Positions 1 through 64,000 of a stretch of DNA of 64,000 nt are shown in pieces. The first letter of the stretch is position 1. Every line of letters starts with the position of its first letter. A program made the translations under genes and the position numbers. The notes under the pieces were generated by a model. The model was not told the DNA's origin. It ran no database searches and saw only the letters and a list, made by a program, of their open reading frames with translations. This DNA comes from Octopus sinensis (taxonomy: Eukaryota): positions 78,988,001 to 79,052,000 of the forward strand of contig NC_042997.1 in NCBI RefSeq assembly GCF_006345805.1, read 5' to 3'.

Positions 1-3000
1 TTTCATTAGAGTTAAGATGCTTCATCTTTCTGTGATGTTAGGTGCAGGTCTAGCTTTCAATGGGACTTGTGGCAGTCCTAAAACCACTAGCAATAATATT
101 TTTTTTGTCATGATATAAAGAAGAAAGGCTTAGAGAAGGGACTCATAGAAGCTGATGCATAAGGGGTATGTATATAACATACATATAATTTCTTGAGTAT
201 TTTGGCATATATTTCTTTCATTATTGATAATTTCTAAAACATATATATTTTTAAATATATATATATAATCACATTTTCTAAATATTTTATTTTGTAGTCC
301 AGCCAGAAATAATAAAATATTTCTTAGTTTGTCTTTGTTTATACAACTGATATATTCTAAATGCCCATAAAGCAGTCTTTGTAAAGTCATCAATCTCCAA
401 AAAATAAGTCAAATCTTCCTCAGATCAAGTCAGAAGATCATATTAGATATCATCATCATCCAGTGTTTTTAATCTGGGTTTTGTTCCCGTTAACAGAGGT
501 GGTTGGATCTACCTCAATGCCATTGCAACTGAGGTAGGCAGGTGCAACCCACCCCAGCCATTGGTCTGGTTGGTGCCCATTCTCCTTTGGTATCATGAGG
601 CTTTCTTGGAGCTAGATTTTCTACAGGGAGCATGCCCTTACTTACCCCCAACCTCAGTTTCTAGACAAAAGTGGTCCCGAGACCAAGGCCTCTACCATGA
701 TTTTAAAGAAATGTGGTGGAAAACTAGCTCAGGAAGGCAGGGACACTACTACCTGAGACCCCTTTTGGAGCCCCCTACCTAGATAATATAGTCCAAAATA
801 TATAAAATAAACAGGATGGTCATGTCTAGAATGATTCTAGATTGGGGTTAAACAACAGTATGTAATTTCTAAATATTTATAATTAGAATTTCTTATTTTG
901 TAATTTAATCAAGCATAAGAAAATATTTCTTAGCTTTGCTTCATTTTTCCAGGTAATATACATGAATGCTATGGGAAATTTTCGGTTACTAACCAGTGTA
1001 TTGAATTATAGTATACTTTCAATCTGTCCTGATAGCTATATTTCTCAGTTAAATGTTATCCAATACAACAACAGATTATAGCTGGTCAGCAAAAGACACT
1101 GATAAATAGTGGCTGATGTAATTGATTAGACCCCTTGGGGACTGTGCTTGAGCCTGTCTGTAGTGCAATTATTGAAACCAATTATTTTTATTAGGAACCT
1201 TAGTTATCTATCCTATTTATACACTGAAGGTATGATAGTTTTTCATGAAACCTCACATAAACCATGTCATTCATTTTTAGGTGACCTTCACATTGATTAG
1301 TCTTAATGATTACTCCATCTTCCTTAATATAACATTTGTCTTAACATAGTTTATGAATCATGGCAACAACTTTTTTCAACTATATTTTGTTCTCAACAAT
1401 GGAAAAAACAAAATTTCTTTAAATCTTCACAAACTACTCCTATCTTTTTTTTCCTATTTATTCTGATTATTTACTCAACTTTTGTTATAATCTTCTAGTA
1501 ATAAATGATACTTGATTAATTTTAGTTACAGACATCTTAAGTAATTGTAGGTCAACTTGATAGTTTCACATTATACACAGAGCTGGTTATTCTCCTGTTG
1601 TCCACTTAAATTCATATTTCTTCTGTTGCATAATTTCTTTAAGATGTAAAGCAGAACTGTTGTCATAAGAATGTTAATTTTCATGCTGAAAACATCCTGA
1701 TCCCCCAAACTCCCAGTGTTCATTGGTTTAATAGATTTGTTAGAAATAGATTTTTGTTGTGCTTAAGGTCAACAACACAGTATACATTATAAATATCAGC
1801 AAATTTTTATTGCTCCAAATGGTCCATCTCAGCAGAGCTTAATATACTTCATAGTACTTTTGATAATGGAAAGAAATACAACTTAATGATAATTCAATTT
1901 AGGATCTTATATCAAAATTTGGTTTTTACTGTTGTTACTAGTTTTTTTAGTATGACTTAGAGAAGAATATGACAGTTGAGAGATGAATGCTTCCCTTTTG
2001 AATATGGTGTAGCTGAATGGATCTATTTTGAATATATGGTCTGTATGTTATGGGTAGAATATGGGAGAGGGTTGTCCAGAATTTGAGTATTTGTGTGGTG
2101 TGCTTTGACTGGGTCTAAGTACCCATTTTCTTTTTGAAAAGACACACATTTATATATCACTTTGTTCCCATCTGTTGTTTTCCCATCACGCTCAATGTAA
2201 AGCATGTTTATGTAACATGTTTGTGTAATGTCCTCACATCCATTGCCTTTGTGGCAATAAAAGTAATCATTTTCATATCTAAGTTGCAGTGACTAAATAT
2301 TGATGCTGCATAAGGTTTAGCCCATTTTCACAAATTTCTCTGACAAAAATTTAAAATTTCGTTAGTATTCATGACATTATCCAGAAAATTGAATCTAAAA
2401 TCTCAGTCTCTCCCCTAATTATGTAGGATAAAACTGTTTTACCTGTTGTCTGCAGTCAGGGGTGAAACATATCAACTTAAATGTCAACAAATTTGAGTGT
2501 TGATAAGGGCAAAGTAGTGGGAGGTAACCTTGGTAGCAATAGTACAGAAATTATTGCTTGCTTTTAGAGCTTTTATTAGAAACTTTTTTGGATAAGTGTA
2601 GCAACATATGTGTTTGTTGATTCTGACACCATCAGTATACAGCAGTAAGGCAGAGAGTAGCACTGCTTTGAGCAGCAACACTGAGGGCAAAAGGAATATT
2701 AACAACCACCACAACATGCCAAATAGCAGCAGCAAATGAAATGATAAGAGCAACAATAACAACAAGTATTTTTACTGTAAAATGACATCCTGGCATGAAG
2801 GGAAGTGGTAGTAACAGCACCAAAGGCAGAAAATAACAGCAACAACAGTATTAATATGTCCACAGTACCCCACCACCAATTTAACAAGTCAGCCTACTGC
2901 TACATCTACAAAAAACACTACCACCAACAGCAACATATTAGTGAACATAAAAATATGGAAGCCAAGACTAGGAAAAACAACACACCTACAGCACAACTTC

Positions 3001-4038
3001 TGCTACAGTTGCAAGCAATGCCATCACCACATCTTCCAATGTAACTACCAGCTCTGTCACCTTCAAAGGCTGTCTCAGTGGCAGAAGTAGTAATAATGAT
3101 AGACACAATATAGCTTCCACAAGGGGTCTATGTCTTTTACAAGTACAGTAAGGGTCTTGTAAAGGAGAGCAGAGGATTTGTCCAACAGGACCACAGGTAA
3201 GTTACTCTGCCCTTGTTACAAGTATTGGTAGATGATATTTGTAGATGCACAGTGACATATCAATGCATAATTACAGAAAGTTGGAGAGTGGAAAAAACCA
3301 ATGCATTGCCAGGTGGAAAAGTACCTGAAAGCAATATGGATGGAAAATATTTTTGTTATTCACTGTAGTTATGTGGAATGGTGGTGGTTAGATTCCTCTC
3401 TGAGGGTAAACCCATAAGTCAGTTCCCTTCCTTAGTTAAGTGCAAGGATTTCATCCTCATATCATCATACATGGTCTGGTGAGAGTGGTGAAAATGTCAG
3501 AAATAGCTGTTTTAAGCAATGGAATGACATCTCAGTAATTATGAAAGTCCACTCATTTGAGAACAAGAGTGGTTTAGGATGGAGATAGTACTCTTGATCC
3601 AAACATAGCAGGAATCAAACTTCTCCAGTTTGATCAAGCTGCCAAACAACATCCAGCTGTATGTGATAGAAGGGAGAAGGTACTGCACATATGGTGCTAA
3701 CAACCACCTGATTGGTTCTCTATTTATGGCAGAGAGTAAAACATAGAGAGGACAAAGTCTATACTAATTTTTAAGTCATAAACTATAGATTTTTTATTGA
3801 GTTCAGAGCCAACACTGTAAGTTGCGATATTTCATATATGAATATGCATATACAGCCGCCATCCATTATGTATTTTTCTTTATCTTTGATTACATTGTTT
3901 ACAGAGATGTATTTGTATTCATAACTTACAGTGTTGGCTCTGAATTCTATAGAAAATCTGTAGTTTATCACTTAAAAATGAGAATATCTCACTGCTAACG
4001 CAAAAAGTAAGGCACAATACTGACTTGTAAACCTTTAA

Positions 4039-7000
4039 CCCTTTAGTGTTTAAACTGATCACATCCAGTCAAAATGTTCTACCTGTTTTATGTTCAAACT
4101 GGCCTCTCATACCAACACTACAATCATCATCATCATCATCATCATCGTTTAGCGTCTGCTTTCCATGCTAGCATGGGTTGGACGGTTCAACTGGAGTCTG
4201 GGAAGCCAGAAGGCTGCACCAGGCCCAGTTTGATCTGGCAATGTTTCTATGGCTGGATGCCCTTCCTAACGCCAACCACTCTATGAGTGTAGTGGGTGCT
4301 TTTTACGTGCCACTGGCATGGAGACCAGATGAAGCTGGCAACGGCCACGATCGGATAGTGCTTTTTATGTGCCAGGCGAGGCTGGCAACGGCCACGAACG
4401 GATGGTGCTTTTTACGTGCCACCGGCACAAGGCCAGTCGGGGTGGCGCTGGCAACGACCACGAACGGATGGTGCTTTTTACGTGCCACTGGCACGAGGCC
4501 AGTCAGAGCAGCGCTGGCAACAGCCACGTTCGGATGGTTTTCTTACGTGCCACCGGCATTGGTATCTCAGCTGCAATTTCCATTGATTGATTTCGATTCT
4601 GATTCTCACTTGCCTCAACAGGTCTTCACATGTAGAGTTTTGTGTTCCAAGAAGGGAAGGTATGCATAAGTGGACTGGCTACATCCCGTGTAGAAGGCCA
4701 CGGGTTAAGGTCTCACTTGTCCTGCCAGGTCTTCTCATGCACAGCATACTTCCAGAGGTCTTGGTCTCTAGTCATTTCCTCAGTGAGACCTAAAGTTCGA
4801 AGGTCGTGCTTCACCACCTCGTCCCAGGTTTTCCTGGGTCTGCCTCTTCCACAGGTTCCCTCAACCGCTAGGGTGTGGCACTTTTTCACACAACTATCTT
4901 CATCCATTCTCACCACATGTCCATACCAGCGCAAACATCTCTCTTGCACACCACATCTGATGCTTCTTAGGTCCAGCTTTTCTCTCAAGGTACTTACACT
5001 CTATCGAGTATGAACACTGACATTACACATCCATCGGAGCATACTGGCTTCATTTCTTGCGAGCTTACGCATATCCTCAGCAGTCACGGCCCATGTTTCA
5101 CTGCCATGTAGCATGGCTGTTTGTACACACGCGTCATACAGTCTGCCTTTTACTCTGAGTGAGAGGCCTTTTGTCACCAGCAGAGGTAAGAGCTCTCTGA
5201 ACTTTGCCCAAGCTATTCTTACTTTAGCAGTTACACTTTCAGCACACCCGCCCCCGCTGCTGACTTGGTCACCTAGGTAACGGAAGCTATCAACTATTTC
5301 TAGTTTTTCTGCCTGGAAAGTGACAGAAGTTGGTCTCAGAGCATTTTCAGTGTTTATTGTTCCTGAGCATCTGCCACATACAAAAACTATCTTCCTAGTT
5401 AGCTTTCCTTTGACATTGCTGCACCTCTTATGTGTCCATAGCTTACACTTGGTGCATCTTATAGAGTTTCTACCTACAACTTTTCTACAGATTGAGCAGG
5501 GCCATCTACCTGAAGGCGTTTGTGATTAGTTTACCTTCCTACTTATTTGGACTTTGGTTTTAGCTAGATTGATTCTACGGCCCTTCGATTCTAATCCTTG
5601 CTTCCACACCTGAAACTTCTCCTCTAGTTCTGATTGTGACTCAGCAATTAGAGCAAGGTCATCAGCATAGAGGAACTCCCAAGGGCATCCTGTCTTGAAT
5701 TCCTCCATTATTGCCTGGAGGACTATGATAAATAGGAGGGGGCTGAGGACTGAGCCTTGGTGGACCCCTACCTCTACCCAGAATTCTTCACTGTACTCGT
5801 TGCCAACCCGCACTTTACTAGCAGCGTCCCTGTACATGGCTCGCACAGCTCTCACTAACCATTCATCTATCCCTAGTTTCCTCATTGACCACCAGATAAG
5901 GGATCGGGGGGGACCCTGTCGAAGGCTTTCTCCATGTCAACAAAAGCCAGGTACAGGGGCTTATCTTTGGCTAGGTATTTCTCCTGCAGCTGCCTTACCA
6001 GGAATATAGCATCAGTGATACTTTTCCTTGGCACGAACCCAAACTGCATCTCATCTAAACTAACTCTCTCTCTAATTAGTTGGGCTATGACCCTCTCCGT
6101 AACCTTCATTACCTGATCCAACAGCTTGATACCTCTGTAATTATTTGTATCTAGGGTGTCACCTTTACCTTTGTAGCAGTTGACTATTATGCTGCTACAC
6201 CAGTCATTGGGTATGACTCCTTCGTATATCACCTGATTAACTATACGAGTGACTAGGCTATAGCCGACACTACCAGATATTTTGAGCATCTCTGCAGTGA
6301 TTCCTGATGGGCCTGGGGCTTTCCCTGTCTTCATGCTTCTAATTGCCTTAACTACCAAGGAACTGTCAACTCGTATAGCTGGTCCCTCTGTTGGGTCAAC
6401 ATTCGGCAGACTCTCTTTATCCCATTCATTTTCTTTATTCAGCAACCTTTCATAGTGGCGTCTCCAAACCTCTCTCTCTGCATCCTCATTAAGCGCAAGT
6501 GAACCATCTTCCATACGAACTTACTTCTCTCCTACCACATCACAATTCTCTCTCACACACTGTCTTGCAACACGAAACACCTCCAGTCTTTGGTCCTCAC
6601 GGCGCAGAACATTGGCAAATTTTTTCTTATCTGCTTCCCCTCTGGCTAGATAGACCTGTCTCCTAGCTTCCCTTTTGGCAGTCTGATACAATTCCATGCT
6701 ACCACCATTCTTCCAGTCCTTCCAAGTCTGTTTCTTTTCTCTAATAGCCCTGTCTACAACACTGTTCCACCACCACGTTACCTTGGGACGAGAGGGGACT
6801 TTGCACCAGCCACAGATCTGGTCAGTGGCTCTCAGCAGGTTGTCCCTTAGAAACGTCCAGTTACCTTCTACCCCATGTGATACTCTATCCCCTTCTACTT
6901 CATCAAAGGCTTCAAGTAGCATGTCCCTAAATCTCTGTCCATTCACAAGATCTTTAAGCTTCCAGATCCTTCTTCTCCATGTTGGTCGTCTTCTGGTTGT

Positions 7001-7372
7001 CCTCTTAGTCCTGATCCTAAAGTCACTAACTACCAGTCTATGTTGTGGGGTACATTCTTCGCCTGGGAAGGTTTTGGTATTTATAAGCAGCCATCTCTCC
7101 CTTTGCCTGGCAAGGATGTAGTCAATTTGGCTGGTATGTTGGCCCGATCGGTAGGTAATTAGGTGGCTTGTAGGTTTCCTGAAGTTAGTGTTGCAAATCA
7201 TAAGATTATTTGCATCACAGAACTCCAGTAGCCTGGTTCCCTCCTCGTTGCGCGTTCATAAAATAAACAGTCATACCATTGATATCTCAAAGCTACAAGA
7301 TAATGTGAAATAAATTCAAAACAATGTGAAGAAATAAACATTACACTTGATAGTAATCTGAATGCTAAAGGG
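4039..7372. mobile_element. piggyBac-type MITE (halves 4039-4123 and 7257-7372) interrupted by an RTE LINE
   Basis: TTAA|CCCTTTAG at 4035-4046 and CTAAAGGG|TTAA at 7365-7376: matching TIR ends with a TTAA target duplication. Confidence 0.75.
4124..7256 (-). mobile_element. RTE-clade LINE, 5'-truncated and frameshifted
   Basis: Minus-strand ORFs carry the APE C-terminus (SQIDYIL, HRLVVSDF) and RT motifs (KAPGPSG, FVDMEKAFDRV, GVHQGSVLSPLLF, LYADD, LRWYGHV). The 3' UTR has ~55-bp tandem repeats at ~4290-4560 and an (ATG)n tail, seen as (CAT)n at 4124-4146. Confidence 0.93.
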
Positions 7373-7540
7373 TTAATATACTGGATCATACATTATGGTT
7401 GCAAAATTAAATACTGTGTTATCGCTAGTTTAGTATGGTGTGGTCATCACTCCAGTAGTAGTTTTCTCTGTACAAAATGTTAATGCGGATGCAAGGTCAA
7501 GAATAATAAAGAAATCATTCTTAAACTTCACAAATAATTT

Positions 7541-7933
7541 CATCATCATCATCATCATTGTTTAACGTCCGTTTTCCATGCTAGCATGGGTTGGATGGTT
7601 CAACTGGGGTCTGGGAAGCCTGAAGGCTGCACCAGGCCCAGTCTTATCTGGCATTGTTTCTACAGCTGGATGCCCTTCCTAACGCCAACCACTCCGTGAG
7701 TGTAGTGGGTGCTTTTTACGTACCACCTGCACAGGTGCCAGATGAGGCTGGCAAACGGCCACGATCGGATGGTGCTTTTTACATGCCACTGGCACGGAGG
7801 CCAGTCGGGGCGGCGCTGGCAACGGCCACGTTCGGATGGCTCTCTTATGTGCCATCGGCACTGGTATCACAGCTACAATTTCCATTGATGTTGATCAATT
7901 TTGATTTTTGATTTTCTCTTGCCTCAATAGGTC
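7541..7933 (-). mobile_element. RTE 3'-end fragment or RTE-tail SINE-like copy
   Basis: Close similarity to 4124-4620, including the (CAT)n tail and the tgcca/tggca repeat units. Confidence 0.85.
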
Positions 7934-9012
7934 AATTATAGATAAGAACAGACACAAGTTCACCAAGAATATTCTTCAAGTGAAGCTGCACAGAAATGTG
8001 AAAAGTTACATACAATATTTTGCCTAGTTGCCTGCATGAAAAAGATGCAACAGAAAGAGTATGAAGGAAATTCGCACCACGAATGGATTGTTAGTGACGC
8101 AAGAGAAATCCATACACATATGTAACATAAAGTCGCTGCTAGAAGCCATCTACTTAGCTTATACCACATGTAGACAAGTATAGTTGCTCTCCATAACAAG
8201 GATGTGAACAGGTCGGATTCGGTGTAGCAGAGAGAGAAAGAACAAATCTCTCTGTCCCATATATAAGCTGAAAGACTACTGGCTCCCCCTGGTGAATAAA
8301 GCTTTTCTAGGATGGTCCATGCCATATTGGCATTACTAAAAGGGACATAACTCTGCTATTCTTGGAATATTCTAGAATGTTCACCAAGTGAGGTCACTGG
8401 TGTTGAATCCCCTGGCTTCCAGAGAACCGTAAATAGAACAATGACAAAATCTGTTTCAATTTACATTATGCCTACACAAGTAATTAATAAAGCCTATACT
8501 TGTGCCAACACCATTACCACAACAAGAACAATAATAACAGCAGCAAAAATGACAGTAGCAGTGACTAGAAGGACAGTTCCATCATTACAAACAAGTTCTC
8601 CCTCCCTCACAAGTCCACTAAAACACTTATACATGTACTCACATATCCACTCATAACCCTGTTTCAGGCTTTTCTGCATCAAAGACCTTGTTGTGTGATG
8701 CGGTTGAGACAAGTCTGTTGGTCATTGTAACATAAAAATTAAAGGCTTTCCAAGATCAAAGTCAGAAGGCTCACTGGTACAGAAATTAAAAAAAAAAAGA
8801 AAAAAGGCTTATCACCAATAGCAATACCTAACCTGCAGCCTCACTATCAACAGTGCAGGGCAACACACAAACTCAATCACCTGACACCTTGGGTGCCTTT
8901 AGTGGAGTCCATAATGTTGCAAGCATTCAGGTTAAGACTCTGGTTTCTCCTGACTGAAAGGTTTATAATTTTAAAAATCACTGCAAAAGGTAACAACAAA
9001 ATCAGAAATACT

Positions 9013-9154
9013 CTGTGGTAAGAAGTTTGCTTATCAAATATGGTTCCAGGTTCAGTCCCACTGTGTGGCGCCTCAGGCAAGTGTCTTCTGCTATAACTTC
9101 GAGCCAATCAAAGCCTTGTGAGTGGATTTGGTAGATGAAAGGTGGAAGAAGCCC
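9013..9154 (+). mobile_element. tRNA-derived SINE
   Basis: ctgtggtaagaagtttgctt...ggttcagtcccactgtgtggc...aagccttgtgagtggatttggtaga. The same family recurs at 12261, 32190 (-) and 56575. Confidence 0.75.
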
Positions 9155-9231
9155 ATACATATACAGATACATCACATACACACACATATAGTGAGAGAGA
9201 GATAATACATACATGCTTATACACTCATATA

Positions 9232-10046
9232 CAAGGTGCGGTGGGTAAATTGTCGCCATTTTATATTTTTCATTTTGTGCATGTGCATTATTTGTTTCTG
9301 ATTTTGTCAACTACATAGTATAGTATAGTGAGTTGGGCACCGTCTATGAGTAAAACAGCACTATGACACAATTCACTCTGCCAGAAATACCATGCTGTAC
9401 TGCTTGGCATTCACACTGGAAGCTCCAATACGAACATTTCACGGTGTTTGGGTTTCAATCTGAGAATGATAAAAATCAAACATCCCATCAACATCATTTG
9501 GAGTGATCACTAGTGATGGTGACATTATGCCTCCATTCATCTTCATACATGACCTCACACTCAACATAGAGGCTTACATCAAGTGCCTGGGTCAAGAGGG
9601 TGGCTGCTGGAAGACCCTATGTCTGGCAACAGGACTCTGCACTATGCCACACAAGCAGGAGAACTCAGTGATGGCTGTCAGACAATTTCTGCAACCACAT
9701 CATCCCTAACATCTGGCCAGACTGACATCCTCTTGATTATTATGTGTGGGGCGCAGTAGAGTGAGAGTCCAACAAAACTCCTTGTAACACCAAAGATGAA
9801 CTGAAGGTAAGGATTATGGCAGCGTTCACCAACTTAAACAAAGAGGCCATTCAGAAAAGTTACAAGAGATTCCTAAGTTGTCTGGAGGCCATGATTGAAA
9901 ACAATGGCGATTTTATTGAATATATTTACTCTGTAGTATTTCAAGATATTTTTATGTGATTTTGGGAAATTTATCTGTTAAAATGAGATGTCAGTTTTAT
10001 TTACATTTTTGTGTAATTTAGACGATAGTTTATTCACCACACCCTG
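9232..10046 (+). mobile_element. Internally deleted Tc1/mariner (maT/DD37D-like) transposon
   Basis: Imperfect TIRs CAAGGTGCGGTGGGTAAATTGTCG and CGATAGTTTATTCACCACACCCTG, each flanked by TA. Decayed transposase ITSDGDIMPPFIF..LTLN.EAYIKCL, with downstream QDSA.CH- and DYYVWGAVE-like motifs. Confidence 0.8.
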
Positions 10047-11163
10047 TATATACACACATACACATATATATATATACGTGTGTGTGTAAAGAGTGTATTT
10101 AATATTTTTTTTAATTACCAAATAAGAATGGCCAAGGATGTATTGTTAGATTTCCTTTTATATTTGAAAGAAGAAATCTGGTTATAATACTTTAATTTAA
10201 ATTTTATAGATGTGGCACCTATATATTGGTGTGTTTTATGGTGAATAAGCATTTATAAATTGTTTTCTGAAAACATTTATTATTTAAAGGGCAAGATGTT
10301 TTTATTCAACAATTATGTAATTTAATTGAATTTGGTTTTGTTATATGATCAATTTTCAATATGATTATTATGGTAATTATTATTGTTATTATGATCAGTA
10401 GTATTATTAAAGTCATACCTAATATTATTATCGTTATAATTATCATGATGGTTAATATGGTTATAATCACCACTGTTACTATTATTGGTAGTAATAGTAG
10501 CTGTAATGTTAGTATTATCAGAAATCAGTTATAGTTGAAGAAGTAGTAATATTAATAGTAATATTACTAGGATTAGAAGTTGCATTGATACTATTATGAA
10601 TATTATTATTACAAGGATAATAATTATTAATGTTAAGTTTTTTTATAATTTGAGGAAAATATATCACTTAAGTTAGGCATTGTGGAATAGAGATTTACCC
10701 TACCTACCTACATAATATATACACACACATCACACACACGCATACATGCACACACGCACCTGTTTGTACCCTACCAGTGTTGGTGTGTTTACATCCCTGT
10801 AACTTATCAGTTCAGCAGAAGTGACTGATAGAACAAGCACCAGGCTTTAAAAAAAAGTACTGGGGTTGATTTGCCTGACAGGAATCCTTTAAGGTGGTGC
10901 CCCAACATGGCCACAGTTTAATGACTGAAACAAAAGATGAAAGAAAAGATAAAAGAAATATTCAAAAAAACCACCCCTTGTCATACATTCATAGTCTTTG
11001 GATCTAATTTGTTTAGGTTGTTTTATGTAGAATTCATCCTTTCACTAAATTTTTATTCCTCATTTTTAATTTTCAATTAATGAAGATTATTAGCTCAAAT
11101 ACTAAATTGTTTGTTTTTGATTTCTGTCTCATATTTTGTTTCTTTCTAATATTTTATTTTTAG

Positions 11164-11226
11164 TATTCTGGTTTTCAACAAACTGCTGATAAATGCTGTG
11201 TTTGTGGTCATTTGATCATGGATATG
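11164..11226 (+). CDS. WTIP: Ajuba/LIMD1/WTIP-family LIM protein, internal exon (end of LIM1 linker, start of LIM2)
   Basis: ttttag|TATTCT...GATATG|gtaggt. 63 nt encoding YSGFQQTADKCCVCGHLIMDM, which matches the Ajuba/WTIP LIM1-LIM2 junction. Phase 0/0. The symbol denotes the family; upstream exons were not found in the window. Confidence 0.92.
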
Positions 11227-11384
11227 GTAGGTGTTACTTCTCTGCATATATGCATTTGCCTAAATTTTTTTTAGAGTTACTTTCATTTTAACAATGATTG
11301 TGTGTGTTTTTTAGTAGTGTCTCATCCATTCTGTATTTTGTATCTTAAAAGTTCTAACCTTTTGGTAAAATAATTATGTAGGCA

Positions 11385-12150
11385 TCCAGTCACTCACCAT
11401 TGGTCCTTCACTTTTGAGAACTTTGGCAAAAGTAGTGTTACTGCACTTGATATCAGTGATGTCTTTGTTCCCTACATGAGAACCATTAGCTAAGTTGCCT
11501 GCCTATGTCCTGCATTTATCTTTAGATTGTAAGCTTGTCTGACTACATCATTACTGTGCATACTAACTAGGTTATCTGTCCATAAACTCTTATCAGCTTT
11601 AGTGTACTCTCCCTTCTGTACATTAAAGAATTACTTATTGTTACTTATACACACACTTATGCAGTTGAAATTACCCTTTATTGCTCCCTAACTTTCTGCA
11701 TTTAAGCATCTTCTGTGTGAAACTGAAACACTATGCCAGATATACAATACTTCTATGAACTGGTGACATGATATCAAAGAAATGTTATTGTACCTTTATA
11801 CTCTCTAGCTATGAACAATACAAAATATAAATCCTCTAACTCATTTCAAATGCAAAGTTTTACAATCTCCACATGTCCAAAACTGCACCAAAAAGACTAG
11901 AGTGTGTCTATAGTGCTGAGTAGTCATCACCTTGATCAGTTGCTGACTGTCTACAAAACTTAAGACCCGTATTTAAATCACTAATTCATAAGTTTCTTAC
12001 TCCTCAGAATTAGCATACCTCTCCACCAATGTTCACTGGTATCACCTGTCCTTCCTCTTCCCTTCACCTTAAGTAAACCTTACACTAAGCACTTCACCTA
12101 TATTAACTTACAGATGTCAATACAGACAGAATCAAGCTAAATATCTACTT
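11385..12150 (+). mobile_element. Old CR1/L2-like LINE RT fragment
   Basis: Translation THHWSFTFENFGKSSVTALDISDVF resembles the RT motif ALDISKAFD; heavily decayed and the end is approximate. Confidence 0.5.
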
Positions 12151-12260
12151 TATTAATTTCTTTTATTTGAGAAGACCCACAGAGATCATAAACATTACCT
12201 CTTCTCTGATTCATAAAAAAAAATATCAGAAGTCTAAATTTAATTGTATTTCTTAGTATA

Positions 12261-12405
12261 GCGGACATGGCTGTATGGTAAGAAGTTTGCTTCGCAGCCA
12301 CATAGTTCCAGGTTCAGTTCCACTGTGTGGTACATTGGGAAAGTGTCTTCTATTATAGCATTGGGACAACTAAAGTGTTGTGAGCAGAAACTGAAAGAAG
12401 CCTGT
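12261..12405 (+). mobile_element. tRNA-derived SINE
   Basis: Same family as 9013; ends in a (TA)n tract. Confidence 0.75.
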
Positions 12406-12438
<33 letters not shown>

Positions 12439-12614
12439 GAAGGAAATGAATTTCCTATAACGAACAATAAGTTAGCACTCAGTAAATAGAGCTAAGAGAA
12501 TATAGAGTAATGTAGGATTCAATGAAAAGGCAACTTTCGAGATATTACAGCCTAAAAACAGATTATTTTCCTCAATATATTTTTCGAAAGACACAATTCA
12601 TTAGATAAAATATT

Positions 12615-13460
12615 CATCTGTATGAGATTGCCTGAAATTGTGAATCTGTTCTAAAACATAAAAAGATTGGAGGTTAAATGTACACGGTCAATGCATAGCT
12701 AAATTTAAAATATTTCCTTATTTGTAAAGTTAAAAAAATTATTTAAGAGATTTTAAAAGACATCATACTTGGACAAGGTGTCCCATGTTGTGATAAAACT
12801 TTGTTCAGATAACTAAAATAAATTCTAAAATGAGGGTTAGATATACTACAAATCTTACAGAATAATGATGCTTTCATGGCTATTCTAAAACATATGGGGT
12901 TGGCTATATTTTAATGATAAAAAAATGTTAAAGTTGAAAAATACCTATGTTTACAAAATATTGAAGCATACAAAATCGTATTTAATAGTATTTTTCTACT
13001 CATATGAAGTGTATTAATGGATTCTTTAGTGCATAATCTAATAATCTACGCATTCTTGGGTGTATTTTATATGGAGTAGTTTGAGTAATTATTGACCTAT
13101 CTAGTTTAGATTATCTATGTGTCTTTGCTAGTGCTATTGAATTTTTCATGCTCAGGCTTGCAAATGAATTTTTATGCTCCCTATATCTAGTTTTAAAGCC
13201 TATTGTACTCCCTATGTAGATTTTCTTGGGTTCTTTTGAGGTACTTACTTCACACTTATAGACTACTTTTTTTTTCAAACAGGACCCTTTAACGGGCAAA
13301 ATTCTGGGGATCGCCAATTACAGGTTTGTTTTATGAAATTCAATTTACCACTCTTCTGATTACGTTCCATGGATTCCCTTTCCAAAGTATTCTTTTTAAG
13401 TTTAAATCTATTATTAGCAGCAATGATGAAGCCTAAATTTGGTGGTGTTGAATATGACAA
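12615..13460 (-). mobile_element. Penelope-like element 3' fragment (Neptune-type Cys linker plus GIY-YIG endonuclease), left arm of an inverted pair
   Basis: YSTPPNL...TCN(W)RSPEFCPLKG-SCLKKKVVYKCEV...KIYIGSTIGFKTRYREHKNSF; VVY, YIG and R-Y-x-E-H are GIY-YIG motifs. Confidence 0.85.
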
Positions 13461-13699
13461 TTTTAAACTAGATTTGTTAAAGATGGTGAGATATAATTAT
13501 GATCCTGATGAAAGTTTTTTGCAATGATCTTAAAGAATAATTTGGGGAGGTTCTCAACTTGAAGGGAAAAAGGCGGGGTGAACCAAATTATTTCCTATTT
13601 TCTAGTTGGGTTATTTCTAACCTGCCTATTTCTTACTGAATTTATTATAAAGTTATAATTAAAAGGTTGATGATATCTCTCATGTATATGGGGAATCTG

Positions 13700-14660
13700 T
13701 TTTCAACATCACCTAATTTAGACTTCATTATTGCTGCCAATGATAGATTTAAACTTAAAAAGGATACTCTGGAAAAGGAATTCATGGAACATAATCAGGA
13801 CAGTAGTAATCTGAATTTCATAAAACTAACCTGTAATTGCCGATCCCCAGACTTTTGCCCATTAAAAGGGTCCTGTTTGAAAAAAAAAACACAATAGACT
13901 TTAAAATTTGATATAGGGGGCACAAAAATTCATTTATAAACCCAAGCATGAAAAATTTGACATCACTAGCCAGACACATAGATAATTTAAAAGTGCAAAA
14001 TAAACAATTTAAACTAGATTGGTCAATAATTACTCCAACTACTCCATATAACACACAGAGTAGAATGTGTAGTTTATGCACTAAAGAATCCATTAACATA
14101 CTTCATACAAGTAGAAAAATATTATTAAATAAGATTTTGGACGTTTTAATATTTTGTAAACAGGTATTTTTCAACTTAAAAATTTTTTCATATTAAAGTA
14201 TAGCCAACCCATGTTAATTGAAACCTAAATTCCCAATATGTTTTCGAATAGTTGTAAAAGCATCATTTTTCTGTAAGATTTGTAGTATATTTAACCCCCA
14301 GTTTAGAATATATTTTAGTTATCTGAGCAAATTTTTATCACAACATAGGATACTAAGTATGAAGTCTTTTAAAATCTATTAAATAATTTTTTTAACTTTT
14401 CAAATAATCCCTGATGAAGGAAATGTATATATTTGTGATGGGTACAAATAGGTCACCCATTCTGAAATACCTTTCCTGAAACGGCTGTAAGATATGTATG
14501 AATTTGATCTCTGGACTTAAGTATTTGCTTTTTTTGAGCTACCCATACATCTTTTTAATATTTTCGATCTTTTAATGCATTGACAATGTACATTTGATCT
14601 TTAAACTTTGTATGTTTTAGAACAGATTTACAATTTCAGGTGATCTCATATGGATATATA
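13700..14660 (+). mobile_element. Penelope-like element 3' fragment, right arm of an inverted pair
   Basis: FSTSPNL...TCNCRSPDFCPLKGSCL and LARHIDNLK...LDWSII...CSLCTKE...LLNK; reverse-complement homology to 12615-13460. Confidence 0.85.
14405..14495 (+). ncRNA. Type I hammerhead ribozyme motif in the Penelope-like 3' region
   Basis: CTGATGA (14411-14417), stem II AGGAAA/TTTCCT with a long extension, GAAA (14478-14481), self-complementary ACGGCTGT stem III and a GUA site. Stem I is weak, with a C.A first pair. Confidence 0.6.
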
Positions 14661-14754
14661 TTTATATATTTTTTTTGTATTTATATATATTATATATTTT
14701 ATATGGTGAATTGTGTGTTTTGAAAAGTGTGTATGTATGTATGTATGTATATAT

Positions 14755-14963
14755 AGTTAATCCAAACATGAAAACAAAGAGAAAATACAACAACGTGAGG
14801 ACATGGAACAAATATAGTATTATTGGACGCTCAGGAAGGAAGGGAAGAAGGAGGGTTTTACGTTTTGAGTGGAGCTCTTCGTCAGAAACATAGGAAAAGG
14901 AAAGATCCAGAGAAGGGAAGACGGAGGGAAAAAATAGCCAACGGTACACACGCGGTCACATTT
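14755..14963 (-). mobile_element. ~200-bp non-autonomous repeat with a decayed hammerhead-like core (pLTR-like)
   Basis: Minus strand reads TTTCTGACGAAGAGCTCCACTCAAAACGTAAA; same family as the units at 20600-21790; embedded in (TA)n. Confidence 0.65.
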
Positions 14964-15696
14964 TGATATATATTTATATATATATATATATATATATCTG
15001 ATTGTCCTTATGTCTGTGTTTGTCCCCTACTACTGCTTGACAACCAGTTCTGGTATGTTTATACCCCTGTTACTTAGCAGTTCAGCAAAAGGGAACTGAT
15101 AGAATAAGCACCAGACTTTAAAAATAAAAGTATCGGGGGTGATTCATTCGACTAAAAATTCTTCAAGGCGAATCCCCAGCATGGCCGCAGTCTAATAACA
15201 AACAAATAAAAGATAGGTTACTGCTTAATCTCAGTGTTTTCCTATAGCCATTAGAGCATAACTATTAGATCAATGGTCCTGTACCTTAACCTCTCACGCT
15301 ATGAACAATGCACCATTAAAACTTTCAAATTTGTTATAAATCCTATGTTTGCCTATGTCTGATGATCTCTTAAGGCAGCTCCATGTGTATAATTTGGCCA
15401 AACTACTTTATAAATCTTTTTTGGACCAATAAGGAACTTTTAAAGAACTAAAGTGAAAAGAACTATCTTTACTTTTCAGTTTGGAACTTAAAAATGAAAT
15501 AATGGTAATATTTCTACACTTGAATTTTATTCAAAGTATTTACTTTAAAGTGAAAGTGAGTAGGTCTAACCAAAAATGAAGAAACAATTGTAGACAGAGT
15601 AAAATAATGTGTATAGACATATGAAAACAAATAGAATATTGTTTAAAAAATGTATTTTTATTATTTTTAATATAAATGTACATATTCTGTTTTCAG

Positions 15697-15827
15697 ATCT
15701 TACAAGCAATGGGTAAAGCTTACCATCCTGGTTGTTTCCGCTGTTGTCAGTGTAATGAATGTTTAGATGGTGTACCGTTTACAATTGATGTTGAAAACAA
15801 AATATATTGTGTTGCTGATTATCACAG
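15697..15827 (+). CDS. WTIP: LIM protein exon (LIM2)
   Basis: tttcag|ATC...CACAG|gtatat. 131 nt encoding [43 protein letters not shown] plus 2 nt; LIM zinc ligands intact. Confidence 0.96.
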
Positions 15828-15836
15828 GTATATTTA

Positions 15837-15867
<31 letters not shown>

Positions 15868-15925
15868 CTATATATATATATATATATATATAGGCTACTT
15901 TCAAGCCTTCGCCATAACTTGATTT

Positions 15926-16025
15926 NNNNNNNNNNNNNNNNNNNNNNNNNNNNNNNNNNNNNNNNNNNNNNNNNNNNNNNNNNNNNNNNNNNNNNNNNNN
16001 NNNNNNNNNNNNNNNNNNNNNNNNN
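15926..16025. other. Assembly gap (100 N) within intron 2
   Basis: Run of 100 N flanked by (TA)n tracts; the true distance is unknown. Confidence 0.99.
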
Positions 16026-16031
16026 TATATG

Positions 16032-16076
<45 letters not shown>

Positions 16077-16495
16077 GATAGGGTCTTAGTAAGTAGCCTA
16101 TCACCTTTTTCCGAGCACAGCCTCTTCCGCTCCCGTTTAATGCTCAGTAGGAATATTATAGTAGTAATAATGATATGAGAGCCAGTACAGTGACACATAA
16201 TCTCAGCTCCACCAGGGAGTACCCACTAGGGGTATAGTTTTATAAATAGTGGTGTTTGGTTGACAGTAACAATGGGAGTAGGGTAGAGAGCCCCAATAGC
16301 ATCCCCAGCATCATTTCCCGCAATAGCAGCACCACGGGCAGTAGCAATGACAGCACCCTGAGAGATGTGGAGAATCAGGGGTTATTCCTATAGTTTATAG
16401 TGACGTAGTGGAAAATAGAGTAGTAAGCGGCTGCAGGTCTCGGAACGAATATAGTGGACAGGAACGCAGTTCTAATTTCAGAAACTAATCCTAGC

Positions 16496-16896
16496 AGAAT
16501 AAGATTCACGTCGGCGAACTCCAAGATCAAAAACGCTTCTACCAATGCAAGGTTTACACGGACTCAGATGTCTTCACTTATGTAGGGGCCTCATCCTCAA
16601 GATTGTCTTTGCGTGTCTCCAACCATTACGCAACTTTTCGGGACATGAACAAGTGCCAGACCACGGGACTCAGTAAGCTAATATGGCGACTGAAGGATAC
16701 GAACTTAAGCTACAGGCTGGAATGGTCAATTTTGTCGGTGGCCCTCCCATTTGATAGGGGCAGAAGGCAGTGCAACCTTTGTGTCTCCGAACTCTTCCAT
16801 ATTTTGTTTGCCAGAGGCCGGATGGTAAATGGGCTTTTACAGTCGGCTTTTCGATGCCCCCATTGGCGGCATTACACTTATCTGGCTTTTAAATAG
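16496..16896 (+). mobile_element. GIY-YIG endonuclease ORF (Penelope-like) in a ~1.7-kb CpG-retaining insert bounded by (TA)n
   Basis: Open frame RFYQCKVYTDSDVFTYVGASSSRLSLRVSNHYATF...TGLSKLIWRLKD...LEWSIL...CNLCVSELFHI...CPH. No RT motifs found between 16078 and 17783. Confidence 0.7.
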
Positions 16897-17792
16897 CGTT
16901 TATAAATAATACCGGCACCCATAGCCCTTGGTAACAAATTCTGAAATAGCCTTTAAGATATCTACGATTAACCACTGCAAGGGGAATTACTCCTGTAAGA
17001 CAAACGGGGCTTGGTTTTTTCACAGCGGGGGGTTTCCTTGACAAGGCAGGCTTAGATGACACACACACACATAAAACATAATATATATATATTTTTTTTC
17101 TGCCACCCAACGGTTCTCGCGGCAGTAGCCACTGACAGCCGAACGATCAAACGCACACACGTACACAAAAAATGTTTTCTACCCCTACGCCAACACACAC
17201 ATATATAGAACAGTATACACACACACACGTCTCTAAGTAGATTTTTTCTCGCCCCTTATAAAACATCCAATATTCCTTAAATAGTCAGAACTTTATTCTC
17301 GGTCACAAAGAACACCACACACCCTCGCCCACATGATTGACCGATGCCTGACCCGTTAAATTCTTCAGCCACCGGTTCTCAACATACCTGATAAACAGTT
17401 TGCCATGGGCTCTTAGGAGCATAGTTCGATTTGTTTTTGCTCCGCCTCTGTTCTGTTTTTGTTTTTCCACAACGGATTTCCTATTTTCTTCCTGAAGAGA
17501 AAGACACAATATGGTCCATTATTCAATCGGATTTTGGTAATTTGTGCCTTTCGAAACACGTGTAGAATGAAATAAAACGATTTCTGTTCAATCTGCGTTC
17601 AGCTCCATTTCTTCAATTCACCAATAATGTTTTAATTTCAATTATCCGCACCAACGCACGGTTTGCAACACCATATGGTTGTACCTCCAACCGTGCTGTT
17701 TACTGCTGTGATTTTTGCTACTAAGGTATCGTTTAAACTTTTGATTAATCTACTACAAGATTATTCATCTTTCTATTTCACATAATATATAT

Positions 17793-17858
<66 letters not shown>

Positions 17859-18706
17859 CTATTTTTTATTGTTTGAACTCACCCAAACTTTGGGGTATCT
17901 AAATGCAATGCTCATAGAAACCTAGTCTAATGTTAAACTTGCTTAAGAAAATAAAAGGTCATATTTGTTATTTAAAGGACACAATCAGTTTCAAATGTCA
18001 AGTATACCATAAAATTTTCAGAAACTGTTAAAATTGTTCCTTATTTAAATTTTGAGAGGAAAAAGTAATTTTTTTTCCTTTCTACATAATGTGGTATTCA
18101 TGTGATAATTATTGTGTTTAGAATCAATTAAAAAAATTTTTTGTGTCTAAATCAAAATATCGTACTGTGCTTATTACTTGGATGAATTCAGATATCTTAC
18201 TTTAGTCCAAGTTGTGATAACGAGCTTTAGCTTAGTATCCATTGTATTTTGCAAGGAAATGTGCATTTCATTGCAGAACATAAGTTTTATGATTGAATTT
18301 CCTTTAAAAACTTGTCTTATGATTGGTCAGTTTCTATTTTTCAAGTTTAACTCGTAGAAATAGATTAAAGTAAGTTTTCAAATGCTGTAACATACATATT
18401 ACCTGTTATTGGATTGAAACTGTGAAGTTAAGTTTAATAATGCAGTCAAATCAGTATTTTCTTCTCTCACTCAACATTGACACGCTCTAAGTTTGACACT
18501 CTCACACTAAGCCTCCATCTTGTTTCTTCACTTAATTTATTAATTGCATAGTCATTGCCATGTCAAAGCAACTGATGATGAACCTAAACTAATTAGAACA
18601 TATCCAGATGTTAGTACTAAATTTTAGTCAATTTTTTTCTTCTGTTTCCATTGCATAAACTATATATATATAACCACTGCCATTTCATATATATTTTTAC
18701 TTACAG

Positions 18707-18758
18707 GATTTATGCTCCAAAGTGTGCAGCCTGTGGTCAAGCAATCACACCTGTTGAG
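18707..18758 (+). CDS. WTIP: LIM protein exon (start of LIM3)
   Basis: ttacag|G ATT...GAG|gtatgt. 52 nt completing the split Arg codon, then IYAPKCAACGQAITPVE. Confidence 0.94.
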
Positions 18759-19239
18759 GTATGTATTTATGATATATAATTTTACTGAAATCTTCACTGA
18801 ATAGCTTTTGAATCTATTTTTGTAGGCTGGGATTGACCATTGCCATAAAAAGATCTTCAATAGAAACTATTTTAAAGTTAGCTATAGTTTCATCTCCTGT
18901 TCATTACTTGTAAACTAGAATGTCCTTGTAAAAATGCTGCAATATGCCCATTAAATTAGGTATGTAACATTGAGTCAGTTAAATGTGTGGCTGAACTGAC
19001 CTCAACAATGTCATCCTTTTTTTTCTTTTCTTTCCAATGGCCTGATAACTGAAGAGATGGCAGCGTGGATTTCCGCACCGACATCCAAAACTCGGAGTTT
19101 TATCATGGCTACCAAATAATTGTCACATATTACATTTACAGATAAATTCCTCTATTTACATTATATCGAGGTCTCTTTCATTCTTTTGTTGTCTTACCAT
19201 TTCTATCAATATATATATATAGATGTGTGTGTATGTGTT

Positions 19240-19298
<59 letters not shown>

Positions 19299-19301
<3 letters not shown>

Positions 19302-20580
19302 TCATCGTTTAACATCCACTATCCATGCTGGCATGGGTTGTGTAGTTTGACTCAGGACTGGTGAGCCAGAGGCTGCACCAGGGTCAGTCTGATCTGGCAA
19401 AGTTTCTACAGCTGTGTCCTTGGCAACGATCATACTCGGATATGCTTCTTTTAACGTTCCACTGGCATGAGTGCCAATCAGGCGGTACTGTCAGCAACCA
19501 CGTCAGCAATTTTGATTCATTTACACTTGCCTCAATAGGTCTTCACAAGCAAAGTTCATTGCTCAATGAATAAGGGATGCTCATAAGTGGGCTGGTTACA
19601 CTCCACTTTCAAATGTGCTTTTAATGTTCCACTGGCACGAGTGCCAATCAGGCGGTTCTGTCGTTGGCCACACCAGCAATTCTGATTTTGATTTCACTTG
19701 CCTCAATAGGTCTTCACAAGCAAGGTTTGTTGTCCAATGAATGAGGGGTGTTCATAAATGGGCTGGTTACACTCACTGGCATAGGCCATGGGCTATGGCC
19801 TCACTTGGCTTGTCAGGTCTTCTCAAGCACAGCATATCTCCAAAGGTCTCAGTCACTAGTCATTGCCTCGGTATGGCCCAATGTTTGAAGGTCGTGCTTC
19901 ACTACCTCATCCCAGATTTTCCTGGGTCTACCTCTTCCACAGGTTCCCTCAACTGCTAGGGTGTGACACTTTTTCACACAGCTATCCTCATTCATTCGCA
20001 ACACATGACCATACCAGCGCAATCATCTCTCTTGCACACCACACCTGATGCTTCTTAGATCCAACTTTTCTCTCAGGGCACTTACACTCTGTTGTGTATG
20101 CACACTGACATTACGGAGCATACTGGCTTCATACCTTGCAAGCTTATGCATGTCCTCAGTAGTCACGGTCCATGTTTCGCTGCCATGTAGCATGGCAGTT
20201 TGCACACATGTCATACAGTCTATCTTTTACTCTGAGCAAGAGGCCCTTTGTCACCAGCAGAGGTAAGAGCTCTCTGAATTTTGCCCAGGCTATTCTTATT
20301 TTCGCAGCTACCCTTTCAGAGCATCCACCCCTGCTACTGACTTGGTCGGCTAGGTAACAGAAGCTATCAACTACATTTAGTTTTTCTCCCTGGAATGAGG
20401 CGGAAGCTGTTCTCTGCACATTTTCTTTGTTTATAGCATCTGAGCATTTGCCACATACAAAAACTATCTTCCCAGTTAGCCTCCCTTTGATATTGTTGCA
20501 CCTCTTATGTGTCCATAGCTTACACTGGGTTCATCTTATGGAGTTTCTACCTATGCCTTTTCTAAAGATTGAGCAGGGCC
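19299..20580 (-). mobile_element. RTE LINE, 5'-truncated
   Basis: LNVVDSFCYL, AWAKFRELLPLL, MLHGSETW, LDLRSIRCGVQER; (CAT)n tail at 19299; ~170-bp internal duplication (19440-19600 / 19610-19770). Confidence 0.88.
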
Positions 20581-20599
20581 ATATATATATATATATATA

Positions 20600-21026
20600 T
20601 ATATAACTAATCCAAACATGAACAAGCAAAAAAAACCAACAACGCGAAGACGTGAAATAAGTGTTATTGGACACTCAGGAAAGGAAAGAAAAGAAAGAGG
20701 ATTTCATGTTTCAAGCGGAGCTCTTCGTCAGAAATATAGAAAAAGTCCAAAGAAGGGAAGACGGAGAAATATATATATATCCATATATATATATATATAT
20801 AAATTTCAATGTGACCGCATATGTACCTAAGGCGATTTTTTTTTTTTGTTCTCCATCTTCCCTTCCTTGGATTTTTCCTTTTTTCTATATTTCTGACGAA
20901 GAGCTCCACTTAAAACGTTAAATCCTCCTTCTTTCTTTCCTTTCCTGAGCGTCCAATAACACGTTGTTGTGTCCTCGCGTTGTTGTGTTTTCTCTTTGTT
21001 CATGTTTGGATTAACTATATATATAT

Positions 21027-21078
<52 letters not shown>

Positions 21079-21529
21079 TATATAACTAATCCAAACATGA
21101 ACAAGCAAAAAAAACCAACAACGCGAAGACGTGAAATAAGTGTTATTGGACACTCAGGAAAGGAAGAAAAGAAAGAGGATTTCATGTTTCAAGCGGAGCT
21201 CTTCGTCAGAAATATAGAAAAAGTCCAAAGAAGGGAAGACGGAGAAATATATATATATCCATATATATATATATATAAATTTCAATGTGACCGCATATGT
21301 ACCTAAGGCGATTTTTTTTTTTTTGTTCTCCATCTTCCCTTCCTTGGATTTTTCCTTTTTTCTATATTTCTGACGAAGAGCTCCACTTAAAACGTTAAAT
21401 CCTCCTTCTTTCTTTCCTTTCCTGAGCGTCCAATAACACGTTGTTGTGTCCTCGCGTTGTTGTGTTTTCTCTTTGTTCATGTTTGGATTAACTATATATA
21501 TATCCATATATATATATATAATATATATA

Positions 21530-21560
<31 letters not shown>

Positions 21561-21790
21561 AATTTCAATGTGACCACATATGTACCTAAGGCGATTTTTT
21601 TTTTTTGTTCTCCATCTTCCCTTCCTTGGATTTTTCCTTTTTTCTATATTTCTGACGAAGAGCTCCACTTAAAACGTTAAATCCTCCTTCTTTCTTTCCT
21701 TTCCTGAGCGTCCAATAACACGTTGTTGTGTCCTCGCGTTGTTGTGTTTTCTCTTTGTTCATGTTTGGATTAACTATATATATATCCATA
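20600..21790. repeat. Tandem array of ~480-bp units, each an inverted pair of ~200-bp hammerhead-like repeats (2.5 units)
   Basis: Units at ~20600-21080 and ~21080-21540 are nearly identical; a half unit follows at 21560-21790. The spacers are (TA)n. CTGACGAAGAGC cores occur on both strands. Confidence 0.85.
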
Positions 21791-21879
21791 TATATATATG
21801 GATATCAAATGAATAATAACATACGATGAATTGTCAGCTCATTAAAGCTATTTCTTACATAACATTTTAATAGAACCCT

Positions 21880-22933
21880 TGGAACTGTCTGAATTTCAAA
21901 GAGGCTGTATTATGTGACATTCTGAAGGTGGACATAGTCAGTGTAAAATCGCAGAAAATCTTGGGATCCTTCTTTCTACAGTTAATTGAGTGATTGTGCA
22001 ATTCAACAAAGGGAAGGAGTCCACATCACCTTGCCCAGAGCAACTAGGGCCCTCTGACAGGACACTTCTCTTTGGTAAGAGAAGTGTGGAGGATAATCCT
22101 TGTTGCAAGACTTCTGACATAGCCAAACAAGTTGATGTCAGTCCCAGAACAGCTGTCAGGTATCTCCATAAACTTGGTTACTATGGCAGAGTGGCAAGAA
22201 GGGAGCCACTTCTTTGACCAGCCAACATCAAGTGGAGAAAAGATTGGGCCAGTGAGATGGTGGAGAGGCCACTAGCATTTTAGAACACTGTCATATTCTC
22301 TGATGAGTCCAGATTTGCTGTATTTCCTGACACTGGTCGATTGTGTGTCAGGAGACTCTGTGATCAAGAATTTGATGTGAAAAAATTGCAACCAACAGTG
22401 AAACACAGCAGCTGTTCTGTGATGGTCTGGGGAGCAATTTGGAGTGTGAAGGAAACATAAACTCAGATAGATATGTGTCCATATTGCAGAAAGGACTCTT
22501 TCCATTCTTCTCCGGTGGTGAAATGATTAAAGAAAACTCTTTATTTATGGAAGATGGGGTTCCTTGTCACACAACTAAAACAACACAAGATTTGTTTGAG
22601 AATGGCATTAAAAGCTTCCGTGCCCAAGCCAGTCACCAGATATGACCCCTATTGAACACCTCTGCAACATAAACGACAGGACACTTCATAAAAAGAATAA
22701 GAAAGCATCTTCAAAGCCAGATCTTTTGAGATTACTGCATGAAACTTGACAAGAAATTCTGCAAGAGAATATTCATCATCTGATCAGAAACATGCCTAAT
22801 AGGTCCATGCATTGAAAAATTCAATATTAAATATTCACATTATAACAACTAATAAGTAATTTGAATGTATAATTTTAGATTTAAATAAATTTTAATGATT
22901 ATAAGAGTGTCTATTTACTTCTGTCATGTCTGT
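21880..22933 (+). mobile_element. Decayed Tc1-family transposon
   Basis: HTH ELSEFQRG..., RYLHKLGYYGRVARREPLL, VIFSDESRF, VMVWGAI, FMEDGVPCH, SQSPDMTPIEH (DD34E-type); several stops and frameshifts. Confidence 0.88.
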
Positions 22934-23944
22934 GTATATATGCATATGTGTGTGTGCATATATGTGTGTGTAACCACAAAAATGAATGATTGAGAAGAAT
23001 TTAGTCATGGACATAACTCTAGAATGAAATACAAAAATTTTCAGTGGCTGCAAAACAAAATGATATTAAATGCAAATTGCTAAAAACTAGAATAACTTTC
23101 TAAACTCAAGGACTGCTAAATTAATGTGTCCCCTTCTATTTCTTTCTTTCTTTCAAAGTTCAGAAACATGTTATCCATCTGGGTATATTTTGAACATATA
23201 AATTATCATTTAAACATATCCAAATGCTGCTGTAGTGCACAGATGGCTTCCCTACCCTGTTTAGTATTTTTCAACTCACTTCCTTAGACAATGTTATGGA
23301 TGTAGTGATATACATAGATACCAGAAAGGAAAAGGTAGGGAGGTTGGTTTGGTGTCTATTGAAATTAATATTATTTTTCTAAAGAAAGTAATGTGTTTTA
23401 ACTAATAAATATATATCCAGTGAAAACACCTCCATTAGCAAGCATCATGATCAGGCTTACTTGTCTAGAATAGTCATTAGTAGTATATACATGAAAAAGT
23501 TTCAATAATGCTCATTGAAATTTTTTTCATGTTTATGTTATGTATGTCTTGATTGTAAATGAATTTTGCATTTATCTTCTAAAATAATTGCGATGAAATA
23601 TTTAGCTCATATATTGGCAACCATTTTGTGAATTGTGTCACTTCACTCATCATCAGGTGGGCCTCACAACTAAAAAAAAAATTCAGAGATAATTTTTTAT
23701 TAAGGCATGCCATTCAGAAAGTCCTGTGGGCTTCAATTTACTAACTCCTGCCTGATTTAGCTGTTAGTTTTGACATATTTTTATTGCTATTGAGGAAAAG
23801 GAATACTAATTCTATATTTTAAAAGTAAAATGAATTACTATGAGTTTTGGTAAATAATTTTTATTATATATTTCTTTTGAATAAATTTTAATGAATATAG
23901 TTTCATATTCACATGTAAAAAAAATTGTCTAATTTTACCTTCAG

Positions 23945-24013
23945 GGCACTGAAGAAACAGTTCGTGTTGTGTCAATGGATAGGGATTTCCATGTTGACTG
24001 CTACCATTGCGAG
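23945..24013 (+). CDS. WTIP: LIM protein exon (LIM3 middle)
   Basis: cttcag|GGC...GAG|gtgagt. 69 nt encoding GTEETVRVVSMDRDFHVDCYHCE, with the RVVSMDRDxH signature of Ajuba/WTIP/zyxin-type LIM3. Confidence 0.96.
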
Positions 24014-27000
24014 GTGAGTTAATGGACAATTTGTTTCTGTTAATAAAAGTTTCTTCTTCATATTAGTTACTTACATCCCTCAATATGATTTATACAAGTT
24101 GTGTGTGTTTGTTTGTGTGTGTAGATACATAATTTCTACTATGAGATGCAGTGAGAATTCATTTCCAGTTAAGAAGTGCATTTTGTGTAACAATTGCTGT
24201 CAAAACGTTTTTCATATTTTAATTGAATTCAATGAAGTTGATCACCTTTATCTGATTCAATTTTTTGAAAATGAACTCCAACTTCTCAAAGTGACTGCTA
24301 ACATTTGAAGATACAACTAAGTGCACCAGTTGAAACTATATATTGTTATCATTGAATTTTGATATGACATTTACATTAGCTGCAGAACTCACTCTGCAGT
24401 AGTGTACATTTTCATATTCTGTCCAAAAAACTGTATTTAATCTATTAAACCTTTAATTGATTGAATTTTTACCAGAATTGTCCATCAATGTTCTTGTCTT
24501 TAGAATTATTGGTGCATTCAAAGCTGTTGAGGAAATCTGTTGTCATTTCAACGTTGTGATAGATAGCATTTGCTATACCATAGTGCCTTATTGAAAGGTA
24601 AACACCCTGAGCAACACCTGTGTTACATATGACTTGCTTGTTTCAAATAAGAGGGTACCACTCAGAAATATTTGTCTATCAAGTTCATCATTTTAATATT
24701 TTTTTAGAGGCTTTCAGGGATAAGGATTTTGTTAATCTTTCAATGTTGGCATCTTTTATACTGTCGTGTATATATTTGAATTTACTGTGAATAATGAGAT
24801 AAATCAAAAGCCCATATTTAATTCAGGCAAACTTTATTGCTTTAAGAAATTAGTTCATCCTTAATTTGAAATTTGTTTATAAATAGGGTTCTAGTTATCC
24901 AATCACTGGTTTACTGCATTTGAGTGATAAAAGGTGTTGGTGGTGATCTTTCTTGCAGTATCAATTGAGCCTGCAATGAATTGGTTGAGTATGCTCTGTG
25001 AAGCATTTATCCATGATAGACAGACATACTCCATATAGCTTCAGATTTGTGTCTTTTATACAATTGTTGCTCTTTAAGTAGTTCCCTAAGTCATTCTAAA
25101 TCTGTTTCATACTGGAAATACGTTCTTCCCAGCTTGATGTCTACAGTTATATCCACAGTTTCAAACCTTGTCTCAGAAATGTGCACAGTGCAATACTTTT
25201 CCCCCTACCTTTGCTTCTCTTGAGTAATCAGCTCTGATTTGTGAATTTTACATGTAAGATTTTGTCCAGTTTGTGTCTAGTTTTGATTGCTTGTCAACTT
25301 TAGAGTCATGCCCTGAAAAGGATGTATCTCATACATATAACTACAAGAGCCAGAGCAAAAACCTAATTCCATGCATCTGTATGGGTTTTAAAAGGATAAT
25401 TATTTTTTACCACACGATTTTTTTTCCTTTTATCGTTTTAAAATAATCTTGTATCAGTTAACCAGTTCAAATGTTTTATTTGTTTTAAATATCAAATAAA
25501 TTTGGAAATTATTTTCACTCGGGGTAAATCAATGCTATATTTATGCTATAAATAAATGTAATTATTTACATTCTATCAACAGTTACTAAGCTAGTCAATT
25601 TATTACTAGTATCATGATGTATAAACTATTAAATACATTAACAAAAGATGTTTCTATCCATATTTACAGCTTTCAAGACAGAATTAAACAGTAAACTATC
25701 ACCTGTTGAGTTACTCTATAACATATAGCATGTATTATTGTTGAATTCTGTTTTTTTTAAACATTTCATGAATCTTTCTTTTTTTTTCTTTACCTCACAC
25801 TAGTGAATAGCTACAGTTTCCTTGTTGCTAAACTAATTGCAATTCAAACATTATTGGCATGGTTATTACCTGATTAATAAACTTACTACTTTTTGTTTGA
25901 GGTCACTATGAGAAATGTTGTTAGCCTTGTGTTGCTATTTCTCTTTAGTTGTATAACAAAGGCTTTCAGGGATTGACATTTAAACTTTAGTCAAATTTGG
26001 CTTTCATTCTAACAATTGTTTTTTTTTTATCTATGTTTTTCCTCCTTAAAAAAAATTATTCCACGTTTGGTTATTTCATTCTTTTAAAATCAAGTTAGCT
26101 ATGGTGTGTGTGTGCATGTGTGTGATTATATTCAGCCAATATTTAAAGTTTTGCCTAGCTCACCATATATCTCTGGCTGAGATTTGTTCTTGGTTGAGAT
26201 TCTCATCGTTTGTCAATAACTTTGTGAAAGGCATGTATATCATAATTCCTTTCTTCATCTTTTGAAATCTTCAGGTTTCTTCCTTATTTAAGAAATAAAA
26301 GAAAACACTATATTTAGATTTGTAATACATGTTTCTTTTGAGAATATTCTTTTACTGCCTTATTTCTAGCCTCTTAAATCTAACCATGCTAGGTGTTTTT
26401 CTTTATTACATTATTTTTGAAGAAAGATTGCTGATCAAATCTGAAATCTGTTTAGAGAATTTATTAGAATTAAGTAACTTAAATTATTTCCTTTTCATGT
26501 CATTAATTCTTTATTTCTTGTTGGACCATGTGTTCTCTTTATATTTAAATGAATGTCTTTTGAAAAATTGGAAACGGAAGTCTTACTTTACATTCAGTTA
26601 GTTGTTGAAATTAGTTCACTCATTATTTGTACATAGCGCTGTATTTAAAGCATTCACTAAGTTACAATGAACTATCAGGAGACTCAGTTGGAAGCAGTGT
26701 GGTTCAGGGGAGTTAACTTCATACCGATCAATAATTATCAACAGAATTATTTCTGAAGTTGTCTCCCTTATAATTTACATTTCATATTTTTGTTTAAATA
26801 AATTAAACAGATTAGTTTCTTTAACATATGTAAATCATTCTCATTATCCAATCTCGTGTAATACAGTCTGATACTTAAAAATATAGATGTCCAAAATACG
26901 GATAAATTTTGTGGAACTCGTATCTCATCACAAAGGAGAAATACCTTATCTTTACCAACTTTAGTGTGGAAGATAGGAAGAACAATATATTTTTAGATTG

Positions 27001-27366
27001 TAAAGAACAAAAACAACCAGGAAAAATATTGGCAAGTACTGGTATACTGTTATTTATGTAAAGATTGTGAAATTTGGCTTGAAACTCTTTTCTGCATGTG
27101 TCTGATTGTATTTTTCCTGCATGTTGGATTTGGTTTCTTACCTTTTAAGAGGTGTTTTAACTTCACTGCTGCAGACCCCTGACTAGATCAGATACCACCA
27201 TATATATCTGAACAAAAAAAAAAATGAACTATCAACTTAAATATATATATATATATAAATGAAATAAAATACTATTTTACATGTTTTGTGATCTTAAAAA
27301 TAAAAAAGGATAATGCTGATGAATTTATATAACTCATTTTCAATAAGAATGCTGGGATTCAGTAAT

Positions 27367-28458
27367 GGATCTGTTCAGTTCGGCGCACAGATTTTTTAAC
27401 GTAATTTTTTTAAACTAAACAGTTTGAAACTTCATATACTGGTGGAATGTCTCATGCAGAACATGGCTTACTTAGAACATTTTTGACGAAATTTGGTAGT
27501 TTAGAAGTTATTTCGTGTTTGTTGTATTTGGGTAATTTCAACCGATCAACGTGTGTTCTGTTGAAGAAAGCTACTGATATTTGCAATAGTAATTGAAGAG
27601 AAACAACTTCCCAGCCATCTCTACTTAATGTCACCACTCTGATCTATTTGTATGTTGAGCGAAGACGATGTCACCTTTATCTTTTCCTTTCTAGTCAGCA
27701 CCTTACATTCCTTATTCTTTCCCTCCCTTCTACACTATCAATGAACAACCAGCAATTACTGTATTTTCCAGTGTATAAGCCGCTATTTGTTTTGTTTTAC
27801 CTTCATGTTTTGATAATGTTATTTTTAATATAATAAATAAGAAATTACTTATGGAAGTTCATCATGATGTAATGTGTTGTTGATTATAGTAATATAAAAT
27901 TATGACAATAACAATACATCTCATAGTTGTAAAATAAGGCATTTTGAAACTACATACATGTCAACAACAAAAAACGCTAGCTGTGGACTTGTAGCTCGAT
28001 AGGTCTTTTAAACACTGGTGCACTTTATGTATGGATAAAACACTGATGTTGGACAAATGAATAAATATATGTAAATAATATTTCTTCCTTCTTGGTGTTC
28101 ATTCTTCAATGTTTACTGCTTACTCCAACTCGAGAACCAAACAAAAAAAAGCATGTAATTTGCAACAGAGGCAGTAAACAAAAAATAAAATAAAACAGAG
28201 TGGTAACATTTAGTAGAGATACCCGGAAGTTGTTCCTCTTCGATTGCTATCGCAAACAGCAGTAGCTTTCTTCAACTGAATACACATTGATTGGTTGAAC
28301 TTACCCAAATACAACTACTTTAATACCAAATTTTGTGAAAAATGTTCAAAGTGAACTGTTCTGTGTGAGACATTCCACTAGTGTATGAAGTTTCAAACTG
28401 TTTAGTTAAAAAAGAAAAAAATTAAGTAAAAAATGTGTGAACCAAATTGAACAGATCC
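27367..28458. mobile_element. ~1.1-kb foldback element with ~250-bp imperfect TIRs and GGATC termini
   Basis: GGATCTGTTCAGTTCGG...AAACTAAACAGTTTGAAACTTCATA...GGAATGTCTCA versus TGAGACATTCC...TATGAAGTTTCAAACTGTTTAGTT...CCAAATTGAACAGATCC. No TSD recognisable. Confidence 0.8.
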
Positions 28459-29611
28459 AAAATTAGTTCAACTATTATGGTTGAGATGAGGGCATGTAGC
28501 TCTCACTAGTCTCATTTAAATGTTAATAGTGGTGAACACTTATTGTGAAGTAACTTTTGCTATGAAAAGTCAAATAATTTACAGTATTACTGACTGAAAA
28601 ATGGACAAAATTAGGTGTGAAAGGTTTTGTAAAGATTATGTTGATCAGAAAAAGGGCATATCTATGACTCTTTTGGGATATCACCAACCAGAAAGTCAAA
28701 AAGCAATCTTTTATGCTCCTACATCTTTCTAGTTGCAGTTATGTATTTTTAGATGTTAGGAAGGATATCCTCCTACTTTTTCAGTACTTCTCAATTAAAC
28801 TGGTTTTCTCTCAACAAGTAGCCCTGCTGTTATTTATTTCTTTTGATTAGTTATTTACTTTTCACTCCTTTCTTTAAACCCCTATCTCCCCTTGAACTTT
28901 TCCTCCTTGTTTTAAGGAAACTCTAGTAGTATTCTTTATTGAGGAGTGATACCAATTAAAAATCATTGAAAGTGAGATGATTAGATATTCCAGGCATCTC
29001 ATATGTATTTATATATTACGTTAACAGAATCATTTAAATAATTCCACTGACAGTATTCTTCTTTGTGCTTGTATATCTTACATATAGTCAACATTCATTG
29101 AATTTGATTCCTATATTTGGCATGGCATAACTTGATCCAAGTTATTGCTGCATGCCTTCAAAATTGGCTTTAGTAGATTATAAAAGAGACTAAGACTTAA
29201 TGAATGATTAGTTGTGAAATATAATATACTACTATTAACTAAGTAGTGTCCATTTCACATTTTTTTGTTTTGTGAAATGGACAAAAATATTATTTTAAAT
29301 ACTGCTAACTTGTGTATTCTTCAAGAAATTACTTATGGAAGTTCCTCATAATGTTTCACAAGAAATGATAATTTTCAGACAATGTAAGACCAAACAAACA
29401 CATTATAATATGTATCATCCTGTTAGTTTTAAAGTCAAATCCTTCCAGTGTCAGCTTAAACTTTTCTTCACCATACACTATTAAAATACTAAAGATAATT
29501 CATTCAACTATACTGCTCGGCTTTAAATTAAAACAAAGAATATTTTCAAAGTTGTTTGAAAGTTAATTTATACATAAATTAACTTATTTCTGTTTTCTTT
29601 CATTCTTACAG

Positions 29612-30079
29612 GATTGTGGTATGCAACTTACAGATGAACCTGATAAGCGATGCTATCCATACCAGAATACATTGCTCTGCCGAGATTGTCACATAAAACG
29701 CCTCAATGCCCGCTATCCCGATGAGCAGTTTTGCATTGATCCTGTTACTCAGCTTATTAAAACTATAAATAGTGAAAACTCTAAAGTGGATTCTCCAGGT
29801 GGCTCTTTTGGTGGAACTGTTGGAGATTTTGCTCCTGCCACAATCAGTGTTCTTACAGCTCCACGTATGAATACGCCGGCTGGTTATCGTGGCTCATATT
29901 GCAGCAATAGTACTGTAGGAGATGCAAATGGTGCTAACACTAATACTCACAATTTTAGCTCTGGCCAAGAACAGTATTTGCTATCAAACAATTATCAATC
30001 ATCACAAAGACCATATGATCAAAAAGCACCTTCGTCTCCTGTAAAATCTTCAATGAAATACCAAATTACAGAACTTTGA
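29612..30079 (+). CDS. WTIP: LIM protein terminal coding exon (end of LIM3 plus long C-terminal tail)
   Basis: ttacag|GAT TGT GGT ATG. Encodes DCGMQLTDEPDKRCYPYQNTLLCRDCHIKRL...MKYQITEL*, 155 aa, ending in TGA. Confidence 0.95.
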   Translation, partial: DCGMQLTDEPDKRCYPYQNTLLCRDCHIKRLNARYPDEQFCIDPVTQLIKTINSENSKVDSPGGSFGGTVGDFAPATISVLTAPRMNTPAGYRGSYCSNSTVGDANGANTNTHNFSSGQEQYLLSNNYQSSQRPYDQKAPSSPVKSSMKYQITEL

Positions 30080-30609
30080 TACTGATGGTATATGATATAT
30101 ACAAAATGATGTTTTGTAAACTTCTTATTGTGGTTCTTTGACTAAAACAAATAATGATGTCGGAAAGCATATTCAAGTTTGACAGGAAAACATATAAAGC
30201 TTGATATGTCTTGAGTTTCTTTAATATAACCAATTTTACTTTGTTGGAATATCATAGAAATTTATTCTTTTCTATTATCTAGTATTTATTACTGCTTATG
30301 AATAATTTCTATTGAATATATTATTATTGTTCCTCACCCTGAAATCTTAAGTTTTGAAAAAGAACTTTACACAGCTGTTTGGTTGAGAAAATTGGAATCT
30401 CTCACCTAATAAATATAATTTTATCTTGTAAACTGCAATTTTATAGAATACTTGAAGGAAATTTCTATATTCCAGAAATATGGCACAAGTAAATCCAGAG
30501 ACATAGTCTTCAGCAATGCTATATTGCTAATAAGATTTTTCATAGTAACTTTAATTTTTGATATTTTACCAACCATGCATAATTTTTTATTTAAAAAATT
30601 TTTTTGTTT

Positions 30610-30615
30610 AATAAA
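30610..30615 (+). promoter_or_regulatory. Candidate proximal polyadenylation signal of the LIM gene
   Basis: AATAAA about 530 nt after the stop, followed by a U-rich tract. Other AATAAA copies lie further downstream (e.g. 30787, 30791), so the site actually used is unknown. Confidence 0.35.
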
Positions 30616-30997
30616 GGTTTTTTTTTTCCAGTTGGATTTTTCAATTCCTTTTTAAAGCTGTAAATATTTAGAGTTTTACTACCTGATTCTTAAATGTATG
30701 AATTTAGTTGTAATTAATGATACAAACATTCTGAAATAACAATTAAATCTTTTAAATATTTGAAGAGATTTATTAAAAGTAATGTAAATAAATAAATGAA
30801 AATTTTGGTTTTACTATTTACAAGAATTGGAATTAAAATATTAGATGTTAAAATATTTTTTCAAGGTCATCTTTTTTATTTTTAAAATTTGTTATCCATT
30901 ATTGATTCACTTGGATTTATAAGAAGCAGTATAGCAATACAGTTGTTCTTTGGCTACTAGTAAAAGCCTTTGAAGTTTAAGATAAAGCAGTGATCTG

Positions 30998-31037
<40 letters not shown>

Positions 31038-34000
31038 CCAAATTCCATGTTTATTTAAGTTTATTTGAATGTTTTCTTCCAGATATAGTGTTTCAGGTTA
31101 GAGCTTATTTCTGTTGTTGACACCTCCACTTAAACTATAACATTCACTGGAAAAATCTGTATATAAAACATATAGTTTATATAATGTTTCACACAATTTC
31201 CAAAGACCTAAGAAGTTTGCACAAAATATGTTGTTATGATATGACAATACTTTTGATGCCTAATAATCAAAATTGTTATCTCATATGACTGTACATTAAA
31301 AGAAAACTAGAAATCAATGAGAAGATTATCAGTTACTGAGTTTAAAGATTTAAGTAGAATGAAGTAAACCTTTACATATACTACCTTCATATTTTAGTAA
31401 CATTTTTCAGTTCAAGGAGTAATTAAGGACTTTAAAAATAGTAAGGTGTGATTACATAGCTTTGTAATAAATGTAAGAAAGAGAGGGGCATTTTTTTTTT
31501 CATTGATGATGGTTGTTACTTTTAGTAACTTGTTAGACAAATCACTATATATCATCAATTATCAAATCTTGAATGATATGTATACATCAATTCAGAATTT
31601 TGATTCTTAATTAGTATGAAATGTCTCACTTCACAATTGTATAAAATGATTATTTATAATTATATTTTGTATCTAGTATATTAAATGTTTTTATTACATA
31701 GAAATAATTCCATTTACATATTGTTTCATTTTATTTTATATTATCCTTCTATTATCATGCACTTGCTAACAACTTTTGGACAATACTTCAAATTATTTAC
31801 ACTTATTTCAATTTTTTTTTACTTCCTAAAGTCCTCCACTTAACTGGTTGAATTGAATTATCTAATTTATATAATAATCAAAATAACATAATTTAATATT
31901 TCTATTACATTACTAAATGTTTTGAGTTCTATTTTTTATGGTCTAGGTTTTTTTGTTAAGTTCAGATTGATTATTTATTCAGTTCTAATATTAATTTTTT
32001 TTATTGCATTTTATTAAATAACATTGCTTGAGTAGAGGTCTCTGATGAAACAATCACTTATTTCACTGCACAATAGCATCTGAGCAACTCAGATGCAAAA
32101 AAATACCACAAGGTTTGTGGCACTGGTTTATCAGATTTCTTGATTGTTATACTTTTCACCAATATATATAAATGAAAGATATATGCACATACATATGTAT
32201 AAAATGGGCTTCCATACTAGATATTGATCAACATGAGGCTATGATATAAGACATTTGCCCAAAGTTTCTCACAGTAGGATCAAATCTGAACCACATGCTT
32301 GTAACGGAAACTTACTGATCAAACAGCTATGCCTGTTATTTTTTGTCATGAAATGCTGAAATAAATACTACCAAGCTTCATCTTAATCAAATAGTACTTC
32401 ACTGATTAAGGTTATCAATCAAAATAGGTAACTGGTGATGTAAATAACATAAACTGAATATTTGTTGTGGTTTTGTGATAATTCTTGGATAACTAAGGAA
32501 ACAAAATCTCATGAATTACATAAAATAATTTTAAAGTTTACTACACTTACATGAAATAAGACTGAGTTACTCAGTTATTAATCAGGTAGAGAAAGAGTAA
32601 GCAACAAACACTCAGACAAGTGAGATTAATGCTGTTGATATTCAGCTTAAATTTACGTAGGTTGATGTCTGGGGGAAAAAACATTGTGAGACCTGAATGT
32701 GAAACTGTAAGACTGATATGAGTCAAATGAACTTCATTGGAAGATGATTTTATTTTAATAGTTCAAAGGAGCTGAGGGTGTTATAATGGAGATTATAGAA
32801 GTGAATATAGCAAAGAAACATGTGAATCAGTTTTCTTTCTGATACCAGCTTAACTTGTTTGAACACTGATTAAACAAACAGGCTACACCTACATCTCTAG
32901 CTCAGCTCTCCAGACGTACTGACCAAGCTACATTAACAATACTAGCTCAGTTTACCAGACCTCTTGACCAACTGACACTGTGTTACATTGATACCATTTG
33001 TTCAGTTCTCCAGACCTTGTGATCAAGTTATATTAACCTCTGAGATTCAGATTTGTAGTCCTAGTCACCAGTTATACATTAACATGAGTTTTTCTATTCT
33101 CCTTTCTCTTCGTAACTGTTATCCATCAATCATGATTTACGAAAACAAAATTATTAAAGCTATGAAATTTACTCCAGAATTATGTGATAAGTATTGTCAT
33201 CACCTAAATAACATTTATAAAATTAAAGTTGTGCATTTAAAATAGAAGCTGACAATCAAGTGCATTTATTTTTTTTTACTAGACTTCATAAATTACCTAA
33301 ATTGAGAATTTAGACAAGTTAAAAACTCTGGCTATAAAACTTCATTGGTTACTCTTTATTTCTTCATATATTTAGCAAGTTCAATAAGTTAGTTTCTAAT
33401 TTTATTTTGTCTTCATCACTGCCATGACAATCATGTTAAACTATATAAAATTATTTACTACTCAGTATTTTTCATTCAAATAATTTGCTTATTCCAAATT
33501 TCTTGAAATTCATCTAACCAACTCTCTAACTTTCAGAAGCAGTGACTTGTAATGTGCCATCATGGTATTAGTCAAACAATACATATTTTCTTGAAAAAGA
33601 TTTGTATTCACTATTGTCTATAATATCTTATATATCAGTAAATATATGTTATTTTGTTGAGGTTGTTTAAATTTCAAATTTGAAAACAATTGACATTTTA
33701 TTGATATATTTAATGTCAATCATACAAAATGCCAAAGGAATCTTTTTCCAATAATCCTCCAAGTATTATATCCTTAATATTGTGAGCATCCTGTGAAAAG
33801 TTGAAAGAGCATGTAATTTATTCCTCCAACATGTTGGATTTCATCTTAGATGGAAGCTGGCCACACTTACCTTTATTCTTTCCTAACATTTTATACAACA
33901 GCACATTTTAGTTTTGTACCTTGAAACCCTTTTTTAAAGTTCTCTAATATTAACAATCTAAACATTATGAAAAATAATTACAGTTATCTAGATAATACTT

Positions 34001-37000
34001 TTCCCTCCTGGTATGGTTCACACATCTGATGACAGATTTTTCTCTTTGAAGAAAAACCATAAGTATGTAGGCATGATATGATGGACCTGGAGATTATTAG
34101 AGAATGAAAGGGACAACTTAATATTACTCATTTTCAAGAAACCTTCAAGATTTATAGTGTTTTTATTATATTGTTTTTAAAGAAAATACTTTTTTATCCA
34201 ACCGTTTTTTTTTTTTTGCCAGTGAGAAAATTCTTTGCATTTCATTTATTTTGGCATAATTTTTTTTAATGTAATAGTTTACAAAATTAATAAACAAATC
34301 TTGCCAATCTATACAGTTGAATTTCATTTCAATATCTGTTTAGTACTTTAAAGAAACGAGATTCCTATAAGTTATTCATCATAAATAAAGTTGTTTGACA
34401 CTTGAAGCTTAGATTTTTAAGGGCATCCTTACATGTAGTAATTAATTTTTTAAATCAAATTACCTTTAGTAAGCAATTAAAGGGAATCAAAAAAATATGT
34501 CTTAATACAAATATTTCCTACAAGTTTGTGATAACAGAATAACTTCATAAACCTACTATTGAAAAAACTTCGATTGTTGAAAGACAAAATGTGTTGAGAG
34601 AGATAATATAAGTTAAAGCTCTCTTTTTTTTTTTCTTATATAATTCTCCCATGGTAACTATAATTTAATAAATGTTCTCACAGTCATGTTATGTTATGAA
34701 ATTTCAAATAAAAAAATATTTCAGTTTATGTATCAATATTTTTTATCTTTTTCTCTGAAGGAAGAAATTTTCAAGTATTCTAAAGATGTATATATAATTT
34801 TATATCTGTTTATATATGTATTACTAAATTTTTCACCTTAAATTCTTGAATGATATTTAATATTTTCACATTCTCTTTTTCTGTCAGAAGTTTTCATTTT
34901 GCATATTATTAGTTGAATAATCTTCTTTTCTTTTTATTTTTGCATTTAAAGATATATGTTGTAAATTACTTTTATTAGTTAAATTTTAGTTCTGGCTGCT
35001 TATTTCTTAAAAAATTACTTACAAAATCTTTTATTAGAATGAATTATAAATCAGCCATAACTTTGCAGTGCTGGTTATATATTTGTTTCAAAGTTCCTTG
35101 AGAAACTTACTACAAACAGGTCTACTGACTTAAGTATGTCCTGGAGCAATATAATTTTTGTTTTGAACAAAAAATGTAAGAGTATCTTGTGAATCAGTTT
35201 ATATTAATTAACATGTGATAAGAGCTCAGTTTCGACCTATTTTATGAGTTTGACATCTTGTCTTCTTGGTACCATATTTATTCCTTCTTATGAGGTTAAC
35301 CAATCTTTTTAAGGTGACGTGTTATTACACTGTCTTTTATTTTAAAATGATACACTACACCTTAATATATGCAAGTCCTGTTTCAGTATTATGTTTTACA
35401 CATGATTTATTTGTGCATTACTATTTGTTTCATATATCTTAATTTAATTTACATTTTTTCTAAGAGGCACAAATTTTAAGTACACAAGAGTATTATAATA
35501 CATTTAAAACATACTGTGTTGAATATAGCTCAGAACAAAATTATTCACACCATTAATTTAAATTTTGATTATCAAAGATGTATTTTTTACAGCTTTAAAC
35601 ATAGTCTCTAATTTGTTCGATTTATAAAGGCAGTTTTGCTGTCTACTGCCTGCATCTGGTTTATGACTTTCACCCACCAGATGTTATCTTTATTAATTGA
35701 AAAATTGCATGCCTGTATTTATAACCTTAATATCAAAGCTGTAAACACATCTTTGATAATTGTAAATAACTTTGTTTCAAAGCTTTCTCTTCTTATATAT
35801 ACCAATTCTTAAGCTAGGCACAAAGGTGAATTTGGGGGTTTAGCCGAGTTTATAGTCTGTTGAGTTTATTGTAATTTACTACTGGTTCTTATTTTGACTT
35901 TGGAGTGATTACTAAAGTTGACGGTTTTTAAATTTGGAATCAAAAAGAAATTTAATATTGTAAAGCACTTAGTTTGGTGCATGATTATCTTGATCATATC
36001 CATTAAATTTCACACATGCGTGCACACACACACATTACTTTTAATATGGCTTTTTTTAACCTGTAGAGCCAATGATAAGTTCCCAGCAAGGTGAGACTGT
36101 GACAGTACTGATCTTTTGTTGAAACGATTTTGCTTCAATTTATATTACTAATACTCTTGGAAGAGACAGGACCTCACAACTTCTTATTTCTTATAAATGG
36201 CCTTTGTGCCTTCTGTAAAAGCCAACCAATCTTAAATCTTATTGTGTTATCTTCATTAAAATAACTATAATAAAAAGTCATATAGAAAATACTTCGTTTT
36301 CAGTGAGACAGCTCATAACTAAACTCTCTTGCCACACATTCCACATTAAAATAAAAAGATATTACCAGTGAAATTCTTTCATTCAAAAGTTGGTTTCAAG
36401 TTTTCATAGAATTTATTCTTCTCTGCTTGTATAGATTCTAATAATGGATTTGGTAAAAAATGATTTCTGTCTGTCTAAATTCTTCTTTTAACATTTGATT
36501 TGTGGCTCCCTGGAGCTCAAAATAAGGCTGGGTGACTTTATATTTCATTTCTATAATGTCAGTAAAAATAAATACAGGAAGCAACTGAGTTTCTATCTGT
36601 TAAAATTGATCCTGTGCCTTGTCAAAGTAAATTAATGTTATCAGACTTGTTGGTGGTAATGGAGTTTATTTAAACACTTTTCTAATTACAATATCAAATC
36701 ATTTGACATTTATCCAAATTTGAGTATACCACATGTAACACGTTATTGAAATTAACTTTTCTTAGGTCATTAATTACCACTGAAATCTTTGTGTTGTGTA
36801 TTGATGACAAGTAAACATGGTAGATAGAATTCCTCTCTGCAAGCCTGATATTAGTCAGAAATCACAGAAATAAGAGATTGAGGAATGAAAAAACTCCACT
36901 AGGAATCAAACAAATATTGCAAACTTAGTATACAAGGTATTTACAATCATCCTGCAGTTTTTGCCCAATTGTTATAGAATCAATAATTTTACTAGTTAAT

Positions 37001-38989
37001 CTCCAAAAGTTTGTGAAGAAAAAAAAAAACCCTAAGTCCTTAAGTTTTTTTCTTTCTTTAATTAGAAGTTTAAAAAAAAAAAAGCCTGTGAGAACTATCT
37101 TATTGTGGTTATTGCCAGTTAAAATATTCTTTGTTATGTAAATTGTATTTCACAAAAATTTCAACACTTTATTGTATGTATGCTTTCAATGGTGTTTGGT
37201 TATATATAAGCAGTAAACACTGAAACTGGTTTTTTTTTTCTTCCTGTGAGAAAATTGTAGTTTTTTCCCAACTTTTTGATGCGGTAATGCAAATCTTTCA
37301 AATGTACACATTTTAAAACAAAGAAAATAAACTTGCAAATTTATTTTTTCTAAAACATACATTTTTCACTTTTACATTATTTCATTTAGTAGTAGTGGTG
37401 GTGGTGGTGGTGATTGTACAAAATTCAAATGTTTAAAATTACTGCATACTTTAATCATTTGGAATGTGTTGGCATATTCAATGGTATTTAATTAGTATTC
37501 CTTTGATACTTTTTTATTCTCTTACTAGTGGTAGGTACATAAGAACTGACAATTTCAGTAATGATCAAAATCATGATCTGAAATGCCAGTCATATCCTCT
37601 CTTCGGAAATTTGTGTTTTAGAGATTCTCAAAACATTCTCTAATGGCAACTTGACAGTTTTCTTTCCTTCAAAAGTAGATACATAATTATTGTACATGCT
37701 CTCCCTAGTCTTGGTCTGGTGATCCCACTTATAACCTAGAAAAAAAGGTGGCAAGCTGGCAGGGTCATTAGCACACTGGACAAAATGCTTAGTGACATTT
37801 TGTCCATCTTTATATTCTGGGTTAAAATTCTGCTATGGTTGACTTTGCCTCTTATTGTTTTGAGGTTGATAAAATAAGTACTAGTTGAGCATTGGAGTTG
37901 ATTTAATCAACTACTCCCACCTTCCTCTAAAATTTCAGGCTTTGTGCCTATTGTAGAAAGGATTATAATACGGCAAAAACTGCATTCTAAAGATTGAATC
38001 CAGGACAATGCTACTGCTATACAAAACATCCAAGACTGTATCAAAAGAATATAATTTATAGATATAAGCAAACATTGTATGTACATACTTGTATATGTAA
38101 TGGATATCTATTTTATTGAAACTAACGAATGAAAGGTCAATTCACTTAGACAGGAATCTAAATACTTAATTCAGCATTTTAATGTTTTGCTTATTTTTTT
38201 CTACTTATGCTGATAGTGAAGGTGAAGTATTTTATTAAAAGAATTAATGGTTGAGTACTCTCCCTTAGGTTGTAGAACAGGAAAATTCCTAATTATATTT
38301 TCTGCAATTGTTTATTTTGCATTTCTTTAGATTTCTTTAAATGGAATTCTGACTGGGTTTTATTACTAATCGTTCAATTATTTCCATAGTCACTACCTAT
38401 ACATTAGCTTAGCATGATATTCGCTATCTGCAATTCACTTTTTCTGTTAAAATCTAATATGTCTGCTTTATTATATGAGCTTAAAATGCTTCTACATTTA
38501 CTGAAAAACAAAATAGATATTCAATTGTTTGAATAACTTCAAATATTAGAAGTTAAGTAATTTTTCAAGTCCTTTTGGCTGTTGCAATATCTATTATATT
38601 TTCTTTATTAGTTACTTGCTAATGACAAACAATAAGGTTTGCTGGTCAATCTAAAGTCATAACATTCACACAGCTGTTTCATTTCATATTCAAATCACAT
38701 TTGAATCTGACTTCGAATTTTTGCTGTGTCAATACAATATCAGTTGTTATCTAGAAACAGATGAGCCCATATTTAGCAAACCCATGATCAAAAGGCATTC
38801 TGACTTTTTCAGACATAATATATCTAAGATTACATTATCCAATGTGTCCCGTTTTTAGAATGGTGTGGTGTGATTTGTAGGAGATTTGGCTGTTATTTTA
38901 CCAAGTTAAAAAATTCCAATCTATAACTCTGCATTTCAGCAGTTGGTTTAATTCAGAAGAAATAAAATAGCAAAATATTGGATAATGTT

Positions 38990-39500
38990 TGTACTTTGAG
39001 ATAGAACACCTAACATTACTTTCATCTCTCTGCATTCTTTGTTTTGTAATAAATCAGCTATGAGCAACAAGCAACTAGAACCCTCAAAGTCATTATAAAT
39101 ATTAGGCCTTGCAATCACTGATGATCTCTTCTGACAATCTTACATTCATAACATATCAAAATCTCTGAAGACTAGCCTTCCGCATTGGGTCCAGAAGGTA
39201 CTTCAGTTCTGAACAGTGGCTGAATTTTTATAAATCTCATGAAAGACTCTACAACAAAATACTGTTCCGCAACTTGGCTAGTGCTGCAGATGCTTGAACT
39301 TTTCTGAACATATCCAAAAAAAATCTATCCAATTGATTGAAGATGAATCATACACCAACACAATTCAACTACTTACCCAGGCACACTGTTTCATAACTCT
39401 ACCCCTTCTACAGCTACTTAAATGGGGTCTACTCTTCACAATTATATACCCAACTCATCTATTTCATTTCCAGAACTCCTTTTGCTGAATTCCCTTTCTG
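38990..39500 (+). mobile_element. Old CR1/L2-like LINE 3' fragment
   Basis: LGLAITDDL, RRYFSSEQWLNFYKS and IQKKSIQLIEDE resemble the C-terminal RT/thumb region of CR1-type LINEs; decayed. Confidence 0.5.
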
Positions 39501-39819
39501 CAGTCATCAACTTATAGAAGTAAGAGCTTAAGTTTAAAATTAGCCACATCAATCTAACTATCTAACTGGTCTAAGAGTATTTAAAAAATTATTTGTAAAA
39601 TAAGTTTGTACAATGGATAACCATTGTAACTGGTCAGAAATGCATGATAATGAGTATGCTTTTTGTATCTTATCAATCTGTCCACCAAACTTTTACATAT
39701 ATTTTCATAGTCATTTCAATGCTGAAAAGTAGGTACCAAAGTGACTGGAAGGTTTATTCCATATGACTTTAGCCATGTAGAACATTAGTAAATATGTTCA
39801 CCTCTTTAACAGAATTTGA

Positions 39820-40622
39820 GGATCTTTTCCTTTTGAACGGCACTTTGTAACATAATTTCTAGTTAACTAAACACTTTTAAACTTCGTATACTAGTAGAAT
39901 GTGTTTATAAAACATCATTTTTTCTTGGCTTTATTGAGAAAATTCTATGTTGTAACATATTTCGTCTTTAATTTTGAGCATTTCGGCAATTTTAACCAAT
40001 TGCTGACCTCCATTTAAGTAAATAACATTCTCTGCATAATGAATATGTCCCTCCTTTAAGAAACAGATTGGGTTTATTTACATTTGTGAAGAAAAAAGAT
40101 ACCCTACCCCACCCCTAACCCTAACTCAAACCCTAAATCTAAAATAGATTGAAATGCAATAGATCGATACTAGGGTTATAATTATGGGTGACAATTTCAT
40201 ACAACACCGCTATGGAAAATGGGATTTTTTTCTAGCGGTGTCAAATGAAAATGTCACCCATAATTATAACCCTAGTATCAATCTATTGCATTTCAATCTA
40301 TTTTAGATTTAGGGTTAGGGTTATAGGTGGGGGAAGGCTATCTTTTTTCTTCACAAATGTAAATAAACCCAGTCTGTTTCTTAAAGGAGGGACATATTCA
40401 TTATGCAGAGAATGTTATTTACCTAAATGGAGGCCAGCAATTGGTTAAAATTGCCGAAATGCTCGAAATTAAAGATGAAATATGTTACAACATATAGAAT
40501 TTTCTCAATAAAGCCAAGAAAAAATGGTGTTTTATAAACACATTCTACCAGTATACAAAGTTTAAAAGTGTTTAGTTAACTAGAAATCGTGTTGAAAAGT
40601 GCCGTTCAAAAGGAAAAGATCC
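39820..40622. mobile_element. 803-bp near-palindromic non-autonomous DNA transposon (Merlin-like), copy 1
   Basis: Ends GGATCTTTTCCTTTTGAACGGCAC / GTGCCGTTCAAAAGGAAAAGATCC; exact 8-bp TSD GAATTTGA (39812-39819, 40623-40630); ~390-bp arms containing CCCTAA repeats. Confidence 0.9.
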
Positions 40623-41799
40623 GAATTTGATATTTATCTGCTGTCTTCCTTCCCATAGTTGAGTATCCATGAAGGCTTTACAAGACTGAAGGAAATGGTA
40701 ATTGTAATCCATGAGCAAAGTCTATAGTCAACAGCCTTAGTTCTTAACTTGAAATTCCGAACCAATATATTGTATATGTATTCATGTAGGATCTCAATTG
40801 AGTAATGTTGTTCATGCATCTGCACATGTGTATGCAGACCAAGGCATGATATTTTGAGGAAGATAACAGTTGCCCATACATGCAAGTCTGTGTTCTACTT
40901 GCCATTCATGCTTATCCAAGGAAAAAGGCTGTTAACTTGGACTGATACAGCCTGACACCCATGTCATTACAAACTGTCAGAATGCAAAGAGCAGAGGCAG
41001 ATACTGAAAAGCACCTTGCCCAAACCTCTAGCAGTTTTACAAATCCAATAACTAAAATAGCAACAGCATGGCCACATGGTTAGGGTTGTCTATTTAAGAT
41101 GTTGGCTTTGTAACCACATTGCTCTGGGTTCTGCATTTGATCTCTATATGTAGCACTTTCAGAAATGGTTTTATGAATTTACTAGCTCCAACTTATAGCT
41201 ATATATTGAATTTTGTCATTAAAACCACTAAGTGTTATAATAAATACTGGGTGATTTATTAAATGAGGTTATATCTGAAGAATTGTTTGACAGTTGCAAG
41301 AAAAATGTTTTGACAAAGTTTCTTAAGAATGATGGATAGAATGATTGCAATTGATTTTGATGTACTGTATTTTGTCCTTGAAGTTTCTTTAAGGGTAAAA
41401 TGTGCTATTTTCAAGGATTAAGTGATGTATAGGAAGTTTAAAGTGATATTGTTGTTTTAACCAAGTTTATGAATGCTTTCCTTAATCTAATTGCAAGAAA
41501 TATATATACATGTGTGTGTGTCCAGAAATCATTAAGTATGTTTTGTTGTAAAATATAACAAATGGATAAACTAGAGGAGCTTCAATACTTTCAGCTACTG
41601 CAATTTCTGTGTTTTATCCAAAGGTTACATTTTTACAGGGATACTGCATAATGTGTACACACTTATGTATATTAGTATATGTTTATGTATATATGTCTAC
41701 AATGTGACTCTGATGATGATTTAGAAGTACATATATATTATGTGTGTGGCATAGAATAATTGTTACCTTAATAATAATATTGAAAAATTCTAATTTATT

Positions 41800-44645
41800 T
41801 GCTCCCTTCCTTCCCATAATTGAGTATCCATGAAGGCTTTACAAGACTGAAGGAAATGGTAATTGTAATCCATGCTGCAACCTGTACCTGTAACTGCTTA
41901 CACCAAGCTGAAGGACCCATTGCCTTCAGGCAAGAGACTGCTAAAATCTTTCCAAGTGCTGAAAACACCCCCCACAACTTGCCTCCCAAGCATCTTAGGT
42001 TCATAAGCACGGAGCTGCCACAATCAATGTTGGCATCATGAAAGGTAGATCTGGTGAGATTGTTGAAATGCTTGAGTGGAGGTGTGTGCAAGAGGTATGA
42101 TGGAATGCAGTCTCAGCAAGATGGTTCGTGGGCAAGAAACATAGATACAAGTTCTTCTGGGTGGAAAGCAATGATGGGTTAGGTGGTGTAGGTATTCTTT
42201 TGGCAGAGAAATAGGTGGATAAGGTGACTGACGTAGTCAGGTTGTGTGATAGGATTATTAAGCTAATATTAATCCTGTTTAATGTAACAGTGTCATTTAT
42301 CTCTACATACACACCACATGTCAGACTTGCAGATATTCAGAAGGACCATTTGTATAAATCCCTTCAGCAGATGGGACTTCAATGGTCATGTTGGAAAAGA
42401 CTGTTGGTTTTCATGGCATGTATGGCTTTGGATCCAGAATTGAGGAGGGAACAAGGCTGCTGGAATTCTGGGATGCAAATGACTTAATGGTATGCAACAC
42501 CAACTTCAGGAAACCTACCAGCCATCTCATCACCCATCAATCTGGTGGGCACACAAGCCAGATAGACTACATCCTCACCAGAAACAGGGACAGGCATATT
42601 CTCAATGCAGTCTTTCCCAGGGGAAGAATGTACAACTTATCATAGCTTAGTGGTTAATGACTTCGGACTAAAGCTTGAAGGATCCTGAGACACAAACCAA
42701 TATTGGAAAGGAGGCTCTTGAAGCTCAAATGGGCAGAGATATAGAGATGTCCTTAACCCCTTGCAGACGGATTTAGTACTGACAGTCTGTGCTGTATACT
42801 AGTATTAGGCTGTTCAGTAACTATATAATTTTTTCATACAAGGAATTTTACAGCGTATTTACAGATTCTTCTCAGTGTGGTATATTTGAAAACACAGTGC
42901 CACACAGAACAAGACATGGCACTGCTTACACACACTGTTTCAATGTGGTCAGTACCACTTCCCATCTGCAAAGGGTTAATGAAGCCTTTGATGAGGAGGT
43001 AGAAATGGAGACATATGACAGAGAACAACTGGAAATTCTTATGGGACAATCTACTAAGGGCAACAAAACAGATTTGTGGTTGAAGCAAAGCTTCCGCCAG
43101 ACCAAGGGTGACATGGTGGTGGAACAGTGAGATAGACAGGGCTATAAAAGAGAAGAGATGAACCTAGAAAGACTGGAAGAGTGGGTATTGTAGAGAACCA
43201 TAGCTTAAAGAGAAACTAGGTGTCAGGTATATCTAGCAAGGGCAGAAGTAGAAAGGAAGAAATTTGCCTAAGTCTTGCAGCATGAAGATCAGAGACTTGC
43301 AGTGTTCTGGATGCCAGACAGTCTGTTATAGAGAATCAAGATGTTGTGGGAGAGAAGTGTGTAGAGACAGATAATGGTATGATTGCTCTTAGTGATCCTG
43401 AAAAGGAACGCATGCAAGAACTACTATGAGAGACTTAAATGTGGAGAATGAACCCAACAGAGGGACCTAGTTGACAGCAGCATGATAGATAGGCAATTAA
43501 AGATATGAAGACAGGGAAGGCCCCTACCCATCAGGAGTCACTACCAAGATACTCAAGATATCTGGTTGAATTGGATACAATATAGTCATCTGTATAGTTA
43601 ATCAGGTTATTCAGGATGATGTAATCTCTAGTGACTGTTGCAGCAGCATTATAGTCAGCTGCTACAAGGGCAAGACAGATGCCTTAGATAGAAGTAACTA
43701 TAGAGGCATAATTTTGCTGGACCAGGTAATGAAAGATATGGAGAGAGTTATAGCCCAGTTAATTAGGAACAAAATTAGACGAGATGAAATGTAGTTCAGC
43801 TTTGCATCGGGAAGAAGCGCCACTGATGCTATTTTCATAGTCAAGCAACTGCAAGAGAAGTACTTACTTAGTTAAGAACGAATTGTTGTACTTGGCATTT
43901 GTTGATCTAGAGAAAGCCTTCAACTGAATATCCCGCTCTGTGATATGGTGGTCCCTGAGGAAGCAAGGGATAGATGAATAGCTTGTGAAAGCAGTACAGG
44001 CCATGTACAGGGGTGCTGTTAATAAAGTAAGAGTTGGCCATGGGTACACTGATGATAGTAGTATACAGGTAGGTGTACAAGTTTAGTCCTCAGCTGCTCC
44101 TATTCATCATTGTCCTCCAGGCCACAACAGAGGAATTTAAGACTGGAAACCCATGAGAATTCCTATATGTTGATGATTTTGCCCTCATAACAGTACCTCT
44201 AACAGAATTAGAAAAGAAATTCCAGATATGGGAAACATAAACTGGAATCTAAGGGTCTTAAAGTAAACTTAGCAAAGACCAAGGTCCTAGTCACCAAGAA
44301 ATTAAACAGGAAACTTCACCCATCAGGTAAGTGGCCCTGTTTCATATGTAGGATGGGTGTAGGCAGAAATCCATCGGGTGTACCCAGTGAAAGCTATGGA
44401 CACACAAGAGGTGCAGTGAAATAGTTAGAAGATTAACAGAGAAGATGTAAGGGAGCCATAAAGACCACAAATACACAGGAAACTGATTTCCTTAAATGTC
44501 CTGGTGGCTCTCTGGAAGTTGTAGATAATTTTTGCTATCTAGGTGACCTAATTAGCAGTAGAGGAGCCTGTACAGAAAGTGTAATTACTAGAATAAGAAT
44601 AGGATGGAGAAAGTTCAGAGAGCTTTTACCTCTGTTGTCAACCAA

Positions 44646-44689
<44 letters not shown>

Positions 44690-45350
44690 GAAGGAAAAAT
44701 TGTATAATGCATGTGTATGAACTGCGATGCTGCATGGTAGTGAGATGTGGGCCCTGAATGCAGAGGTCATGTAATGGTTAGAAAGGAATGAAGCTGGTAT
44801 GCTCTACTAGATGTGTGATAGAGCATTGGTGTACTGAGGGAGAGGCTGGGAATAAGAGGAATTATATGCAGTGTGCAAGAGAGAAGACTGCACTGGTTTG
44901 GTCATGTGAAGCATATGGATGAGGACAGTTACATAAAGAAGTGCTGATCACTTAGTGGAGGTAAGTTGTGGAAAAGGGAGACTCAAGAAGACATAGGATG
45001 AAGTTTTGAAGGCCGATCTCAAAACGCTGAACTTTGCAAAGGAGATGACAAAGAACTGAGATAATTGAGGTCCTAAAACCAAGATGCTACATTAAAGTGT
45101 TGGTGTGGGTGCTGGTGCCATGTAAAAAGGACTGGTGCTGGTAGCACTTAAAAAGCAATAGTGATGATGCTACATAAAAAGCACTCAGTATACTGTGGAG
45201 TGGTTGGCATTAGGAAGGGTATCCAGCCAAAGAAACCAAGTCAAGACAGACTATAGAATCTGGTGCAGCCTCTGGCTTTACCAGTTCCTGTCAAGCTGTC
45301 CAACCCATGTCAGCATGGAAAATGGACATTCAATGTTGATGACGATGATT
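41800..45350 (+). mobile_element. Near-full-length, heavily decayed RTE LINE
   Basis: APE (NVGIMKGRSGEIVEML, GGVGILL, SQIDYIL) and RT (FVDLEKAF, LLFIIVLQA, LYVDD-like, LHWFGHV) with many stops; (GAT)n tail at ~45338; (CT)n expansion at 44650-44686. Confidence 0.85.
42757..42975. mobile_element. piggyBac-type MITE inserted in the RTE LINE
   Basis: TTAA|CCCCTTGCAGA...TCTGCAAAGGG|TTAA. Removing it restores the RTE reading RDVL-NEAF. Confidence 0.8.
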
Positions 45351-46426
45351 ATTCATAACCATGCTGTGTTGCATGCTTGACTTATTTTGATGGCTTAGAT
45401 ACAATTATGCCACAGCAGTTACACTGTCAGACATCTACATTACCCTAGGAGGATATATCTTGTTTTTATGTTTTATTGTGTAGAATAATCAAAGCTTTGA
45501 AGGCACTTCAAAACCAGTCAGATAATTACAGTTGATGTTCAGTTTGAAAATTTGTATATCAAGGACTTCAAGAGAGAAATTTCAATTGCCTGACATTATG
45601 GAAGAGAGGAAAGTGGGGTAGAGAGTAGGATTAATATAAGGAAAGAGATGGGGGTGGCAGTTAAAAAGAATTGGGTTAGCACCTGACAAATTAAGTAGAG
45701 GCTGTTGTAGAATTGATTGAATAGGTCGAATGAGAAAGCAATGTAACTGTAGGCCAGAGGTTATAGTGAGTTGATGCGAGGGCCTTTGCTAATCAAGTGG
45801 ATGGTATGCAGACTTAAGTATTTCCCCAGAGAAGAATACTAGAATTTATGGTTGCCTTTTGAAGATTTAAAAAGAATTGCAATGTTCTCTATGTTACGAA
45901 ATTATAATAAAATGGATTGGACCATTGAGAATTCAGTGCTGCTACCATGGGTAAAGAGCAACAACAACTGACTGCAGCCAACATCATTGAATTAGGCAAC
46001 ATTAACCCATGGAGAAACATAAAAATGGCCAACTTTATAAGGCCACTCAGGTAACCAGTATTTTCTGGATTAAAAAAAATCTTAAGAATTGAGTTTTTGA
46101 GAATGAGAAAGAATACTGACCATAAACAAGATTAGAGTAATAAAAAAAAGTCAGCAGTCAAAAATGTCACATGCAACTTAGAAATCTATTGCTTCAGATA
46201 TACTATAACTGCACTTGGATGAGAACCATGCAATATGTTGAAACATGCAGCTATGAATTTGCAAGAAGTACATTCTGTTCTCCACTGTTTTGTATGCTTG
46301 TACATTACATTGCAGAATCTTGTGCATGTGTGTATTGAGAGATAAAGAGATACAAGCTAGATACCAAACTGATCCTTTTGATTAATTTAATAATTTTCAG
46401 CCTTGTGAACTTTCAAACCTCTAGAG

Positions 46427-46698
46427 CAGGGGATCTCAACTGGTGTCCATATGGCCCTTTGAGGTTCATAGAGTTTATTGTTAAAATTTATGTGCAATAC
46501 ACAAAATGTATATAGCATGGCCACAGCTCGTGAGCTGAAACTAGATAAAATAAAAAATATTTTTAATACAATTCCTAATATTTATTTATAAAAATACAGT
46601 GAGATTTCTTTTCATTGCACATGGGGGCCCAGTACTGTAAAATAGGAATCAAAGGGCCCACAGGCAAAAAAAAAAAAAAAAAAGGTTGAGAATCATTT
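46427..46698. mobile_element. hAT-like MITE (decayed)
   Basis: CAGGGGATCTCAAC...GTTGAGAATCA ends; the left flank CTCTAGAG resembles the hAT target consensus, but the right TSD is degraded. Confidence 0.45.
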
Positions 46699-47442
46699 TA
46701 GACTCTGGTGGTGGCTACAGTGTAAGTGGGTGAAGTCAGTACTGTTTCTCTACATTTATTATTAGTCTTGCAACAACATTGATGTTGGTTGCAACAGTAA
46801 TCTGTGTTTATTTTCAGACAGGATATTCCTTATTGAATGCTGGTTGGAATGATGTAGTTTAACAAAAAGTACTCACAAAATGTCAACAATGTGCAAATAT
46901 AATAAACATAAAAATATTTATATGTTTGTAATAGCCTATATTTGCCAGCTTTATCTTAGATGTCAAAATGGAAATTGAAATTACAAGACTACAATTTCAA
47001 ATCTTAGTATTGCTTCAATATTAAAGCAAGCAAGCTGGCAGAATCATTTGTATGCTGGACATGTTTAGCAGCATTTCTTCTGGCTTTATGCATTGAGTTC
47101 AAATTCTACGAAGGTCAGCTTTTATCCTTTCAAAGTTGATAAAATACATACCAGTTGAGCACTGGTGTCACTGTAATCTACAATTCCATTCTCTTAAATT
47201 TCAGGCCTTGTGCCTTTAGCAGAAAGTATATTTCTTCAATATTCAATGTAGTTTATATAGCTTTATGGCAGAATATCTGAGAAAACGAAACTAAAATGTA
47301 TTCATTAGTGGCAGTATTAGTATTGTACTTTCACAAGGTTTTCAATTCCAAAATCTTTTCTATGACAAATGCAAGAATTTGAGTCTTCAGATTCTTCGTT
47401 TTGAATTGAAGACAATTTTAAATCTATTGTCTATAGTATTAA

Positions 47443-47828
47443 ATGTTCGGCATAGTTTCGGTTGTAGTAGCACAGATTTCCGTCGATTTCCGTAAAAAAC
47501 TTTTATTTTTTTTACATAAGTATCGGTTGTAGTAGCACAGATTTCCGTCGATTTCCGTAAAAAACTTTTATTTTTTTTACATAAGTAATGAGAGCGAAAG
47601 AGACTAAGAGGAAGCGATTTTACGACGAGAAGGTTTCTCTTTGAAGTCGGCCTGTGTGTGTTTGATGGGGTGTGGGAGACAGACAGTATGTTGTGTAAGT
47701 GAAGTGCTTTTGTTAGTGTGCGAAGAGACAGACATACATATACACATACACCGAGTAAAAAATTACGATGAATCGGCCAAACATACATACATACACACAC
47801 ACACATACATAGATACATACACACACAC

Positions 47829-47859
<31 letters not shown>

Positions 47860-48440
47860 TAGATACATACACACACACACATACATGCAGACATACATAT
47901 ACACATACACCGAGTAAAAAATTACACTGAATCGACCATACATACATACACACATACATACATACACACACACATACACAGATACATACACACACACACA
48001 TACATGCAGACATACATATACACATACACCGAGTAAAAAATTACGATGAATCGGCCATACATACATACATACACACACACATACTTACACACACACACAT
48101 ACATAGATACATACACACACACACATACATACATATACACCGAGTAAAAAATCAGTTATCTCTCTCTTTCACACATTACTCTCTCTGTCTCTTCGCACAC
48201 ACTAACAGAAGCACTTCACTTACACAACATACTGTCTCCCACACCCCATCAAACACACACACACACACACACATGTACATCAATGCTTCCCCTAGACGGT
48301 AACTTCAAAGACAAACTTCCCTCGTCATAAAATTGCTTCCTCTTAGTCTCTTTCGCTCTCATTACTTATGTAAAAAAATAAAAGTTCTTTTACGGAAATC
48401 GACGGAAATCTGAGCTACGACATGCGAAACTTCGCCAAAT
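47443..48440. mobile_element. ~1-kb element with ~250-bp inverted arms and a CA-rich minisatellite core
   Basis: 47521-47730 is the reverse complement of ~48186-48420. The core has four CCGAGTAAAAA-anchored units, and the left arm has a ~62-bp tandem duplication. Confidence 0.75.
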
Positions 48441-49559
48441 GTTCTTTTATTCTGCAGTCGTATAAATGTTATTTCTATACAGAATGATATTTTTGTCCTT
48501 GAAAAAAAAAAAACTCTTTTTTAAATTATACAAAAAAAACAAAAAACAAAAAACACGGCGCTCCTTTAGAAACGCACCTCTCCAAGAAAATGAAATACGA
48601 GGGGCGGTATTTACTTTAACCAGTCGGCTATTATGATACGAGGAGTTTGACAATATCGTTTGCAAATTCTTGATTGTTTTTAATCAGTTTTTTTTTTTTT
48701 TACTGTGTACACTCGCTTTACCTTCGCCCATTTTATGATGTAATATATGACAAAAATAAAACAGAGTAAGTATGTTTAAGACGTTTGCAAGTTTTGTAAT
48801 TTTCATTTTCAGTTTACAGAGGAAAATTGGCCCCTCGTATCATTAATAATACCTGATTAGTAAAAGCAAATTACCGCCCCTTATATCCTCCGACATGATT
48901 AACTTCGCGAGTGCCCGTTTTCGGTTTGTTTTATTTTTTAGTATAAAATATCTAAAAATGGATGAATCTTTCTAATTTTTTGCCTACATCATTTATTTTG
49001 TATATATTTTCTATAACTTTTTTTTTTAAAATTGAATTTTAATTTCTTGCTGGAAACGATAACTAAGTACATAAATTTTGTTGGCATTTGCAAGCATTTC
49101 AAATTGTCAGAAATTAAAATTCCCCAAGGTGACGAGCTGGCAGAATGGTTATCGGCATTTCTTCAGCTTTTCGTTTTGATTTCAAATGCTCCCAAAGTCG
49201 ACAGAACAAATACCAGTCGAGTACTTGGGTCGATTACATCGACTTCTCCCTCCCTCCAAAAACTGCTCACCCAGTATCAAAATTTGAAACAATCATTATT
49301 ATAGAGAAATGGTAAATGCATCTGGACACACAACTGTGTACAAGCCATATCTAAGCTTTATCAAGGATTCCCTTAAAACCAATAGAATTTCATATGCCGC
49401 TTTGTATTCCTGGTATTTAATTTCCAAACTGTTAAATCTTTTGCAATCGTCTCGCAAATATTAGAATTTTAAGGATTTCTGCATATCACCAAAATATTTC
49501 AAATTGACGTCAACTTACTGCTTTAACAAAAAAAACAAATAAATAAAATAAGATAAAAA

Positions 49560-52250
49560 GGTGGAGCTTGACGACAGTCATCCACCCACAAAAACAGAGC
49601 TTTCGGATTTTTTTTTCTCAGCGGATTCCTAGGTTTTCAATGACGGAGATTCTGAATATGCAAACAAAATGGTATTGTTTGATTCTTTCACCCGCACCAT
49701 TTTCACTAAGAAAAAAAAAAAAATTCGAATTTTTTGCGTGGAATCAAGTAATATGCTGCAAAACTTATTTTTGTTCTGAAAAAAAAAGGTGGGGGGAACC
49801 GGACCCCGGAAAGACTTCCTCCCCATCTTCTCCCCCCCCCCTTTTTTTTTGTCAAAAACCCGTTTTCGGAGACGTAGATTCTGGAAAATTGTCAAAAACC
49901 GGCAGTTTGAAATTTCGACCTCCCCATTTCTTCATTTTTCATTTCCGTAACCCTAACCACCAAAACTTTCGGAAATTTTTTTTCAGAATCATATTCTCCG
50001 TATTTTTCCGCTTATTAATAAAAAATTTCTGAAAAAAGTTTTAAATGAAGACAGTAGGGTGGGGGTAATTTAAAAATGCCAATTTTTTTTGCAGATTCGT
50101 ATTCTCCGTAGCCGAAAACTGAGGTTTGTGTAGAAAAAAAAGGGGGTGTTTTGGGGGTGGGGCTACAAAAAGAAGTTTTGCCCTAAACTTTTTGGGGTTC
50201 ATAAAACAGGGTAGGGCGGGGTGGAACCCTCGGAAATTTCACCCCACCACCATTTTCAAATATTTTTTGCTATTTCTTTATCCATAATTTTAGATAACAT
50301 TTTGCAGAAATACGTTTTCCAGAGAGTGTGGATTACTTTAGATTGAAAATTCAAAGAAGTTTGAAATGAATAAGTGAAGATGCAGAGGTTATAGAAGTCA
50401 CAGTGGTACCGAAGTCAGTGGAAAGATAAAGAATGATAAATAATCTAAAAAAAATAAATAAATAAAATTAAAAAAAACATATAATAATCCCGAACAGATT
50501 TTCCTGGCTTGCCAGTCCTCAGTCAAACCGTCCAACCCATGCCAGCATGGAAAGCAGACGTTAAACGACGGTGATGATGATGTATATAATTATGATAGAG
50601 TGTTACCCATTCAACGTTTTAGTAAACTTCGTCACCCACTCTCTCTCCACACAAAAATGTAACACATTTCGGCGCCAAAAGTAGAATTTCTTTTTGCAGC
50701 TGATCTTTTCACCAGCATGATTTTCACTAAGGTAAAAAAAAAAAAAATTCCAATGAATCCAGGACGGAGTTCCCTAACCCTGACCCTCTAACCGTAACCC
50801 TAAAACCCCAACTCTGAAAAGATCAATGGGAGGTGGGTGAAATTTCTGAGGCTTCCACCTCACCCCACTCTGTTTTTCGGACCCCCAAAAGGTAGCATAT
50901 TAGGTCACAAGAATTCATTCAACGAAAAAAAAAAATTTCCAATGATTCCGGGATGGAGAGGTCCCCCATCGCCTCCTTTTTTTCCGAACCAAAATAAGGG
51001 ATTTGCAGCATATTGGGTCAGGGTACTTGATTCCACGCAAAAAAAATCCTTTTTTTTCCTTTGAAAATCGTGCTGGTGAAAAGATCGAGGGGGGGGGGGG
51101 GGTTTCGAAGCTTCCATCTAACCCCACCCCATTTTTCGTGTTTTGCAGCATATTAGGTTATAGGAATTCATTCAACGAAAAATAAGGGATTTGCAGCATA
51201 TTAGGAGGTCAGGGTTCTTGATTCTACGCAAAAAAACAGAGTTTTTTTCCTTAGTGAAAATCGTGCGGGTGTTACACAAAAAAATTACCAAAAAAAGTTC
51301 CAATGATTCTTGGATATGGGCGGGGGGCTTCCCCTCCTTTTCCGAACAAAAATAAGGTGTTTGGGATCTTTTCCTTTTGAACGGCACATGTCAACACAAT
51401 TTTTAGTTAACTAAACACTTTTAAACTTCGTATACTGGTAGAATGTGTTTATAAAACATTTTTTCTTGGCTTTATTGAGAAAATTCTATATGTTGTAACA
51501 TATTCCGTCTTTAATTTCGAGCATTTCGGCAATTTTAACCAATTGCTGGCCTCCATTTAGGTAAATAACATTCTCAGCATAATGAATATGTCCCTCCTTT
51601 AAGAAACAGATTGGGTTTATTTACATTTGTGAAGAAAAAAGATACCCTTCCCCCACCCCTAACCCTAAATCTAAGATAGATTGAAATGCAATAGATCGAT
51701 ACTAGGGTTATAATTATGGGTGACAATTTCATACGACACCGCTACGGAAAATGGGATTTTTTTCTAGCGGTGTCAAATGAAAATGTCACCCATAATTATG
51801 GCCCTGGTATCGATATATTGCATTTCAAGCTATTTTAGATTTAGAGGTGGGGAAGGGTATCTTTTTTCTTCACAAATGTAAATAAACCCAATCTGTTTCT
51901 TAAACGAGGGACAGCACGGAATGTTTTCACCCCCAAATGGAGGTCAGCGATTGGTTAAAATTGCCAAATTGCTCGAAATTTCAGACGAAATATCTTACAA
52001 ACCATAGAATTTTCTCAATAAAGCCAAGAAAAAAATGATGTTTTATAAACACATTCTACCAGTATACGAAGTTTAAAAGTGTTTAGTTAACTAGAAATTG
52101 TGTTGACATGTGCCGTTCAAAAGGAAAAGATCCGGTGTTTGCGGCATATTAGGAAGTCAGGGTACTTGATTCCACGCAAAAAGTCCGAGTTTTATTTTTT
52201 TTTAGTGAAAATCGTACGGGTGAAAGGATCAAATAATACCTAGTTTTTTT
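49560..52250. repeat. Degenerate ~130-200-bp repeats in both orientations with telomere-like (CCCTAA) variants
   Basis: Recurrent GCAGCATATT(A/G)GG...GGTACTTGATTCCACGCAAAA and GAAAATCGTGC..GTGAAAAGATC; CCCTAACCCTGACCCTCTAACCGTAACCCTAA at ~50773; many long homopolymers. Confidence 0.6.
51364..52133. mobile_element. 770-bp near-palindromic Merlin-like element, copy 2
   Basis: Same termini and central spacer as 39820-40622; exact 8-bp TSD GGTGTTTG (51356-51363, 52134-52141). Confidence 0.9.
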
Positions 52251-53729
52251 TCGCTTTCAGTGTATCCAACGTAGGTGCACTAAAGGAGAGTTGGCAGTTA
52301 TTTCTAGCAGGTCGAGCAATTGCGTAGAGGTTGCCCACGTTGGTTTGAAACAAAATAGTATTCAGTAAATTTCAAAAACTGAAAGTTGCTGTGAGACCTT
52401 AGAATGGCGAAAAGTAATAATATAGAACAAGGCTAAAAAAAAAAAAAAATTTAAATGTGGGTCATGGAAAGAATCCAAAGACGCAGCTAGGAATAGCGAA
52501 AGACGTTAACTGTCACAGCAAAAGACACTGGCAAGATGGCAATACTGACGAGTAAATCGGAGGATCAGGTTAAATGTTATACTTGACTTACATGAAAGTC
52601 ATTAAAGCAATTAATTAATGGAAGATTACAAATGCGAGGTTCTTTCGATACTAGTGTAGATTAAAAAGATGAAAACTTAAAAATTTGTTATTAAACAAGT
52701 CAGGGTTTTATTAAACTTGTGCTCAAAGTTTAGCTCGCCTTTTATTTGTGGCGAAGGAAGCAAATGAAGCATTTTGTCTCAAAATCATTGGCCATCTGGT
52801 TTTATAACGTACCGTTCACTTATGTATAAGTTATACAGATTAAAACAACTATCGTCATAGAACCAATTAAAAACAAACAAACAAACAAACAAAAAACGAA
52901 CACTTTCATGAGCACAGCAGGAGTGCAAACTAATAAAATTACTTTTTAGAAAATTCCATAAAAAAGTGAAATCGATACGCTATACTCCTAGATCGCTACT
53001 TTAGCTATACACTTAAAAAAGGTCGCCCAGTCTTATGAAAGAAGTGGCAGAGTAATAAATGATTTAAGTTTACCGGTTTTAAAGATTGAGGTGGCTCAAG
53101 TTTTTACAGCTGAACTTATGGATACAAACGGATAAATTTATGTCGGCCAAGTACAAACTAAATAATTAAACAGAAAAAAACTGAAAAAATTGAAACCAGA
53201 AGCTTATAAGCCTTTTGAAGGCCCGTGAGAAAAATGAAAAACCAAGACCAGTTTTACAATATATTAAAGAAAAATACAAATACAAACCTTTAGGGCTAGG
53301 CTGAAGACATTTTTATGGCAAAAGTACTTTCCAATAATAAGGTACCTTGATAGATAAATCAGCTGTACCTAAATCAAATGACGGAGTTTTGGAATAGCAA
53401 TCAGAAATATTAAATAATAAATCTCGACTCAATTCTTTCCCCACTTTTCATTTCCCACGAAGCAATGATAGCTGTTGCAAAACTCCGCCGAAGCGACACC
53501 TTTTTATATTGATTTTCAATGAAAATGGGATAGCAATGGAATTTATAAATCTAAAACTACAGCACTTCTATTTTTTTTAAAATCTATCTTATGCGGAACG
53601 ATAACAAAATTTGGCGTGGAAAGGTTTAAGACACAAAACCCAAATACAGTTAAATTACAAAATTTTATGTAGGACAACTTGAACAAACACCAGTACAGTC
53701 AAAACAATATTCAGTGACCATTATTAAAG

Positions 53730-54559
53730 TCAGGTATAAATTATTGGAGTAAATTCCTTCAAGACAGGTTTGTATATCTGAGGTGCATGCTTGACCGGAG
53801 GTTTCTTTTTCACAGTTTTGAGAAGTTCCCGGCGGCGAATATTCTTTCGCTGTCTTCTTGATCGCTTAATTTGATCAGAATCTGCCGACTGGTTAACTTC
53901 ACTGGAATCCGGATTTTCTGCAGACATATTGGAGCTGCTTTTTGTATCGATATTGTCCTCGGAATCAGATGTTGTAACAGGCATATTGTCTGGTGCTTCT
54001 CTCAACAATAACTGTCAAAGATTTTATTACGCTGCGTTTCTTTGAAAGAGTTCTGGGCGAGTCTATTGTTATCTCAGGAAATGTTTGGTGTTGTACAGGT
54101 AAAAACCATCATATATTCCAAATCTAACTAGCGTTGTTAGGTTTTCTTTTATCAATTTTATATTTTCTAATAATTTTTTTGATACTTGTTTTAGTTTTGT
54201 GGTTGCTCTGGGATGCATTGCTACTAATGTTCCGGGAACCTCACAACTTTTCAGGTCTTTCACCATCAATCCTCCTCACCCAGTCGTATAATTTATTAAA
54301 ATATACAAATTCTACATTTTGTTTCACCAACGCCTCATGAACAGAATGACGAAAGCGTTGGCGCCAAGAGCAGCCAGCGATATCGATTCATCATCAGCAA
54401 ATCAACTTTATGGGATTCTTTGTTCAAGCGCGACAACCATCATTCCCGCTTCATGAGGCAAAACAGCAACCAGCGAATAAAGGAACATGTCGTCATTGAC
54501 TCTGTCTTCTGCTTCTCTGCCACACCTCCCTTATCTATGGTTGATCCTTCATATTACAG
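53730..54559 (-). pseudogene. Candidate decayed or frameshifted coding segment of unknown family
   Basis: Strong minus-strand acceptor (TTTCTTGGGTTTGCAG, AG at 54561-54560), followed by protein-like frames that can be chained only through stops or frameshifts, ending in the 92-aa ORF 53730-54008. Confidence 0.3.
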
Positions 54560-54684
54560 CTGCAAACCCAAGAAAGTAGAAACAGAAACCAAAATAGCAA
54601 TACTCTACAAACACAAACATCAATAAATCTCTCTTAAGAACAATATTTCAAAATGTACATATTTTCGTTTTTGGTTTTTCTTTA

Positions 54685-54925
54685 CTATAGAATGTATAAG
54701 GGCTACGTACTGGCAGAATAGTTAGCACGCCGGGCGAAATGCTAAGCCGTATTTCGTCTGCCGTTACGTTCTTAGTTCAAATTCCGCTGAGGTCAACTTT
54801 GCCTTTCATCCTTTCGGGGTCGATTACATCGATCCAGTTACGTACTGGATCGATGTAATCGATTTAATCCCTTTGTACGTACCTTTTTGTCCCCTCTATG
54901 TTTAGCACCTTATGGGAAATAAATA
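54685..54925 (+). mobile_element. SINE, second family (related copies at ~37750, ~47030, ~49130 and a tandem pair at 56240-56570)
   Basis: Shared CTGGCAGAA...TTAGCACGC.GG, GTTCAAAT and CTTTGCCTTTCATCCTTTCGGGGTCGAT blocks. Confidence 0.7.
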
Positions 54926-55640
54926 TAGAATATATATTAACAAAGACAGTAGTTGTTTTTTTTTTTTAAATCTACTATAGTAGTTGTAGATTTAAAAGGA
55001 ATTGCATACGGGATTTATTCACAAAGTTTGAGTTCAAATCCTGCCGAAGTCAACTTCGAGAAAATAAAATACCAGTCAAGTACTGAGTCAATATCTTCAA
55101 CTTACCACTCATCTCAAAATTGTTGATTTATGCCAGAGTTAGACAGCATTTATTAGCGAATTGACTATATTTTATTCTTTTAATATGAGTAAACCCCCTA
55201 CTAATATACTTATTTGAAATATTATTGTTTTATTATTTAAAAAAATTAATGGCGTCTCGTAACAAACCTGTCTTTTGTCGTGAGGGAATTTTACATTTCC
55301 ATCACGTACAAGAATTTCATTCAAAATAAAGGAGTTTTTAAAACTGGAATTCTTAATTCTAATATAAATAACTTTTTGATAAAATATAGCAAACAATTTT
55401 ATTACATAACACAAACCAATCGGTGTAGACTTTATGAGATTTGTTGCTTGAATCAAGAAAATAAAATTAAGTAATGTTAGGAGAAAAGAATCAGATTCTA
55501 GAAACTAAAGAAAACGCTGATATCAACAGAATATATTAAGGGTATAATTTAAAATGTTCGCTTGGGATTAGATCCCAACACGTGAGTTTTTAATCAGTCC
55601 ATTTCAAATCACATCGATTCCACTGAGTGGTGCTAAACAA

Positions 55641-56240
55641 TTCGGTTTGAACGGCAGTTTTTAACATAATTTCTAGGTAACTAAAAAATTTTAAACTTCG
55701 TATACTGGTAGAATGTGTTTATAAAACATCTTTTTCTCTTGGCTTTATTGAGAAAATTCTATAGTTTGTAAGATATTTGTTGTTTTTTCTTCAATTTCTG
55801 CAATTTCAACCAATCAGTGACGTCTATTGAGGTAAAAAACATTATGTACTGTATGAATATGTCCCTCGTTTAAGAAACAGATTGGGTTTATTTACATTTG
55901 TGAAGAAAAAAAGATACCCTTCCCTCCACCCCTAACCCTAAAATAGATTGAAATGCAATAGATCAATACTAGGGTCATAATTATGGGTGACAATTTCATA
56001 TGACACCGCTAGAAAAAACTGCCGTTCAAAGCGAAAAGATCCACCCAATATGTTTCTTAAACGAGGGACATATTCATATGGCACAGAATGTGTTTTTTTA
56101 CCTCAATGGACGTCATTGATTGGTTGAAATTGCAGAAATTGAAGAAAAAAACAACAAATATCTTACAAACTATAGAATTTTCTCAATAAAGCCAAGAGAA
56201 AAAGATGTTTTATAAACACATTCTACCAGTATACGAGGTT
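55641..56240. mobile_element. ~400-bp monomer of the GGATC/Merlin-like MITE (55641-56042) plus an adjacent inverted partial copy
   Basis: TTTGAACGGCAGTTT at the left end and AAACTGCCGTTCAAAGCGAAAAGATCC at the right; the body is homologous to one arm of the 800-bp palindromes; 56043-56238 is an inverted fragment. Confidence 0.8.
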
Positions 56241-56772
56241 GATTTTGTCTTTCATCCTTTCGGGGTCGATAAATTAAGTACCAGTTACGCACTGGGGTCG
56301 ATGTAATCGACTTAATCCGTTTGTCTGTCCTTGTTTGTCCTCTCTGTGTTTAGCCCCTTGTGGGTAGTAAAGAAATAGGTATTTCGTCTGCTGTTACATT
56401 CTGAGTTCAAATTCCTCTGAGGCTGACTTTGCCTTCCATCCTTTCGGGGTCAATAAATTAAGTACCAGTTATGCACTGGGTCGATGTAATCGACTTAATC
56501 CATTTGTCTGTCCTTGTTTGTCCCCTCTATGTTTAGCCCCTTGTGGGCAATAATGAAATATGAAATAAGAAATAAGAAGCTTGCCTCCCAACCACATGGT
56601 TCCAGGTTCAGTCCCACTGTGTGGCACCTTGAGCAAGTGTCCTCCACTGTAACCTTGGGCTGACCAAAGCCTTGTGAGTGGATTTGGTAGACAGAAACTG
56701 AAAGAAGCCCATCGTATCTATCTATCTATCTATCTATTTATCTATCTGTCTATCTATCTATCTATCTATCTA

Positions 56773-56838
<66 letters not shown>

Positions 56839-56898
56839 CGTATATGTATGTATGTATACATATATATATATACATATATAGATTATTTACATATACAC

Positions 56899-57000
56899 GT
56901 GGACATATGGCGTAGTGGTTAAGAGCGTGGGCTACTAACCTCTCAAGATTCTGAGTTCGATTCCAGGCAGTGACCTGAATAATAATAATAATAATAATAA
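56899..57000 (+). mobile_element. tRNA-derived SINE head ending in (AAT)n
   Basis: Pol III A box TGGCGTAGTGG (56908-56918) and B box GTTCGATTCC (56955-56964). No acceptor-stem closure, so not an intact tRNA. Confidence 0.75.
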
Positions 57001-60000
57001 CACCGGGGGATGTTTAACAGAGAGAACACTGGGGGACGTTTAACAGAGAACACCGGGGGACATTTAACATGTGAGAGCGATAAAACAGTGCTCCGAAATC
57101 TATCCACAAACATCGGAAATAAAGACATTGCATGGAGCCAAAAAATAGCTGACAAAGGATTGGACTATATCCGAGTAAGTAATACTCATTGAAATTTATT
57201 ACTATTTTCCAAATGAAATGATGTATTTTAACTCCAAAGCACATGTAAACATGCTTGATACATTACGATCTAACAACACCAGACCATCTCCAACCCCAAA
57301 CACCATGTACAAATAAATTAAATAATACCAGTATTATTCAACCCAAGAATAACAATTGGGAAGTGCATACTTTCAACTTGTTACACAAAAAGTATGAAAA
57401 ACTACGCGTGCAGAACAATGTGACAACAGAAATGAATGGACCGGTACCCTATGAAAATGATGACTGTCAAAACAAAGGGCCAGACGTTGTTCCTCATGTC
57501 CCGCAAATAGAACCAAAAAGGCATAAATGGACACGTGAGGAATATATTTCAATCCTACATGCTTATTTAACAACTGAAGAGGTCACCCAGGCACTGCAAA
57601 GACTAAGCAACTGGAAGGCACCTGGGCACAACAAGATCCCCAAAGAGCAAAAACACAACAACATATTCATATAAAATATGGAAGAAAAATAACATAAATA
57701 AAGACTTGGATACAGCAATGAACCCTAATAAACTAGTTAACATATGAAGATATATTCTCAATGCAAAAAAATATCACAAATAGAAATAGAACATTTAAAA
57801 GAAAAAATACATCAGGAAAATGTAGAGAGAAGCCACACAACAATGCCAAATAATATAAACACTGAAATAGTAAAACACAAAGACAAACGTAACATTTCCA
57901 ACAAAAACGAAGTAAACAAAAGCCAACAAAACCAGACCATATGAAAAGCAGCAAACCAATACACGACAGACAAACATACGAATAAGAAAGAAAGCGACAC
58001 AAATCTAAAACCTGGAAACAACGAAGGGGAGCCTAATGATTATGATACTATAAAAAGTAGAATAATCAAAGAACTGAAAACCACAGATCTCAGAATGGAC
58101 CACCGACCATACCTCCTAAAAATCAAAATAGACAAAAAAACAACATCAATAATAAATAGCATGAACCTAGCCATCACGGAACTAATAGCCACTGAAACAA
58201 ATAGCGATGTCACTGAGCTAAATGACATAGTATATGCAGCAGCCACAAAAGAAGCTGGATACTCACTCAAACCCATCCAAACAGGAGTACCATCACCCTA
58301 ACAAACCCTGTGGATAAATAACATCCCCCCCAAAAATACAAAAAATGAGAAAAGATTTACCTGAGATAAAAGAAAAGCTAAAGCAAGATATCCTTGCCAA
58401 AGCACAAAGGATCCACTGGTATGAGAAACGCCAACGTTTCTTTGAACAAAAAGTTCTACTTGGAAAAAATAAAATAGACATCACTGCAGCACCAATGGCA
58501 GAAGAAGTGGAAGAATTTTGGAAAGAAATATGGTCGGCAAATGAACAACCACAGAAAAGGAGCATTAAAACAACAAACTTAGCATCTGAGCAACTCTAGA
58601 CCCCCATAACAACTGAAGAGGTCACCCAGGCACTGCAAAAACTAAGCAACTGGAAGGCACCTGGACATGACAAGATCCCCAACTTCTGGTTGAAATATCT
58701 GACAGGAATGCACAAAATGCTGGCTGAAAATTTTAACAACATACTGGCAGAGCCAGAGACAATGCCTGAATGGCTCACGAAAGGGAAAACCATCTTAATT
58801 CCCAAATCCAATGAAACGGCAAAACCAGAAAACTACAGACCTATAACCTGTCTCCCTACTATGTACAAAGCCTTTACTGCAGTAATATCGCAAAGATTGA
58901 ACAAGCACCTGGACGAAAACAACCTGTTTCCAGAAGAGCAGAAAGGATGCCGCAAGGGCTCATATGACTGTAAAGATCAACTAATGATCAATAAAGCCAT
59001 AACTGAAGACAGCCGCAGAAAGAAGAAAGGCCTCAGTATGGCCTGGATCGACTACTGAAAGGCATTTGATAGCATTCCCCACAAGTGGATCCTTGAAACA
59101 CTAGCCATTAACAAGGTAGCACCAACAATTATAAAATACATAGGACACTCTATGAATAAATGGCAGACAGTGCTACAGCTCCAAACAAAAGAGGGACTCG
59201 TGAAAACCAAAGCCATCCCCATTAGAAGAAGAATATTCCAGGGAGACACGCTCTCTCCACTCCTTTTCTGCTTGGCACTGACACCTCTATCTGATATGCT
59301 AAATAGAACTGGATGCGGATACAAATGTTACGGCAAAATGGTCAGCCACCTTTTATATATGGATGACCTAAAACTATACGCCACAAATGACAAACAGCTG
59401 GAAACACTACTAAAGACAGTTCATGGATTTACCAAAGAAATAGATATGAAATTTGGATTAGAAAAATGCGCCAAGTAACCATGAAAAGAGGAAAACTAGT
59501 TAAGAGTAGCAACATCACACTAGATAAAACCAATGAAATAAGAGAATTAGACCAAAGCCAAACTTACAAATATTTAGGGATCCATGAACTAGATAAGATA
59601 CAACACACACAAATGAAAGAGAAAATAAAAAAAAGAATATTATAGACGAGTTAGATCAATACTAAAAATAGAGCTCAATGTTAAAAACAAGATAGTAGGT
59701 ATTAAAACTTTAGCTGTCCCAGTTATAAGTTACAGCTACAATATCCTTAATTGGACACTAAATGAACTGACCAAAATAGATAGGAAAACAAGAAAAATAA
59801 TGACAGGCTCTAAGATGCATCACCCAAAATCTGACATAGAAAGGCTATATATGCAACGTATAGAAGGTGGTAGAGGCCTTATACAGCTGGAAGACTATTA
59901 TAAAATAACCACCATAGGACTGCAAAAAATATCTACTTCAGAAGCAGGGAAAACTGATACAAATAGCAGCAAAACAAAAAAACTGTTCTCATTATTTAAG

Positions 60001-61090
60001 GAAGCTGACAAGAAATCATACCACCTAACAAATATGAAGAAGAAGAAGAAGAAGAAGAAGAAGAAGAAGAAGAAGAAGAAGAAGAAGAAGAAGAAGAAAC
60101 AACAAAAGCTATAAAACAAGTGAAATCCAAACTAAAACTAGAACAGCAACGGACCATGATAAAACGATGGCAAGAAAAGCCCCTTCATGGCAAATACTGG
60201 ACTAAACTAAATGCAAAAGAAATAGACAAAGAAAAATCCCAGCAATGGTTGAGAAGCTCAGGACTCAAAGCAGAGACAGAGGGATTTTTAATTGCAGCAC
60301 AAGACCAAAGCCTCCCAACCAGAAATTACCAAAAACATATAATGAAAAGGAATATAACAAGTAACTGCAGAATATGTGGAGATAGACAAGAAACAATAAA
60401 TCATATCATCTCTGGCTGCCCAGTCCTGGCTAAGAAGGAATACATTCACAGACACGATAGAGTTGAGACCTTCATACACTGGAAGCTATGCCAACATTAT
60501 GGAATAACAACAGAAAGAAGATGGTATAGGCACATCCCAGAAAAGGTCACAGAAAACGAGAAAACAACCATACTCTGGGATATGCCAATACACACAGATA
60601 GAGAAATTAAGGCCAACAGACCAGATATAGTTGTCAGAGATCATGAAGAAAAAAAATGCTTTCTAATTGATGTATCAATACCAGCAGATGACAACGTGTC
60701 TCTAAAAGAAAAGGAGAAACTTTCAAAATACAAAGACCTGGAAATAGAGACAACTCGAATGTGGAATCTAAAAACAGAAACAATTCCTATCATTGTAGGT
60801 GTATTAGGCATGATAAAAAAATATTCAGACAAATATATAACAGAAACACCAGGACTTACAAACACATATAACATACAGAAAGTTGCACTACTGGCCACTG
60901 CCCACATCCTATGCAAAACACTTTCAATACAGTAACCATCAGAGCATCACAACAAAACACAGCACATACCCAAGGCACACAGAGCTGCGCTCGGTAGTGA
61001 AGTGGAAGCACGATATAAAAAAAAAAACTACTGAATTAGGCGGTACCATAGCCAATGAGGGTTATCCGAGGCGTGGTTATTGCTAGTTGA
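57001..61090 (+). mobile_element. R4/Dong-clade non-LTR retrotransposon (RT plus restriction-like endonuclease), disrupted
   Basis: N-terminal KRHKWTREEY; RT (WKAPG, YRPITCLPTMYK, EEQKGC, AWIDY, IFQGDTLSPLLF, HLLYMDDLKLY); CCHC CRICGDRQETINHIISGC, RHD, RPDIV, IDVSIP, EKLSKYKDL. (AAT)n on both flanks. Confidence 0.92.
60036..60098 (+). repeat. (GAA)21 microsatellite inside the LINE ORF
   Basis: Perfect GAA run, 63 bp. Confidence 0.97.
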
Positions 61091-61118
61091 AATAATAATA
61101 ATAATAATAATAATAATA

Positions 61119-61295
61119 GCAGCAAACATTGAAAACTACCTTAGGAATGAGAACCCAGGTTCGAAATTTCCCCAAGACACCTGATGAAAGCTGGAGAGTA
61201 TATCAGTCAAAACGTTGTGTTAACAACAAACAAGAGGACAAATATCCGTCAAATGTAAATAATGTACATAATTCCTCATCACTTAAATATAGAAC
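61119..61295 (+). mobile_element. Repeat tail with a mutated minimal hammerhead motif
   Basis: GACAC-CTGATGA-A-AGCTG...CAGTC-AAAA-CGT-T-GTGTT. Stem I GACAC/GTGTT and the palindromic ACGT stem III are intact, but the GAAA core reads AAAA. Confidence 0.6.
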
Positions 61296-61324
61296 GGATC
61301 TATTCGGTTTGAACGAAAAGATCC
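61296..61324. mobile_element. 29-bp fused-termini remnant of the GGATC element
   Basis: GGATCTATTCGGTTTGAACG-AAAAGATCC, flanked by TATAGAAC and TATAGGGAAC (imperfect TSD). Confidence 0.6.
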
Positions 61325-61361
61325 TATAGGGAACTGTGTGTATATATATATATATATATAT

Positions 61362-61493
61362 ATTTATTATATAGAAGGAGCTTCTACAGGACTAGAACTG
61401 TTTCATTCAAGAGAAATCTTCAGGAAGCTTCCTGAAGATTTCTCTTGAATGAAACAGTTCTAGTCCTGTAGAAGCTCCTTCTATATAATAAAT
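61362..61493. repeat. Perfect spacerless 132-bp palindrome
   Basis: Base-by-base symmetry about 61427/61428 (centre AAGCTT). Confidence 0.97.
61426..61476 (+). ncRNA. Type I hammerhead ribozyme motif (mirrored on the - strand at 61379-61429)
   Basis: Stem I AGCTTC/GAAGCT, core CTGAAGA, stem II TTC-TCTT-GAA with a U.U closing mismatch, GAAA, stem III ACAG/CTGT, GUA cleavage triplet (A61470). Confidence 0.7.
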
Positions 61494-61562
61494 TAATTTT
61501 ACTCTGCTATGTATTGAGTACCTTATTTACTGTGGTTAACCCCGAATCAACCCGGGACCTAC

Positions 61563-61595
<33 letters not shown>

Positions 61596-62647
61596 TGTGT
61601 GAGTGTATTTGTGTTCCCCCCCCCACCCCGCCTGTCATCGCTAGATAACCGATGTTGGTGTATTTATGTCTCCATAACTTAGTGGTTCGGCAAAAGAGAA
61701 TGATAGAATAAGTACTAGGCTTACAAAGAATAAGTCCTGGGGTCAATTTGTTCGACTAAAGGTGGAGCTCCAGCATGGCCACAGTCAAGTGACTGAAACA
61801 AATAAAATAATAAAACTTCTAAAATGAGACTTCATCCATGTGTATCCGTGTGCGTTTATGTGCAGGCATGTGTGTGTGTGTGGTGGGGATGCTGGTGTGC
61901 AAGAAAAACATTCACGGAAATGTACTCATAAAATTTCTATTATAAGTTATCTTTATATGCCACGTTTGCAATTCTCCATATAAAAAATAACTAAGTGTGT
62001 ACTAAATGAAATAAAATCTTGGTTCAATGACAGATCGATCAAGTTATTAAAGTTTTAACGTTGTTGGTAACAATATATTCTCTCTTTTAATTGAAAATTG
62101 AAAAAGAGAGAAAATGTGAGGGGAATATATTTTGGTGGTAATGACTAAACCCTTTGTGCCATTATCACAATTACAAAGCATTTCAGAAGTGTAACATTGT
62201 GCAAGTTCATTTCTGTAAATGTTTTTCTTGCCCACCCCCCTGCACATATACACATGTGGATACACATGGACGAAGTCCCATTTTGGAAGTATGTTAAAGT
62301 TTTTATTATTTTGGAATGAAGAACACAAACATAGGTGCTGAGTCAGTGACTAAATTTGTATTTTGTTAGGATTAATCCAATGAATTGACAGCAAGGTAAT
62401 TGCTGCCATCAGAATCGTTTACTTTTAAGGTGAAAAAACAAAACTGACATACACGACAGATATGTAAAATATATTTCTATGTACTTCTTTCTCTGTTCAT
62501 GTGGATAAACTGCAGAAATTGTTGCCTGCACGCACACACAAACACAAAAATTCTCCAGGTGTTTAGCTGTTATTTTTATCATATCGAGTTTTATTACATA
62601 ACAGAAGTGCTTATTTTCATTTCACTTAGCAACAATTATTATTATTT

Positions 62648-62756
62648 TCATCAACTCAAGATCTACGTGACTTAAGGTGAGCCTGATCACTGAAAATTTT
62701 GGGGTCTTGCAATTTGTTATTGTTTGGTGAGCCATGTTGTAAATTCAAGGTGATGA
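62648..62756 (+). ncRNA. Candidate structured RNA A1 (three-way junction, two GG-UGAG-CC loops)
   Basis: Folded by eye. P1 TCATCA/TGATGA; P2 CTCAAGAT/ATTTTGGG plus GTGA/TCAC plus AGG-TGAG-CCT; P3 CTTG/CAAG, AATTT/AAATT, TGG-TGAG-CCA. Paralog at 63862. Confidence 0.5.
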
Positions 62757-62830
62757 TTATATTGTAGTTGTTCCTTGTTATGAAATTAATACATTTTTTG
62801 CTTATAAAAATGCATATAATTTATTAATTA

Positions 62831-63190
62831 CTAGCACTATGACCCGGCAATGCCGGGTCATAATGCTAGTGCATGCATATACAGCTACGTGCGCACATAC
62901 ATGTGAGTACTGGCCAAATCTCCGACCAATCACATACAGCTAGCTGGCATTCAATTGGTGTATCAAGTTTCGGGCATTTTGATTGAGTTTTGGATAGAAA
63001 ATTCACAAAAATGTCACTTCTATTGATTTTTTAATGACTTTGTTGGGTGACTGGGGAAATGTAAAGATGTGCACGACCACCCTTGGACGGTTTTGAATGA
63101 CCATAGAAAGTGCGAGCCCTCTAACTGAGAAATTGTGGATTTGTATAAAGGACACACACGCAGACATTTTGCCATTTATATATAGAGAGA
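62831..63190 (-). mobile_element. 360-bp non-autonomous Helitron-type element
   Basis: On the - strand: 5' TC, 3' CTAG, inserted between A and T, with a subterminal hairpin TATGACCCGGCA-T-TGCCGGGTCATA. Confidence 0.75.
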
Positions 63191-63270
63191 TTGCAAGAAA
63201 ATAAATTTGAATAAAAAAAATAACTTTATTTTCTTTAAAAAAATTCCAAATTCGCTTGATAGAATATAGA

Positions 63271-63700
63271 CATTTCTGGCTGTGTCTCTGTGGGCAGTAC
63301 TGAAGTCATGTAGTAAAGCTGTTCAGAAAAGGCATTGGTTAAAAGTGCTTATGTTCTGCAACTTATTTTTTAACTTTAATATTTAATTAATAAAGTTATT
63401 TTTAATATGCTATTGCACTTAAGTAATTTTAACTTTTATTATTAATTTTCTCTTTCAGCCTTACTGCTTTTTTTTTTTTTTTTGCTAATTTCTTTTTAGT
63501 TGCTTTCCTTTTGCTTTTTAGCTAATTATTTAATCAGGCTAGTTCATTAATGTGTTATATGCTTCAGATATACACATCTAATTTTATTGGGGAAAGAATA
63601 AAGTCATTTTTGGCTGTGTCTCTATGTGCAGACCTGAAGGCATGTAGTAAGGCTGTCCAGAAAAGGCATTGTTATAAAGTGATTATATTCTAAACTTATT
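63271..63700 (+). repeat. Two diverged ~97-bp direct repeats B1 (63271-63367) and B2 (63605-63700), each hairpin-forming
   Basis: Shared GGCTGTGTCTCT, CTGAAG, CATGTAGTAA.GCTGT.CAGAAAAGGCATTG; outer stems TTTCTGG/TCAGAAA and TTTTTGG/CCAGAAA. Confidence 0.65.
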
Positions 63701-63861
63701 ATTTAATAGCGAAATAAAAATTAAAGGGATTTTCATATATCTACTTTTGTATTATGGGAATGTAGGTAATTTTCACTTGTGTAAATCTGATATGCTTTCA
63801 TAATTACTGTTGTAATGAATCATTATTGATAGATCTAGATCAGCAGCAGTCATTGCTATTA

Positions 63862-63971
63862 TCACCAACTCAAAATCTAGGTTACTTAAGGTGAGCCTGG
63901 TAACTGGTGGTTTTGGGGTCTTGTTGTTTGTAACTGATTGGTGAGCCAAAGTGTAACCTTCAAGATGGTAA
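63862..63971 (+). ncRNA. Candidate structured RNA A2 (paralog of A1)
   Basis: P1 TCACCA/TGGTAA; P2 CTCAAAATC/GGTTTTGGG plus GTTAC/GTAAC plus AGG-TGAG-CCT; P3 CTTG/CAAG, GTT/AAC, TTGG-TGAG-CCAA. Confidence 0.5.
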
Positions 63972-64000
63972 AATTCTCTGCCATTAATTTGGTGTGGATA

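What the first reader, a model, noticed from the sequence alone, without database searches (positions are those of the whole stretch)
62648..63971. Duplicated three-way-junction RNA candidate with covariation and twin GG-UGAG-CC loops
A1 (62648-62756) and A2 (63862-63971) differ at many positions yet keep the same fold. Compensatory swaps occur in all three helices: P1 U-A to C-G, P2 G-C to U-A, P3 A-U to G-C. Several G.U-consistent changes favour the + strand as RNA. Both apical loops in both copies are UGAG closed by two G-C pairs, and the junction UUUUGGGGUCUUG is invariant. Established parallels: UGAG in apical loops is the CAB box of Cajal-body H/ACA RNAs, though no H or ACA box is present here; AAG|GUGAG is a consensus 5' splice site; and A1 has an Sm-site-like AAUUUUGG (62695-62702; A2 has GGUUUUGG), a layout reminiscent of spliced-leader or snRNA-like RNAs. 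I match it to no known family. With only two sequences the covariation is suggestive, not statistical.
Basis: partly seen in the sequence, partly recalled or inferred. Interest (0 to 1): 0.8.

Follow-up and report, generated by a model that had tools for sequence, protein, structure and literature searches.

The report
Duplicated 129-base foldable repeat unit
Two diverged copies of a 129-base unit keep a common Y-shaped fold slightly better than chance, but it looks more like a small mobile-element relic in transposon-rich DNA than a spliced-leader or snRNA-like gene, and the sequence at hand cannot settle it.

Summary
There are two same-strand copies (62628-62756 and 63842-63971), 78% identical, with sharp edges and unrelated flanks. 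Each carries two GGTGAGCC motifs and an invariant TTTTGGGGTCTTG. A 32-pair Y-shaped fold is 98% satisfied in both copies, with two clean compensatory pairs, three G.U-type changes and one break. Tested against random placement of the same substitutions, p runs from 0.0016 to 0.30 depending on strand and test. None of 35 other duplicated segments in the window did as well. Single-sequence stability is unremarkable.

No Rfam family matches. There is no third copy in 64 kb, and no relative in the metagenome, viral or protein collections.

The SL/snRNA and CAB-box readings fail several defining tests. A2 lacks the Sm adenine. The supposed free junction is base-paired in the best common fold. No H or ACA box is present, no upstream element is shared, and the copies are not near-identical.

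The region is transposon-rich. On the minus strand the unit ends in UGAA-(AAT)4, the same junction as the 3' end of the neighbouring (AAT)n-tailed LINE.

My best guess (0.42) is a retroposed, SINE-like structured unit. A lineage-specific structured RNA gene pair remains possible (about 0.2). Interest is modest.

The parts
62628..62756 (.). Copy A1 of the repeat unit. It consists of a 20-nt AT-rich edge (62628-62647, containing (ATT)4 at 62635-62646) and a 109-nt foldable body (62648-62756).
   Evidence: Pairwise alignment, blastn and nhmmer. The flanks on both sides are unrelated to those of A2.
63842..63971 (.). Copy A2 of the repeat unit. It has the same orientation as A1, lies 1214 bp downstream, and ends 29 nt before the end of the window.
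   Evidence: covariance model scores of 129 bits for each copy.
62676..62683 (+). First GGTGAGCC of A1, at the apex of hairpin P2. On the plus strand it reads AAG|GUGAGC, a strong 5' splice-site match with the GU at 62677-62678. An AG at 62628-62629 lies 47 nt upstream. The A2 equivalent is 63890-63897, with its AG at 63842-63843.
62726..62733 (+). Second GGTGAGCC of A1, at the apex of hairpin P3 (UUG|GUGAGC). The A2 equivalent is 63940-63947.
62697..62709 (+). Invariant TTTTGGGGTCTTG (A2: 63911-63923). In the common fold it is base-paired: 62696-62703 pairs with 62655-62662 (H1), and 62705-62709 pairs with 62746-62750 (H2).
62695..62702 (+). Sm-site-like AAUUUUGG, found in A1 only. A2 has GGUUUUGG at 63909-63916.
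62648..62653 (+). 5' strand of the terminal stem P1, pairing with 62751-62756. One compensatory pair changes U-A to C-G. One pair is broken in A2 (C.A).
   Evidence: helix 1.
62667..62690 (+). Hairpin P2. 62667-62670 pairs with 62687-62690, and 62675-62677 pairs with 62682-62684, leaving a UGAG loop. One compensatory pair changes G-C to U-A.
   Evidence: helices 3 and 4.
62714..62742 (+). Hairpin P3. 62714-62716 pairs with 62740-62742, and 62725-62727 pairs with 62732-62734, leaving a UGAG loop. The middle of this arm is not conserved between the copies.
   Evidence: helices 6 and 7.
62635..62650 (-). Read on the minus strand, this is UGAA followed by (AAT)4 at the 3' end of the 109-nt body. 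The junction matches the 3' end of the neighbouring LINE, the LINE/U4 chimera and the tRNA-like element at 56908-56998. It is degenerate in A2 (GGTGATAATAGCAATGAC).

Best explanation
A1 and A2 are two old copies of a small non-autonomous retroelement, either SINE-like or a retro-copied small RNA. Its sense strand is the minus strand of the window.

On that strand the unit is a 109-nt body that folds as a Y: a terminal stem joins its 5' and 3' ends, and two short hairpins are capped by GG-CUCA-CC. The body is followed by UGAA-(AAU)n. That is the 3' junction used by the (AAT)n-tailed non-LTR retrotransposon whose copy ends 1.5 kb upstream, and that element would supply the reverse transcriptase.

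On this reading the compensatory differences between the copies were inherited from source RNAs that diverged under selection for the fold. The copies here are inert. The plus-strand motifs (the 5' splice-site look-alikes and the Sm-like run in A1) are by-products of the complementary strand.

Shown: the two copies, their sharp edges, the shared fold, the tail junction and the transposon-rich context. Inferred: retroposition, the sense strand, the partner LINE and the inertness of these copies.
For: - The unit has sharp edges and all four flanks are unrelated. This implies the unit itself was copied, or that it alone was conserved.
- The window has only three (AAT)n runs of four or more units. 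Two are the 3' ends of retroelements: the LINE at 61091-61117 and the tRNA-like element with perfect A and B boxes at 56908-56998. The third abuts the minus-strand 3' end of A1 through the same UGAA junction.
- This LINE's reverse transcriptase demonstrably picks up small RNAs. Its copy here carries a 53-nt U4 snRNA fragment exactly between ...ACTACTGAA and (AAT)n, and two other copies of the LINE 3' end lack that fragment.
- The surroundings from 57 to 62.3 kb are LINE, tRNA-like pieces, palindromes and a foldback element.
- Read as the minus strand, the consensus fold stands out most from shuffles: z=-4.3, structure conservation index 0.82, p=0.003-0.014.
- No Rfam family matches and the two copies share no upstream promoter-like element.
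Octopus vulgaris is reported as 66% repeats and 11.6% SINEs, in about 900 mostly unclassified SINE families, with Dong-R4 LINEs the most active (PMC13282606).
Against: - Only two copies were found, 1.2 kb apart, and there is no third in 64 kb even with a covariance model run without filters. Adjacency is unlikely for a low-copy dispersed family.
- A high-copy family should have left open-reading-frame relatives in the protein collections, which do hold relatives of the neighbouring LINE. None were found.
- No tRNA-type A or B box is present on either strand.
- I could find no target-site duplications by inspecting the flanks.
- The 20-nt tail region aligns between the copies without gaps, and the alignment runs past the (AAT)n. 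That is unusual for tails that grew independently.
- A1 read on the minus strand contains an internal T4, which would stop Pol III.
- The three one-sided changes in helices H1 and H2 are G.U-compatible only on the plus strand.
- There is no significant similarity to the LINE 3' UTR or to the tRNA-like element.
Confidence: 0.42

Rival explanations
1. A1 and A2 are tandem paralogues of a lineage-specific structured small RNA transcribed from the plus strand. It folds as a Y with two arms, each displaying a U1-complementary G|GUGAGC at its tip. It would act as an Sm-class-like RNA or a mimic of the 5' splice site.
For: - A same-orientation pair 1.2 kb apart is the usual layout of small-RNA gene clusters.
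- The substitutions preserve a 32-pair fold, with 63 of 64 cells paired against 30-49% in the slid controls. There are two compensatory and three G.U-type changes.
- Threading the A1 Y-fold onto A2 gives p=0.0016.
- This pair is the best of the 36 duplicated pairs tested in this window.
- The longest invariant runs of the alignment lie at the hairpin tips and in the 13-mer between the two arms.
Against: - The unbiased plus-strand tests are weak: p=0.07-0.30.
- The minimum free energy is not below that of shuffles.
- The two copies share no upstream element.
- An internal UUUU in both copies argues against Pol III.
- A2 lacks the Sm adenine.
- No relatives exist in any accessible collection.
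- Small-RNA genes are far rarer than transposon fragments in such DNA.
Confidence: 0.2
2. A1 and A2 are spliced-leader RNA genes. A 47-nt or shorter leader ending in ...ACUUAAG would be donated in trans from the GU at 62677 or 63891, with an Sm site between the stem-loops.
For: - A1 passes the in-silico plausibility filters used for SL RNA genes. These are WWG|GU, an AU4-6G motif about 19 nt after the donor, flanking inverted repeats, and a Y-shaped fold about 127 nt long (criteria from PMC7986045, and PMC3795323).
- The dimensions resemble Hydra SL-B, which has a 46-nt leader in a 107-nt RNA.
Against: - A2 fails the Sm motif.
- The leader differs at 10 of 47 positions between the copies, whereas SL genes are normally near-identical multi-copy arrays, often linked to 5S genes.
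- The Sm run is paired in the common fold.
- No promoter element is shared.
- The Rfam SL and SmY models are silent.
- To my knowledge, SL trans-splicing has not been demonstrated in molluscs. Annelids lack it.
Confidence: 0.03
3. The unit is a duplicated 47-nt exon plus 80 nt of downstream intron from an unannotated plus-strand transcript. The hairpin holding the 5' splice site at its tip, with a second decoy site 50 nt downstream, would regulate splice-site use or serve as an editing duplex.
For: - Homology begins 2 nt before an AG in both copies, with that AG included in the homologous block, and a strong AAG|GTGAGC follows exactly 47 nt after it in both copies.
- A1 has a good polypyrimidine tract upstream.
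- One plus-strand frame is open across the 47 nt.
- An exon-intron hairpin containing the 5' splice site has precedents, by my own knowledge: tau exon 10 and the GluA2 R/G site.
Against: - The A2 acceptor lacks a pyrimidine tract and has three AGs just upstream.
- The changes split 4 synonymous to 6 non-synonymous, which gives no coding signal (my count).
- The intron part is as conserved as the exon.
- No protein relatives were found, though a 16-residue peptide is too short to be decisive.
- The nearest recognisable gene ends 32 kb upstream.
Confidence: 0.1
4. A1 and A2 are a neutral DNA-level relic, for example the terminal direct repeats of a decayed LTR-like or composite element, or remnants of an old duplication. 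The apparent covariation would be chance.
For: - Direct repeats about 1.1 kb apart, with unrelated inner and outer flanks, are the signature of terminal direct repeats.
- A second duplicated block (63258-63373 and 63592-63706) is nested between them.
- The unbiased p values reach only 0.02-0.14.
Against: - I saw no TG...CA termini, primer-binding site, polypurine tract or target-site duplication in either orientation when reading.
- Seven of the eight substitutions in paired columns keep the pairing.
- None of the 35 control windows reached the p value of this pair.
Confidence: 0.15

Closest known systems
SINEs and retro-copied small RNAs mobilised by microsatellite-tailed non-LTR retrotransposons (Dong/R4-type, (TAA)n-associated)
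   Same: The unit is short, about 110-130 nt, with sharp edges. Its body is a structured RNA and its 3' end is UGAA-(AAT)n, identical in kind to that of the LINE next door. The region is transposon-rich, and the same LINE copy has captured a U4 fragment.
   Different: There is no recognisable Pol III A or B box and no target-site duplication. Only two copies are seen, and they are adjacent. The tail region aligns between the copies without gaps.
Spliced-leader RNAs (for example Hydra SL-B, nematode SL1)
   Same: The overall size is similar. WWG|GU sits at a hairpin, A1 has an AU4G run about 19 nt downstream, and the predicted fold is Y-shaped.
   Different: The Sm motif is lost in A2 and is paired in the common fold. 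The copies are 22% diverged and do not form an array. No promoter element is shared. There is no evidence of leader use, and the phylum is not known to trans-splice.
H/ACA scaRNAs with CAB boxes (UGAG in both apical loops)
   Same: There are two hairpins, each with UGAG in its terminal loop.
   Different: No H box (ANANNA) lies in a single-stranded hinge and no ACA lies 3 nt from a 3' end. The hairpins are 47-49 nt, shorter than pseudouridylation-pocket hairpins usually are (by my own knowledge; I did not look for a pocket), and the two ends pair with each other.
Regulatory hairpins that sequester a 5' splice site (tau exon 10 type)
   Same: The 5' splice-site nucleotides from -2 to +8 form the tip of a conserved hairpin at an exon-like/intron-like boundary.
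   Different: No transcript or gene is known here. The unit is duplicated with a poor acceptor in A2, and conservation does not extend into any upstream intron.

Membership tests
Spliced-leader RNA | Splice donor GU immediately after a leader ending in WWG | tested here: met
   UUAAG|GU is present in both copies, at 62676/62677 and 63890/63891.
Spliced-leader RNA | Sm-binding motif (AU4-6G) downstream of the donor, single-stranded between stem-loops | tested here: not met
   A1 has AAUUUUGG 19 nt after the donor, but A2 has GGUUUUGG. In the fold common to both copies the run is paired with CUCAAGAU.
Spliced-leader RNA | Multi-copy, near-identical tandem genes, often linked to 5S rRNA genes | tested here: not met
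   There are two copies at 78% identity, with 10 of 47 differences in the would-be leader. Rfam finds no 5S gene in the window, and the spacers are unrelated. The sequence beyond 64000 was not seen.
Spliced-leader RNA | Leader found on the 5' ends of many mRNAs, with a TMG cap and Sm proteins | not testable with these tools
   No transcriptome of the source species is accessible. The six-frame peptide search cannot detect a 9-16-residue tag.
Sm-class snRNA gene | Match to a known snRNA covariance model | tested here: not met
   Rfam found no hit at E up to 10 over 62400-64000 for any snRNA, SL or SmY model.
Sm-class snRNA gene | Conserved proximal sequence element upstream | tested here: inconclusive
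   The 500 nt upstream of the two copies share nothing above shuffle level: score 23 against a null of 24.3 +/- 2.9. The element is unknown for this taxon, and a short one could be missed.
H/ACA scaRNA (CAB box) | UGAG in the terminal loop(s) | tested here: met
   All four hairpin tips read GG-UGAG-CC.
H/ACA scaRNA (CAB box) | H box ANANNA in the hinge and ACA 3 nt from the 3' end | tested here: not met
   On the plus strand neither copy has ANANNA in the hinge, and neither has ACA downstream of the second hairpin.
SINE | Internal Pol III promoter in a head derived from tRNA, 7SL, 5S or snRNA | tested here: not met
   No conserved A or B box was found within 2 mismatches on either strand. The tRNA-like element at 56908 served as a positive control and scored 0 and 1 mismatches. 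Rfam found no tRNA, 7SL or 5S hit, and ARAGORN found nothing.
SINE | 3' end matching that of a partner LINE | tested here: inconclusive
   The UGAA-(AAT)n junction is shared with the LINE 3' end. Similarity to the LINE 3' UTR proper is not significant, p=0.07-0.17.
SINE | Many dispersed copies flanked by target-site duplications | tested here: inconclusive
   Only two adjacent copies occur in 64 kb, none in 20 kb of a distant relative, and no open-reading-frame relatives were found. I saw no target-site duplication by eye. The genome-wide copy number could not be tested.
MITE | Terminal inverted repeats of 10 bp or more at the edges of the unit, plus a target-site duplication | tested here: not met
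   Only 6 bp are perfectly inverted (TCATCA/TGATGA), and 9 of 14 beyond that. Homology extends 20 nt outside the left arm.
LTR/TRIM terminal direct repeats | TG...CA termini, a primer-binding site after the 5' repeat, a polypurine tract before the 3' repeat, and a 4-6 bp target-site duplication | tested here: not met
   I recognised none of these in either orientation when reading the flanks. At 22% divergence this absence is weak evidence.
Hammerhead or other self-cleaving three-way-junction ribozymes | CUGANGA and GAAA core, or a match to an Rfam ribozyme model | tested here: not met
   Neither copy has CUGANGA. Rfam found no ribozyme hit at E up to 10.

The most novel reading that the evidence does not exclude
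The two units are genes for a mollusc-lineage Sm-class, spliced-leader-like RNA. A1 is functional and A2 is degenerating. The GU at 62677 would donate a leader ending in ...ACUUAAG in trans. This would be the first evidence of SL-type trans-splicing machinery in Mollusca.
Probability: 0.03. Interest if true: 0.85.

Novelty: new member of a known kind. Interest (0 to 1): 0.27.

Why it matters
If it is a retroposed unit, it is ordinary: one more unclassified short retroelement in a repeat-rich genome. Its minor interest would be as an example of a structured RNA body whose fold is traceable through compensatory changes between copies.

If instead it is a locus-specific RNA gene pair, it would define a new small-RNA family whose two arms each present a mimic of the U1-binding 5' splice site. 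That would be worth a Northern blot and an Sm/TMG immunoprecipitation.

The two readings can be separated by one BLAST of the 129-nt unit against the source genome. The value of this report is to show that the attractive SL/snRNA reading fails several defining tests. It also gives a calibrated measure of how strong the covariation really is: the best of 36 duplicated pairs in the window, but p only about 0.002-0.1.

Tried and rejected
- Rfam at gathering threshold over the whole window, and at E up to 10 over 62400-64000. Nothing relevant turned up; the MIR5272 and snoMe28S hits are noise.
- Pattern scans of metagenome contigs (two) and viral contigs (one). The first metagenome scan and the viral scan found nothing; the second found three actinobacterial CRISPR arrays and one tandem repeat, all chance matches.
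- A trick to recover DNA homologues through called ORFs. I searched a concatenated six-frame translation of both copies against 5.8 billion proteins, with nothing at E up to 1. A profile of the open minus-strand frame against 1.84 billion representatives returned one bacterial repeat protein, a chance hit.
- Exact look-ups of five ORFs overlapping the units, and of the LINE ORF. None are on record, so the source genome is not in the collection as called ORFs.
- Attempts to identify the organism or extend the locus:
  - The LIM exon has one hit, at 60% identity, in ENA assembly ERZ21867824. Its non-coding DNA does not align with the window.
  - The LINE relatives come from SRR7158634 (90%) and GCA_024449705.1 (77%).
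- None of these accessions appears in the literature library and none carries a source name.
- nhmmer and a covariance-model search with filters off, looking for a third copy in the window and in L007. None was found.
- Similarity of the unit to the neighbouring tRNA-like element and to the LINE 3' UTR. This was marginal and inconsistent between the copies, p=0.04-0.9.
- Protein-coding exon on the minus strand. The frame is open for 37-58 codons, but there is no splice donor at the edge, no Pfam match and no homologue.
- Ideas considered on reading and dropped for lack of defining features: parvovirus-like Y-shaped terminal hairpin, hammerhead or retrozyme, mirtron or mini-intron (62677-62749), Y RNA or vault RNA, C/D snoRNA (the GUGAUGA is in A1 only), U5-like 3' domain, U12 branch-site mimic.
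- Literature string search for the invariant motifs. It returned only unrelated primers.
Full report
**What is there.** Reading 62000-64000 and aligning the two stretches confirms two same-strand copies of one unit.
Homology actually starts 20 nt earlier, at 62628 and 63842, and runs about 126-129 nt at 78% identity.
- Within the 110-column body there are 23 substitutions (13 transitions, 10 transversions) and one indel.
- The edges are sharp. The 500 nt upstream of the two copies share nothing above shuffle level (score 23 against a null of 24.3 +/- 2.9). The 29 nt visible after A2 do not resemble the sequence after A1. A low-stringency self-comparison of 62000-64000 finds only this pair and one other nested pair.
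- GGTGAGCC occurs five times in 64 kb, against 0.57 expected. Four of these are the twin motifs of A1 and A2.
- TTTTGGGGTCTTG and ACTTAAGGTGAGCCTG are each exact in both copies and occur nowhere else.
- blastn with word size 7, nhmmer --max and a covariance model run without filters all fail to find a third copy in the window.

**Is the fold more than chance?** Taken singly, no. The z-scores against dinucleotide shuffles are -0.24 and -1.32 on the plus strand and -1.69 and -0.19 on the minus strand.

Taken jointly, modestly yes.
- RNAalifold consensus energy against column-shuffled alignments gives z=-4.3 (0 of 500) and a structure conservation index of 0.82 when read as the minus strand. Read as the plus strand it gives z=-1.4 and an index of 0.59. 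The difference is largely that G/U-rich shuffles fold well anyway.
- I held one copy fixed and placed the same number of transitions and transversions at random. The real partner then preserves the consensus fold better than 99.7% and 98.6% of mutants (minus reading) and 91% and 70% (plus reading).
- As a calibration I ran the same test on 35 other 110-column windows taken from duplicated (mostly transposon) segments of this window. None gave p at or below 0.02, and the neighbouring D3 pair gave 0.37 and 0.62.
- Threading the structure of one copy onto the other gives p between 0.0016 and 0.14, depending on how the structure was chosen.
- On a 32-pair Y-shaped structure, 63 of 64 cells are paired, against 30-49% for slid controls. 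There are two pairs changed on both sides (columns 4/107 and 22/41), three changed on one side through G.U (13/51, 15/49, 58/104) and one broken (2/109).

The verdict is that the covariation is suggestive. It is the best among 36 duplicated pairs here, but it is not proof.

**What the common fold looks like.** Forcing the two GG/CC tip pairs gives, for A2, a structure as good as its minimum free energy (-29.8 kcal/mol). For A1 the forced structure is 3.3 kcal/mol above the minimum. The structure has three parts:
- a terminal stem P1;
- an arm in which CUCAAGAU pairs with AUUUUGGG and encloses hairpin P2;
- an arm in which UCUUG pairs with CAAG(G/A) and encloses hairpin P3.

On the minus strand those G.U-dependent helices are impossible. 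The ends then form a longer terminal stem, and the middle stays open.

The strand is therefore unresolved. The G.U-type changes favour plus. The statistics and the tail described below favour minus.

- *Rfam.* No hit at the gathering threshold, and none for any snRNA, SL, SmY, snoRNA, tRNA, 7SL or ribozyme model at E up to 10.
- *CAB box.* UGAG is in all four loops, but no H box lies in a hinge and no ACA lies downstream.
- *Spliced leader.* A1 passes the usual in-silico filters. These are WWG|GU, AU4G about 19 nt downstream, flanking stems and a Y shape. The criteria come from PMC7986045 and PMC3795323. Against this:
  - A2 lacks the Sm adenine.
  - The would-be 47-nt leader differs at 10 positions between the copies.
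  - There is no array of near-identical genes, no 5S linkage and no shared upstream element.
  - Use of the leader on mRNAs could not be tested.
- *Exon reading.* In both copies homology starts 2 nt before an AG, with that AG included in the homologous block, and the strong donor follows exactly 47 nt after it. One frame is open. However, the A2 acceptor has no pyrimidine tract, the changes split 4 synonymous to 6 non-synonymous, and the 80 intron-like bases are as conserved as the exon-like ones.

**Context.**
- The only Rfam hit in the window is U4 at 61025-61147, and it is not a gene. It lies inside the 3' end of a non-LTR retrotransposon with ORFs at 57255-60935 carrying RVT_1 and zf-RVT domains.
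- Aligning that 3' end with two other copies (L001, L002) shows the canonical end ...ACTACTGAA(C)-(AAT)n. The window copy has 53 nt of U4 (about nt 13-65) inserted exactly at that junction. This is a template-switch chimera.
- The window contains only three (AAT)n runs of four or more units. One is this LINE tail. One follows a tRNA-like element with perfect A and B boxes at 56908-56998. The third abuts the minus-strand 3' end of A1, and in all three cases the run is preceded by TGAA.
- The stretch from 61.1 to 62.3 kb holds tRNA-like debris, a 132-nt perfect palindrome and a foldback element.
- If the source is an octopod, published repeat annotation reports 66% repeats, about 900 mostly unclassified SINE families and highly active Dong-R4 LINEs (PMC13282606).

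**Weighing the explanations.**
- The sharp edges and unrelated flanks leave two possibilities. Either the unit itself was copied, by transposition or retroposition, or it alone has been conserved since an old tandem duplication.
- Transposon fragments outnumber small-RNA genes by orders of magnitude in such DNA, and the tail junction is a specific positive sign. I therefore put a retroposed, SINE-like structured unit first, at 0.42.
- That reading is uncomfortable on several counts:
  - There are only two copies, and they are adjacent.
  - There is no A or B box and no target-site duplication.
  - The tail region aligns without gaps.
  - There are no open-reading-frame relatives in collections that do contain relatives of the LINE.
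- A plus-strand structured RNA gene pair explains the adjacency and the G.U pattern better. It has no promoter, no family and no external support, and I give it 0.20, with SL RNA proper a further 0.03.
- A duplicated exon-intron module gets 0.10. A neutral relic with chance covariation gets 0.15.

**Limits.**
- The source genome and close relatives could not be reached. The metagenome and viral scans returned only chance CRISPR matches. Exact ORF look-ups failed. The one related contig is too distant for non-coding alignment.
- The organism remains unidentified.
- A2 ends 29 nt before the end of the window, so whether the pair is the start of an array is unknown.

Noticed in passing
window 61025-61147 (+), within the LINE 3' end at 60936-61117: The only Rfam gathering-level hit, U4 snRNA at 51 bits, is not a gene. 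About 53 nt of U4 (roughly nt 13-65, covering the 5' stem-loop and stem I region) sit exactly between the LINE's ...ACTACTGAA and its (AAT)n tail. Two other copies of the LINE 3' end lack this insert. This is a LINE/U4 chimera, presumably formed by reverse-transcriptase template switching at UGAA microhomology.
   Followed up: yes
window 56978-61117 (+): A degenerate non-LTR retrotransposon carries RVT_1 and zf-RVT domains in ORFs at 57255-57674, 58690-59058 and 60120-60935. It appears bracketed by (AAT)7 at 56978-56998 and (AAT)9 at 61091-61117. That is reminiscent of Dong/R4-type elements, which insert into (TAA)n repeats. The closest relatives are 90% identical (Logan SRR7158634) and 77% identical (GCA_024449705.1).
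   Followed up: partly
window 56908-56998 (+): A tRNA-derived SINE-like element has a perfect A box (TGGCGTAGTGG) and a near-perfect B box (AGTTCGATTCC). It is followed by (AAT)7 and then three tandem copies of about 25 nt (aacaccgggggatgtttaacagaga). Neither ARAGORN nor Rfam calls it a tRNA.
   Followed up: partly
window 63258-63373 and 63592-63706 (+): A second isolated duplicated block (D3), 116 nt long and 84% identical, lies 334 bp apart and is nested between A1 and A2. It shows no sign of structure conservation (p=0.37 and 0.62) and has no Rfam hit.
   Followed up: partly
window 61362-61493: A perfect 132-nt palindrome, with 66-nt arms and no spacer, is flanked by (TA)n/(CA)n microsatellites.
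   Followed up: no
window 61804-62312: A foldback-type element has inverted arms that are 82-88% complementary: 61804-61825 with 62291-62312, 61815-61866 with 62239-62290, and 61894-61926 with 62204-62236. It lies about 300 bp upstream of A1.
   Followed up: no
window 62830-62870: A 41-nt near-perfect hairpin palindrome (ACTAGCACTATGACCCGGCA A TGCCGGGTCATAATGCTAGT) lies 75 nt downstream of A1. It attracts spurious plant-miRNA Rfam hits.
   Followed up: no
window 15676-15840 and 29621-30079 (+): These are exons of a LIM-domain gene. The Pfam LIM match has E=2.9e-10, and the last exon ends ...KYQITEL*. The last exon has a single relative in 5.8 billion proteins, at 60% identity, so the lineage is poorly sampled. 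A gap of 100 N lies inside 15676-16198.
   Followed up: partly
window 4127-7933, 19298-20585, 45168-45352: Several copies of another repeat family occur here, including ...ccatgctggcatgggttg...ggtgagccagaggctgcaccag.... A second reverse-transcriptase-bearing element lies on the minus strand at 5526-7201. The fifth GGTGAGCC of the window, at 19360, belongs to this repeat and not to an A-like unit.
   Followed up: partly
loci L003-L005 (metagenome contigs): The degenerate architecture pattern hit high-GC CRISPR arrays with the repeat ...GTCGTCCCCACGCACGTGGGGGTGAGCCG. These are unrelated chance matches.
   Followed up: yes
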